DNA of 63,655 nt, filler included, from Sphacelaria rigidula (lineage: Eukaryota), in assembly GCA_964200075.2 (NCBI GenBank). It is 10 parts of 10 records of this genome, joined end to end, with 100 filler letters (N's around TTAATTAATTAA, not from the genome) between each part and the next. Parts side by side here need not be neighbours in the genome. Positions count along the whole stretch, not along the records: positions 1 to 6,276 come from CAXNAA020021058.1; 9 more parts are not named here. One strand, written 5' to 3'. Under the pieces are notes generated by a model that saw nothing but the letters and a program-made list of their open reading frames with translations, did not search any database and had not been told where the DNA came from. Each line of letters begins with the position of its first letter. Positions within the stretch are counted from its first letter, which is position 1. Both the position numbers and the translations under genes were made by a program. Shown here piece after piece: positions 1 to 63,655 of this stretch.

Positions 1-1238
1 GCGGTGCTGCGGCAATAACAGATAGATCCAATTTGAACTTAGGGGGTGTTATTCATCGTTGATTTGCGCCGACCTCCCCAAGCCGGGCGCTTGACCACAC
101 GCCAGTTGAGGGGGGTGTATGAGAGATCAAACACTTGTAGAGACCTTTTTGACATGCGGAGTGAAAAACGATACCCATGGTGGTGACCTAACTGTTGCTA
201 GCGTGGCGCATAGGCAATCTGCAGCACACATACCGTGGTCGCGTGGACAGCTCGGTACAGCACGAGTACCTTCCCATAAGTAATGATTATTCCGATGTCA
301 GGAGGTCATGCATTATTATTACAACGAGCTGGGAGGAGAGACGAGAGTGCTCTACGATCAACCGCATGTAGTTGCATTCCAGACCCGCGCCATCAACCGC
401 CGACAGCAAGGGTGTTGTGGCTTTCACGCGACGCTGTCGGCAGTACGGCAGGCAAATCGGATCATAGTTACCTCCCGTCTGCGCAGTGGTGGTCACGCTA
501 ACTAACTACACCGATTTTGCAAGGCCTGTGAAAGCTAGAGTTCGACTTTTATGAGCAGCATGCACAAAATGAAAACGATTCCCAAAACCTGAGGGAAGGT
601 GGCCACTTCAAGTCCAGTTGAACATCCGAAGAAACTGTCGAACAGCAATACGAAACTTTTCTGGCATCGACATCGGACAGTGCTCGAACAACGGAACATA
701 AATCGACAAGTTACCGTTCGTATTAGAAAACAATGCGCTTGAAACACTTTGCAGCTTCGAAGACACAGATTCTGATGGAAAGAAACTTCTCCGGGCCCCC
801 ATGTGTATTGTACCCGCCTGTAAAAGTCGTTCCTTGTTCATCGATGCCTGGCTGGGAGACAGGAAAGTCATCCTCCCTCCAGTCATTCTGGTACAAAACA
901 CTGTTGATCTTATATTTAGTTTGCTACGATGAGTGAGGTTGCACATCACAGCCGGAGAATGCTTTTGTATTTTAATTTCGAAACCTTTTCGATATTTATG
1001 AAGGTTCCTGAGGTTCGTCCTCTACCAAAAAGTCTATCTTCAATTTTGAAAATAGACTGCTTCGAGCGGAGGGGGGGGGGGGGCATGTGTAGCTATACCC
1101 TGGATAATTGGTCCTGACGGTCCATCAAACAGGACACATACCACCTGACACACTCTCGTCATCCTTCGGTGCGGCGAATTAATCAAAGATAACCCGAGAT
1201 TATCACAACAAGCGACTGGATGTACCGGCGGTGCATAC

Positions 1239-4121
1239 CTTACGAGCATATTGACGGCGACCGATTGCGCTGCGGGTTTGGCGTGTAGATCGCTGCAAGC
1301 CTTTCTCTTCAGGTACGTCAGCGAAATACATTTCGATACCGGGGTTCGACGTCTGGAACGCCCAGGCAATGGCTTTCATTGCTTCCGGTGTAGTGGCGAA
1401 GCAGGCCTTTCGCCAGTGCCGCATCGTCACCAGCGACAGAGAATGCAAACCCAGCTGTTTTCGGTGACGAGGGGACACCAACGGGCCGTGGAGAAAAACA
1501 TATATACGTGGTGGAGGTCTGTCGTGTTCGCTGCACACTGGGTTGTTTCTCGGCGTATGAGCGGGTGGGAGACGCGGTACACGCGTCGTATACCCTCCGG
1601 CAACTAGTTTACAACAATACAAGCGGACTTGACTCGGTGGAGATGTGACATAAATGACCCGCGGCGCACATATGATACAAAAAGAATTTAAACTTCACCC
1701 AATGCCCACTACCGTCCCCATGTAATGCAGACCCGGTTTTGCAGTACCCCGTCTTTCACATTCCATTACTCACGTTCGTAAACTCCTTTGATATTTGTTC
1801 CCCCGTAACGGCATCACTCCCCGTCCTCTCCTGGACCGACGTTATGATCCCAACGTACATGTAAAGCTTGTCGTACGTGTTGCGGGGGGACAGAGTCTCG
1901 CCGACATCGTTTAAAGCTGTTCGAAGGCAGGCAGGTAGCAGCAACGGTTGACGCGGTTATTATTCACCGATGTTCCAGACTCTTCATTCGAAAACATTTC
2001 CTCTTTGACGCAGCTGATGCTGGGCAACAACAATATAAATCTATGAAGACGTCTCTTTGGTCCTTCATATGCCATTCTGTGTTCGCTCGGACGATCCCAA
2101 ACCACTTTGCGTTCGAAGGCGGACAGAGATATAATATTTGCCACACTCGTATGTTGGTCAGAGCACGGTCAGCCGGGAAACAAAACGCCCCGTCTTTTAT
2201 CCAACAGACCGTTCTTGGGCAAAACTTCAGCTGTTCCAAAAATCACCCGCGGCCACCGTAAAACGCAAAGGTGTTTGGAAACGTCTCAACGAGTGCAGCA
2301 ATACAATCGCAGGTGTCAACAATCGCGTACAAGGTTGTTCGTTCGGCCAAAATCAAAAACTGCCACCAGAAAAACGCGAAGGTGTCCTGCAATAATCTTA
2401 AAGGCTGAAGCACAACATTCGAAGGTGTCTGCGTTTGGGCCGTAACCCGACGCATCTAGACCACATAAACAATTCGTGCCAGGTTATTCTTGCCTACCAT
2501 AAGAATCGGCAAGAGAAATGGCGACAGCCGAGCTGTCGATTATGTCGACAAACCGAACAATGTAAGTCCGACTGCATGTTACTTGAGAACTGTAGCGTTG
2601 GAATCTGCTTTGTTTTGTTTTCGTTTCGATTCTGAGAATTGAATGAAAGGTCTGAACAAAATGCGCCCAAACACGTCCCGTCGAGGACGATCGTCCACTG
2701 CCCCCCCCCCTCTCGCCGCCACTTTTTCGCACAGGGCCCAGAGAGAAGGGTGAAAATTATGAATGGCAAAATGTTTGGACCAATCACAGCCTTGTCATGC
2801 ACAAAAATGCGAGAAGGGCCCACCATATCGGGATCAACAAAAGAAGCGAGAAACGGAACATATTGCTGCCTTTTGTCAGAGAAAAACGGCCGTAAAACAC
2901 TATCGCAGAACAAAGAATAGAAGTTGGGGACTTTCGGGAAAACATCGCAGATTTGTCGCAAGGCTCGCAGATATTTCCCGCAGGCACGACATTGGGTGTG
3001 TGAGACGCACGAAATCTCGCTGACAAATATATGTATGCAAAACAACAACCAGAAGCACCCAGGCGCCGAAGCAAAGATATATGTGCCGGCGTACTCGTGT
3101 CTGCGAAGTGCAGGGCCATACTGTTTTTTTAGAGCCCGAAAAAGAGAAAAGGCGCATAGAAATGTTTGAGGCGCCATTTTCCTCTCTTTAGGGGCTGAAA
3201 AAGAAGAAAGGCACACAAAAAAAGGGCGCAAAAAAATAACAAAAATGCGCCGAAAACGAAACAAAAAAGGCGAAAAGCATGAAAACAGTACCCGAAAAAC
3301 ACGAGGAAAAGTAGTCAAGGATCCAAAGTCTACACCTCAGGCACACGCGAACCGTCGTTTGAATCATAGACCCGCGGACGAGCCGTGTTAGAAGCCGAGC
3401 CTGAATTCTTGGCGCTAAACTAGTGTGCAGTCACAACAACCCCCCCCACCCCAAGTAGATCAGTCGTGACATCCCTGGCCGGTACAGGCGGAGAACGGGG
3501 TTCTCATCCTCATGCACAGCGTACACGTTCAACCCCGACACGTTTCTTTCTACATGCTTAAACCCTATGACCTAATCATTACGTTGGCATATTTTAAACA
3601 CTAGGCCGTGCGACAATCGTTTACCTTGCATCAGATAGTTCAATGCTCTCGAAACGACTGCGGAGGAACGTGGCTACAGACAATACCATCGGTCAATATT
3701 CTGACTCACCGTCGCCAAGGATTTGCGTGACCTCTGGCCCGAACTCATGGTACACTCGACACGGCACGCTGTGATCTTGCTCGAAAATCGATCTCGCCGC
3801 CGACATTCGATGATTTCCGTCCAAGACGCGAATCTCGCACGTCGAGAGAAACTCCGACGTTATTCCTACATTCTCGGGGACACCTTCATGCGGCATCACT
3901 ATGGCTGGCGGATTGTGCGTGAGCCACCCCTTTGACTTCAACGAAGTGATGATCTTCTCCACTCCACGAGGGTTCAGCTCGCCGGTGAGGGACGTCACGG
4001 CGATTTGAGATAAATTTATCGGAAACGTACCTACTTAGTGGCTGGTGAGAAGGGTTTCCATGTTCCGCTGTACTGGCGCTACTGTCCCTGACGGCTGACT
4101 TCTGACATCAGGGGAATCCAT
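1239..4121 (-). pseudogene. Spliced ParB/Sulfiredoxin-like N-terminal domain + HTH gene; exons 4121-3710, 1916-1774, 1454-1239; one in-frame stop, probably continues degenerate toward position 1
   Basis: Exon 1 reads MDSP...SH*VGTFPINLSQIAVTSLTGELNPRGVEKIITSLKSKGW...IRVLDGNHRMSAARSIF...VPCRVY...ILGD (ParB-type DGxHR motif). Donors gtgagt, gtgagt and gtatgc with cag acceptors join in phase to ALNDVGETLSPRNTYDKL...EQISKEFTN|LGLHSLSLVTMRHWRKAC (HTH-like). TAA at 4035-4037. Confidence 0.6.
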
Positions 4122-4448
4122 TAGGCTGAAACAAAGGTTACCTGCTTCCTCACTGTTGTGGTATGCGGGCTGCAGTCGGCGGTGCAGTGGGTTGTGTAAG
4201 GCAGGGGGGAGGTGGGGTGAAGGGTGGTAGAGCGAGAGACGGCGAGAACGTTCTAATATCGCGGTTAGATGCAGGTCACGATTGGGATACGTTGCCTACC
4301 TTTATCCACAGCGTCACCTGTACTCGGAATTCGACAACATATCTGGGTCATATCAGTCTCGCATGAGTACTACTAAGCCATATTCTTCGATAATATCTTA
4401 CTTAGTAGCTAGTACGACGGTGTCCTTCTTACGAGCTCCATTTTCCGT

Positions 4449-5262
4449 AGGGTGGTGACCCACTTGCCGCGTGTCAGGTGCCATACCACTGACACAATCC
4501 CACCAGTCAGGCAGGTGAAAAGACCTAAAGATTCCAAAATTTGTCGACATGTGTCCTATTCTCTGATCACGCTTCGGCTGCACATGGTCAGTTGTACACA
4601 GGACCACAGGATATTTGTCCCGACATTCTGACGGTCAGGGCATGTTGATTTGTGGCGTCGAAAAGATTGATCTAAACGTGGAACAACACCAACGTCGTCC
4701 TTGCTGTCCAAACATGACCACCCCGCCGACGCTGTCACAAACGTACTGACATCGCCTACTCTCAAACACTCACTTACCAGAGGAATTAGTGTGGGGCGTA
4801 CGTTCATACCGATTACAGAGGCGGGCCGCCTCCTGTTCGCGACATACGGGTGGCTTGACTCCAAAAAGAAGGTAAGAGCAATCCCCTCTCGAGTCGATCG
4901 TGCCGGTGACGGGTGCTATTCCCTCCACACAGCCTATTGCGCTGCAAGATATGTTTGCATCGAGTTTCGAGTGCTGTCGCAGTCCACGCTGTGTTGAACG
5001 GTTCGTTGAAAAGACGCTTGATGCTCAGAGGTTGGCGTCGGAGCAAGAGGACCTCAGTCGTGTCGTCGCGCGCAGAGCAAGACTGGCTTGGGTTCGAGAG
5101 CACGTGCCGTGTCAGAAACCCGGTAAAAACATGGGGTCAATGTATGCTTCTGACGACGTGGTGTGTAATCGGTTCTTCACAAGAGTGTTTGCTGTGTCGA
5201 AGAACCTCGTTGAGGACGCCAAGAGGAACCCGGGTGCTCCATCGGTATTGAGAACCATGTGA
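4449..5262 (+). pseudogene. Degenerate ORF resembling the Cys-rich N-terminus of a DNA transposase (Sola-like)
   Basis: FECCRSPRCVERF...QRLA...VVCNRFFTRVFAVSKNLV matches the CC..C / VC..FF..VF.VS pattern I recall from Sola-type transposase N-termini. Upstream zinc-finger-like ICRHVSYSLITLRLHMVSC. Stops and a frameshift are present and no catalytic core is visible. Confidence 0.35.
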
Positions 5263-6276
5263 GTATCTTATATCTCGTCGCCAAGTTTGAGCAGATGTGT
5301 GACTCTCGCTGTCGTGTAGCAAAGCGAACATATTATGTAGATTTCAAACAATATACGGCGGTACTATACTAGGCAAGCTCCACGTAAAAATAGACCGAAA
5401 ATGTGTGTTACCACAGCCTGCTGTGACCGTGCTTTACTGTAGCGCCGGCCGACACATACCGGCTTACTGTTTCTTGCCGTCGAACCCAGCGAAAACATTC
5501 AACATGTGTGACTGAATTGGTCCGCAGTAGGCTTCGGACGGGTGTGAAGTCGTGAGGGCGCACCCAGGAACAGCCGGTTGTTGCTGTTGCTGTTGTTCTT
5601 CTTGTTGTCTTCACATTAAAAAGTCGTTCCGGTATCTGCGCAGTGCTGTACTGGGCATCTGACTCGGACGTCTTCCGTGGTCACAGGCTACCACCCCATG
5701 TTAGAGTAAAAGGAAAATCAACCGGTACAGGTTTGAATCTTGAATCGATTACTGTATCCAGTTCTATTACTGTTTTGCGGCCGTGGTCCGCCTCGAAACC
5801 GTTTCACCGGCTGACAGTCCAGGAACATTGACGATTTTCCAGAGGGCAGGGGAGTTCGACGAACAGCCGGAGAGCTCAAGAAGTCAACCATTTGTTTTTG
5901 GAAGTAAAGACTCCGCTCGCAGTCTTTCGGGTCTACCTGACCTTCTCGCGTTGCCAGCATAGCTTCACATTATTTGTAGTGTTGTTGTGAAACACGAAGC
6001 GGAGACATCAGCAGCGTGCATGTAACCACGGAAACTGAAAGGTGCTCGTCGAAGACATACTGTTACATACTGTACTGACTTTGCATGCGCTTGACTACGG
6101 GCTCGAAACCGGTCAGGGACTTTCCTGTACTGCTGTCTATTCATATGAGTCATCCTACGATAGGGGTGGGGGTATTTCGGGCCATTTGTTGCTCGAAATT
6201 TCGAGTCAGATTGTCGTTGAAAGCAGCAACGACTGTTCGAACAAGCGTGTTGTGGATCAATAACGCTCATCCATAC

Positions 6277-6376
6277 NNNNNNNNNNNNNNNNNNNNNNNN
6301 NNNNNNNNNNNNNNNNNNNNTTAATTAATTAANNNNNNNNNNNNNNNNNNNNNNNNNNNNNNNNNNNNNNNNNNNN
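6277..6376. other. Artificial contig spacer (also 12653-12752, 19029-19128, 25405-25504, 31781-31880, 38156-38255, 44531-44630, 50906-51005, 57281-57380)
   Basis: Identical N44-ttaattaattaa-N44 (stops in all six frames) nine times, separating pieces of 6276 or 6275 bp. Confidence 0.97.
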
Positions 6377-6445
6377 GATCAGGCGCTGTATGACCATTTT
6401 TTTCGTGACACTTTTAGCTGTTTTTGGGGGGGGCTATCGTAGAAA

Positions 6446-7020
6446 GTGTCGGCCGCCGTCAACCAGTTCGATGTTCCTCGGTGCTTCCGCATCGACAACG
6501 ACGGTGAATTCCGTTCGCAAGACTTCATCGATCTCTGTGACGAGGTGCGGATTCGCCGCGAGTATACAGCGCCCGATATCCCGAAGCACAACGCTGTAGC
6601 CGAGAGCGCAATCTGGCGCATGATGAAGGCTGGCCATGCTGCGCGATGTGAAGCTTCGCGCCTCTTCCCCGCTAAAGACTTCATGGATATCCCCGGACTC
6701 GGTGGCACCTTGGATAGACTCTGGTTGGAGTCCGCGGTCTGGGCCACGGATGGCTTCAACCGCTCCGTCGCGATGGCTAACCTCGGGAAGGTCCCGCCGT
6801 ACCAGGTTTTCACCGGCCGTACCCCTCCTCTTCGGATCGTTCCCTCCCTTCGACCTGGGATGATGAAGGTCACACGACGCTCCAAGATGGATCCGCAAGC
6901 TGTCAAGTGCTACTATCTCAACAACGGCTGCAACCATTCACCGTCAACCGTCAAGATCGTCAAAGCCTCAACCGGCTCCGTCTGTTATACCAACAACGTG
7001 GTCTGGACAGTGCCCCGTCT
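6446..7020 (+). pseudogene. Copia integrase core
   Basis: D(N)xGEF...NAVAE motif, LW..AV, SKMDPQAVKC (ORF 6446..7564). Confidence 0.88.
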
Positions 7021-7084
7021 ACCACTCCAACCATCAGCGCCGCTCGACGGAAGGAGGGGGCAACGCGGCAACACTGAGACTTCA

Positions 7085-7710
7085 GCTTCCGCCGCCGCCG
7101 CCGCCGCCAACTTGCCGCCGCACCACCATGCCGCTCCACCATCACATCATCCCGCTCCCGCTGTCGCCACCAAACCATGCTCCCTCGCAACCACATGCTT
7201 CCGCTGCCGCCGTCAACCGCTCCACTGTCACATCATCCCGCACCCACCGCCGCCGTCTACAACCCGCCGCCGCCACCAAACCATGCTCCCCGCAATCACA
7301 AGCCGCCGCTCCCGCCGCCAACTTGGGCCGCGCCGCAATGCTGCTTCACCATCACATCATCCCGCACCCGCCGCCGCCGTCTACAATCCGCCGCCGCCGC
7401 CGCGAAACCATGCCCCCTCACAATCGCAACCAAATGCCGCCCCTGCCGCCGCCAACTTGCCGCCGCGCCGCCATACTGCGCCACCATCACATCATCCCGC
7501 ACCCGCCGCCGCCGTCTACAACCCGTCGCCGCCGCGAAACCATGCCCACTCACAACCGCATTAACATGCCGCCGCCACCGCCAACTTGCCGCCGCGCCGC
7601 CATGCTGCTCAGCCATCACATCATATCGCACCCGCCGCCGCCCCGAAACCAAACTATTCCGCTACCGCGATCACATGCCGCCGCCGCCAACTTGCCGCCG
7701 CTGCCACACC
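7085..7710 (+). repeat. Imperfect GC-rich tandem repeat in the copia INT-RT linker (Pro/His/Ala-rich)
   Basis: Recurrent gccgccaacttgccgccgc / ccatcacatcatcccgcacccgccgccg / aaaccatgc blocks; translates as repeated AANLPP..HAAPPSHHPAPAAAVYNPPPP. Confidence 0.85.
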
Positions 7711-8914
7711 GTACTGGTCCGCGAACTTACTATCCCATCTCACCACGACCATATTATACTGCTCTGCTAGGACGACACCATGAACCTTCCAATCTCGTCC
7801 CACCGCGACCTTTTAATTCTTTTCCGCCGTGACATCGACCCTATTATCCTATTTCCCCGCAACCGCAACATACTTTGCCACCGCCACTACATCGCACAAC
7901 CGTGCCACCACCGACATTTACACCGACTCGTGCGGCACATCATTCATCTCCACCTTTCACCACATCGTCGGCACCACCACCATCCGTCGCCACGCAACAC
8001 ATTCAAAAGCAGCGCGACATACGGCCGACTTCACCACCCCAGCAACCTCATTCGCGGCACCGTCAACCAACTTCATCCCCGATTTCCAATGGCTCTTCGG
8101 CACCATCATCCATTTCAGAGCCTTCATCAGCAACTCACCATCTACAAGACCGCTCTCTATCACCGTTGCCCGACAGGGTGGCGAAGGAACTTGACCTGAG
8201 GAGTGACCCTCGGCAACCGGAGAGGACTCGATCGGAGACGACCCAGCATACAGCCGAGAGGAAGGGGGGCGACAGAATTGCACTTATTCATCATGAGAGA
8301 GATCCTTTTGCGCAGCTCGACATACCATCCCTTTTATCCGCCCACCTGACGCGCTCCGTAATAGAGACCGGAAGGAAGCGCCAGGGCGATGGGGCAAGGG
8401 GGCGCAAGGGTTTGCAATATCGGACTGCGACTACGATGGCAGCGCGCGAGGACATCAACATAGCAGTGAAAGAGGAGCGTCCGCCGCATGAACCACCGAG
8501 ACTTCCCCACCGCCCAGTAAAAGAGTTGACCACACCGAAGACATACGCTGAAGCGACACGTCCAGAATAGGGAGGAGTATGGGAGTACTCCATGGCGCGA
8601 GCGTTTCAAGGCCTGCAGGAAGCAGGAACGATGGATGCGGTAATATAGCAATCAGTAGAAAATAATATTCCCGCGGAATGGGTTTAAAACCGGAAGACTG
8701 ATGAGTTTGAGTGGCCAACAAAAGAAAAATCAAGACTGGTCGCAAGAGGAGATCCACAACGGCAGACGTTGACTTTGGTGATTTATATACACCTACAGTA
8801 GCGGTTTCGAGTGTACGATTGCTGACAGCACTTGCTTGTGAGCAAAATCTTCCGTTGTGCCATTTTGATATCGAGCAAACTTTTGTGCAGTCCGTACTGA
8901 ACGAAGATGTTTTT

Positions 8915-10698
8915 CATACGTCGGATGAGCACGAGTGTGACTCGTGGCACTCGCACTCGTCGGGCTGCTCGTTGGTCGTAAATATTAATAGAGGAAGCAC
9001 TCGAGTTATTACTCGTTGTGGCAAAATATAACAGAGCGAACACTCGAGTCATCGCTCGTTGGGGGAAAACATAATCGGACGAGCACTCGAGTCATTGCTC
9101 AATGTGGAAACAAACTAATAGGGCGAGCACTCGAGTCATTGATCGTTGTGGAAACAAACTAATAGGACGAGCACTCGAGTCATTGCTCGTTGTGGAAAAA
9201 AAATAGTAGGGCGAGCACTCGAGTCTTTGCTCGTTGTGGAAAAATAGTAATGAGGCGAGCACTCGAGTCATTGCTCGTTGTCGAAAAAATTAACCACTTT
9301 GGGACGGGGCCCCCAGAACGACCAATGAGGCTGGTTGGAATGACGTGTCTGACGTCTGCACAAAACAGTGGCATGTCGCTGAAAATCCGCGTATATAACC
9401 GCGGAGTTATGAGGAAGGCCGAAAGTTTCGTCCAATCTATCTTCAGGTGCAGGGTGCGCATGAGGTAATGTACATCTGATGTAGCAAGCAGTATGGGTCG
9501 CGGTAGAGAGCTTTCAACAGGGAGCGGCGCCCGGTGGGCCGCCCGCCACTTGTAGCCTTGGATAATAGTGATGCTCCCATCACCTTGCCACACGGCTCTT
9601 CGTGGTCGGGTTGGGCCGCCATCTCCCTCTTTGTTGCAATAGAGAAATTCTCTTCAAAGAATATGGGCGTTGCGGCGCACATACATACAGTACAGTACAG
9701 TGTAGCACAGTAAGTGCAGTACGCCTCTCCGACTGCAGCAGCAGCTGCCGCTGCATGCTCCCTTGCACGTTCTGGGTAGTTCTCAGCGACGGAGATCAGC
9801 TGTCTATGCACAGCTTGTTCATCCCCGCCCACCACATATATGTTCACAGTGTTCTGCAAATCATCGGCAGAGGGATAAGCAGAAAAATTCTTGAAGATTG
9901 CTATCTTTGTCTTTCCACGGCCCACCTGGGTTTAGTGCCTCGTGAAAATGACCACTTTGTGGCACGTACACTCCTTCCCGGTTTTCCCACTCCACCCTGT
10001 GTTAGTGCAATTACTACGTTCTAGTATAGTAGGCTGGCGACCCCCCAAAACTCCTGGGAAACCCCGGTACCGCTATACTGAGTGCAAGTAATACGATAAG
10101 CCATGCTCCGGGCACCCTGGCTTTAGAAACCTGGGAAGGCTTGTCTGGGCCAGGGATAGGGCCCCCACACTATCTTTGCAGTGACATCACACTCGGCAAC
10201 AGTCCTCGCGCTGGTCGTTCGGGTCTGGTCGACAAATTTTGCCTCGTCGTGATTGAGCAGGTCGCTCCCTGATTTATTTTCTATTATTTCACGAAGACAT
10301 GGCCAACCTCGTGGTAATGGGGGGTCGGTCCCATGCAAAAGGGTCAGTAGGACGAGCACTCGAGTCATCGCTCGTTGTGGAAACAAACTAATGGGGCGAG
10401 CACTCGAGTCATTGTTCGTTGTGAAAAAATATTAATAGAGCGAGCACTCGAGTCATTGCTCGTTGTGGAAACAAACTAATAGGGCGAGCACTCGAGCCAT
10501 TGCTCGTTGTGGAAAAAATAATAGGGCGAGCACTCGAGTCATTGCTCGTTGTAAAAAGAAGTAATGACTCGAGCACAGGAGTCATTGCTCGTTGTAAAAA
10601 AGAAGTATGACTCGAGAACACGAGTCATGCTCGTTGTGTTTTCAAGAAACATCCACGACTGCACTCGCTTCGACGAGTAATGACTGGTCTGGCGTGTG
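8915..10698. mobile_element. Non-autonomous TIR DNA transposon inserted in the copia RT, 8-bp TSD (hAT-like)
   Basis: TSD atgttttt at 8907-8914 and 10699-10706. Imperfect TIR catacgtcgga / tctggcgtgtg. Subterminal ~44-bp tandem arrays (gggcgagcactcgagtcattgctcgttgtggaaa) at ~8990-9290 and ~10350-10640. RT reads EDVF | RLPHGCG across it. Confidence 0.88.
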
Positions 10699-10706
10699 AT
10701 GTTTTT

Positions 10707-11868
10707 TGCGTTTGCCTCATGGCTGTGGTAATTTATCTGGTAAGGTAGTGAGACTCAATAAATCGGTCTATAGCCTCAGACGGGCATCGAGACAGTGATA
10801 TCTTCATTTAGCAGGATGCCTTGAGAATTTAAGTCTTGATCAGTGCTTGGCGGATTCGTGTGTGTGTTCCGACTGATGGAGAACAATCAAGTAGTGAGAC
10901 ACCTTGGTGGTACATGTAGATGATATATTTGCCGTAGGGGATGAGGAAAGGTGTGATTAATTTGGTGAACAGCTGAACACGATGGTTCCAGTCAAGAATC
11001 TAGGAGAACTGAGATGGTATTCGGGACTGTATTACGAGAGAGACTTGAAAAGGGGGATCCTTACTGTATCGCAACAGACTTGAGCAGAGGAGTTGGTGGA
11101 GGAGTACAATATATCATGGGGGAATAAGACGCCTATGAGTGCAGGTGTAAAACTCGAGGATTTCAATGAGGATGAGCAGGTCACGACGTTCTCATTCAGA
11201 AAATTGGTAGGGTCACTCATGTGGCTGGCAAACCAGACTAGACCAGGTATTTGTAAAGCAGTGAGAGCGGTAGCGAGATATTGCGCATCCCCAAGGTTGA
11301 TTCACTGGCGCACTGCCCTTGGTATCCTTGGGTATCTTAGGCGAACGAGAACATTGGGCATTACTTTTCGGAGAGACAGTTTGCAAGGTCTCAGCTTTCA
11401 AGCACATGCTGATGCAGATTACGCGAGCAAGGCTGCCGATAGGCGATCAGTGTCGGGTGGACTAGTCATGTGCGGGGGTGGATGTGTGTCATTGTTCTCA
11501 ACGACGCAAAAGTGTGTGACGTTGTCGACTTCTGAAGCAGAATACGTTGCAATGACCGACTTGGCGAAGGAGGTGTCTTTTTTCAGAGAAGTGTGGGGAT
11601 TCATGCTGCCTGAAGTTGGAGAGATATATATTTATATGTTCGAGGATAATCAGGGCACTATTCAAATGGCACAGAACCCCATGAATATCAAACTCTAACT
11701 CTAAGGTCATCGATATAAGATACCATTTTATCAGGGAATTAGTGGGAAGGGAGGATATTTCAATTACTCATGTCCGATCTGAGTACCAGCATGCCGACTT
11801 TTTGACGAAGATTTTACCGGCAGAGTGCTTTGAATTCCACCGTGACTATAATATGAGCCTCTTTTGAC
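10707..11868 (+). pseudogene. Copia RT C-terminal half + RNase H
   Basis: ORF 11093..11698 plus flanking frames with stops and frameshifts. Confidence 0.9.
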
Positions 11869-12139
11869 TTCCGTGGTGAGAAGAGTATGTTTTTCCTTGT
11901 AGATTTTTGGAGAAACACGTCATGAGTTTCGATACTTCATGCTCCCGAAAATGGTGAGATTATATGGGGCCAGGGGGGCATATAATTCAGGAGGTGATTT
12001 CCCGTGATGACTTTGCTTTTTTTCTTGCTGAGTCTTCCATGTATCCCGGCATTTGTGCTTTTGAGTTTGTCTTATATCATGGGATGAAACTAAGATTTTT
12101 TGTGTGATATGAGTAAGGTTGAGCCTCGACGAGGGGGGC

Positions 12140-12490
12140 TAATAGAATATCGTCGAGCTCAACACTAGTGCATGTGTACGTGGAGTAATTCGGATATATG
12201 CGGTGCAGATTGATGACATGTCATGGGTACCGGATTTCGTCTACGTCAGCGGATTGTGTTATGACTGGATGTATGATATATGAGGGAACCTACCATGCGG
12301 TCCTACCTTCCATGCTCAGTTCTATTTTTTGGTGCATTTCGGTCATTGCTTTTGGGTTGGAAAGAGCAGCTCAGGTGGAGCGTGCACGGTTGATGTTTGG
12401 TGAGTGAAGGGTATAATAATTTAATACAAGAAGAAGGGATACACATTCCCCTGTCCAGAGCGCGTCCTCTACGGGACAGTTCCTTTATCA
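12140..12490 (+). repeat. Putative 3' LTR of the first copia
   Basis: Follows the PPT directly, starts taatag and plausibly ends ttatca. No second LTR is present to confirm the end. Confidence 0.45.
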
Positions 12491-12793
12491 TTTATGACAG
12501 TACACACAAGATGATAAATAGTGCTACTGTTGTAGTACTACAGCCAACGCAAACAATACAGCATTGTTGTGTGTACTACTAACAGTGTTTTCGTGATATT
12601 GAGAGTAGATGATACGATCGAGAGTGAAAAGCGGTCAATCAGTGAATGAATCNNNNNNNNNNNNNNNNNNNNNNNNNNNNNNNNNNNNNNNNNNNNTTAA
12701 TTAATTAANNNNNNNNNNNNNNNNNNNNNNNNNNNNNNNNNNNNNNNNNNNNCAAACACACACACCCAAAAAAACACACCCCCCCCCCCACAC

Positions 12794-12830
<37 letters not shown>

Positions 12831-12848
12831 ACCGCGCGCGCGCACTAC

Positions 12849-13052
12849 CTGCGCCCCGCCAGCAGCCCCATCCGCAAGGCCGCCCTGCTGCGCCCCGCTC
12901 GCTGCAGGCACGCCACCTCCACCCCCCCTCGCCAAGTTCGGCCAGCTACCCCCGCCCTCCTTATCCGCGCCGGCTTCGTCCTTGACGGCCACCTCCAGCT
13001 TTACCCCACTCGCAGAGTCTTCGGCCTTAGCCGCTTTTTGCGAAGCTCCCGT
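12849..13052 (-). CDS. Host exon, Gly/Ala-rich unknown protein
   Basis: cccag acceptor, gtagtg donor, 204 nt open (TGASQKAAKAED...GGAQ), phase 0-0. Confidence 0.45.
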
Positions 13053-13195
13053 CTGGGCACGGCGTGACAAACGTGGAAACACGGGCGCCACAAGGAAGGA
13101 TCCGGGGGTGAGCAAAGAAGACGTGGTGAGCAAACCGGCGGGGATCAGGGGAGTGGAGATAGTTCAGTGCACATGTTCTAGTATCTCAAGCCTTC

Positions 13196-14060
13196 AGCTC
13201 CGTAAGAGCGCTCAAGGTTTAGCTTAATTTGTTTTGTTTTTTAGCTCGAATAAGCTTTTATTCTAAAAGCTTAAAACGAGCCTAAAATTTCTGAAAAGCT
13301 AATAATGTGCTCGAAACGCGCATAAAACTGGGATATTTGTTTATGCGCCTCCTGCAGCCATTGTATCACCTGCCTGAAAGTGCCCCCTATGGCCTATGGC
13401 ATGACTCGTCCCTCACGATCAGACAGGCTTCAATACTCCAAACTGCCATGGTTGCGGGTCTGATCAGAAAAACGTTTCTCTGTATATTTCATAAGTGTCA
13501 TACTTTGTTGAATTGAAAAATGTATAATCAAGATTGAAGATTTTGTACAATAGTTGTGCCATGGGGCCCAGTGTACATTGTACAACTAACGACTACAGCA
13601 TTTTGGAGGGATAATCAGTTAAGGCAGCAGCGAAGTTTATAGCTTGTGGCTTGCCCGGCGAGAGGCCAAAGGCTGCAATATCCTGTGTCCAGAGGCTGCA
13701 ATGCCCCACTGCTGCACCATGTATGATTAGTGTACGAGTATGCAGTGGCCAATATTGTTTTGATAGGTGGTTTGGAGTGGCCTTCAAACCCAACGATGGG
13801 GAAAAAACTCCTATTTTTCAATAAAAAAACAAAATTTAAAACTTCGAAAACCCAACTCGTCGTCTTGTCCTCATACCATTACAGAACGCGCGCCTCACGA
13901 GGGGGTACTGCCACAACGCCACAACGAGGACGCGAAGGAGGCGCATCAAGTACGCATGTTTTCGCTGAAAACGGCGCAACATGGGGGCCTGAATCAAGAG
14001 GGGAAAAGCCTATGAGAAAAAAACAGAGCTTAATTTGAAACAAACGGGCTCACGGAGCTA
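13196..14060. mobile_element. Putative MITE / non-autonomous element
   Basis: Short imperfect inverted ends agctccgtaag ... ctcacggagct and AT-rich aagctt-type subterminal motifs. No clean TSD. Confidence 0.3.
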
Positions 14061-16684
14061 AAGCCGAAATATCTTTCTACACACCACACCTCAAATTCTC
14101 GCACAAGTCATACTCCACTAGACTTTCACCAACCCCCTCCCCAATGACACTGTGACTTGGACAGTGATCCTGCGTCGTACCCCTCGTTTTGAAAACGGAG
14201 AAAAGAAGGGGACGTACCCTGCGGTCATATTGTTGGCACACAGCTCCGGAGTCGACATAGCGCCTGTGTAACCGTTTTCACAGTTTTTCATGCTGCTGAT
14301 AGTGCGCATGCGTACACATACACGTAGCCCGGCTCTACTTCAAGCTTTGTGTCTGCTGAAAATATGTCTCTACAGTCAGCCGTTGTGCTTTGAATCTGAT
14401 AAACTAAACGTCGACGGTACAATATAACAATCGCATGTATGGAACATTGCCATGAGCTCCTGTAATAGCTACCCCTTACAATCCCCTCCCTCGTTGGGGA
14501 GGGAGGGAGGAGTGGGGTGGCGAGGGGGCGGGGATGTCACTTTAGATACAAAAAAATAGGTAGCTATGTAACCATGTACCTCGATAACTAGACAACTAGA
14601 TAACTAGATAAACATGGGACCAAAATACTAAAAGATTTCATGACTATAAGAGTCTAAGACTATAAAACTAGGCAACTAATTATCTAACCTGACCAACTAG
14701 AAACTAAACCCGCGAACAAGTTAAGTAAACAAAGTGAGTTAAGTAAGCCATACGTTGACTATACTAGATAGAAACAAAACCAACTGAACTTGTTGTGGTT
14801 GGCTTGCGGTGTGAGTTGTGATTGGTTGCTCTTTTGATTGGGTGCCTGTCTTCCTGAGTGTATATATATTGTTATCATGGTTATTATCATCACCATCATT
14901 CATATTAGTTCCGCACGGTGGCCCGATACACATACATATAAACATACATATAATCCAGACAATGATATCGCTAATAGCAACACAACCAGCAACAGCAACA
15001 ACGGTTGAACAAATGCACTCACAGGGAATCGCCTTGCCCGCGGTAATGGATACTCCACAGCGCACGTCTCAGCCGCAACAGCCGCGGCAACAGCCGTCGC
15101 AGCCTCTCCACGTCGGGAGCAGGAAGGCGGTGGCGGCGGGGGTGGAGGGCGGGGGTCCGCGGACACCCTAGTACCGAACCATCCTCCAGAGCACCCCAGT
15201 ACTGGGGCTGCCGGCAGAACCTGTGGGGTTCGGGTTTCGGGTTGGTGTTGTCAGGATGGTGTAGTGCTAGTCTAACTAGTTGCTTTTTTTCGGAACCGGT
15301 ACTACATCTTGGCCTACCATTTTCTTGTTTGTTGTTTTTTCGTTTTTGGTTCTAGTTTCCCCCTTCATGTTTCCCCTCCCCTCTCTTCACATTTTGTTCT
15401 TCTTTCACTCCTTTCCTTTTTTCTTCTGCTTTTGTCTTCTTTCACGTCTCTTCTTGGAAATTTTTCTTCAATCCATTTCCTTTTCTTCTCATTTTTCATA
15501 TTTCTTCCCCATTATTTCCTCGATTGAGTTCACTTCGGCGAGGGTTGTCCTGAGTGTTGTTTTCTTCATTTACCTCGGCAAGGTACAGTCCATCTCGTGT
15601 GACCTCCCCAGCGGGATACGGAGCCGTACAATTAATATGCCGCAGTCGAACCTATCAAATGAGTCGAAAGATTCGAATGAACCAATCAATCACTATTTAG
15701 AGCAGTGTGAAGCGGGAGTCGGCGTAGGGATGTCATCAGCGCCGGACCTCAGGTCTGGTGCTGGCGGGAGAGGTTGTTGGGTCAGGATATTATTATTATT
15801 CATTATTATTTCCGCAGATGAGTCCGATCTCTCGAACCCGTGGTCACATACGTAGGCTCGTCTTTCCAACACCGTCCCTGGTATTCCTTACAAGACATAG
15901 AGTCCCCCATCATTTTACCAGAGACTCCAACCTGATTACATGACCGAACGCAACTTCCTCAAATATTACCAAAATGAACATGAGAAGAGAGACGCCAATA
16001 GTCAGGGGTCAGGATATATCACAGGATATATCTCAGTCCATCGATCGATAGATTGGACGGTTGAACTTTCCACACGATTCCGCTACGAAACCCTGCAGAG
16101 GTTATTTACAAAGAAGACACATGTACCCAACGGTAAAAGTTAACGACTAACGCTTGCTAAAGGGAAACTAACTCTTTTACTATCTCGGGCACAAAACTAA
16201 CAAAAAAAAACACACACACACACACAAAGAGGATTGAAGAGAAAAAAAACTGACGAGCGTGAACATAATGAGAAAAAAAAACAAGGGACGACAAAAAAGA
16301 GAAGAAGAAAAAAAGATGGCTAGGGTTGTTCACGATCGAAAACACCTCTCCTCTTATGGTCAACAGTTTGAGGTTGTTAGAGTTGCTGCCGTTAGCGTGG
16401 TGTCGTAGCACTTTCGGGCCAACTGATGTAGTGCACGATTGTGACAGTTCTTGCTGGCTGGTGCGCAGCAAAATCGCTGCTTACGGTAAACTTCGGAGTA
16501 CCAATTAATTGATCAAATCTTGTATTTTAGGCAGCTGACCCCACCCACTCTGATCTTACAACCGCTGCTAACTTTAATCCTGATCCTGATCCTACCCTTA
16601 AGCCGAATCCTGTATCTAAACTACCGCCACTAATACTGCTCACTTTCCCTTCGCATCTTGCGTAGCCTCGCGTAGCCTTGCGTA

Positions 16685-17849
16685 CGAGCTGGGCCGGCCA
16701 AGAAGCGATTTCGTTGTTTGCAGGCCCATTCGTCGGCCAATATTTAAAGTTGGACCCTAAAGTTTGGTATGGACAATGAATAGTGTGTAATAAAAGCAAA
16801 TACCTCTGCACGCAATGTTCCGTCTTGATGAGTAGAGGGCACTTGACCGATACTTGAAAACTGCTTATTGCCCTTAACTCATGAAAAAAAATCATGTTCA
16901 GAGGAAATTGTTTATATTATGCCTTATTCATTGTCCACACCAAATTTTCGGGCCCAACTCTAAATAAACAAACTCTAAATATTGGCCGACGAATGGGCCG
17001 TTTAGTAACCGGGTCGGTAGAAATCCGCAACAATATTATGCAGGCCACTTACCGGCCCACGTTTGGTGTTCGTGCTTTGAATCTTGTGTGGGACCTCGCC
17101 AGATAAATTAAATAAACATAAGTAGGTCCGGTTTGTATTTACATATATATTTCACTGGTTTAGGGCGTTTTAGTACGGTACCGACCATTTTTTCACGAGA
17201 ACGCTTGAACCTCGCATCCTCCCCCCCCCCCAGAAAATAATGGAAGGCCTATTTTTTTTATTCAGCATTCCTCCGTGGTTCTCCATGCTAAGTTTCAAAT
17301 CACAATTCTAAAATTGAGCTACGCCCTAAGAGCAGTGTTCATTTCTCCTCAAAACTCCCCCAAAAATAAATTTAAATGGATTGCATTACGTATGCACCAG
17401 CGGTTCTCCATACTATATTTCATAGCACAACTCTCAGAAACTGAGACGCGATATCCAGATTTAGGGCATCTAGTTCCTCTGCTCGTAATATATTGATTTT
17501 AGTATGGAACATTATGTCCGCCATATCTCGAGATAGATGACGAATAAGTGTAGGTGAGGGTGACTATCGTCTCCCCGTGCTCCAGGGAATGTCAATACAA
17601 AACATCGTCATCCGCTGAATGTATCGTTCGGGGTTTCATAATTTTTTAGCATGGACGCTATCTCCGTGCGGTTAGGGATTACTAGACATGTGTAATCAAC
17701 GATAAAATATTGGCCCAGACTATTGAGCAGTTGGGCACCTTCCCCTTGATTGGACGATTGATACGATATGCGGATCACGGACCAACTTGTCTATGTCGAT
17801 GATATATTGCCTTGAGAGCTTAAATCTGTTTCTAAGCTGGCCCAGCTCG
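16685..17849 (+). mobile_element. ~1.17-kb non-autonomous TIR element (family M), full copy
   Basis: TIR cgagctgggcc ... ggcccagctcg, TA on both sides (alternatively an 8-bp gccttgcg TSD), internal inverted repeat around tttggtatggacaatgaata. Homologous copies at 49012-50243, 50243-50905 and 52492-54488. Confidence 0.85.
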
Positions 17850-17874
17850 TAGCCTTGCGTGGCAGTCGGCTTAC

Positions 17875-17964
17875 CTCGGCACTAGGGGTATTCTCATCCT
17901 TCGCCTTGGCGGCTTCGCTAGCAGCCCTAGCGGATAAGGTCTTCGTCCTTAGCTCATTCTCCGC
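17875..17964 (-). CDS. Host exon, unknown protein (possibly the same gene as 12849-13052)
   Basis: aaaacag acceptor, GAG|gtaagc donor, 90 nt AENELRTKTL...PSAE, phase 0-0. Confidence 0.45.
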
Positions 17965-18179
17965 CTGTTTTCGTATTATCAGGCCACGCAAATACAGTAA
18001 GATTCGGTGAATATCACCTCTACGTAGTCTGTTGTCCCCCCCCCGCCTCCCTGCCCTCAATCGTTTAATACACTAGATCATTAGACAGTAAGTGGCGAGA
18101 AAACCATCGCTATACAAGGAACTAGATGGTGGCCACAGACAGTGAAACAGGAAGTGGATGAGAGATGAAAAAGGGTTTT

Positions 18180-18560
18180 CGTCCATAGCATAGAAGAAAT
18201 GTACTGAGCGCCCAAATGTTGGAGGTATCTCTATTAGGGGTGGGAACGGTACTCCGTCTCGAATGGGATGAATGGTCAACTGTCAAATGACAGAGGCGAG
18301 CAACAAATGAGTACCCCCCTCCTCCCCCCCGCCACAGACGGCGAAACAAGACGGGGATAAGATATGTAAAAGGTTTTGTGTAATGTATGGAGGAAACGTA
18401 GTGAGCTTTTGAATAAACGTAATGGGCGCCAGAATGTTGGGGGTGTCTCTATTAGGAAGAGGAACGGTGCTCCGTCTCGAAAGGGATGCGTGGTCAATGG
18501 TCGAACGACCAAGGCAAGCAACAAATAAGTGCGCCCCCCTCCCCCCTTCCCCCCCTCCCT
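18180..18560 (+). repeat. Two tandem copies of a non-LTR retroelement 3' end with C-rich tail (family B)
   Basis: ggaacggt(a/g)ctccgtctcgaa.gggatg..tggtcaa...gcaacaaat(g/a)agt+poly-C. Also at ~19160-19212, 20181-20268 and 26520-26676. Confidence 0.75.
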
Positions 18561-18589
18561 CCCCGCTTCATGCAACTCGCTGAACACAT

Positions 18590-18730
18590 GACGCTTTGCG
18601 CTTGGTGATTGAGTGCGAGCCTGGTCCGGCGAGAACCCGGCATGCTCCGTCCCGGTATTGTACGGATGCGAGATCAATGGTCCAATGACTATGGCATGCA
18701 TGATCATGAGTACACCCCTCCCCCTCCCCG
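18590..18730 (+). repeat. Non-LTR retroelement 3' end with C-rich tail (family A)
   Basis: gagcctggtccggcgagaacccggc.tgctccgtcccgg...gatcatgagtacacccc. Copies at 26941-27250(-), 33320-33600(-), 44631-44700 and 63546-63655, with shared 3' ends and variable 5' truncation. Confidence 0.8.
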
Positions 18731-18746
18731 CCGCGGTGGTGGAGAA

Positions 18747-19028
18747 ATGGAAGAACATGTGTGTGCGGAGGACGTGGGAGCCACAGATCACTGCCTAATA
18801 TGGACAGAAAGCCAACAAACGAGAGCTGAAAGAAATAGGCGGGGTAGGAACATGTACAAATGGAGAATCGATAAGCTAGATACGGAAGAAACACGGCATG
18901 AGTTCCAAGAGGAGATGGCCCAAAGTGCAGTGAAGTTTTTCGAGCTGTTGGAACGCGTAGGTAAAGCTGATACCGAAATGGAAAGAAATCGGGCAGGAGC
19001 GAAGGTTGTAGAGGGATGGGAGCAGCTG
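18747..19028 (+). mobile_element. LINE ORF2 fragment (end of AP-endonuclease + linker)
   Basis: HVCAEDVGATDHCLIWT (SDH-type motif) followed by KWRIDKLDTEETRHEFQEEM...WEQL. Confidence 0.7.
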
Positions 19029-19641
19029 NNNNNNNNNNNNNNNNNNNNNNNNNNNNNNNNNNNNNNNNNNNNTTAATTAATTAANNNNNNNNNNNNNNNN
19101 NNNNNNNNNNNNNNNNNNNNNNNNNNNNCCCCTCCTCTTCCTCCCAAGGCCCGCTTGTTCCATTGTCAAATCACTAACGCAAGCAACAAATGAGTCCCCC
19201 CCCCCCCCCCCCTTCTCCCTCCAAACCGGTTTCTGCTCTATTTTGCATCACAGGCCGTCAGCATAGTCTCCACCAGCTGCTGAAATATCACGACGAAGTC
19301 AGAAACCGTTAGGTCTTCGCCTGCCAACGTGCGGGGGGCGTCGACGTGCTCCCAAATCTCCACCTCTGTTGTTTTGAGGATGGTGGGTGAGGAATTAGGA
19401 AGATACAAGGGGAGGAGGGGGGGGGTGGAAGAGACGGGGAATAAAGTCGCGGATATATCTGTAGTGTGGAGCGCTACACCCATCCACTCATTGACCCACC
19501 CCGTGAACGGAAAAGTACAAGGGGCAAGAATAGGGCCAAAGCCGTATTTTTCTGGCCGTTGGCCGTCCGCCTTGCCCTTCCAGATGGCTGGGTATCCTGC
19601 GAGATCTGTTCTGACACTGGAGATCAGTTTGACGAGGTCAC

Positions 19642-19674
<33 letters not shown>

Positions 19675-20280
19675 CGACAATAGTGGAACATGACAATAAG
19701 GGCGAGGACAGCAGAAGTAGCAACCCGGCCATGTGCTTGCGGAATCGGTGTACGACACGGCTGCTCTGTTTAACCTCCGGCGACCTCTGCACATATTTTG
19801 ATGAATAGAAGGAAGTGATCAAAATCGAGAAAAATGCATGAAGTCAATTTTCTCGTCTCAACAGCGACCTCCGGGTGGGCAACTTCGATTCCAGCCACGC
19901 GGTTTTCGGTACGACTTAGCCTGCGATAACAGCATAGTCTACCCTGATAAACCCAACAAACACAGTGGTCGTGTGCCTTGACGACTACAGGAACCGGACG
20001 CTCTAACATCGGAAAATAACATCACCATGTACTGTACACATCAAAACGGCACAGATGTATCCACCTGAGAAATGACTGACTAACTGACGGGTTTTTTTCT
20101 GTCACACCCTAGAGCCCTCCCGTTCCTCCGTACGAGTCCGTGGTCTCAAGGGATCTCAAACTCCTCTATCTCTCCCCGTTACGTACTCCGTCTCGAAAGG
20201 GATGCGTGGTCAGTGGTCAAACGACTAAGGCGAGCAACGGCTGAGTACGCTCCTCCCCCCCTCCCCCCGGTACACGTCTT

Positions 20281-22179
20281 CACAGGCACCGTAGGTAAGG
20301 TAGGTACCCGGTACTGGTATTTGGGGCATCTCATACCCTACCGATACCGGTCCAATCGGGTATTTTCAAATGTCATACCTACGATACCTACGATACCTAC
20401 GATACCACGGTATTTCGAGATTTCAACACCTACCGTACCCGCCCAATCGGGAATCGGGTATTTTCAAATGTCGTACCTACGATACCTATGATACCACGAT
20501 ATTCCGAGATTCCCATACCTACCGTACCCGATTAATCAGGTATTTTCAAAACTCATATCTACGATACCTACGATACCACGGTATTTCGAGATTTCGATAC
20601 CTACCGTACCTGCTCAGTAAGGTATTTCCAAAACTCATACCTACGATACCCACGCATACCACGGTATGGGATACCCCGGTCAATACCGGACGCGATGCAC
20701 TCCTCACGGTGCAACAGCTGGTCCGAACTCACGCAAAGGCCAGAAGTTGTCGGAGCAGGTGCGTCTTGTCTTCACAAGTACTACATACCCAGATCAATTC
20801 GAATGAACTTATTATTATGTAGTCGGAAGTGCGGTCGTTTTTTTTCCCCCGATTTGATAGGTTCACCGCATTTATATTCTTAGAAAGCTTCAACTCAAAT
20901 ATGTAATTAGTGACGCGCGGGGAAAAACTACAAAACAATGAAGCTGAGCTTCTTCGATCGAAAACATGCGGGCGAAAGGCACAGAGCGGCACTTCATTCC
21001 TATCTTACAGACGACCACGCCAGATGAAACCCGTTCACGGAACCATGGAAACTCCATCCAACTCATTCTCAGCTACCACCGCAACCTGCAGCATCGAGTA
21101 CGAGTTGAGCACAGGGATAGATACACTGCAGTAGTTGGGTATGCTTTGTTTATTTTGTTGGCGAAAACTCGCGCATCTTCTTTGATGGTAGGATCAGCGG
21201 CGGAACTGTGTGGTACGGTGGGCAACCGAGTCGCGTACACGTTCATGGATAGTGCAGGCAGTGCAAAGCTGCACGTTGTTGTGAAGTCCTTTTCACGTCG
21301 CTTTGTAAGCAGAGAGAACTGATTTTAGTTTTGGGCTGTCTGCGCTGCACGTTGCCCGCTTCTCTTCAAAACCCTACTGTATGAAACACGCACACACGTA
21401 CTCAAGACACCCTGCTTGCAAGCAATGCAGACAGTACAGACTGTCTGTACTGTACACGAGTGACCATGTACCGTTTCACGATTCTTTTTTGTCTTGTTTC
21501 GATCGAAAGCTTGAAATTCGCTTGAACCCAACTCGACAAAAAGGAGCGATTCTCGTTCAAATCAATTCCACCGCCCCAATTTTTCGATCGAAAAATAAAG
21601 GTGCTAAGTCACGCCCTGAAACGCTTCTCCGCACTGCCGGATGACAGTTGTGAAGTCGGTATAGAGGGTAAGGCACGCACCCGGGACCGGTATTTGGGAC
21701 ATCTCATACCCTACCGATACCAGTCCAATCGGGTATTGTCAAATTTCATACCTACGATACCTACGATACCTACGATACCACGGTATTTCGAGATACCAGT
21801 ACCCACCGTACCTGCCGAATCGGGTATTTTCAAATGTCATATCTATGATATCTACGATACCACTGTATTTCGATATTTCAGTACCTACCGTACCCGCTCA
21901 ATCGGGTACTTTCAAACTCATCCCTACGATGCCTACGCATACCACGGTATTTCGAGATTCCCATACCTGCGTACCCGCCCGATCAGGTATGTTCGAATGT
22001 CATACCTATGATACCTACGATACCACGGTATTTCGAGATTCCCATACCTACCGTGCCGGCCCAACCAATTGGGTATTTTCAAATGTCGGACCTACGATAC
22101 TCACGCATACCACGGTATGGAATATCCCGGGAAATACTGGGGGTACGCTCGGTACGGTACCTCATCTACGGTGCCCGTG
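20281..22179. mobile_element. 1.9-kb non-autonomous TIR element with 8-bp TSD (hAT-like)
   Basis: TSD cacgtctt (20273-20280) / cacgcctt (22180-22187). TIR cacaggcaccgtagg / tctacggtgcccgtg. gatacctac-rich arrays at ~20300-20690 and ~21670-22140. A left end of the same family is at 38030-38155. Confidence 0.82.
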
Positions 22180-23620
22180 CACGCCTTGCATTTTGACCTC
22201 ATGCATTAGGTGAGCACATCCCGCACGCTGTCAACTCTCGGCAAACAAACTCAGTCACGTGCTTTTTGTCCACTCCTCCCGTTCTCACGCTTTCAACGGT
22301 GGAAATCAGATACTTTCAAGACATGAAAAAGCAACGCATTTGGCGGCAATTGAACCCACCCAAATGGTATCAGTTGGACCATCAGACCACCAGAACGCGA
22401 CGGTGGTTAATTTTCGCGCACTAACCAATCCGCGATGAATCGAGCCGTGGTTATTATTATTATTATTTCCGCACATTAGTCCGATAAACGTGGTAACAAG
22501 CCAAATTCACTCGAAGTAAAGCAATAGAAATACCCGCTCGAGTAACCTCGAGAAATGGCCAAAGTGAACATTGGAAAAGGGGGGAGGTGAAGGAAAAAAA
22601 AGAACAAAACGACAGGTAGTTCTAGAACCGTTCCCGAGAACCCAATATATCCGTGCTAAGGCTTCAGGTGAGGAGCCGGTAAACAAAGTAGTGCCATGGA
22701 AGGAGGTTATTATACGACCCAGCGATCGCAAGACCGCACCATCTTCCGGGAAAAACGCTCACCAGCCAGTGCTAGAGGAGCGCGACAACAACACCAATTC
22801 TGCTTAGAAGAAGAACAAAAAAAAGCAGGAAGTAAAAGAAAAGTCAGGATGCCTCGGATAACACCACCTCTACCTCCCCTTCCAGGATTTAGGGGAAGAT
22901 ACGAGAGACAGAGTAGCAAAATAAAACGTGCAGCCACCTCAAAATATCTACCAAGAAGTTTCTCTCTTCCACTCACCCGGCCATGTCATCCACCATCGTA
23001 TGTAATCCTCGTCATTGTCATCTTCCGAAGCATCCATGCTCTCCTATTGACACGAACGCAAATATGATGTCGAGAAAAAAGTAGTGCATGGAGCAAGACG
23101 ACAGCAAATTTGAGCGCATGGCTGTAGTTGATTCTCGCGCGATGCTTTCGCTCCTGCCCCTCGAAGCGTGTCTTGATTAAGACGGAAAATCTGAAACTGA
23201 ATCTAAATCTAAATCCAAGTCTAAATCTGTTGTGGGGACCACCACATAGAGGGGGGGAAATTCCCAGAAGTGTCCGTCGAGCAGTCACTTCTTCACATCA
23301 GAAACACCATGAGACAACTCGTACGCTTAATGAACAGAACGCCTCACATTCGAATCCCGATTCCCACTAAAAATCGACCTCAAGTTAAGTTGAGACAGAG
23401 CAGTCTTAAAAATGGTGGGGAACTACGCAACCGGTGGATAACTTCGAAGCACGTTCGCAAAGACTCACGGGAAAATCCTCTGCTGAGATTTTTGGCTTGA
23501 GGACCCAACACATGTAGAAGATATGTAAAAAATAGTGTACATCCTCACCGCTAGCCGGCGAAAAAGGTCACTCTTGCAAGCCTCTTCTCGTTCAAAGAAC
23601 AGAAGAAGGCGCTTATGAAA

Positions 23621-23658
<38 letters not shown>

Positions 23659-23864
23659 ACCCGCAAGGGGGGGGGAAAACCCCAACAAGATTGCGGGAGG
23701 GATTCTTCTGGCNNNNNNNNNNGGTGAAGTAACGAGGGTCTGGGGGGTGTGGGGGGGCAGGGGGGGCGGGCCGGGTTGCGGGGGGGGATGATGTGGGAAC
23801 CACCACATGGAAGGGGAAAATTCCCACAAGTATCCGTCGAGGAATTCCTTGTTCACACTTACTC

Positions 23865-24045
23865 TGAATCTAAATCAAAGTCAAGATTAAAATTGAAATC
23901 GAATTGAAATTGAAATTGAAATTGAAATGAAAATGAAAATGAAATTCAAGATCAAGATCAAGATCAAGATCAAGATCAAAAATAAAATTGAAATTGAAAT
24001 TGAATGGAAAATGAACATGAAAATCCAAGTCCAAAATCAAACTTG
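23865..24045. repeat. Compound hexamer microsatellite (aaattg)n/(agatca)n
   Basis: Directly visible. Confidence 0.85.
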
Positions 24046-25504
24046 AAAGGGGATCCATTAGAACTTGGGTTGAAATTTTTTCATGTGGCAGACCTGTGTC
24101 CAAAAAGACGACCACAGAGCAGCGAAGTTGCTTGCTGGGATCAAGGCCGATGATGGCGACCAACACCTGACACCACCACAATCCATCCAAGCGCTTCAAA
24201 AGTTCATCATGACATTAACACTAACTTCCCCTCCCTCCCAACCCCCAACCCGACAGTGCTTAATAACCCTGGCGCGAAATCGATCGTACGCGATCTCGTG
24301 TGACGACTTGTTGGTCTTCTTGTCTTTGATATGTCACGGAAGGAGGAAAAAACAGACCATTTTCAACAACACTACGACACGACAAACAACGCACTGATTT
24401 GGGGCGCGAGGACCGGACCGCACGTAACCTTTTGCACGCGTCCAACGATGATGCTTGCCCAACACGGAACCAAGCCCGCGTCATCAAGAGGCATGTGTTG
24501 CGCTAAATATAGGGCTGAAGCTATCCGTCGATGTCTGCGCATCCATCGCGGGTGTCCGTGTGAAGCGATTCTCAAATACCCTCAAATTTACGGGTACGCA
24601 CGTCTGCAGCTATAAGGGGGTGTCGATGCGTCTGGATGAGCGAGCGATCATGGAACCACAAAGAACACATACAAGGTCACCATCCGGTTGCAGTCCTCTT
24701 TACACTGCCTGTACAACGGAAGTGTTCAATCTCTTTTCTTTTCAGAAAAAAAAAACAAGACAATCGGGATCTTCCGAGGGCGCGGAAAATCGAAAGCACC
24801 TTGGTTGCCGTTCGGAGCAGCGCACCAATCAATCACCGCGCGCGCCCTGTCTATTGATTTTCGATTATTTTTATCTTATATTTCCATCGTATTATTGTAG
24901 TTATAATTATAATAATAACTATTATTATTATAAAAAATTTAGAGTCTCCTTGTCAAGACATCACCTCACCCAAGACAGAAGCACAACCTTCATCCCGTAG
25001 GTTTAACTTCGGTGTGTCTGTCAGCAGCAAAAATATGAGCTCAAGCAATTTTGGAAACGACCAACCAGTCACTGGGTTTGAAAGAAAGAAAAAAAAAAAC
25101 AGCGTAAAAAACTGGGGAAATTGTGTTGTTACAGCTTGTGAGACAGACTCTCATGCTCGCTTCTTCCTCCCTCTTTTCCATTTTTGCCAATTAATGTCGA
25201 ATTTTCTCCAAAATACTAATATTTTCCCGACTCTTTAACTTGGTTGGGCACGCCTACATTTTGTTGCGATGACTGACCTCCATTAGATCTTTCACGGTTC
25301 TTTCATGTGTGTGCTGCTGTCCCATTTATTCTGGACGCCGGTCTACAGTAGTCAGCGTCAGAAGTATGCAGAATCCGTAATTTCTTAGTTTCTCAAAAAT
25401 TGTCNNNNNNNNNNNNNNNNNNNNNNNNNNNNNNNNNNNNNNNNNNNNTTAATTAATTAANNNNNNNNNNNNNNNNNNNNNNNNNNNNNNNNNNNNNNNN
25501 NNNN

Positions 25505-25675
<171 letters not shown>

Positions 25676-25805
25676 ATTATGAAAAAACAAATTCTTGACA
25701 AATTGAATCGTTACTGTCCATCTATCAAAGTGAGACTCGGGATCAAATCAAGGCCAAGCCCATGAGAAATATGCAAGGTACAAAAGGCACCATCAACCGC
25801 CTGAC

Positions 25806-28679
25806 CTTTGGCTGGGACATGAAAATAGTAAACGGGCGGGTGCGTACGCCGTCTTCAATGGAGAGAGGGACATATTTCCTGCTTGCAGCCTCGTTCTTCG
25901 AAGGATCTTTCCATGTTGCATCCTCCAGGCGGAGATAGTAACCTGCCCCCGGTGGCGATTGGGGGACCTGAGAGGGGTATGAGGATGACATCGGGGCGAG
26001 ATTTACACAAGGGGTTACTTTGAGCAGCCCACTCCGCTGCTGTTTCCTGGTGTGTGTGTGTGTGTCGGGGGTTCTATACTTGTTTTGCGTGCCCAGTAAT
26101 TTTGTGAAGACGACTGATAGTTCTGCGCGATGCCATTTATTCAAATTAGGCAGGCACGACGAGATAGTTTCCCTCCACATGACTAAACTTCTCGTTTTCT
26201 CCGTCAGTTCATTGTTGCCGTTGGTGATTTAGAAGTGTGTGCATGCTACCGTGCACCTCCTACGTGCGCCTGGTAGGTAGTTGGCAAGTGTTGCGACTGT
26301 CGACGGGCCGCACTTTTGCCCGGTGCGGCAAACGTTATTGCTCGTGCAACTTTGTTCGTGGTTTTCTACATGTTGAAGTGCCGACGGACCCAACGCGTAC
26401 CTACAACAAATGTGCGGAGACTAGAGAAAAAGAAAGAACGGCTTGGCATCGACCAAACCTGCCCCCACACTTCCCGTCCCCCTCCACAGGAGAGAGATGG
26501 GATACGCAAAAAAGTTATTGTGTAATGTATGGGAGAAACGTAATGAGTGCTCACATGTTGGAGGTGTCTCTACGAAGAGTAGGAACGGTACTTAGTGTCG
26601 AAAGGGGTGGGTGCATGGTTGAAAGTCAAATGACCAAGGCAAGTGACAATTGAGCACGCCCCCTCGCCCCCCCCCCATCGCGGCATGCAACCAAAATCGA
26701 ATCCCACATCGAGAGCAATGGGAAATCGCGACCAGAGTTCCATGAAAGAACTTGTTCATCAAGACATGAACGTTGTGATCATATTACCATACCTTCCATT
26801 GGAATGAGTTTCTGTTTTCTCCCTCGAACAGAACGGTCCCCGTTTCCCACCTCCACTCGTTCTGAAGCGTCAGCTTCACCCTTTTGTGTGTGTGGCGAAG
26901 CCGTCCAACGACAACGAGGCGGGGAGGATGATAAGGGGGAGGGGGGGGGTGTACTCATGATCTTGCATGTCATAGTCATGTGACCGTTGACCTCGCATCC
27001 CTACAAAGATGCGACGGAGCACGCCGGGTTTTCGCCGGACCAGGCTCGCAATCAAACACCAAGCGTGAAGCGCTGTGGTGTTATCGGCGAGTCGCATGTA
27101 GGGTGAGAGCTGCATCCTGTTAAACATCCTGCTAAGATTGTTCGACCCGAAGCGTACTGATTTATCTCGCATTTGCATGACAGCCTCCAATGAGCTGTTT
27201 CATTCTCTGGTATCGCCACGTCTAGAGACAGCCATGGGTTGTACACTGCCCCCCGGGTGTCTCACCATTCACACACTACGTAGTTCGATCATTTTCTTTA
27301 CGCGGAGTTGAGGTTCTCCCACCCCGCACAATGCGATCTAGCTCGACCACCATAATGGTTACCGCAAAGAAACATTAAGTGCGCAAAACAAGTCGGTAAC
27401 CTGGTTGCCTAGCCCATGAGTCGCGTGTTTACAGCATCATTGCCCACTGACGCCAACCTCATAGAGGGTCTGCCCCTGCAAAGCCGGGACGGAGCACGGG
27501 GGTTCGGCAGCCCAGGCTAATGGGGAAGGACTTCTTGGTGAAGTGACCAGTGGTAAGGTTGATCCCTGTACACAGGACGAGGTTTTTCTACCGCATGTGG
27601 GTACCCCTACAACAAAAGCACCCAAGCTCCGCTGATATTAAAATATTGTGACGCCGCAGTAGCTTGAACGAGATGAACCTGCATACGACAGGGCGGTGAC
27701 ATGTTGTTGCCCGAACTAAGCTCTACCCAGCTGCAGCAACTTCAAATATTTACGAAGCTTGAATGGTCCTTAGTACTGGTGTTAGTGCAAGCGTCGACCC
27801 ATAAGCGAGCGGGTTCAAAGATGATACTGGCGACACCTGCCGCTGCCTCAGCGTCGGTTTTGTATTATACCCTCTCTCGTTGACGCTAGAAAGTGGAAAT
27901 TGGCCGAATGGAGTATGACCGTCGTGCATGATTATTCCAAGCTAAACAAATGCACAAAACGCCTTGCATCGCCGGCACTGTTGCGTCAACACCTACTTCC
28001 GGCATCATCGTGAAGTTTCGGCATCATAAGACACCAAGTGCGCTGTGTTTGGACGCCCCCACTCCCCAAATTCCCCCTCTACATTATTGAGAAAGAACAA
28101 CACTATGAAGTTTTATGGTGGATTGTACATATTGTTTTTGGTGAATACGGGGGTTGATGGCGGTGTGATACAGGTTTAGAACATGGTTCGTTTTTGTGTG
28201 TGTTTCCGCGACTGAAAGCATTCTCAATGACAGGGGTCCCCGGGACCTTGGTGAAAAAATCACTGCGCTTGATCTTCCGCCCAACGTCGTCGCTGAACAC
28301 CGACGCGTCATTGTTGACACTTTTGTGCAACGAATTGCTCGGGAACCATCCCCGGCCCGTCTGCCATAGGATCACTCAGTTACTCAGATTGACGTGTGTG
28401 TCAGCCACCCAGCGTAAGGCTGCCTGTCTACCGTACTTTGTGCCTTGAAAGTTGCGTTCGAATTGATGGAGACGACGCCAAATACTTGAACTTTTGCAAA
28501 ACGTTTCACCATCGTTTCCCGATAATTCCTCGTGATCACGGAAGTACTTTTCCGGCGATCTATACCTTCTGATATCAGGGCTGGTCCAAGAGACTAACAG
28601 CGGGCTTCCCACGTCCACGTACTCGGGGAGAACGGGGGTGACGAACGCCAGCGCCGGCTCGAACGTCGGGGAAGGCGAA
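25806..28679 (-). CDS. Partial multi-exon host gene with a Kre9/Knh1-like beta-sandwich extracellular domain; exons ~28679-28566, ~28362-28247, ~25967-25806
   Basis: AFVTPVLPEYVDVGSPLLVSWTSP / LWQTGRGWFPSNSLHKSVNND...FFTK | VPQSPPGAGYYLRLED...TRPFTIF resembles the P..G....W / VP...G..Y.+.+ / FTI pattern. The first junction cannot be put in phase cleanly. Confidence 0.4.
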
Positions 28680-31600
28680 GCTACCCGGAATAATGCGGAG
28701 GTCGAAGTTTTCTTGGAAACAAAATGGGAAAAAACAGAGAAGGACAAAACAAAACAAAGTCCAAGGGGTATTATTTTTGTTTTTTCCCCCGTTTCCGAGC
28801 AACACAGAAAGTACGTCGTAAAAAAGAAGAGGATGGCCCCGTCACTACGCGTGTGTAAAGACGAGCACGTGTTGTTACGTTACGTTTGTTTGGAGCCCAT
28901 AAGAAGTATCGTTCAGCAGGAGTATATAGTGATGGCCGGGCGATATCCCCGAGCTCGCCAGATACGCATGTACAACGGGTCTTGCGTGCTACTCCTACCA
29001 CTTTCAGTGCGCGTGCTATAGACACTCAATCTTGCGGTATACCGATGTGACAAGCGATCAGGAGGCAGAGGTGCAGCCCAACATCATGACAAGACGCTGC
29101 AGTCGCAACGCCATGTAGGGTTTAGCGGAAGTGTCACGCTTGGGGGACAGTAATCCGAACAAGCGCCTCTACGACTCGCAATGCGTACAGCTGACGCGCC
29201 TAATAGCTACCGTTAGAAATCTCGTCGCCTACCGTACGCTTTCCGGTCCAAGCAGACTTCATACGCCGCACTTGCTGAGCCACAAAGCTTTTGACATTCT
29301 GTGTCATGTTCGGCACGAACTGTAGAGGACCTCACGGCTTACAGAGTGCAGGAGACGATGCCATTAACCATAAATCTGCAGTTTGTTGGGATTAAACCTC
29401 ATTTCTTTCTTTTGTCGAGCAGATGGTGTTCATGACCTTGAACACCAAACCGTCCGGTGAATATATACGCTCCAAGCCACAAATACCGCATATTGGGCTA
29501 TACAGTATGTTTTTTTACGTATCGATCTCATGGCGAACCCGCCCCTTCCCCCCCCCCCTCCTTTCCCCCTACTTCTCCCTATCCCCCACCCCAAAAGTAT
29601 GGACGCGTGCGTCTTTTTTCCAGTAGAATCTGTCGATTCACTGCCTGTTTATTTATGCTCAAAGTCGACACCGTTCGACCCATGAAAGTAGGTCGAACGC
29701 AGCGACACTGTGCCGAGAAGATATGGCATCTGCAGATTTGCAAAAGTGATAGGCTGATGGAATCTAACGATTCCAAAGTCGGTACACACGCACTCACCTC
29801 GCTACAATCGGCAGAGGAATTTTGATACGAGGTGCTCGAATCTTTGAAACTAGGTGTGCGGTGGCGCTCTGTGCAAACCTCGTGCGAGAGCAAGAAATCG
29901 AAGTACCTTCGGCAGGTGTGTGGACTAGCTTTGTGGTCTGCTTCTGCTCTAGGTACGTGGTCCGTTCCGTCAACAGAGAAATCCAACAATCTTCGGACCA
30001 GGTGTCACACACTTGTAATCAACTTGGGTTTCCACGAGATTCATCCGCCTACTTTTGGGTCAAGAACAGTCGCCTCGTAACAGCGGATCACACACACACT
30101 GCCCATCTTGGGGGCACTCGCCCGCAGCCTTTTCATCATTTCAGTTCACGATACACGAGCACTCACTTCCAGTCGACGGTTGCCCTCTAAGGGGCCGATG
30201 ACCAGGTAATACACCCCATCTTGCACGTGACGCGGAACTACCCACGACAGTACGCCAGTATTTCCCGTGGCCCCAACCGTATCTGCCAACCTTCCCTGGA
30301 AGAGCACAGCAGTTATCGGTCCCTTATATGCACGGCGCAAAGTTAGTCACATGCATGTCTCAAAGTTACTCTCAGCTGTCAAACGTGAATAAACTCTAGC
30401 TCAACTGCAACTTGACGATATGTAGAAGAAGCCGAGCTATGCAATATGCGAGACCCAACATCGCTAACCTCTGTCTTTCATCAGACCCGCGTTTCATGTT
30501 TGATTTTATCCCCGCCGCCTAGCCGCCCCCCAGCCGCTGCCTGGCCCGAGCGTGCATCGAAATGATTGGACTTACGTTATACAACGTAGCATGAGCTGGG
30601 CGGAGCTTTTCTACTCGTCGTTTAGCGTTAACGCAGAGTATCTTCTCGACACTCATACTTGGAAAAAGATGTGAATCCCAAGTACTGTCGCGCATGTGCA
30701 AGAGTCGCACCGTGTTAGCATCGTGAAGAGTAATCCACACGTTTCGAGTATACCCCCATGACTCCCAATTCATGACCAGCCGCCCTCCGCTGACGGGGAT
30801 TGTGTCGCTTGTCGGTGAAGTAAACGCGAACGACTGTCGCGCCTGCTCCAGAAGAGAGGAACGAGTAACGCGCGTGCATTACAGGGAAACGATTAAGGAA
30901 ACGGTCATGTTCTCGGGTCACAGCGAAGAGATGCAGCATAGAGCGGAATCTGCGACGTGTCCCACAAATACCGTCGTCGAACCACTACAGTACCTCCTAC
31001 TCCGCTCGACATTAGGGGCTATACCAAGAGCTATATACTCGGAGCACGCGATCGCTTTTTCACAGGTGCCGTGCGAGTGTATGGCTGTGCTAGCCTTGAC
31101 GCCAATTTCTTCGCGATTTGTGTTGTCAAATATATATGTGCAGATGATGGCTCACCCGAACATGGAAGCGCTCGCTTCGACCTAGCAGAGTATCTTCGAC
31201 ACTCCCACGTAGCTCTAGCCATGTCTGTGCGCTGGCAGTATTGGGTACCTTGAAAGCGTGTTGGTACAGGCCACTCCTGTAGGTCTGGCAATCCATTAAT
31301 GAAACAGGTGGGGAGGGCGAAAACTTACGCGAGAGACGCCGGGGGAGGGGAGGGAGGGGGGGGAGCGGCGGTTCCCTCCCCCCCTTGTAGTGCTCTTCTT
31401 GGCGGTGGCGCGACATACTGTAGAGTGGTTCCCTTCTTTGAATTTACTTTCAATAGTGCGTCGGAATAGTCCTTCTTCGTCTTCTCCACGTCCCTAAAAA
31501 TTCCTTCAGCGAGTGTTTTCGTTTTGTTTCATCTTGCGTACGTCTTTCTCGGGACGACGACGGGTGGATCTTTTGAGAATCGCTTGATGTACGACCACTA

Positions 31601-31942
31601 ACCAAATAAATTGAATCCGTTCGCGTTGCCGCTCTTCCGCATTTCGCGGAAGTATCGAGCACACACACTCACACACACACATATATTGCAATTTACCTAT
31701 GTGTTGTCGTTGTATTGTCGTCCCATTTATTCCGGGCACCAGTCTACACCTTTCGGTATATGTGGGTGCATCAGCCGGGGNNNNNNNNNNNNNNNNNNNN
31801 NNNNNNNNNNNNNNNNNNNNNNNNTTAATTAATTAANNNNNNNNNNNNNNNNNNNNNNNNNNNNNNNNNNNNNNNNNNNNGCTGGAGGGAGCGGGGGGGC
31901 GCACCACGAGGTCTCAGTATAGCGGAATAGGCGGGGAGGGGA

Positions 31943-31984
<42 letters not shown>

Positions 31985-31998
31985 GTAATCTACCGCAC

Positions 31999-34900
31999 CT
32001 CACGTCGACAGTGTCCACAAACCGGGACAGGCTATTCCGCATTGATGCCGCTCGTGCCTCGGGGGTAGCGTTCTGTTCGGATCGCTGCTCCTCTCCGAAG
32101 TATCCCATTGCCATCAGTCGGTTTTCGAACTCCAGACATGCGTCGCGAGCCCCCTGAAATTTTTCCGTGTGCGCACAAATCAAAGACCATCGTGCACTGT
32201 GAATAATGACCATTTTGGACACGCGTGAAACTGCCATAATAATGGAAATATAGAAATATGGGTGCCCCGAAACGCTTCGGGGGGGAAGGGCGGGAGGGGG
32301 TCTCAGCGGCAAGGAAACATAAGTGCTCCAAACGTGATGAGGGTACGGTACCTTACAGGAATGATGCCTAAGTGCTCGGGTCTCAAGTATTTGTTCAACG
32401 GTAGACTTCGGCGATCAAACTTGCGAAAAATCTACTGAATCGAAAGCAAAGCACACATATAGACGGGTGCTTGCAAGATCTACTTCAACGCCAGTGGCCA
32501 CCGAGAAACTTCGCGAGAAAGTCGGGAGCAGCGAATGCTCTCCGCAAAGTATACGTTGGCGAAACCCTAGTCAGCGCCGCAAGCTTGCCACGCACGCCGG
32601 CCGTCACCCGGGACTGTCGTCCCCGTTAACCCTTTTGTAACCCACTGACGATTCTTGTTTTGCGAATCGGCATAATTTCGACTTGGAAATGGATTAAAAT
32701 TATCCCAATTCACAAAAGCATAAATCGCCAATGGGTTCCAAAAGGGTTCAAGACTCCGAATCTACGGGTCACAATGGAATCAAGTATTTCGCAACCATGG
32801 CATTTGACGACGGGTTTTAGAGAGTAAACTCTACTGCAAGATCCAAGACCCTCTCCGTCCCTTCACTTGCTCCAAAAACCAAAGACAAACATGCACACTG
32901 TTGTTATGGTCCAAACGCACCCGCTCGAAGTCCTCCAGTTGCGCTGCGCTGTGGGGTACGTGATCCTCGAGCTTGGACAAGAGTTCCTGGCCCAGTCCAT
33001 CGGGCTCTGACAGCAGACTGGCACCCATCGCGGCCGTCAGCGACCGTTGGCCACCCATAACCTAGAAAATACAGACACACAAATGGTATTGAGAACACTC
33101 TACAGTAAGAGACTCAGTCTCTTCCTCGGGACCAGGCAGTCAGCAAGCTGCTGGCCATGGAAAGTTATCCTCGTCGACGTTGTGTGGAGGGATCGGAATT
33201 ACGCCGCAAGGGCATGGAATGAAACATCGTATGGACGTAACGTGGCGACAATCAGATCTGTTCCGATATACCCATGAAGGTTGAATGCCCGTTTCCGTCG
33301 TTGCTACATGTGAAGGAGGGAGGGGGGGGTACTCATGATCATGCACGCCTTAGTCATATGACCATTGACCTCGCATCCCTACAAAGCCGGGACGGAGCAC
33401 GCCGGGTTTTCGCCGGACCAGGCTCGCGATCAATCAAGCGCCGTCGTGTGTTCGGCGAGTCGCATCAAGGATGAGCTGCATCTTGCCAAGATCGTTGAGC
33501 TCGGAGCCTACTGAATATCTTGCATCTGGATGACAGCCTTCAATGAGTTGCTTCATCTTTTGGTGTTGCCACTTCCAGAGACGGCCACGGCGTATACACT
33601 GCCTCATGGGTGTGAAAAAGGACGGGGGAGAAATTTACAAAAATGTTCGCACGAGCGTCCAACTGCATATTGGTCGATGGATCGGCCGACTGATAATTGA
33701 TTGTCGCACATCAACTGATCCCAGAGACACACCCAGTCCTGGTCATTATCCACAAGATGGACGTGCCCAAGGTACACGAAACGAAACACTCGCTCAAGGA
33801 GATAAAAATGGGCAATACAAAAAAAGTAGAACAGAACGAGATGAAACGAAACACACAAGACAAAAACAGAAACCACAACGAGTGATATTTGAAGAAGAAA
33901 AAAAACAGAAACACAGCCAAGCAAAAATATAAACGGATACGAGAGGGAAAGGACTAAAAAATGAAGATCAGTAAACGGTCCCGATGAAGAATAAATGGAT
34001 GATTGTCGAAATAAAACCAGAAATGGTCAGCCCCTGTACCATGGCTTCGAGTGAAAAATTCCGTGCGCAGAAAACACATGTACCCACCATGCACACAAAA
34101 AAACAAAAACAGAAAAGGTCGTTGGAGCAGATTGCGGCCCAGGTATTTCGGATCATACAATTTGGGCACAAATTCTCACCCATGAGCACTACGGGAGCAA
34201 GGCAACCAACCTGCTACTGTATAACACTGACAGGCAAGATACAGAGAGAGAGAGAGACAGAGACAAGGAGACAGAGAGAGACAGAGAGAGTGAAAACAAG
34301 AGGAAAGTAAATACGGAAAATACGGAGAATACGGAAGCAACGTACCCAAGGACAAGGTAGATATGCCGTACGCCTACGATACGTGAGACAGAAAGAGAGC
34401 GGTCAACATACCGGCGCTCACGTATCGTTCTAGGACAGTCTGTGCTATTCTTGGCTTCAATTTCCTCGGTGCAAGGAAGCTTTTTGGCTGCCCCGGTGGT
34501 TGGTTGAAAAAACCGCACGTGCCTCGCTACGAAAACTACCGCGTGGTACCATATGCGGTCTGCGTAATGTGATTGTAACCCTTAAAACATGCACATCCTA
34601 GTGCAGACTTTAATCCATCACGAGTATAAAATACCGTGCATAGATCTACGGCAAGCCGCCCCCCCGCCCCCAGCTACCGCTCCCGTCCATCTACCCGCCC
34701 GGCTCATCCTCTTGAAGGTGCGTTGAAATTTTGCAAATAGCTGAGGCCGAAAAATCGGTAGTATAATCCCGGCTTTATCCCCACGTTTACACAACACGTT
34801 GACCTCCATGCGCGTGGAAATTTTCGAATCTTGGTCCAAACGACATGGTTGACATTGTTACTGTTGCTGTAGCTGCTGGTGCTGTTATTGTCGCTGCTGT

Positions 34901-36527
34901 TGTTGTTCACATGAGGCCTTTTTCCATAAATCTACCAGCCGTGGTGACAACCTGGTGACTGTGGGTGACGTCAGCTATACGTCTGTTTCAAGCCTTGGGG
35001 CGCAGGGCGGTGCTTCGCCCCATGTTCAGCCCTCATGCCACATGACACAGGCGATCGCTCGAAATGACTACACGAACAAGGGGGACCGAAATGACAACAA
35101 AAAATGCAACACAAAATATGAAGGAGGTATAGGGTCATATTCAATGGAGTTCGGCGTTGCGTAGCTAGGGACCGCCGCAGCAGTCGATCTCAGGCCGAAA
35201 CGGGTCACTTCGCGCCCAGGGACGAAGTAAATAGGCCCATCACCACTTCCTTCCCATTTATTTTTCTTCAGTTTCCCCGTTGTCGAGTTTTCCTGTACGG
35301 ATTGCTTCTGCCGATTCGTCTTGTGCACGTCCATATCGTCATCATCGCTGGGTTTGAAGCGGGCCAGTTAATATGCAACAACTAACCAAGCAATCAATGA
35401 ATCAGCCATCAATCAGCAAAAACGAGCACGCAACAGGGGACAAATAAAACGCTGGTGGCGATTCTTTCTTCGACGTACATCACACGCGTGGGCTCCGTGC
35501 GATAAACCGCTATAGGAAGGTTCTGATTTACGGCCAGGAGTGAGGCCGTACTCTTTCTTTTCCTTTTCGGCCAGACATTCCTTCGAACATGTACTAAGAC
35601 GCCGCTCCTTTGCCAGATCGCCGCACGCTTTCATGTATGCCTTTGCATGAATAATAGGATTGCTTAGAGACGGATTCCGTCGGTTGTGGAGTATGACACC
35701 TCGAGCGACATAAAACCCCACCTCAACTTTCTCGGGTAACTGCCGCGGCCATGCCTCTCGCCCTCCGTTTACAGGAGATAAGAAATATATATTACAGGAG
35801 ATAAAAGAGGTGGGGTCGACAACAGCAAAAAACAGTATCCATATCACCATCCAGTCTCGTGAGGGAGACAGCTAATAACGTCACAGTACATGGTTCATGA
35901 GCTCAAATCCATGGGGTTCACACATACGATTTTGTTTCTTCCATTGAGTTCCTTCGTCCGTCATACTCCCAACTCTTCCCCTTCCCCTCTGGACGAACCC
36001 GTGGTCTCGAGGAACCAAGCAGTCTCTCCCCCGGCACTTACCTCACACACTACCTACTGTTCTCGCAGATTGGACCCACACCATAGCAGCTAGTCTACTC
36101 TATTCGCACCGTTTCACTTACACTCACGGAAATCACATTCTCCCAAAAAACCAAAAAATACCGTACCTGTTGGGATTCGAACGCGCAAAATATTCCCCCC
36201 CAACTGGTCACTGGAATATCATTCTATTTTACACCACTCGGGTTTTGAAGCTGAATGCAACCAACATAGACCAGTCTATCTGTCCACAATACTCTTGTCT
36301 CATGCCCCTTGTCTCCCTCACGGAGATGCACTCGCCTCTTCGTGCAGGAATTCCAGGACCCTAGTGACCCGGCTCAACAGTTCCGCGATGATTCCGGGGT
36401 CCGCCTTAACCGTCTCCGATATTTTCATCTTTTCGAAGCTAGGCGCCGCGGCAGAGAAGGCTAACGCCCCAGAATTTGAGGCAGCGGGTGCGTACACGAG
36501 CGATGCAGTGGCATTGTCGGAATATCG
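31999..36527 (-). CDS. ZW10: ZW10-like (centromere/kinetochore, Dsl1/NRZ complex) partial gene; exons 36527-36336, 33061-32921, 32153-31999
   Basis: In-phase splice gives IIAELLSRVTRVLEFLHEE|VMGGQRSLTAAMGASLL...LEDHVPHSAAQLEDFER|GARDACLEFENRLMAMGYF...LSRFVDTVDVR, matching the ZW10 middle-region pattern (iP....L..y, FE..L...Gf, L..fv..vd). Confidence 0.68.
32630..32746. mobile_element. 117-bp piggyBac-like MITE in a ZW10 intron
   Basis: ttaa|cccttttgtaacccactg ... caatgggttccaaaaggg|ttca: CCC/GGG ends and a TTAA-like TSD. Confidence 0.65.
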
Positions 36528-36789
36528 CTGAGCACGAGGGGACAAGCGGGACGAAGAGAGAGGAAAGGGTGGGGGAGTGCGAGGGATATTGCAATGACAT
36601 TGTGTACTGTTGGGTGAGTGTAACGCAGGTTCAAGACAATATTGTTGTACGGGGGGTCTACACTACGGTATTATACCCAGTTGGCAAGGCCGAGAAACGG
36701 TATATTACGCAGGGCAATATACCACCTTTTCGGGAAAGCTACGGTGACCCAGTTCTACACTAACAAAATGCACCTTGAAAAAAGATGGA

Positions 36790-37330
36790 CCCCTGAAATC
36801 ATGTGAAAAACAAGAGCTTTGGTCGAACGATTCACGTTTCGGAAGAATCACAGTTCAAACGGATTCACTCTTCATGATCGTTGCGTGCGAATCATGCACC
36901 AAAGAGTCATCCGGTATGAGTCACGGATGGTGAAATTGTACGCTCAACGTCGTATCGCACGAACCACGATCTGGGAATGTGTACACTCCAAGTAAGGTGA
37001 CACGAATGAAGGGTGCGACGTATGTACGAATCACGATTCCCGCACGAATCGCTGGTGGCAAACATGTACCCTCGATTCATTCCATATGGATGGAAGGCGA
37101 CGAGCATGTGCGTATGATTCATGCTGCATGCACGGAAAATGAGAAAGCATGTACAGTTGATTCACCTCGTATGAATAGAAGGTGGAAACCGTTCACATGT
37201 GATTCATGCTGCATGAATGGAAGGGGAGATACATATACCCATCATTCATTCGAATATTTACCTATAATTCATGCCATATGAATAAAAGGGGACAAGCACG
37301 TACCTATGGTTCATGCCGTATGAATGGAAG
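36790..37330. repeat. Array of ATTCAT..ATGAAT-type palindromic motifs, probable non-autonomous element
   Basis: Repeated attcatgctgcatgaat, attcatgccatatgaat, ttcatgccgtatgaat. Confidence 0.5.
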
Positions 37331-37812
37331 GAGTCGTACTACTGTTGTCTATAGTCTGCTCCTTCTTTTATTCCTTGAAGGAAGGAGTCTGATGTCCGTT
37401 GTACAAATGTTACAGTGCTATGTACTACTTCCTCTGTGCCATAAGTAAATGGCTCTATGATTGCACGGACCCTTAACGGTGTAATATTTGATCTTCGATC
37501 TTTTTATTGCATTCATCGGCGTCTCTGAGCTAAAACCAACGTTCTTTCTACAACATGGATGCTTGACCCATGCAGCCGTGCGGCCAAGAAGTAGGTCCGT
37601 CCAAAAACGGCAATTTTTCGCCCGTATTCCCGGGAAAGCATGAGAAACCTGGGAACACAGAAAATCGCGAAAAATGGGCCAGGAAATGTGAAAATCGCCC
37701 AACCACTATTTGATTTTGGACATGTCCGTGACGTTAACCTACGTACACCCCATCTACCATTATGTTAGCATGTGATTGCTAGTCCTCGACGTGAAACGTC
37801 CAAAATCAGTCT

Positions 37813-37905
37813 ATGGATCAAACAGGGTCAAAATGGGGGTATAAGTGGATCAAAAAGGGTCGAAATGGGGTATGAATGGATCAAAAGGGGCCAAAATGGG
37901 GTATA
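37813..37905. repeat. ~31-bp minisatellite x3
   Basis: tggatcaaa.aggg.c.aaatggggtat three times. Confidence 0.8.
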
Positions 37906-38714
37906 TTTCTTGACATGATCTTCGTGATGAAAACAGGTTTTTTTTTGTTTTGTCTCCTTGATCAGCTTCGTCTGCGTTTGACCTCTCTAACGAACACAAC
38001 CATAGGATGATCGTCAACGTTGAAAATACCACAGGCATCGTTGGTAAGTTAGGTACCCGGTACCAGTATTTGGGACATCTCATACCCTACCGATATCGAC
38101 CCAATCCGGTATTTTGAAATGCCATACCTACGATACCTGCGATACCAGGGTATTTNNNNNNNNNNNNNNNNNNNNNNNNNNNNNNNNNNNNNNNNNNNNT
38201 TAATTAATTAANNNNNNNNNNNNNNNNNNNNNNNNNNNNNNNNNNNNNNNNNNNNTGTCAAAATCGACGGGAAAATCAATTGTTTCGGGTCTGACTCTGA
38301 ATCTGAAACTACGCTTTGAATCTCACGAATATAGTGTTACTCGCGGTTCCGAGATTACGTCAGACATAGACTTTTCAACATCCGGAAAGCCTAGACTTGG
38401 AGTTGATATACGAATGACGTATTAGCCAACCCGTTCACACGATACGACGCATACGTACGCACCCCGCCGATTCTGAGGCACGTTACGGTAGATGGAAATA
38501 GCTCCCTATATCCCAAAGGACTGGAATCGGGCTTTATCTGTGCATGATCCATTCTCTTCGGGCGCACTAGACGATGCATAGATCTCTTTCCAGTTCCAGG
38601 ATCGATCACGTTACATGCAATCGCATGCTATACCTCGAACGTCTGCACACGGACTTCATTCCTGAAAAAAATAAGCTACTTTTCTGGTTGCTCATAAATC
38701 ATGAATTTTCCTAC

Positions 38715-38915
38715 CTCGCCGGTGTCGGGATCGCGGTAGACGAGTTCCTTGCATTCCGAAAGCTTGCACTGTACACTGCCCTTGGAGTTACCGCGGGACC
38801 ACTCCCCGTTGGCCATTGCCCTCTTGGCATGGCGGCGGCTGCAGTAGTCGTGCACGCGCCCGGTCTCTTCGTCGAAGAAGACGTCCGCGTCGCATCCCTC
38901 CAGTTGGCACTTCTG
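38715..38915 (-). CDS. Host exon encoding tandem C-x4-C-x16-C-x3-H zinc-finger-like repeats
   Basis: ctccttag|CAG acceptor, GAG|gtagga donor. QKCQLEGCDADVFFDEETGRVHDYCSRRHA...QCKLSECKELVYRDPDTGE. Missed by the ORF track. Confidence 0.75.
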
Positions 38916-39506
38916 CTAAGGAGGAGAGGGGGGAATATATCACGTTTACTCAAATGGTGGGAGACGGAGCGTTAGAGCATCGATAACTTGGAGAGCCAGC
39001 ACGCAGGTGCGTTGACGACATAGCGGACGGGGGAGGGTTAAATTTTGTATAGTAAACAAAGGTTTGTCATAAATTCCGTGCAGAAACGTTTTGACATTCT
39101 CTTGCTTCCTCATAACTTGAAAAACAAAATTAAAAAATATATAAAAACAGAGGAGTCTCGGCGGCGTCGAGCCTAGTCGGTAGCCGCAGAAATTCTTGTT
39201 GAAAAAATGCAACACTGTGGACCGAAGTTGCCCCAAAATCACCACAAAATGGTATTTCTACCGGTGTTGGGTAGTCCCACCCACTTCCGTGCTTTCTTAC
39301 TTGCTCGTGGCATCGTGTCGGCTCACCAGAACATGTGTTTGGCCACTCATGTCAGCGCTGATGTGCGAGCGTGTGTACGTGTACGTGGAGAGCGGGAAAC
39401 AAGAAATAGACGATATCTTGTGAAAAATTGTTTTCCCGGGAAAAAAAATCATTTCCCTCGGGATATTCAATCGAAAAAGCGTTTAGCGCAACATATTTTG
39501 AAATAA

Positions 39507-39754
39507 GAGCTACAGTAGGGGTGCACAAATACATCCTCAGGTTAAAATTGTTAGGAGCCCTTTATCTCATCCAAATCAAGACTTATGGAAGTGGGAGTAC
39601 GCCGGGATTATAATTCCAATGTCCTAGGGATATCCCGAATAAAATCGCAAAGGGGGATACCCTGAGCCATATTCATAGCCATCTAGAGTCATCAGGGGCC
39701 CCTGAACCAGACAGGAGTTCGCGCAAAACGTGCACCCCTACGGTAGCATCACTC
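39507..39754. mobile_element. MITE related to 57901-58158 (Sola-like ends)
   Basis: gagctacagtaggggtgcac ... gtgcacccctacggtagcatcactc; internal ccctttatctcatc / gagtacgcc shared with the 57901 copy. Confidence 0.7.
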
Positions 39755-41429
39755 ATCAATAGGTTGGTTATTGCATAAAATAGCGATCAAACTTACTTTC
39801 AACTTCGCCAATTTGTTATACTGTGGTGGATACCTCTTTGCAGTGACATATCAGAGACTGATGCCACACATGTATACAGTCCCAGCGCAAGCAGGGACAA
39901 GGTGGGAACGGTCCGGAAGGACCAGAGTACCGAGGACCCTGTAATGCCGACGTAACTAGATACCTCGGGGTGATGCCAGGAAGAGCCTAATATAGTACGG
40001 TCCAACATCCCCCAAGGTCTTGGTCGCCCCTGGCGACCACTTCCAGTCTGACCCCACTTCTTGCCTACGTATACAAGGGGAAATCATCGCCAGCCTCGGA
40101 GTTTCTTCGGCACCAGGACGGCAGTCTCCCCCCGTAGGTCTCTGACTACTCTAGCGATACGCCTCCCTCACACTGGCGACACCAGAACAGAACTCAAACA
40201 AGACAGGCCTTATTAGTGAAAACTTGGAACGAGAACCGACTGCTCCCCGACACCGGAAGCACTAGGGTCCCCCAAGGAACGCTACTCCAGGTGAAACGTA
40301 TGGGTCATGTGCTAAATTATTCCAGTTGGGAGGTTATTGGAGTCATGTGTTTGGATCAACTCGAGATTAGCCCTCTCAATGTGCATTTATATGTCACCCT
40401 CATGACCAATCAAAGAGCGAAATGTAGCGTTCAGTATGAAAGCGGTGTTTGCGGAGGCATTTACGAATTCTGACAATGCGGGACGTACGTACAGAAAAAC
40501 GGTGCGTTGTCTGTCCCTGTTCCCAGCTGCAGTGCCACTGCCAGTAGAAACGTTGGCCATCGCAGCTAGGTTGCCGCACACACACGAGTACAGATACTAT
40601 CACCAGCAACGAGTAGCATTCATCTAGCAGCGGCCGACTGGTATAAGCAGCAAAAGTAGGGAGAAGTAGGCAAGAACTAGCGCGCTTCGCAGAGGATCGA
40701 TCGTGCGGGACTGGCACACTGTCTCTAGCTGTGTGAGAGGCGATTGTCCTGGGTACCATGTACGGTTCTACGGGATCGACAACCCGTGCATCTGCGCAAC
40801 GGAATCGGAGACTGCTGGATGACTCCCTCACGGTAGGTCGAATGTCGCATCACAGGTCCACAGCTCCGGTTGCGCCAAGAAGGAAGGAGACTGTACGGTG
40901 TATAACACCCCTAAAGTGAACAGTCACGTGAAGCTTTGGGCGTATATCTATGGTTGACAGCATAACTACAGTACGAGTACTTGATTGTAGACTTGAGAAG
41001 TTTTTGACGGAAAAATATGGTTTGGAGCAGGTGGACGCAGCTCGTCCAGAACGTGGTTTTGTCGAAATCGGCGCCTGAGGCGTCGTTTTGACGTCTACCA
41101 ACGCACACTTTGCCTCGGGCGTATGCACCCCCCTTGCCCGAGGGCCTCGTACGCCTTGGGTCGGGGTTAGGGTTCGCGTTATTGTTAGTTCGTTCGATAA
41201 AAATCAACCATAGATCTACGCTTCCACCATAGCGGCATGCGCTCACCATTTTGTTTTGTTTTGCGCTTTTGATCGCGCGCGGAATTCCACAAGAATCGGC
41301 TCTTTGGATCGACGGAGGAATTCACACAACTTGGGTTGCGCCGATCAGTATAATTCACCACTTGGGAGGGTGGGAAATTTCTCAGATAGTTCGACTTGAT
41401 TCTAGCGTGCTCACGCCAGTTTTGCATGC

Positions 41430-42090
41430 AGCAGGGACCAGTTACGCCATTCATGAACGTGGGGCCAGTTACCCCATCTGTGACCATGGGGCCAGTTACC
41501 CCTTGAACGATCATGGGGCCAGTTACCCCTTGAGTGATATCATGGGGCCAGTTACCCCTTGAACGATCATGGGACCAGTTACCCCTTAAGTGATCATGGG
41601 GCCAGTTACCCCTTGAACGATCATGGGGCCAGCTACCCCTTTAGTGATCATGGGGCCAATTACCCCTTCAGTGACAGTGGGGCCAGTTACCGCTTCAACG
41701 ATCATGGGGCCAATTACCCCTTAGGTGATCATGGGGCCAGTTACCCCTTAGGTGATCATGGGGCCAGTTACCCCTTAGGTGATCATGGGGCCAGTTACCC
41801 CAGCAGCGACCGTGGGACCAATTACCACAGTAGTGAGCGTGGGGTCAGTTACTCCTTGAGTGATCGTGGGGCCAGTTACCTCTTCACTGAGCGCGGGGCC
41901 AGTTATCCCAGAAGTGAACATGGGGCTAGTTACCCCATTTCTGACTATGGGGCCTTCACTGAACATGGGGCCAGTTACCCCTCCAGTGAACCCGACAACA
42001 GGTATTCCACCAGTGATCGTAGGATCAGTTGCCACTTCAGTGAACACACGGCCAGTTACCCTTCCCGCGAACCAGGGGCCAGTTACCCCG
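41430..42090 (+). repeat. 27-bp coding tandem repeat (xxDHGASYP)
   Basis: Unit ttgaacgatcatggggccagttacccc, in frame with ORF 41559..42815. Confidence 0.92.
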
Positions 42091-44530
42091 CTGCTAATCC
42101 CTCAACGGATCAAGGAGCCAGTAGTTCCGCGTCCGGTGTCAGACAGAAAACAGGTATATCATGGGTTAGTTTTCAGTCTGGCGGATCAGCGGCGGTGCCT
42201 CCTCCTAACGGGGGAAATGAGTCGGGACAGTCTGACGCTGAACTAGTAGCACTGTGGTACTCAGAAAAAGGAGAGCTGGAAAAATCAGGTATCACAGCGA
42301 AGAAAAAAGAAGACATACCGTACAGACTCGCAAATATTTGCACGCGCATCGCAGAAAAACACGGTGGACGCATTGGGGATGTCGCGATGTCTATCGAGGG
42401 ACCGCTAGTCATGCCGCCGGTAGACCCGCACGAGATCAGGACGTATTTCGAGGAGAACAAGGGTTTCCCGCAGACAGACGAACTCGTTACTATCGTAGCC
42501 ACAGGTGTCCCCGTCGGCGCGACAGTCACTGCATCCCCCACACAAGAGAACCTCGACTGCGCACTACAGTATGGCAACCACCGTAGCGCCCACGATCAAC
42601 CACCAAAAATTCGGAAAAAACTGGGGGATGATGTACGAAGGGGAAACTGTCCGATGGTCGAAAAGTCGGCAGCCCGAAAAATCCCGAACCTGCGGTTGTC
42701 CCCCCTGGGAGCAGTAAGCACACACACACAAAGACCGCATAATCAACGATTTGTCCTTCGATGCGCAACGCACTCGGAAAAGAACAGAAGGGCTGAACGG
42801 GTACCCAAACCCTGAAGACGTGCCGGCCTGTTTATGCGGAGAAGCGCTGCAGAAGTTCCTCAAAGAACTCATTTCGCTGCGAAAAAAACAAAACAAAAAC
42901 CGTATACTAATGGCAAAGGCCGATGTATCGGATGCGTTCCGTAATGAGAGGATAGATCCAGACCACGCCCATCACTTCGGCTACGTTGTGGACAACCTAG
43001 TCGTGTGACTTCCGGCTCACGTTCGGCTGGTCAGGCTCGCCGGGTTTCTGGGGAGTACTGGTATCGGCGGCAGAACACGCGCACTGCAACACGAACATTG
43101 ACAACGCGGCTTTACTGCCAGAAGGCAAGGAGATGATAGCTCACGAAACGATGGTCGGTAGGTGGAAAACGGGGGACCCCACACCAATTCCAAAATATTC
43201 TACGACCACCCCACACCCAGCAGGAGGCTTACATGATAATTTCTTCAAGCCAGTGTACGTAGAGACTACCTGCAGATTCGCGTACAGCACTCCGATGACG
43301 ACACGAGCGCATTGATCGCGTCCGCGTCCCTCGCATCCGACCACGTCAGACTCTTCGGCAACGGAGAAGAAGGCGAGACACCTATTCTAGCCCCCCAAAA
43401 GAGTACAGATTGGGATACCGAGATAGAGGTGTTGGGCCTGACCATTAACTCGCACACTATGCGGGTTTTCGTATCCCGCGAGAAGGTCGAGGCGCTCCGA
43501 CAGACGTTGCTAACCGAGTGCCCCCTCACTCGACGTTCAGCGACTGCTAGCGAAATATTGAGCCTGGCAGGACAGCTGTGGGACCTCACATACGCAATGT
43601 GACCAGGTAAATATTTCGAATGGAGGACTCTGCGACTTGCGGGGCTTCACGATTCTAGAGCGAGAGCCAACCAGAGCCGCATAGTAGAGGTAAAACAATA
43701 ATTTCACGCCGTCCTGAACTTTTGGAAGCGGGCGATCGAGGAAAAACTCCTGCAGCACGGTGAGTCTCTGAGTGCACCCTGCTACTCCATAGTAAAGCGA
43801 TCTGCCCACCGACACTACTTCTCGGACGCAAGCTTCGAAGCCGTAGGTGGCTACTGCCCGGATAAAAGAATATACTGGCCATACGACTTACCACCGGAAC
43901 TTACCGCAGAGCTCAAAAGAAAATCTCAACTTCGCGAAACATGCACCATCACCATTAACGTCTTGGAACTCCTGGGGATGGTAGTCACCGCTTGGGTCAC
44001 GCTCGAATAGGTAAACGACGAACCCAAAAATCAGGGCGACCCGATCTTAATGCGCAGGAACAACGTAGCGGCAGTCACGTGGGTCAACTGCGGGGATGCA
44101 AAAGAAAAACGCGCAGGGTTACTCATGAGAACCCTCGGGAGGCTGGAAATCACGGGGGGGTGGAGCCACGAGGCAAAACACATTCAAGCGATCTCAAACG
44201 TACTAGCGGATGAAATTTCACGCTGGCCACGGGCGGAGCTAGCCAGACGAGCAAGGGAGCACACCAACGACAGTAACTGGTCAAAACAAGCCATCGGCCC
44301 ACGGGGGGAGAGCATCTTCCACGCCATCTTAAAAACCAAGAAGATCACCGTCCGACACGACAAAACGCTGTGGACGCGCATGATGGAACCCAGTTGGTGA
44401 TGTAATACTCGAACAACGAAACAAAAGTACCATCATCAAAAACAACCACAACCCAGGCTGTAGCCAAAATACACCAAGGCGTAGTTGATGTAGCATGTAG
44501 GATCCTGGATGATGACCAGGGGACAAGGGC
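41430..44530 (+). mobile_element. Tyrosine-recombinase (DIRS/Ngaro-type) retrotransposon, degenerate RT-RNase H, truncated by the contig end
   Basis: LRLSPLGAV, KADVSDAFRN, RLTFGWSGSPGFW, VYV(E/D), IEVLGLTINS; RNase H FSDASFEAVGG, TINVLELLG, NVAAVTW, HIQAISNVLADEISR. The true 5' end (possible gag-like region ~39800-41400) is not defined. Confidence 0.85.
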
Positions 44531-45989
44531 NNNNNNNNNNNNNNNNNNNNNNNNNNNNNNNNNNNNNNNNNNNNTTAATTAATTAANNNNNNNNNNNNNN
44601 NNNNNNNNNNNNNNNNNNNNNNNNNNNNNNCATTGTAGGGATGCGAGGTCAATGGTCTGATGACTATGGCATGCATGATCATGAGTACACCCCCCCCCCT
44701 GCCCTATCCAGAGTGAGTACCGTAGGTGGCCCGTTTATACTACCCCCGAGTGGTGAGGTTTTGGGACCCGATCTCGCATCACTCGGGGGTGGCATACAAG
44801 GGCGGCAGAGGGGCGGCGGGAATGGAGGGGAATACTCATGATTCTGCATGCAATACGTGAACGACCATTGCGGGGTGAGACGGGGGGGGACTGTACAAAG
44901 TACTCCCATACAGTTATTGAGATGCCGGTATGATGCATAAAATAGCGCAAAACTTATCCGGAATGTTCATCACTGAGGCTGTGGTATTTTACGTACGGGT
45001 GATATACACGATATTGTACGGTATATACCGTGGAATACGGCGTATATCAGCCGGGGCAACGAGAAAGTCTCGAGGTCGATCTTCCACGTGAACAAGGCCC
45101 CGCACCGTCAGAAGACTAATCCAGTTTCCCGCGGTATATCCACGAGATCTTCCCAACGACATAGTTTTCGGTTGCGTGGCTCGCCACCGTAGTTTCACGA
45201 CCAAATCGAGGGTGTCATGATTTTCTGTCATCATTCTGGGAGATATATCATGTCTAGCACTTACGAGACTGGATTTTGTTCCGAATAAACTCCAGCAAGT
45301 CCTCAAAACCCCGACATGAAATCAGTGTGATGGTATTGCTAACATTGCTGAGCCGCAATCTTCTCCCACAGCCTCTTGTTTACTTTTGCATATTGAGTGC
45401 ATGTGCTTTTCTGCGCAAGGTGTTTTCCACCTGAAGCCATGCTGCAGAGGTCATTTCCTGTAGAATGTATACCTGTACCATACGTTCTAGCTCTTCTCCG
45501 TGTATTTCCTTCCCTCTCTCGGTTTCTTCCTGTTTTTTTTTTTCCAGTGAACTCCTTTTGATTGTTGCATATTTATGTATATTGTTTTTTCTTCTTCAGC
45601 TCACGGTTCACTTTTGTTCATGTTGGGTACGCCTACTTGTCGATAATGACCACTGCTGGGTCCTTCGGGGATCACTCAATGCGCGACAATCAACGCATTT
45701 ACGACCTCCGGGGAGTTACTGCAGCTCCTGGACAATGACTACACTGGAATAGCGCGCGCGAAACGAACTGGGTACACCACAGGCAGTAAGATCTATCGAT
45801 TACCATATCTTCCCGCTCGTGCAGCGCGCGAGTACCCAAGCTACTACATCTATGCAGTGGAAAGCAAGAGTAAATCAGACATCGGAGGAGCACGAAAATC
45901 ATCACGTACGTTATAAAATGCAAATGAGAAACCATGAACTGCAGAATGACAGGAACGGGAAACCAGACACTGGAGGGTAGAAATTTCAC

Positions 45990-47096
45990 CGTGGCAAGCT
46001 AGATCTCCTTCCCCTTGTTCCCCTTCGTCCTGCTCTGCTGTTCCCCCAATCGTCTGTCCGGTCGAAGCACTCGAAACCAATGTAACCCGATTTGACGGTG
46101 CAAGCGGAACCAAGATCTGTAATCCTGAATGTACAGCAAAAAGGAAACGAACAAGCAACAAGCAACAAGCAACATGTAACCCACAAAGGTGAGAGGATGT
46201 GTCTATTAGTGATGGGTATTGTACCCGAAACATCGACACGTCTATCCCGATACATCCGGGATTTATCTCATCGTTATCGCTTGCGATCGGGCGATATCTC
46301 GGTACCATATCGTAAGTCGTATCCCATGACATATCGCGTGTATCCCACGATACATCGTGCAATATATGATATCGCACTATACATACAGTAGCCGGATGCG
46401 CACGATATAACGTGCGATACGCCAGACATTTCGCGATATATATGTGATATCACGTACCGTACGATATATCGCGAACTTCAAGATAAGATACACGCAGTTT
46501 CGGTTCACGTGTAAATACCAAGTTGGTTCTAGAGTCTGGACGTTCTGGGTGATTTTGGATGCGAATATCCCGATATTGTATCCGATATCGTGCGATATCA
46601 CGCGATACGATGTATCCGATACCGTATCCTGTTCATTCTTCGATACCCATCACCACAATAGTGTCTGTATTGGCCTGCAGTCGCACGTGTACGGGTTCCT
46701 TCGTGAACAACGAGGATTCAGTCACATCAATATACAAATACCACATTTATGTGAACCCTGGTCATGCTCTTACTTCAGCCCGTTCTTCGGGTGAGTCGTT
46801 GGTCTCAAGCGGTCAATCAAGTCTTATCTGACTCGGTACCGTACCTGCCTGAGATGTTGGCATTGGATAGCGGATCGCATCAGTAATTCCGCACCACGTC
46901 GACTCTCGCCGATTTTGCTTCGCTACCCGTGTCGTCACGCTCTCAACGATGAAAACTAGATCTTGCTCGACAACAACATTTATGTCGGAATCCCAACCCA
47001 TCATCCCCTGCTCAACTTGCCGGTGGTGGGTGTACCGGCTAGACCTCGGGGGGACGGCGGCTACTGACGAAAATATCGGACAACACTCCACGAGAG
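45990..47096 (-). CDS. Two putative host exons (47096-46845, 46124-45990), unknown protein
   Basis: tttcag/ttcag acceptors, gtacgg/gtgaaa donors, both phase 1-1 and open. No recognisable domain. Confidence 0.4.
46207..46660. mobile_element. hAT-like MITE, GATATC-rich
   Basis: TIR tagtgatgggtat ... atacccatcac[cacaa]ta; TSD gtgtctat / gtgtctgt. Confidence 0.7.
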
Positions 47097-48307
47097 CTGA
47101 AAGGTTCAACAAGCACTAGATACAAGACATTCACACGTTTGTAGGCAGGCATACGACAAAAAAATGAACGACTGACTCGAATGATTATCGTGCGGTTTTT
47201 AGTGTGCGAGTTGCTATACGTTCTACAGCAGCGCCTTCGCTTCGGCCAGTCATGTACGTCCTTCTCGGATCTTCACATGATAAAAATAGGGAAATGTGCA
47301 GACTATCCTGTGCGCGCGCCAGGAGTGGAATTCAGTATCCCTCTTCCCGCTTTAGCGATATCAGTTGTTCATAAACTACGTACACACATATCCGTTAGCC
47401 CTCCGTGGTATGCTTGTGAGGCTACACTATCTAGTTTCATGATTAAAAAAAAAAAGTGTCGATTGGTCAACACTGCGTATCTCGACCATTGCGCCGTTCC
47501 GATCCTACACCCCAAGCTTGACCTGCCTGCTGCACTGCGCTTGTGTCGCCATCTCTGGGCTCAGGCAATCAGTGTGCTCAGCAGTCAGTAGCGGGCGATG
47601 GGGGTCATTGAGTCGGAGGCCGGGTATTCCAAACGGAATACCGTTCACCCTATGGGTGCCAGATGCCCCAGAGTGAAGTCAGGTCGACCACTGGACTACT
47701 TATTGTACGTGAAAAATAACTGCGTTGGAACAACATTCACGAGTCGGGGGGGTCGGGGATTATAGAATACACGGGAACATGTTGTCATCGGACGTGGTGC
47801 ACGCGAACAGGAGGAGCTACTCAGCAATAGCATCGGTTTTACCGGCAGCGAGAACCAGCCAGGGGTACCCTGCAGAAATGAGGGCTGGAGCCGTAAGGTT
47901 TACCATAAATTCTGTTCGTGGGAACACCCAGAGGGGATAGGGCATGCGAGCGTCTTTCTGACGCGAATGAGTCTTGACTATCATTTTCCTCCCAGTCCAG
48001 CGGTCAGACTGCTGAATCATGATAATCTTCAAAATGCTGAATCATGACCCATGTTGGGCGGATGCGATGAGTTCGAGTCATGATATCCGAGGCGTTGGTT
48101 CTGGTTTCTGCCGTCCGAGAACGAGAGAAGGAGATACCGCAAAAATAATATGATTCCGTGGGAGTTGACGGGCTTCGGGATTCCTGACCTTACTGCCCGA
48201 TAATGGGGGGTAGGGTAGAATCCGAGACGGAAATGGGGTTGACGCCTCGAGAGTACGAGCTCAACTCGTCCCGACGTAGGGGGCGGGTTATTGAAGGGTG
48301 ACACAAA

Positions 48308-48343
<36 letters not shown>

Positions 48344-48385
48344 AACAACGATGATGACGACGACAATGACGACGACGACGACAGT
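48308..48385. repeat. (ACAACG)n/(GAC)n microsatellite
   Basis: Directly visible. Confidence 0.9.
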
Positions 48386-48591
48386 AACAATAAAAACATT
48401 TACAAAGTACTACGGTGCCACAGTAAGAACAGCAAGGCTGTGTTCTGTAGGGTATACCGGCTGGAATTCGGGTACTTGCGAAAGTACCAAAGAGATGTTT
48501 TGTCGGGAAATACCCTTCCGGACCATATCGGAGTGCGTGGAACATGACTCGATACATTCCAGCACCAAACCAGAAAGGTGAGTACACAATC

Positions 48592-48965
48592 CGGTGCGTG
48601 TGCGTGTGTGTGTGTGTTGTCTTCCCATTCATTCTGGGAACCAGTCTACACCTTTCGCTATATGTGGGTGCATCAGCCGGGGTCACACAGGAGGAAGGTC
48701 AACACAGGAGCTTTTTCTTTCTTCTTTTAAATTTTTTTTTTAATACCCCACCTTCCTTCTGCGGTGCTTGCCTTTATTTTTTATCGCGAGAGGGGTTCAG
48801 CAGTTCCTTTCCCTCGTCGATCGATAGAACGAATTTTGTGTACCCACGACATGGTCGCTCTCCACTGTTGAGTGTGTGAGGAAAGATTTCAGATCGCACC
48901 GGGAATCGAACACCCCTACTCAACCATCAGAAGGTTACGAGGTTACCAACTGAGCCACCGGGGCG
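48592..48965 (-). mobile_element. tRNA-derived SINE with (CA)n tail
   Basis: Minus strand A box TGGCTCAGTTGG (48957-48946) and B box GTTCGATTCC (48911-48902). 3' body repeated at ~31700-31780. Confidence 0.8.
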
Positions 48966-49011
48966 TATGCTCTACTCGACCTGCCCTTGCAGGTTTTTTG
49001 TCTCAGGAGAA

Positions 49012-50905
49012 CGAGCTGGGCCAGCCTTCAAACGGATTTAAGCTCGAAAAGCAATATCTCATCGACACAGACGAGTTTGGCCGTGATCGGCACATCGTAT
49101 TAATCGTCCAATCAAGGGGAAGGTGCCCACCTGCTTCAAATTTTGGGCCGATATTTTCTCGTTGATTAAACCCCACGTCTAGTAATTCCTATACCTAAGG
49201 GAGATAGCGCCTATACTGAAATCTCTATGGAACCCTCGATCGACGCATTTAGCGGATGACAACGAATTTCGGTGTGGACATTCTCTGGAGCAAGGGGAGA
49301 CGGCATATACCTTCACCTTCACGTAATTCGTCATCTATCCCGAGATATGGCGCACATAAGTTTCTATACTAAAATCAATATATTACGAGCAGAGGCACTA
49401 GATGCCCTGAATCTGGATATCGCGTCTCAGTGTTCGAGAGTTGTTCCATAAAATTTCGTGTGGTGAACCGCTAGTGCATAATAGAAATAAATAAAAACAG
49501 CTTGATACCTCTTCAACTTTTTCTTCATTTTTTCTTCATTTTTTTCGTGTTTTTCGTGGAGTTTTGAGGAGAAATGTACATCGCTGTTGGGGCTTATCTC
49601 AATGTTTAAGCTCAAGTTTTGGAATTTTGATCTAAAAGTTAGCATGGAGGACCACAAAAGAGTGCTGGATAGAGGGAAAAAAATGGGTCTTTTTTTGGGT
49701 TTTTTTTTTTTTTCATAGAGGTTAGGGCGTTATCGTGAAGAAATGGTCTTTACTATACCAAAACGCCCTCAATCAGTGGAAAAATGACTCAGAAAACATC
49801 TGGACCACTGAGTTTTGTTAATTATGCGTTGACGAGGGCCCACACAAAATTTCAATACACAACAACCAAACGTGGGCCGGTGAGTGGCCTGCGAAATACT
49901 GTTCCGAATTTCTACCGATCCGATTCTTAAAAAGCGAATGAGCCGGGCAATATTTAGAGTTAGACCCTGAAATTTGGTATGGACAATGCATGGAGCATAG
50001 TAAAAAATCGGGAAGAAGCACATGATTATTTTTTTTCCGTGAGTTAAAGGCAATAATCAGTTTTCAGGTTTCAGCAAAACCCCCTTAATTCACGAAAAAC
50101 AAACAAAAACCTTCATGTGCTTCTTCCCGATGATTTATTATGCCCTGTGCATTATCCATACCGAATTTCAGGGTCTAACTCCAAATATTGCCCGGCGCAT
50201 CCGCCTGCAAACTTTCATGCAGCCTCTAGGCTGGCCCAGCTTGAGCTGGCCCAGCCTTCAAACGGATTTAAGCTCGAAAAGCAATATATCATCTACGCAG
50301 ACGAGTTGGGCCGTGATCCGCATATCGTATTAATCGTCTAATCAAGGGGAAGGTGCCCATCTGCTCAAAATTTTGAGCCCATATTTTCTCGTTGATTGAA
50401 CCCCATGTCTAGTAATTCCCATACCTAAGGGAGATGGCGCCAATACCTTGCCAGTACTAGAATCTTCATGAAACTCCCGATCGATGCATTTAGCGGATGG
50501 CGACGAATTTTGGTGTGGAGAACCACAAATTAGTGCCGAATAAAAAAGAAAAGTGGGCCTTCATTTTTTATTTTAATTGAGGTTGGGGTGTTTTGATGGA
50601 AAAATGGTCTTCACTATAGTAGAACGCCCTGAAGCAGTGAAAAAATTAACAAAAAAAAACAATCGGACCCACTCTTTTTTGTTGAATATGTTTCAGAGAG
50701 CGCCCATACGAAATTTCAATACACTAAACCAAACGTGGGCCGGCGAGTGGCCTGAGAAATACTGTTCCGAATTTTTACCGACCCGGTATTTGATAGGCCC
50801 ATGCTCTCTTATACATTTAGAGACGGACCCTGAAATTTGGTATGGACAGTGCATGGGGCATACAAGAATAATTACTGGGGTACCTTTTTTTTTTTTTTTT
50901 TGATT
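49012..50905 (-). mobile_element. Two head-to-tail inverted copies of family M (49012-50243 and partial 50243-50905)
   Basis: Reverse-complement similarity to 16685-17849; junction ggcccagcttgagctggcccagcc. Confidence 0.82.
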
Positions 50906-52491
50906 NNNNNNNNNNNNNNNNNNNNNNNNNNNNNNNNNNNNNNNNNNNNTTAATTAATTAANNNNNNNNNNNNNNNNNNNNNNNNNNNNNNNNNNNNNNN
51001 NNNNNGAGCCAATCACAGGCATTTTTCACTACATAATTCACTACGAAGGTCTCATTTCATTGGCCCTAGATTCCGCCGATTCCTCACTGAAGGGCCTCTG
51101 ACTGGTTGATTTTCACATTTCACTACTAAAATCTATCCCCACGTATGGGCGTTGTGCCAAGAAGTCAGAACTGTGGATCATGTTCCTTTCGTTTTCTATG
51201 GTTTGACACCAAGACATGACAAAACTCAAACACACGAAGAACTGAATTTCCTGTGATATGGAGATGCACATCGTGACTTGTTTATCACACCAACCCCTAC
51301 TGTTAACCAGACTACGATCGACTTCGACGACTGCATTACTATAGCGACAGCTGGGCACCGTTCCAAGGGCTGTTCCTCAGGTCGGTTATCGTACAGTAGT
51401 CGTGTCGCCCGGGCAGCAGGTGCGGGAGCAAAAATAAATATTTTGGTGCGATGCCAGTGGAGCTCAGAACGCCGCCCCAGGCCTTCGCCACAGGCATTGG
51501 CAGACCATCTAAGTCACATGGTGCTCGCATGCGGTTTTGCGTGGGTCTGCAGTGCTTTTACCTAGATGCAAGTCGCGGAGACTGTAGTTTCATGCTGCTA
51601 CGTTGTGCGGAGTGCAAAACACACACACACACACACACACACTCCTTGTCTCAGCGTGTTGCTTGTACACATGTGTCACGTGAGGTCCGCCAAAGCGAAT
51701 AAAATGCACCCGAACACAATACTGGCGCTGTAGATCTATCGTGGACTCCTTGAGTTCAAAGAGAGCACATGGGTCAAAAGCCATGTTGCGGCCTTTATGG
51801 ATGCTTATTGCAAGGCGCCATGCGAGCCTCAATATGCCTGCCAGAGCCCAAACCGCAGGTACCTGAGCATCGCACATGTCCCGCAGTGCTCAGCAGAAAT
51901 AATGTTTGCTGCCAACCGCGTCGAGCAGCCGGAGATATCGTTGTCGATAACGAGAATTATGAGCAAAGTTTCGATGCCATTTGGAAAATAACAGATTCGT
52001 GTTTTCCCGCAAAATCAAGTCATTTACGGGAGATAGTATCCCAGAGTTGTGATTTCATCCTATGCTCGCATGAACATTCTGCTCCTGATCGTAAAAACCG
52101 GGGTGATCTCAAATTGTGTTCTAGCGGAAATTGAATCATCCTGTCCGGCTACGCAGCAGGATGGCGGCGATTTTCCCCTGCGGCACGCTGGGCGAAGTCT
52201 AGGCACTCCCATCAATCTTGGCATCCAAATCTTGATGGGAATTGCGGTCAAATGATTTTACGCACACTGCCAAAGCTTGACGGAATCGCCGTCTGCAACC
52301 GATGTGGCCACTTTATACGCTCCCCCCCCAATGATGCATGCCTTCCATCAGTATCATTCCTGTACATATCATACCACATTGGTTGAAGCTAAGCAGAAAC
52401 GTATCATGGTTGGTGGTGATTGACGGGTACCACACGCAGCCCCTTGGAATTTCGCGCGGTAAAAACAAACGCCGAATTACGCATCCGCGTG

Positions 52492-54488
52492 TGAGCTGGG
52501 CCACCCTAGCAGCGAAGTTGTAGTTTGCAGGCCCATTGCGCCGACCAATATTTAGAGTTGGACCCTGAAATTTGGTATGGACAATGAATACCAGTATCAG
52601 TAAAGCGCCCTTGAATAATAATTAAAAAAATTGTGCACGAGTAATTTTCTTCAATTCCCTATTCATTGTCCATACCAACTTTAAGGGTCCAGGGTCCAAC
52701 TCTGAATATTGGCCAGCGAATAGGCCGTTCAGTAACCGGTTCGACATAATCTCGGAACAGTAATTTGCAGGTCACTTACTCGCCCACGTTCGGTGTTCGT
52801 GCATTGACATTTTGTGTGGGACCTCGCTCGGGCACCATGAGCCAAAAAAAGTGGGTCAGGTTGGGATTGATATTTTTTTCACTGGATTAGGGAGTTTTAG
52901 TATTGGGAAGACCATTTGTTTACAAGAACACCCGAACCTCCTCTCCCCCCCCCCAAAAAGTTGGCGCCTCATTGTTTTTTAATTCAGCATACCTCTGTGG
53001 TTCTCCATGCTGAGTTTCAACTCACAATTCGAAGAGTTGAGCTAAAAAGTTGAGTTGAGACCTACGAGCAATGTTCATTTCTCCTCAAAACTCCCCTTTA
53101 AATGCCGATTCAACATGTGACCAATCGTCGCGGTCAAAGAGCTAATTAACATCATATTCATCGAATGAAAAGCCGTGCCCATGGAACAACAAATACACCT
53201 GCACAACGCGAGTCATTCGCCCGACAAAAGCTGTGGAACCATGATAGCCGACAAATCAAGCTCCTCAAACCATGACGAGGTGATGGACCAACACCCGCCC
53301 AGCCCACATCACACACCCGGTGACTATTTGTACTCCACTCGCCTGTGTGAGGGCCGTCCTCCTTGAAGTTCATCAGTACATATGGCCTTGCCGCATGTCG
53401 AGCACATCATGTTGACCCAACTTTGATCCGCATCCACCCAAAACAATGGTTCAGCTTCCTGGTTTCAGTGACCGGCGTTGGGCTGCATATGTTCATGGTT
53501 GATATTACTTGATTTGAGTGCGTACAACGAGAATCGAAATTTTAGGAGGGCTGACGTTCCCGTGTGCTCCTCGGCTTCGCACAACGCGTTTTCAATTAAA
53601 TCGGTGACACAGGCGCCGATTTGGGGTCTACCAAGGCCTCACTTTCCGCAGGGAATGTACGTACCGCCCTTGCCCGAGTGTTCTCGGTGTGCGTTGGGTT
53701 TGCTCAATCCAACCAGCCTCCTTCTCCTTGCATGCCAGGGTATCGCAAGCGCGGACGAAAAGCGACCCAGTGGAATGTAATATATGAGGAACAACAACGG
53801 AATTAACAGTAGGGTTCTGATTTTTGAATGCAGTACACTCTTTCTCGACATGGATTTTGGATCCATGCCGTTCTCTTCCGATGACGTAAGGCACATTTTA
53901 CCCCACGAGCCTGGATAAGCCCCAGAAGTCGGTCTGTTCGTGTCTGTTCGTGCTTTTGGTTGGTGACACTTTTTTTTGCTCATTTGGGGGGTCAGGCGCA
54001 CCCATAACTGTGTTTATTTCATTTTATTTTGCACTCGCGGTTCTACATACAGCATTTCACAGCACAACTCTCAAAATCTGAGACGCGATATCCAGATGTA
54101 GGGCATCTAGTGACTCTGCTCGTAAGATATTGTTTTTCGTATGTAAACTCTTGTGCGGCATATCCCGAGATGGGTTACGAGTTAGGTAAAGGTGAGGGTA
54201 TATATCGTCTCCCCGTGCCCCAGGAAATGTCCACACCAAAAATCGCCGTCATCGGCCGAATGTATCGTTCGGGGTTTCATATAGATTTAGTATGGCCACT
54301 ATCTCCGTACGGTACAGGAAGTACTGAACATGGGGTGAAATCAACGAGAAAGTATTAGACCATACTTTTGAGCAGATGGGCACCTTCCCCTTGACTGGCC
54401 GATTAATACGACATGCGGATCATGGCCCAACTCGTCTATGTCGATGAGATATTACTTTGAGAGCTTGAAACTGTTTCGAGGCCGGCCC
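52492..54488 (+). mobile_element. Family M copy with ~0.9 kb of unrelated internal sequence (~53097-54000), right TIR cut by the copia LTR
   Basis: Similar to 16685-17360 up to aaaactcccc, resumes near gcactcgcggttct, ends gaggccggccc. Confidence 0.75.
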
Positions 54489-54734
54489 TATTCCATGACT
54501 CAGGCACAGGGTAATGATTAAAATCTTTCATTGGAGAGCACCCAAGTTCCACTGTAACTGGGGAGAGTGCTGATGAGAGGGAGAGTAGCAAAGAGTGGGC
54601 ACGGGTGCAAGCTTCTCGTGCGCCCTTCAGCCGTACTGTACCACATTTGTACACACTTGACTGTACTAGTACGTCACCCCGATCCCCGATTCTACGTAGA
54701 TCCAGCATTACTGGGTATCTGAATCACTCGAATA
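54489..54734 (-). repeat. Putative 246-bp 3' LTR with TATTC...GAATA termini
   Basis: Starts immediately after the PPT and ends exactly where family M sequence resumes; 5-bp inverted ends. Confidence 0.65.
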
Positions 54735-57280
54735 CCCCCCTGATCGGATACCTCAGCACTCAAAGCTGAAGAAAAAAAAAAGTTTCAAGGAGGAAACTCG
54801 GCCTTCCGAGCAAAAACCCCCATCCCACAAACTCCACCGCTTGTGCTCAATAACAAACAGCCCTTTTTCACAGACGCCCAGACCAGGGCACGTGCACTTA
54901 ACAACGGGAAACGCCCTACAAACCCATGCCCCAGAAAGTAGCGTGGGCGGCTTCACCCGATATAAGTGCAGATCCGTCACGGAAAACATGACCTGAAACA
55001 TCTAGAGCTGACAAATCCAAAGACACACACAAAACAAAATATGTGCCTACTCGCTGTCCCCAATGTTCATCAAGGCGCGACGATGCCTCTTGAACAGCGT
55101 GATTCGGAGCGGCTTTGTAAGAATACCAGCGTGTTGCCACTCCGAATGCACATGTATGATCTTAACTGCTCCCGTCCTAACTAAGTCCCTAATAAAGTGC
55201 CACCTCACGTCGATATGCTTACTATGACCCGAGCTGAAAGGCTTGTCGGCTAGAGCCTTGGCCCCCTCATTGTCTTCATAGAGAACAATGTCATACTCCA
55301 CTTGTCGTCCCAACACAACCCTTGGTCGTAGGGAAGATGGTACCGATCTGAAAAACATACATTCCTTCGCCCCTTCTGCCATAGCTACGTAGTCTGCTTC
55401 GGTGGTTGACAGGGTAACGCAGTGTTGCGTTCGACTAGTGCTCGATACTGATATCCCCCCGTACATGACAGCTGCCCCGGAAACCGATCGCCTGTCTATC
55501 TCTTTCTTGGTGTAGTCGGCATCACAATAGATGAGATCATACTTTCCCCTGAACTTAAGGTCAGATCGTAATTTCTGGCTGTGTTGTGGTACGCTAAAAC
55601 TTTCAACACCCCTCGCAAGTGTCTTCCGCAGGAGTCATGTGATCGACGGGCCAGGTCTCGGGCTGCATTTGCAATGTCGGGCCTGGTTACCCCAGCCAAC
55701 CAGATCAACCCTCCTACGACACTCTGGTATGGTCTATCCACAACTTTCTCTCCGTGCTTCCCTGGTCCTAAGTCTGCTGATACTGAGGCGGGAATATCAG
55801 AAAAATCCGTAACTTCAAAGCGCTTCAGCATGGTGTCGACAAAGGTCGTCTGGCTCACGTACATGGTACCTCTCTTCTAATTTCCCTCTATGGCACACCC
55901 CATATGCCACTGGACTTCACCTAGGTTATTCGTCGAAAATATTTTGTTTAAGATATCGCATACTTTCTCCACTCTCGTTGTTTCACCTCCGATTAGGATG
56001 TCGTCTACATGCACAACGAGTATGGCACACACAGTCCGCTTCCTTCTGTTTGTACACACACGGGTCTGCCTTACTTTGTTGCATCCCTACATCCTCCATC
56101 AATGTTTTGTTCAGCAGGAGGGACCATTGCCTCCCTGCTTGCTTGACCCCGCATATGGATTTCTCCAGTCTAACCGTGCTACCTGTCACGGGGCCACACC
56201 CGTCTGGGAGCTTCATGGACACATTCGTGGCCATTTTGGCTCGTACGAAAACCTGGGTAACGTCGAAGTGATACAGTGGCCATCCTCTCTGTACTGCCAC
56301 AGCCATGGCCAATTTTATTGATGCCGTGGCTGGGGTGGCTGCAACCGTCTTAAACTAGTCTACCGCGAATCTCTGGCCAGACCCACGCGCCACTAGTCTC
56401 GCCTTCGCTTTAGTTATTGCACCATTAGCGTCGGTTTTCCAACTGGACACCCATTTTGCCGTGATAATAATGTTTACTCCTTTCGGGATTTCTTCTCCTG
56501 AGAATGTGCCTGCGGTCCCATGCCCATGTAGTTCTGCACGCATGGCACTCAACCGTATTTCCTTGTTTTTCGATTTTTCTATGCCTCCTACTGTTACGGG
56601 GAGGTTTTCAACATCTCTCACGTGCAGACCGATGGGGTACGCAAACCAAAACTGGACTCTGCCTCTCTTCCGTTTTCGGCCGAAACACAAAAATACTCCT
56701 GCTCCGCAAAAGTCTCCTCGATCAGCACGGCCGCGCTGCCTCCTACCTCTGGTCCGTCTGCTGCAGTGATCAGGTCCATCATCCCACACTTATCCTCCGC
56801 CATTCGAAAGAGTACAGTTTCCACTCGAGCCCTCGCTTGAGCCCTCGCCATCACGCGGGAAAAATATTCCTCTGTATCCTATGTCTGCATTTTCTCCAGT
56901 TCCTCTGCCGCCGATGCTAGCTCGTTTCGATCGGCTGCCGCTCTCGTCGCACTGTGCGTGCGGCCTGCCATTTGTGGAGGCAGAGACAACTCGTCGTCGA
57001 GAGCAAGACGGCGTAGCTCCGTCCTTGGGATTTTGGGAGCTCCACCGCCCCCCCTGTCGTTCCGCTCGGAGGTGTCGACCGTTGTCGGTGTTGTCGGCGG
57101 CCTTGTTGCTGTCGGCGGCGTTGTCGGCGATGCTGTCGGCACCACCGACGACGGCGGTGTGGGCGGCGCCGATCCCCCGTGATCAATGAGATGCTGGACA
57201 GGATTTCGTAAAATCCCGCGCGCACCCCCCGCCCACCGCACGCCCGGGCCCGGGCCCGCCCGCCTAACCCACACCGTCCC
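54489..57280 (-). mobile_element. Second Ty1/copia element (linker, RT, RNase H, PPT, 3' LTR), degenerate
   Basis: KWVSSWKTDANG..KAKARLVARG, HFDVTQVF, GVKQAGRQW, VVHVDD, TRPDIANA, TLSTTEADYVA, YEDNEGA, KHIDVRWHFIRD; PPT aggggg(g) at ~54735-54741. Confidence 0.93.
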
Positions 57281-57503
57281 NNNNNNNNNNNNNNNNNNNN
57301 NNNNNNNNNNNNNNNNNNNNNNNNTTAATTAATTAANNNNNNNNNNNNNNNNNNNNNNNNNNNNNNNNNNNNNNNNNNNNTGCAATGGAGGGATGGGACT
57401 TCAACCTCATATTGTGTTTCAACCCAAAAAATTAGGATCGGCTGTTAAATGCTGTCTCCCTTGTGCAAACACGCTCAAAACGAGAAAATCTATCCCATCG
57501 CAG

Positions 57504-57765
57504 ACAAGTTAGTGGCCAACAGTTGGTTGTTCCCTCAAGACGTCACCGCGGCAACAGTCCATCCTTCCTCCAGCACGTTACTGGTGAGCAAACCAGCGCC
57601 GGAGAACATCGTTGACACCGGTCTCGAGGCACGGAACAGCGAGAAGACCATCACCCACAAGATCCACATGGGACAAACTCTTGTTAGATCGCCGTTATTT
57701 TTCCAGCCCATGATGGAATTCCACGCCGCCGCCGGCCGCAGACAAACAGGAACAGTCGAAAGAGG
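57504..57765 (+). CDS. Possible host exon, unknown protein
   Basis: cgcag acceptor, GG|gtaagt donor, one open frame. Confidence 0.3.
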
Positions 57766-57900
57766 GTAAGTACAGCCACCGACACTTGTTTCCACTCCCC
57801 GAAAATGATCGAGGGTACTCGCGGACGGTACTTCCCCCGATTTTTGGCGCATACAGGCGAGCCTCCTCAAACCTCGTTTCATTGATCAACCTCATTTTAT

Positions 57901-58158
57901 GAGTGATGCTGCGATAGGGTCATCACTTTCACGGCTTGGGAGTAGGATTTTCAGGAACCCTTTATCTCATCGAAAACACGACTTTCGAAATAGGTGAGAG
58001 TACGCCAGGGATTTTGTTCCAATTTGCTAGGGACACCCCGAATGAATTTGCAAACGGGGATATCCTGACCCATATTCTTGTGTAGTTCCTAATTTTACGA
58101 ACCCCTTAATCAGGCCGGTTTTGGCCCCAAAATTGCAGACCCTATCGCAGCATCACTC
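57901..58158. mobile_element. 258-bp MITE, perfect 21-bp TIR, 4-bp TSD (Sola-like)
   Basis: ttat|gagtgatgctgcgatagggtc ... gaccctatcgcagcatcactc|ttat. Confidence 0.9.
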
Positions 58159-58639
58159 TTATATAAAATAGTTGCTATATGTTGGATATTGTACGTATGG
58201 TGTGCGCTTGAAGAAAGGTTCAGACGCGATGAATGGCGGAGCCCGTGTAGATTGAGAGAAGCTTCAAAGGGAGCTGCAGAAGTTCGCGTGCATTTCTACG
58301 AAGAATTGTCGAATGCGTTAGACATATATACATATTCATACTGGTCAGAAAATATGGTGACATAACAGTCGGTCCGGTATATATGCCTCCTGATACTATG
58401 TGGCCACCGGTGCGGGGCCGCCCATCGCCTTCCCAGCATCTACTTAATATTTCTTTGCTGAATATCACGATGACAGAAAACCCCTGTGGTCACCGGGGCT
58501 GTGTTACTCATACCCTGAACAATACGATATGTTCCAATATGATACCAATACTTTGTATTATTGGAGCCAGGGCAAATATTGTCCTTTCAATAAATATCGT
58601 GTTGAGATTTCCTCGGAAACATTGAAGCAACAACATATA

Positions 58640-58935
58640 ACAAGGTTTTCGTGAGATTGAGAGTAGAGGATACGATTGAGAGTGAAAAGCGGTCAATTAG
58701 CGAATGAATAGTTTCAGTTCCGAAATGCCCCTCCACGAGGCCCAATATGTTTCCTGCAGCAGTTTGCGACTGAGGCCCTTGATATCCCTGGGTAGGATAT
58801 CGACGTGTAGCTGTAAGCACACGCTAATAATAGAGGCAAAAAAAGCACCCACAGAATGAAAAATCGGCTTATACAAGCGAATGACGAAAACCACTGTCAA
58901 TCAGCGCTCTACTCTCAATCTCACGAAAAGGTTGT
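58640..58935. mobile_element. MITE with ~29-bp TIR in TA context
   Basis: acaaggttttcgtgagattgagagtagag ... ctctactctcaatctcacgaaaaggttgt. Related left end at 12581-12652. Confidence 0.78.
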
Positions 58936-58969
58936 TATATATTGCTCGTGTCATGATCATGAAGTAATA

Positions 58970-59149
58970 TATGTCAAAATATATTGGACACGCATCTGCC
59001 CCGGAAATAAAACGTTGGATATATATCATGCATGCCGGCCGTGTATGTATTGGAGTGTCAATGTATATATATTGCGTCGAAGCGATGCGTAGCATATTGT
59101 TACCATGATATAATACATTGAACGCGAACCATGCAAAAGTATCGTTTTC

Positions 59150-59196
<47 letters not shown>

Positions 59197-59770
59197 CACG
59201 CTTGCGGTGGGACATATTGAGCGTTTTCGGCATGTGGTAATACATCTTTGACTGGCGCCTGCGAACGTAGAACTTTCCATCATACTAATTCCAATACACT
59301 TTCCAATCTTCATTTTGACATTTAATATATATATATTGCTGCACCAATATGTATTTTTGACCGTCGGTTCCCTCGTGTATTGTCCGCCCAATATATATTG
59401 GACGCATTGACGCACGACATATTGCGGCGGCAACATATGTTGGCGCTTCGGGTGTTGAGTATATTGAATCATCAATATATATTGGCCTCATGTTGCAGCC
59501 AGTACATTACTCGATACATATATATATATATATATATATTGGTGCCCTCTCGCACTAACGTATTACTTGGCCAATATATATTGAGGTGGTGCGTGTCGTG
59601 ATGTATTGTTAGATCGATATATATATATATATATATTGCATGTGGCGAGCGTTGGCATATTGAGGCCACACTTTATGTTGACGCTCTCTCGTGCCATTAT
59701 ATTTTTCGCCCAATATATATTGACCACCCGACGCGTCGACATATTGAGCGGGCAACATATATGTACATGT
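58970..59770. repeat. Array of CAATATATATTG-type palindromes with (TA)n expansions
   Basis: More than ten dispersed caatatatattg-like motifs. Confidence 0.7.
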
Positions 59771-62700
59771 ATCATTTTTTCACGTTTTTCACCACTTTCG
59801 CCGAGGTTCCTCTGGCGGCGAGGCATCTCATCGCTTTCTTTTACAATGCACGAAGAAGGCGCAGCGGTACATTATCGTTCAGGTTGGGTGTCATCTGACA
59901 CCTGTGGCGCGTGTTCTGGCCATCGAAAGCCGCCCGCATTGGCTCTTTTTTGCGGGGTGTCGATCCCGAACCACATAAGCCTTCCCAAGTTCATGAACAA
60001 TTCAAGCAGCAGGATGATTGTTGGCGAGGTATTCCCCCCCCCCCCCCGTGTTTCTCTTCGTCGGGTTCTCGTTCATTTGGGAGCACGAGTACATCGCTTA
60101 TGCCGCCAATGTCACGAGAACATGGGAGCAATGCAGCTGAAAACAATTGAACATTGCCTCGGCCTTAGTCAGCAGCAAACACCGGACCGTGCGGTGAGCC
60201 TTTGACGAGTTGAACAAGGCACACACGTGTGCAAACATCCCCACCATGGGTCAACTGTGTGAAACCAACAAACGGGGGTGCCGAAATCCCTGTGAGCATA
60301 CCACCCGTAGGATGCACCTGTGAAACACAGGCGCAGGGATATCCTGGTGACAGGGTTGGGCAGGTTTGTCCTTGTGTCAGGGATGACAGGGAGAATCATA
60401 CGAACACGCACCTCATGTATCTTTCGACGGCTTAGTACTTTATTTTCAGTACAAGTCAAGCGTTACTTTACTTGTGGATTTCTCCGCCGTGTCTGAACGA
60501 ACCAGCCTAAAAATTGGCACAGGGGTGGGCCACAACACAGACGGCATATGTTCGGATCGGCGGCACGTTTTACGTGGTGCGCCAGACGCACGAAGTGAAT
60601 ATGGATTCTACGCAATGCCATCGATACGCCCTCAAAACAGTGTCCCCTCGGCCCAGACAGTGTGAGACGTCAGTGAATGCATCACGCAGATGCGCTCACT
60701 TCCACATCACGACCTGCTGCATGGCTCCTGCCCCGGCAAACGAGCATCGATCCGTATTGGGTACACTCTGGATGATGTCATTCTGCGCGATGCCTATCTT
60801 GGTATCGCCTGAAGAGGTACTCACTTCAGGAGGTACGGTCGTGCAAGTGCTGTCAGTGCTTTTCAGTATTGCGCCAAAAGAAAGAAAGAGTCAAATGTAC
60901 GCCGATTTTCGCATACAAGAATCAATGTAGAAATTAGCAGCTTGAATCATCCGCAAAGTAGGTGTAGTTCACATGAGCGAGATGCCTCAGAGGGACGACC
61001 TGCGGCCCAACACACGGCATATCTGAAAAGCTATGTTCTAGGTTGAATCGTCGGCACAAGTTGCAGGTCGAGAACGTGATCATATCCCGCGTTCGGTGGT
61101 GTGCTAGTGTTGCTCGGTGCGGGTGCCTTGTGGGACCCATTGTACGACGATAGGTGGCGACCACGCTAGGTGTTCCAACGCACCACCGCGCCCAGAGCGT
61201 AGGATACGGAGTGTATATTCCGCTTGAAAAAGAAGCATCTCATTCACTTTCGTCGCATTGGAGGACGCCACAATCGTTTGCATGCATGTCTGGCGGCGCA
61301 GCTGATGGATTTGAAATTTGAAAACTCCGTCATGACCACTATACTAGGTGCAGTATAATACGCTGATGCATTGTACGGTCTACAGACAGTATACTCGTAC
61401 CGTAATACTACATAACCGCATATGATATGCGGCGTAATCAGGGCGTAACCGCATCTCATGTTTATTTGAGTACTTTCCTCAGGCAAACCACCATTTTCAG
61501 TGTAACCTGAGTTGTGGATTTCTCGCCTGTGACTGCTTGTTCCATCATGGAACTTTGCACACCAGTTGGTCACAACACAGGCAGCATATGCCCGAAGCAT
61601 CCACGCGATTGGGCCTTGAAACACCGTACAACATGGCCCCAGTCCATTGTGGGGAATGCCTTCCATGCGCTCTCAAATCAGCCATGCAGCTGGCCAGACT
61701 TCGCGCACTACAGGTAAAAGCATATGTGCACGCGCAGATGCACAAACTTGAACATTTAGCGCGGCTGGGCGGCCAATGTGGTAGAAACCTGATACCAGTC
61801 TGTACTACATTCCTCTGTGGATCATGACCATCTGTAGTGTACCGATTGGCACACAGTCTGTAGAGCTGCGCATTTCATCACGCACGACCCTACGCGCGCT
61901 GTAGCCGCTGCGAGGCGCTGAAACTTGGCTCATATGTTGTACGAACCACAGTCAATAGTTCCACGTTGCTATATCTGGTATTGTGTGCTGCAGGAGTGCG
62001 CACTGGAGGGAAGAGTGGTCAGATTCTGCGTATTTTTTTCTTCTCTTCTTTTGGCGCAACACTGTTTTGCGCGCGATGTATATTGTGTGCATATATCATT
62101 TCACATTTTCACCGCTTTTGCCGAGTTTTCTCTGGCGAGCAAGACATTTTTTCCCACACGTCCTGTTACAGCGCACCGAGAAGGCCAGCAGTACAACATT
62201 ACTATTCAGGTTTGCGCGCCATCTGATACCTGTGGTGCGTGTTCTGGAAACCGAAAGTCGCTCAAACTGACCCTTTTTCGCGGGGTGTCGATCCCGAACA
62301 GCAAAAGCCTCGTCAATATCGTGGGAAACTTGACAAAACATATTTTCTACTTACGTCACCCCCGGGAGGCCCGTACCAACCTCCCGAAGGGGAACCTTGT
62401 ATTACATATGGTTTTTCTCTTGTCCGAAAAATATCAAATCCAACCAACCATCCAACCATCCACCCTCAAACAATCTTGAATTAATTGATGAATTCATTGA
62501 TCAATATACAAGAGTTTCTGCAACTTCGCCGCCACGATCAGTGGATCGACAGCCAAGGTACATGAGCATCGGTGATAGCTGTGTGCGTTGTGTAGTGGCA
62601 AAGGTCATGCGTTGGTTGGAGAAGAAGCTGCAGCAGCACATGGGCTGAGCACGGTAGCAAATCTGGATCATGGATGGATACTTTTATTGAGTGAAATTGA

Positions 62701-63655
62701 TGCGACTTCAACGGATTACCTCATCTTCTCGTCGTCAAATGGTTGATGGAAAGCGGCGGGAAAATTCTGTCGTGTCTTCTAATTGTTTCATGAGCATGAT
62801 GCCTGTTCGATTTTCATGTTAAATCGATGCCGCTTTCACAAAAAAACTCATTTTGTTTCGTTTTCAGCCCGAAGAGCAACATGGATGATGAGCACCACAC
62901 GTGGACAGATAGCACCCTGTGAAGGGGGTCTACAGGGTTTACATACCCTGCGAAGTGTTTCTGGAGGGAATTTTACTGTACAGAGTTATCCAGCGTAGCA
63001 CAGGGCGCTTTACAGGGTTCCTCTACAGTGGTAATGAATAGTGTGCATCACAGGGTTCCGTCGCCCGGTGAAGAGTTCATCGCTGCTGGCAATGCTGTGC
63101 AGTGTGTTTACGCACAAACACTACCCTTCACATGCAGCTGCGGGCAAGGCACTGGCGGAAAAAAAGGGCTGGGCGCGGTTGGACGGGGAATCGAATCTAC
63201 AACTACATCTTCACGAGAAAATGTGGTTATCCACTGAGCTACACATGGTAGTCGTTATGAACAGAGAGTGTATTACACTTCTCAATTTGGGGGATTTTCA
63301 ATTTTGGGGCCCTCGAAGGTCTGTCTCAAGACTGAAATCCCCCGGATTGTTTTTGAAGGCACAAGTGCAACGGAAATCTGGAATTTGGGCAACCTCTGCT
63401 GTTCGAAATAATAAATCCCCCTCTTGCCCGCCAATACCTGAAATTAGGCAAAGGAAGAACTTGTTCGCGAGAAGCTTCTGCAGATGAAGTCCCATATATT
63501 GCTCTGTTTTTGTTTCGTCTGTGGTTCCCCCCCTCCCTTACCCTTAGCCTGGTCCGGCGAGAACCCGGCGTGCTCCGTCCCGGCTTTGTAGGGATGCGAG
63601 GACTATGGCCTCACGACTAGGGCCTGCATAATCATGATTACACTCCCCCCATCCC

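Follow-up and report, generated by a model that had tools for sequence, protein, structure and literature searches.

A ParB-like gene lying head-to-head with a cysteine-rich, transposase-like reading frame raises the question whether the two are parts of one large DNA transposon, and of which kind. The locus fills positions 1-6276 of the window, a stretch of 63,655 nucleotides of Sphacelaria rigidula DNA that consists of contigs of about 6.3 kb joined via N spacers, and 1-6276 is one entire contig. We found this contig to hold a decayed internal part of a cut-and-paste transposon that measures ~20 kb when complete and resembles one already known from brown algae. The original prediction of a large two-gene DNA transposon, pairing a Sola-like transposase with a ParB-type gene, was borne out, as the element is multicopy, the genes are linked and a DUF7869 core is present. 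The following features were identified:

1..875, unrelated long-inverted-repeat family, joined to the element via CCT microhomology (a rearrangement junction, no clean insertion)
876..6146, internal fragment of a DNA transposon (~20 kb), probably Sola1-type, with both terminal inverted repeats (TIRs) beyond the contig; colinear with other copies
1239..1454, minus strand, accessory gene exon 3, HTH-like region, with a 5-bp deletion near 1332
1774..1916, minus strand, second exon of the accessory gene, for the helical region that follows the ParB domain; conserved in diverged subfamilies
1917..3709, minus strand, accessory gene intron 1 (GT..AG, 1793 bp), from spliced contigs and splice sites
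3710..4121, minus strand, accessory gene coding exon 1, ParB/Srx-like domain with DGNHR motif; 42 matches in genome G000
4778..4805, minus strand, weak candidate for a 5′ untranslated exon of the accessory gene, extending up to the transposase start
4806..5258, plus strand, first coding exon of the transposase, for its Cys-containing N-terminal region; subfamilies share 35-52% amino-acid identity here
5498..5714, part of the transposase intron, missing wholly or partly from several copies, with a (TGT/TGC)n run
6147..6276, plus strand, terminus of a GAG-ended repeat inserted into the transposase intron; loose ends with differing flanks at 6146/6147
57901..58158, GAG..CTC MITE with a TTAT target-site duplication (TSD), on a different contig; separate family

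The segment 876-6146 is colinear with other copies at 73-94% DNA identity, and those copies extend >5 kb on each side, giving a composite element length of about 21 kb with nested inserts counted in. On the left the element is truncated at 875/876, at the junction with the unrelated repeat, whose other copies continue beyond 878, and on the right at 6147, where the terminus of another repeat begins (its first 19 bases agree in 16 places with the end of the 57901 MITE). Both genes had been read as running toward the contig ends, but they do not extend that far, as these other repeats cut the element on either side. A Mutator-like reading, in which the element would end at 876 and 6147 and be flanked by a 9-bp AGTCATCCT duplication, was rejected because other copies continue on both sides; a clean GAG..CTC insertion at the left junction was discarded since the repeat runs on in its other copies. 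The disabling mutations predicted for both genes were found: the ParB gene has a premature TAA at 4035-4037 that is absent from 16/16 aligned copies, and the plus-strand gene has a 41-44-bp deletion at 4843 and starts with ATA at 4806-4808, where 16/16 copies have ATG.

The ParB-like ATG is located at 4119-4121 on the minus strand, 328 bp from 4449, in agreement with the original spacing of about 330 bp, but the supposed plus-strand ORF at 4449-5262 is not a single reading frame, having 6-9 stops per frame. Coding sequence that is conserved between the subfamilies extends from about 4806, which is 685 bp away from the ParB ATG, as far as a splice donor at 5259. On the opposite strand, exon 1 ends at a donor GT at 3709, and contigs of runs X2 and X3 connect 1916 to 3710, while those of X1 and X5 do not; runs X1-X4 are presumed to be RNA, come from one study, and the spliced contigs stem from related copies. 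Exon 2 shares 31-67% amino-acid identity with diverged subfamilies, and a loose end at 1774 in run X2 leads into exon 3. One X2 contig connects 4144 to 4778, with minus-strand GT..AG ends and a short side of 27 letters, and a GTAAGT donor lies at 4777 beside the possible untranslated exon. Exons stay conserved where introns cease to align between subfamilies. Later exons of the accessory gene are present in other copies and absent from this contig, and the order in the protein is ParB domain, HTH-like region, zinc finger, beta-class methyltransferase (MTase)-like domain and a conserved C-terminal domain. The continuation into the zinc finger, MTase-like and further conserved domain is not visible within the contig.

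The plus-strand gene indeed belongs to a transposase, since downstream exons in the same orientation, found in other copies, match DUF7869 (E 6e-19 and 2e-19), a domain which we take to be tied to Sola transposases. Three Asp motifs (QAD, QxDN and GHTHIxID), presumably the Sola triad, are conserved across the transposase subfamilies, and with the DUF7869 match of E 6e-19 they identify a DDD-type RNase H-fold transposase, as expected for the Sola superfamily. In other copies this DDD core is found several kb farther to the right. Two homologue searches with single exons gave no match.

The ParB gene is no single-copy host locus, as its exon has 42 genomic matches, and the link between the genes recurs elsewhere: a divergent transposase exon adjoins the ParB exon in 27/32 other ParB-bearing contigs, and this extends to subfamilies that share 32-50% protein identity. 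Linkage at this frequency far exceeds what chance would give. Among the five contigs lacking the transposase exon (L042, L045, L070, L054 and L061), L042 and L045 have lost it through internal deletion and L070 leaves only 1.2 kb of room; for L054 and for L061, which has 7.7 kb of room, we have no explanation for the undetected exon.

Termini and catalytic core, both invisible in the first reading, were recovered from other copies, while the flanks favour a 4-bp target and no paired TSD was seen. The TIRs read AACAG..CTGTT, are 646-706 bp long (~680) and are 85-93% identical when a left end is compared with the right end of another copy; the terminal 24-mer has 1163 matches at up to 2 mismatches, against 0 for the control. 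In 79 distinct flanks, A is found at -4 (53), T at -1 (46) and C at -5 (42), the palindromic symmetry distance is 0.10 for 4 bp versus 0.25-0.39 for 2, 3 and 5-10 bp, and the base after the target site is G in 11/19 empty sites. A 4-bp AWWT target fits these flanking sequences best; Sola1 elements reportedly make a 4-bp TSD with a preference for AWWT. Paired TSDs were absent among the 79 ends, three partner-end pattern searches for them gave 0, 0 and 1 chance match (not a TIR), and no contig carried both ends of one copy, so that element length and TSD are composite or indirect.

The accessory protein is predicted to start with a ParB N-terminal fold bearing a GxxR nucleotide-binding motif. 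In 58 homologues the D and G of the ParB motif are invariant, with H and R at 90% or more. ParB_N look-alikes were found in the Atlas by features and by the predicted structure of the 90%-identical P0001, the ParB_N structure rows having a TM of 0.57-0.58, at which the Atlas names a fold. Residues 20-254 align with Spo0J/ParB partition clusters at TM 0.57-0.65 (model pLDDT only 0.60), and one of these clusters has HTH_ParB in 93% of its members; the top structure row is occupied by a viral ParB + MTase cluster rather than by chromosomal ParB. For ParB and MTase alike, the fold is assigned from profiles and from the Atlas. Neither domain had a significant match in Pfam or PHROGs (PHROG ParB only at E 0.44), PDB sequence profile searches returned 0 matches and 7 irrelevant weak matches, and phage tblastn gave none. 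In viral contigs, 28 pattern matches to the ParB family yielded 0 confirmed relatives. A DUF3723/Starship lead (E 0.21) was not seen again with longer homologues, and one left arm, scanned over its first 1.25 kb, had no parS-like array of repeated 10-mers.

The MTase-like domain appears to keep the beta-class fold and motif order (IV before I), as hhalign matched it to beta-class N6/N4 enzymes at 95% (E 3.9e-8 over 183 columns; reversed control E 0.38), Atlas features for P0035 gave 0.92 and 24/30 Atlas matches carried PF01555 alone. With a plain HMM of 32 MTases, real proteins scored no better than a reversed one, and a PF01555 search of genome G000 gave no match, where the control was detected in 13/14 genomes and introns weaken the search. 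Catalytic motif IV, [DNS]PP[YFW], is present in 25/32 reference enzymes, and was found in 0/50 exon loci (48 distinct places, of 61 matches) and 0/3 other brown-algal proteins, with its register placed by a low-confidence part of the global alignment. Instead of the SAM-binding motif I (the DPFxGxG / DPFxGSG loop) there is G(V/I)G(L/V/M)E(S/R/Q) or MHAES; the motif is replaced in all 40 exon rows (some of them duplicate loci) and in P0035, P0163 and P0164; the acidic residue after strand 2 is replaced as well (GIE to ELF), while most copies keep an acidic residue in the motif IV region (VS[LI]D[AV]E). Motif IV, SAM loop and post-strand-2 acidic residue are replaced in all subfamilies and in the Ectocarpus and Cladosiphon homologues. 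Five between-subfamily pairs of the MTase exon gave dN/dS of 0.11-0.39 (single pairs, some near saturation), indicating that the domain is under purifying selection; one within-subfamily pair gave 0.78. The domain is thus probably a pseudo-enzyme, in contradiction to the published self-methylation idea, and with its catalytic motifs missing the accessory protein probably binds DNA without methylating it. An MTase-like domain that lacks catalytic motifs and yet is under selection is probably new relative to published work, our mainly open-access literature searches having found no description of motif loss in this protein. A degenerate SET domain, suggested by eye at the C-terminus, was not supported by hhalign (0.1%, E 0.46-0.9), an exclusion that is not firm because the profile, built from 18 motif-selected viral proteins of which two are doubtful, is weak; none of 5 viral records searched for reference SET genes yielded one.

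The closest known system is Sola1-1_Ec32 of Ectocarpus sp. 7, which in Dinatale et al. 2025 (PMC12477816) is one family with 2 intact copies, 21,549 bp long, with AACCG termini, a 4-bp TSD and an opposite-strand ParB + MTase gene. The element had been called undescribed, which is unsupported because Sola1-1_Ec32 has the same architecture. Both are about 20-21 kb with AAC-G termini, long imperfect TIRs and a 4-bp target, which in S. rigidula is the size favoured by the flanks, both have nested insertions and pseudogenised copies, and both, comparing by published description, carry an accessory ParB-like + MTase-like gene on the strand opposite the transposase. As an element of >10 kb with such a gene, the S. 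rigidula one has a composite length of about 21 kb and is divergent in 27/32 contigs. It differs in its AACAG ends and ~680-bp TIR (282 bp in Ec32), in having several diverged subfamilies, with up to about 580 insertions counting short relatives, and in lacking the MTase motifs, whereas the paper predicts activity for the Ec32 protein, known here from its published description.

We consider it likely that the contig holds a fragment of a ~20-kb Sola1-type transposon of the same kind as Sola1-1_Ec32, encoding a putative non-methylating, element-binding helper. The transposase would pair the TIRs and excise the element, make a 4-base staggered insertion at C-AWWT-G sites, and mobilise deleted copies in trans. 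The accessory protein, as such a helper, would use a ParB part that keeps its nucleotide-binding motif and an MTase fold turned DNA- or protein-binding module, and may aid its own element by bringing distant ends together or opposing host silencing. A more specific version, which we regard as doubtful, is that a prokaryote-derived, nucleotide-gated ParB clamp fused to a dead MTase fold loads on element DNA and slides, condensing or synapsing ends 20 kb apart or shielding the element from H3K79me/sRNA silencing. If true, a eukaryotic transposon would here employ a ParB clamp in cis, which would account for such long elements still transposing in a lineage without DNA methylation.

Equally doubtful is that the ParB domain is an enzyme with sulfiredoxin, SerK or nuclease-like NTP chemistry, acting for instance on host defence proteins or DNA ends, rather than a clamp or binder. 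Some enzymatic ParB/Srx members have the motif in its DGxHR form too, and the top Atlas structure row is the viral ParB + MTase cluster, but the alignment of residues 20-254 with partition clusters, at the modest model quality given above, points away from it. That the protein is instead an active N6-adenine or N4-cytosine MTase with atypical motifs, marking its own copies, is distinctly unlikely: fold, motif order, purifying selection and the retained motif IV acidic residue would agree with activity, Dinatale et al. predict 4mC or 6mA (PMC12477816), and the red-algal PAG2 is described with a Pfam-detectable methylase (10.1101/2025.02.11.637652), but replacements affect the PP(Y/F/W) of motif IV, the acidic residue that follows strand 2 and the glycine-rich SAM loop throughout. 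Placement in another DDE/D group (Sola2, Sola3 or an unclassified DUF7869 lineage) is very unlikely. The TIRs are longer than in Ec32, the fourth terminal base differs, and the Ec32 TSD is given as 'biased towards ending in A' (PMC12477816) where the flanks here mostly end in T; however, size, terminal motif, probable 4-bp target and accessory gene match Sola1-1_Ec32, and Ec32 Sola2 is described there with GGCGG termini and 4.6 kb. Least probable of all is a captured passenger gene (Pack-MULE style) without a role in the element life cycle. Giant Ectocarpus transposons often bear extra genes of unknown function (PMC12477816), and L061 and L054 carry the ParB exon without a detected transposase exon, but the gene is multicopy, adjoins the transposase exon in most copies, and keeps position and orientation even in subfamilies as low as about 33% in amino-acid identity, whose synonymous sites are nearly saturated.

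The likely reading, a Sola1-type element with a non-methylating helper, has partial parallels elsewhere. In Petroll et al. (10.1101/2025.02.11.637652), Plavaka (EnSpm) PAG2/PAG3 of red algae differ in transposase superfamily and have ParB and MTase in separate genes, the former joined to a 2OG oxygenase and the latter to SET, whereas here ParB and the MTase-like domain share one gene and SET is unsupported. The VANDAL/VANC anti-silencing proteins of Arabidopsis, named in that Bostrychia paper as the only proven case, are likewise element-encoded accessory proteins acting on their own copies; the likeness is a functional analogy only, as superfamily and domains differ and VANC opposes 5mC, whose enzymes brown algae lack. 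Phage ParB + N6/N4-MTase fusions show the same pairing (the top Atlas row) but keep the catalytic motifs. DIRS1 retrotransposons retain an inactive MTase (Iyer et al., PMC4738411), a precedent for a transposon-borne MTase kept inactive, although their domain is PCIF1-derived. To the architecture published in 2025 from one Ectocarpus family with two intact copies, the S. rigidula genome adds that ParB and transposase have long been paired, their subfamilies being close to synonymous saturation, that the pairing is abundant, and that some copies are spliced. The MTase-like domain is probably inactive across brown algae, which would shift the proposed mechanism from self-methylation to binding or scaffolding and fits a lineage reported to have lost 5mC methyltransferases; the element offers a concrete test of transposon-borne ParB function in eukaryotes.

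A comparison of the large element with the GAG..CTC MITE at 57901 had also been proposed; this MITE lies on another contig because the window is a concatenation. The two share no common terminal sequence (GAGTGATG versus AACAGCAA), and the MITE is not a derivative of the element, since its termini differ from AACAG..CTGTT and its family merely inserts into element copies, as seen at L038, L058 and L071, where MITE copies are nested.

The first 6276 bases of the window are the whole of contig C21058 of the S. rigidula assembly (27,214 contigs, 244 Mb). The window strings together contigs of ~6.3 kb with spacers of the form N44-TTAATTAATTAA-N44 between them (6277–6376 and eight more), and features of different segments are not neighbours; the GAG..CTC MITE at 57901, with which the original prediction proposed a comparison, is therefore on a different contig from the element fragment. 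The next contig carries a 373-aa frame at 6443–7564 (plus strand) whose start resembles an integrase (rve, E 0.16), with a Pro/His-rich repeat after it; this frame is probably a remnant of an LTR retrotransposon. Both predicted genes were found in C21058, with the ParB-like ATG at 4121 on the minus strand and a Cys-containing reading frame on the plus strand, and both were confirmed to be disabled by the following lesions:

4035–4037, minus strand, premature stop codon TAA in the ParB gene, where 16 of 16 aligned copies differ
near 1332, minus strand, 5-bp deletion in the ParB gene of the window copy
4806–4808, plus strand, start codon of the plus-strand gene reads ATA, where 16 of 16 aligned copies differ
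4843, plus strand, 41–44-bp deletion in the plus-strand gene, where 16 of 16 aligned copies differ

The plus-strand gene is not the single ORF at 4449–5262 that had been proposed, as every frame there contains 6–9 stops, and the part conserved across subfamilies starts near 4806 at MP(I/V/L)T(E/D)AGRLLF.

The ParB exon had at least 42 matches in the assembly, the closest at 71–89% identity and others down to 32%. Linkage was assessed in 32 of the 40 other ParB-bearing contigs, and 27 of these 32 had the transposase exon divergent to the ParB exon, in agreement with the predicted co-occurrence, at a spacing of 0.5–1.4 kb (4 kb in one interrupted copy). The five contigs lacking a transposase exon comprise two with internal deletions (L042, L045), one with just 1.2 kb of room (L070) and two that are unexplained (L054, L061). 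The ParB exon of L061 (266–607) has 7.7 kb of upstream room, and this contig may represent a rearranged copy or a ParB gene on another carrier. Between subfamilies, the exons of both genes align at ~30–65% amino-acid identity, with introns that cannot be aligned.

The segment 876–6146 of the window is common to other copies, which extend >5 kb beyond it on either side. Outward walking across these copies recovered TIRs, which the original prediction had proposed looking for, with common ends (left AACAG, right CTGTT), TIRs of 646–706 bp at 85–93% identity, and a composite element length of ~21 kb including nested inserts. The terminal 24-mer occurred 1163 times at ≤2 mismatches, with 0 occurrences for the control. 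A related family, which accounted for 16 of 79 sampled ends, matches the TIR over just its first ~48 bp; this start, often AACAAC, followed by divergent sequence, was seen in L174, L176, L177, L192 and other contigs. No paired TSD was recovered in partner-end searches or from the 79 sampled ends, because most ends sit at contig breaks. The flanks of these 79 ends were biased (C at −5 in 42, A at −4 in 53, W at −3 in 55, W at −2 in 56 and T at −1 in 46), and flank symmetry was best for a 4-bp duplication (0.10, versus 0.25–0.39 for other lengths), which indirectly indicates a 4-bp target duplication. On its left side the window copy is joined through microhomology to an unrelated repeat, and on its right it is bounded by the end of a GAG-terminal repeat. 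The repeat at 1–875, also present in L214, L215 and L216, has many copies and long internal inverted repeats, and is fold-back-like.

Downstream transposase exons of other copies matched DUF7869 (E 6e-19 and 2e-19), and in these exons the acidic motifs QAD, QxDN and GHTHIxIDQVFS are conserved, which we take to be the DDD triad of Sola elements. The core exon gave a dN/dS of 0.08 in one pair. At the C-terminus, the last exon (L051:1955–2566) contributes a beta-rich segment (GDFVFF..FLVG..VRWW) that is conserved, had no match in Pfam and is, at a guess, a Tudor-like reader. No Sola diagnostics were present in the available portions of PMC4455052 and PMC5751038. We consider it very likely that the element is a Sola1-type DNA transposon with divergent transposase and accessory ParB genes. 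The element had been thought undescribed, but its kind is already published as Sola1-1_Ec32, for which the available text gives a length of 21,549 bp, AACCG-CGGTT termini, a 282-bp TIR, a 4-bp TSD and, on the opposite strand, a 1104-aa gene that combines ParB and MTase (Dinatale et al. 2025, PMC12477816). Red-algal Plavaka elements, according to the accessible part of the preprint, also carry accessory genes of the ParB and MTase types (Petroll et al., bioRxiv 10.1101/2025.02.11.637652).

The accessory gene has about ten exons on the minus strand. When 1.84 billion proteins were searched with a profile built from 12 ParB exons, 164 relatives were obtained (E ≤0.001), and ten of these were looked up, six being named brown-algal proteins and four being without a name. 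Every homologue that came with a name was brown-algal, from which the host is taken to be a brown alga. In the Atlas protein cluster database, the N-terminal part of the homologous protein P0001 (90% identical to the window ParB exon, and possibly not independent of this assembly) was linked to ParB_N and Spo0J clusters (TM 0.57–0.68), with a viral ParB and MTase cluster as its top row. The DGxHR motif is retained in the ParB domain. A GT..AG junction at 1916–3710 was present in contigs of sequencing runs X2 and X3, guessed to be RNA from one study, and absent from X1 and X5; the X2 and X3 contigs derive from related copies at ≥85%, and suggest splicing in some related copies, the window copy aside. 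One X2 contig (window 4144–4805, minus strand) joins 4144 to 4778, hinting at a ParB 5′ exon, at 4778 or beyond, that extends to the transposase start, so that the 5′ ends of both transcripts may overlap.

The ParB part is followed by a zinc finger, an MTase-like domain and a conserved C-terminal domain. Searches of Pfam, PHROGs and PDB sequences gave no significant match supporting the ParB and MTase fold calls. In a profile comparison, hhalign aligned the MTase-like domain with beta-class N6/N4 methyltransferases at 95% (E 3.9e-8, against 0.38 for a reversed control). The C-terminal domain, shared by S. rigidula (L086:6471–6977) and the Ectocarpus proteins P0163 (residues ~430–610) and P0164, matched none of the families tested; comparison with a weak SET profile gave no support for a SET domain. 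The catalytic motif [DNS]PP[YFW], present in 25 of 32 reference enzymes, was absent from all 50 exon loci (at 48 distinct places, out of 61 matches), as well as from the homologues P0035, P0163 and P0164. Motif IV in most copies reads (V/I)(S/A)(L/I)D(A/V)E, and the counterpart of the DPFxGSG loop is G(V/I)G(L/V)ES or MHAES. Phe takes the place of the acidic residue that follows the next strand. A PF01555 search of the assembly, a test weakened by introns, gave no match, with 13 of 14 controls positive. Since the motifs are gone in these loci and homologues, yet dN/dS of the MTase exon is 0.11–0.39 in five between-subfamily pairs (single pairs, near saturation; within-subfamily pairs gave 0.28 and 0.78), the loss is, judging from the sequences, old and shared rather than decay after insertion. 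Fusions of ParB-HTH and MTase domains, and an inactive MTase in DIRS1, are described in the available text of Iyer et al. (PMC4738411), and brown algae have lost DNMT1, DNMT3 and DNMT5 according to the available part of PMC13076208. A literature search of incomplete coverage found no paper on motif loss in the accessory protein; such loss would revise the published mechanism, while the element itself belongs to a known kind.

Based on element anatomy and established knowledge of DDE/D elements, the DDD transposase would act on the long TIRs and move the element by cut-and-paste at C-AWWT-G sites. The MTase-like domain is probably a pseudo-enzyme, and the accessory protein most likely binds its own element without methylating it, and might help end pairing or counter silencing. 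Taken together, this element identity with an accessory protein acting as a non-methylating binder of its own element is the reading that we favour, with reasonable confidence.

An abundant internally deleted derivative, in which window ~1946 is joined to ~4141–4300 with parts of both genes gone, was found in L036, L087, L088, L090 and about 12 further contigs, and is probably mobilised in trans. A Gypsy-type remnant with protease- and integrase-like frames (L055:1053–2369, minus strand) lies beside or inside a diverged copy. Ends of the element or of short relatives were also located inside copies of the same or a sister family (L050:7772, L073:7345, L150 and L166), and the empty site for the L050 insertion corresponds to window ~4391.
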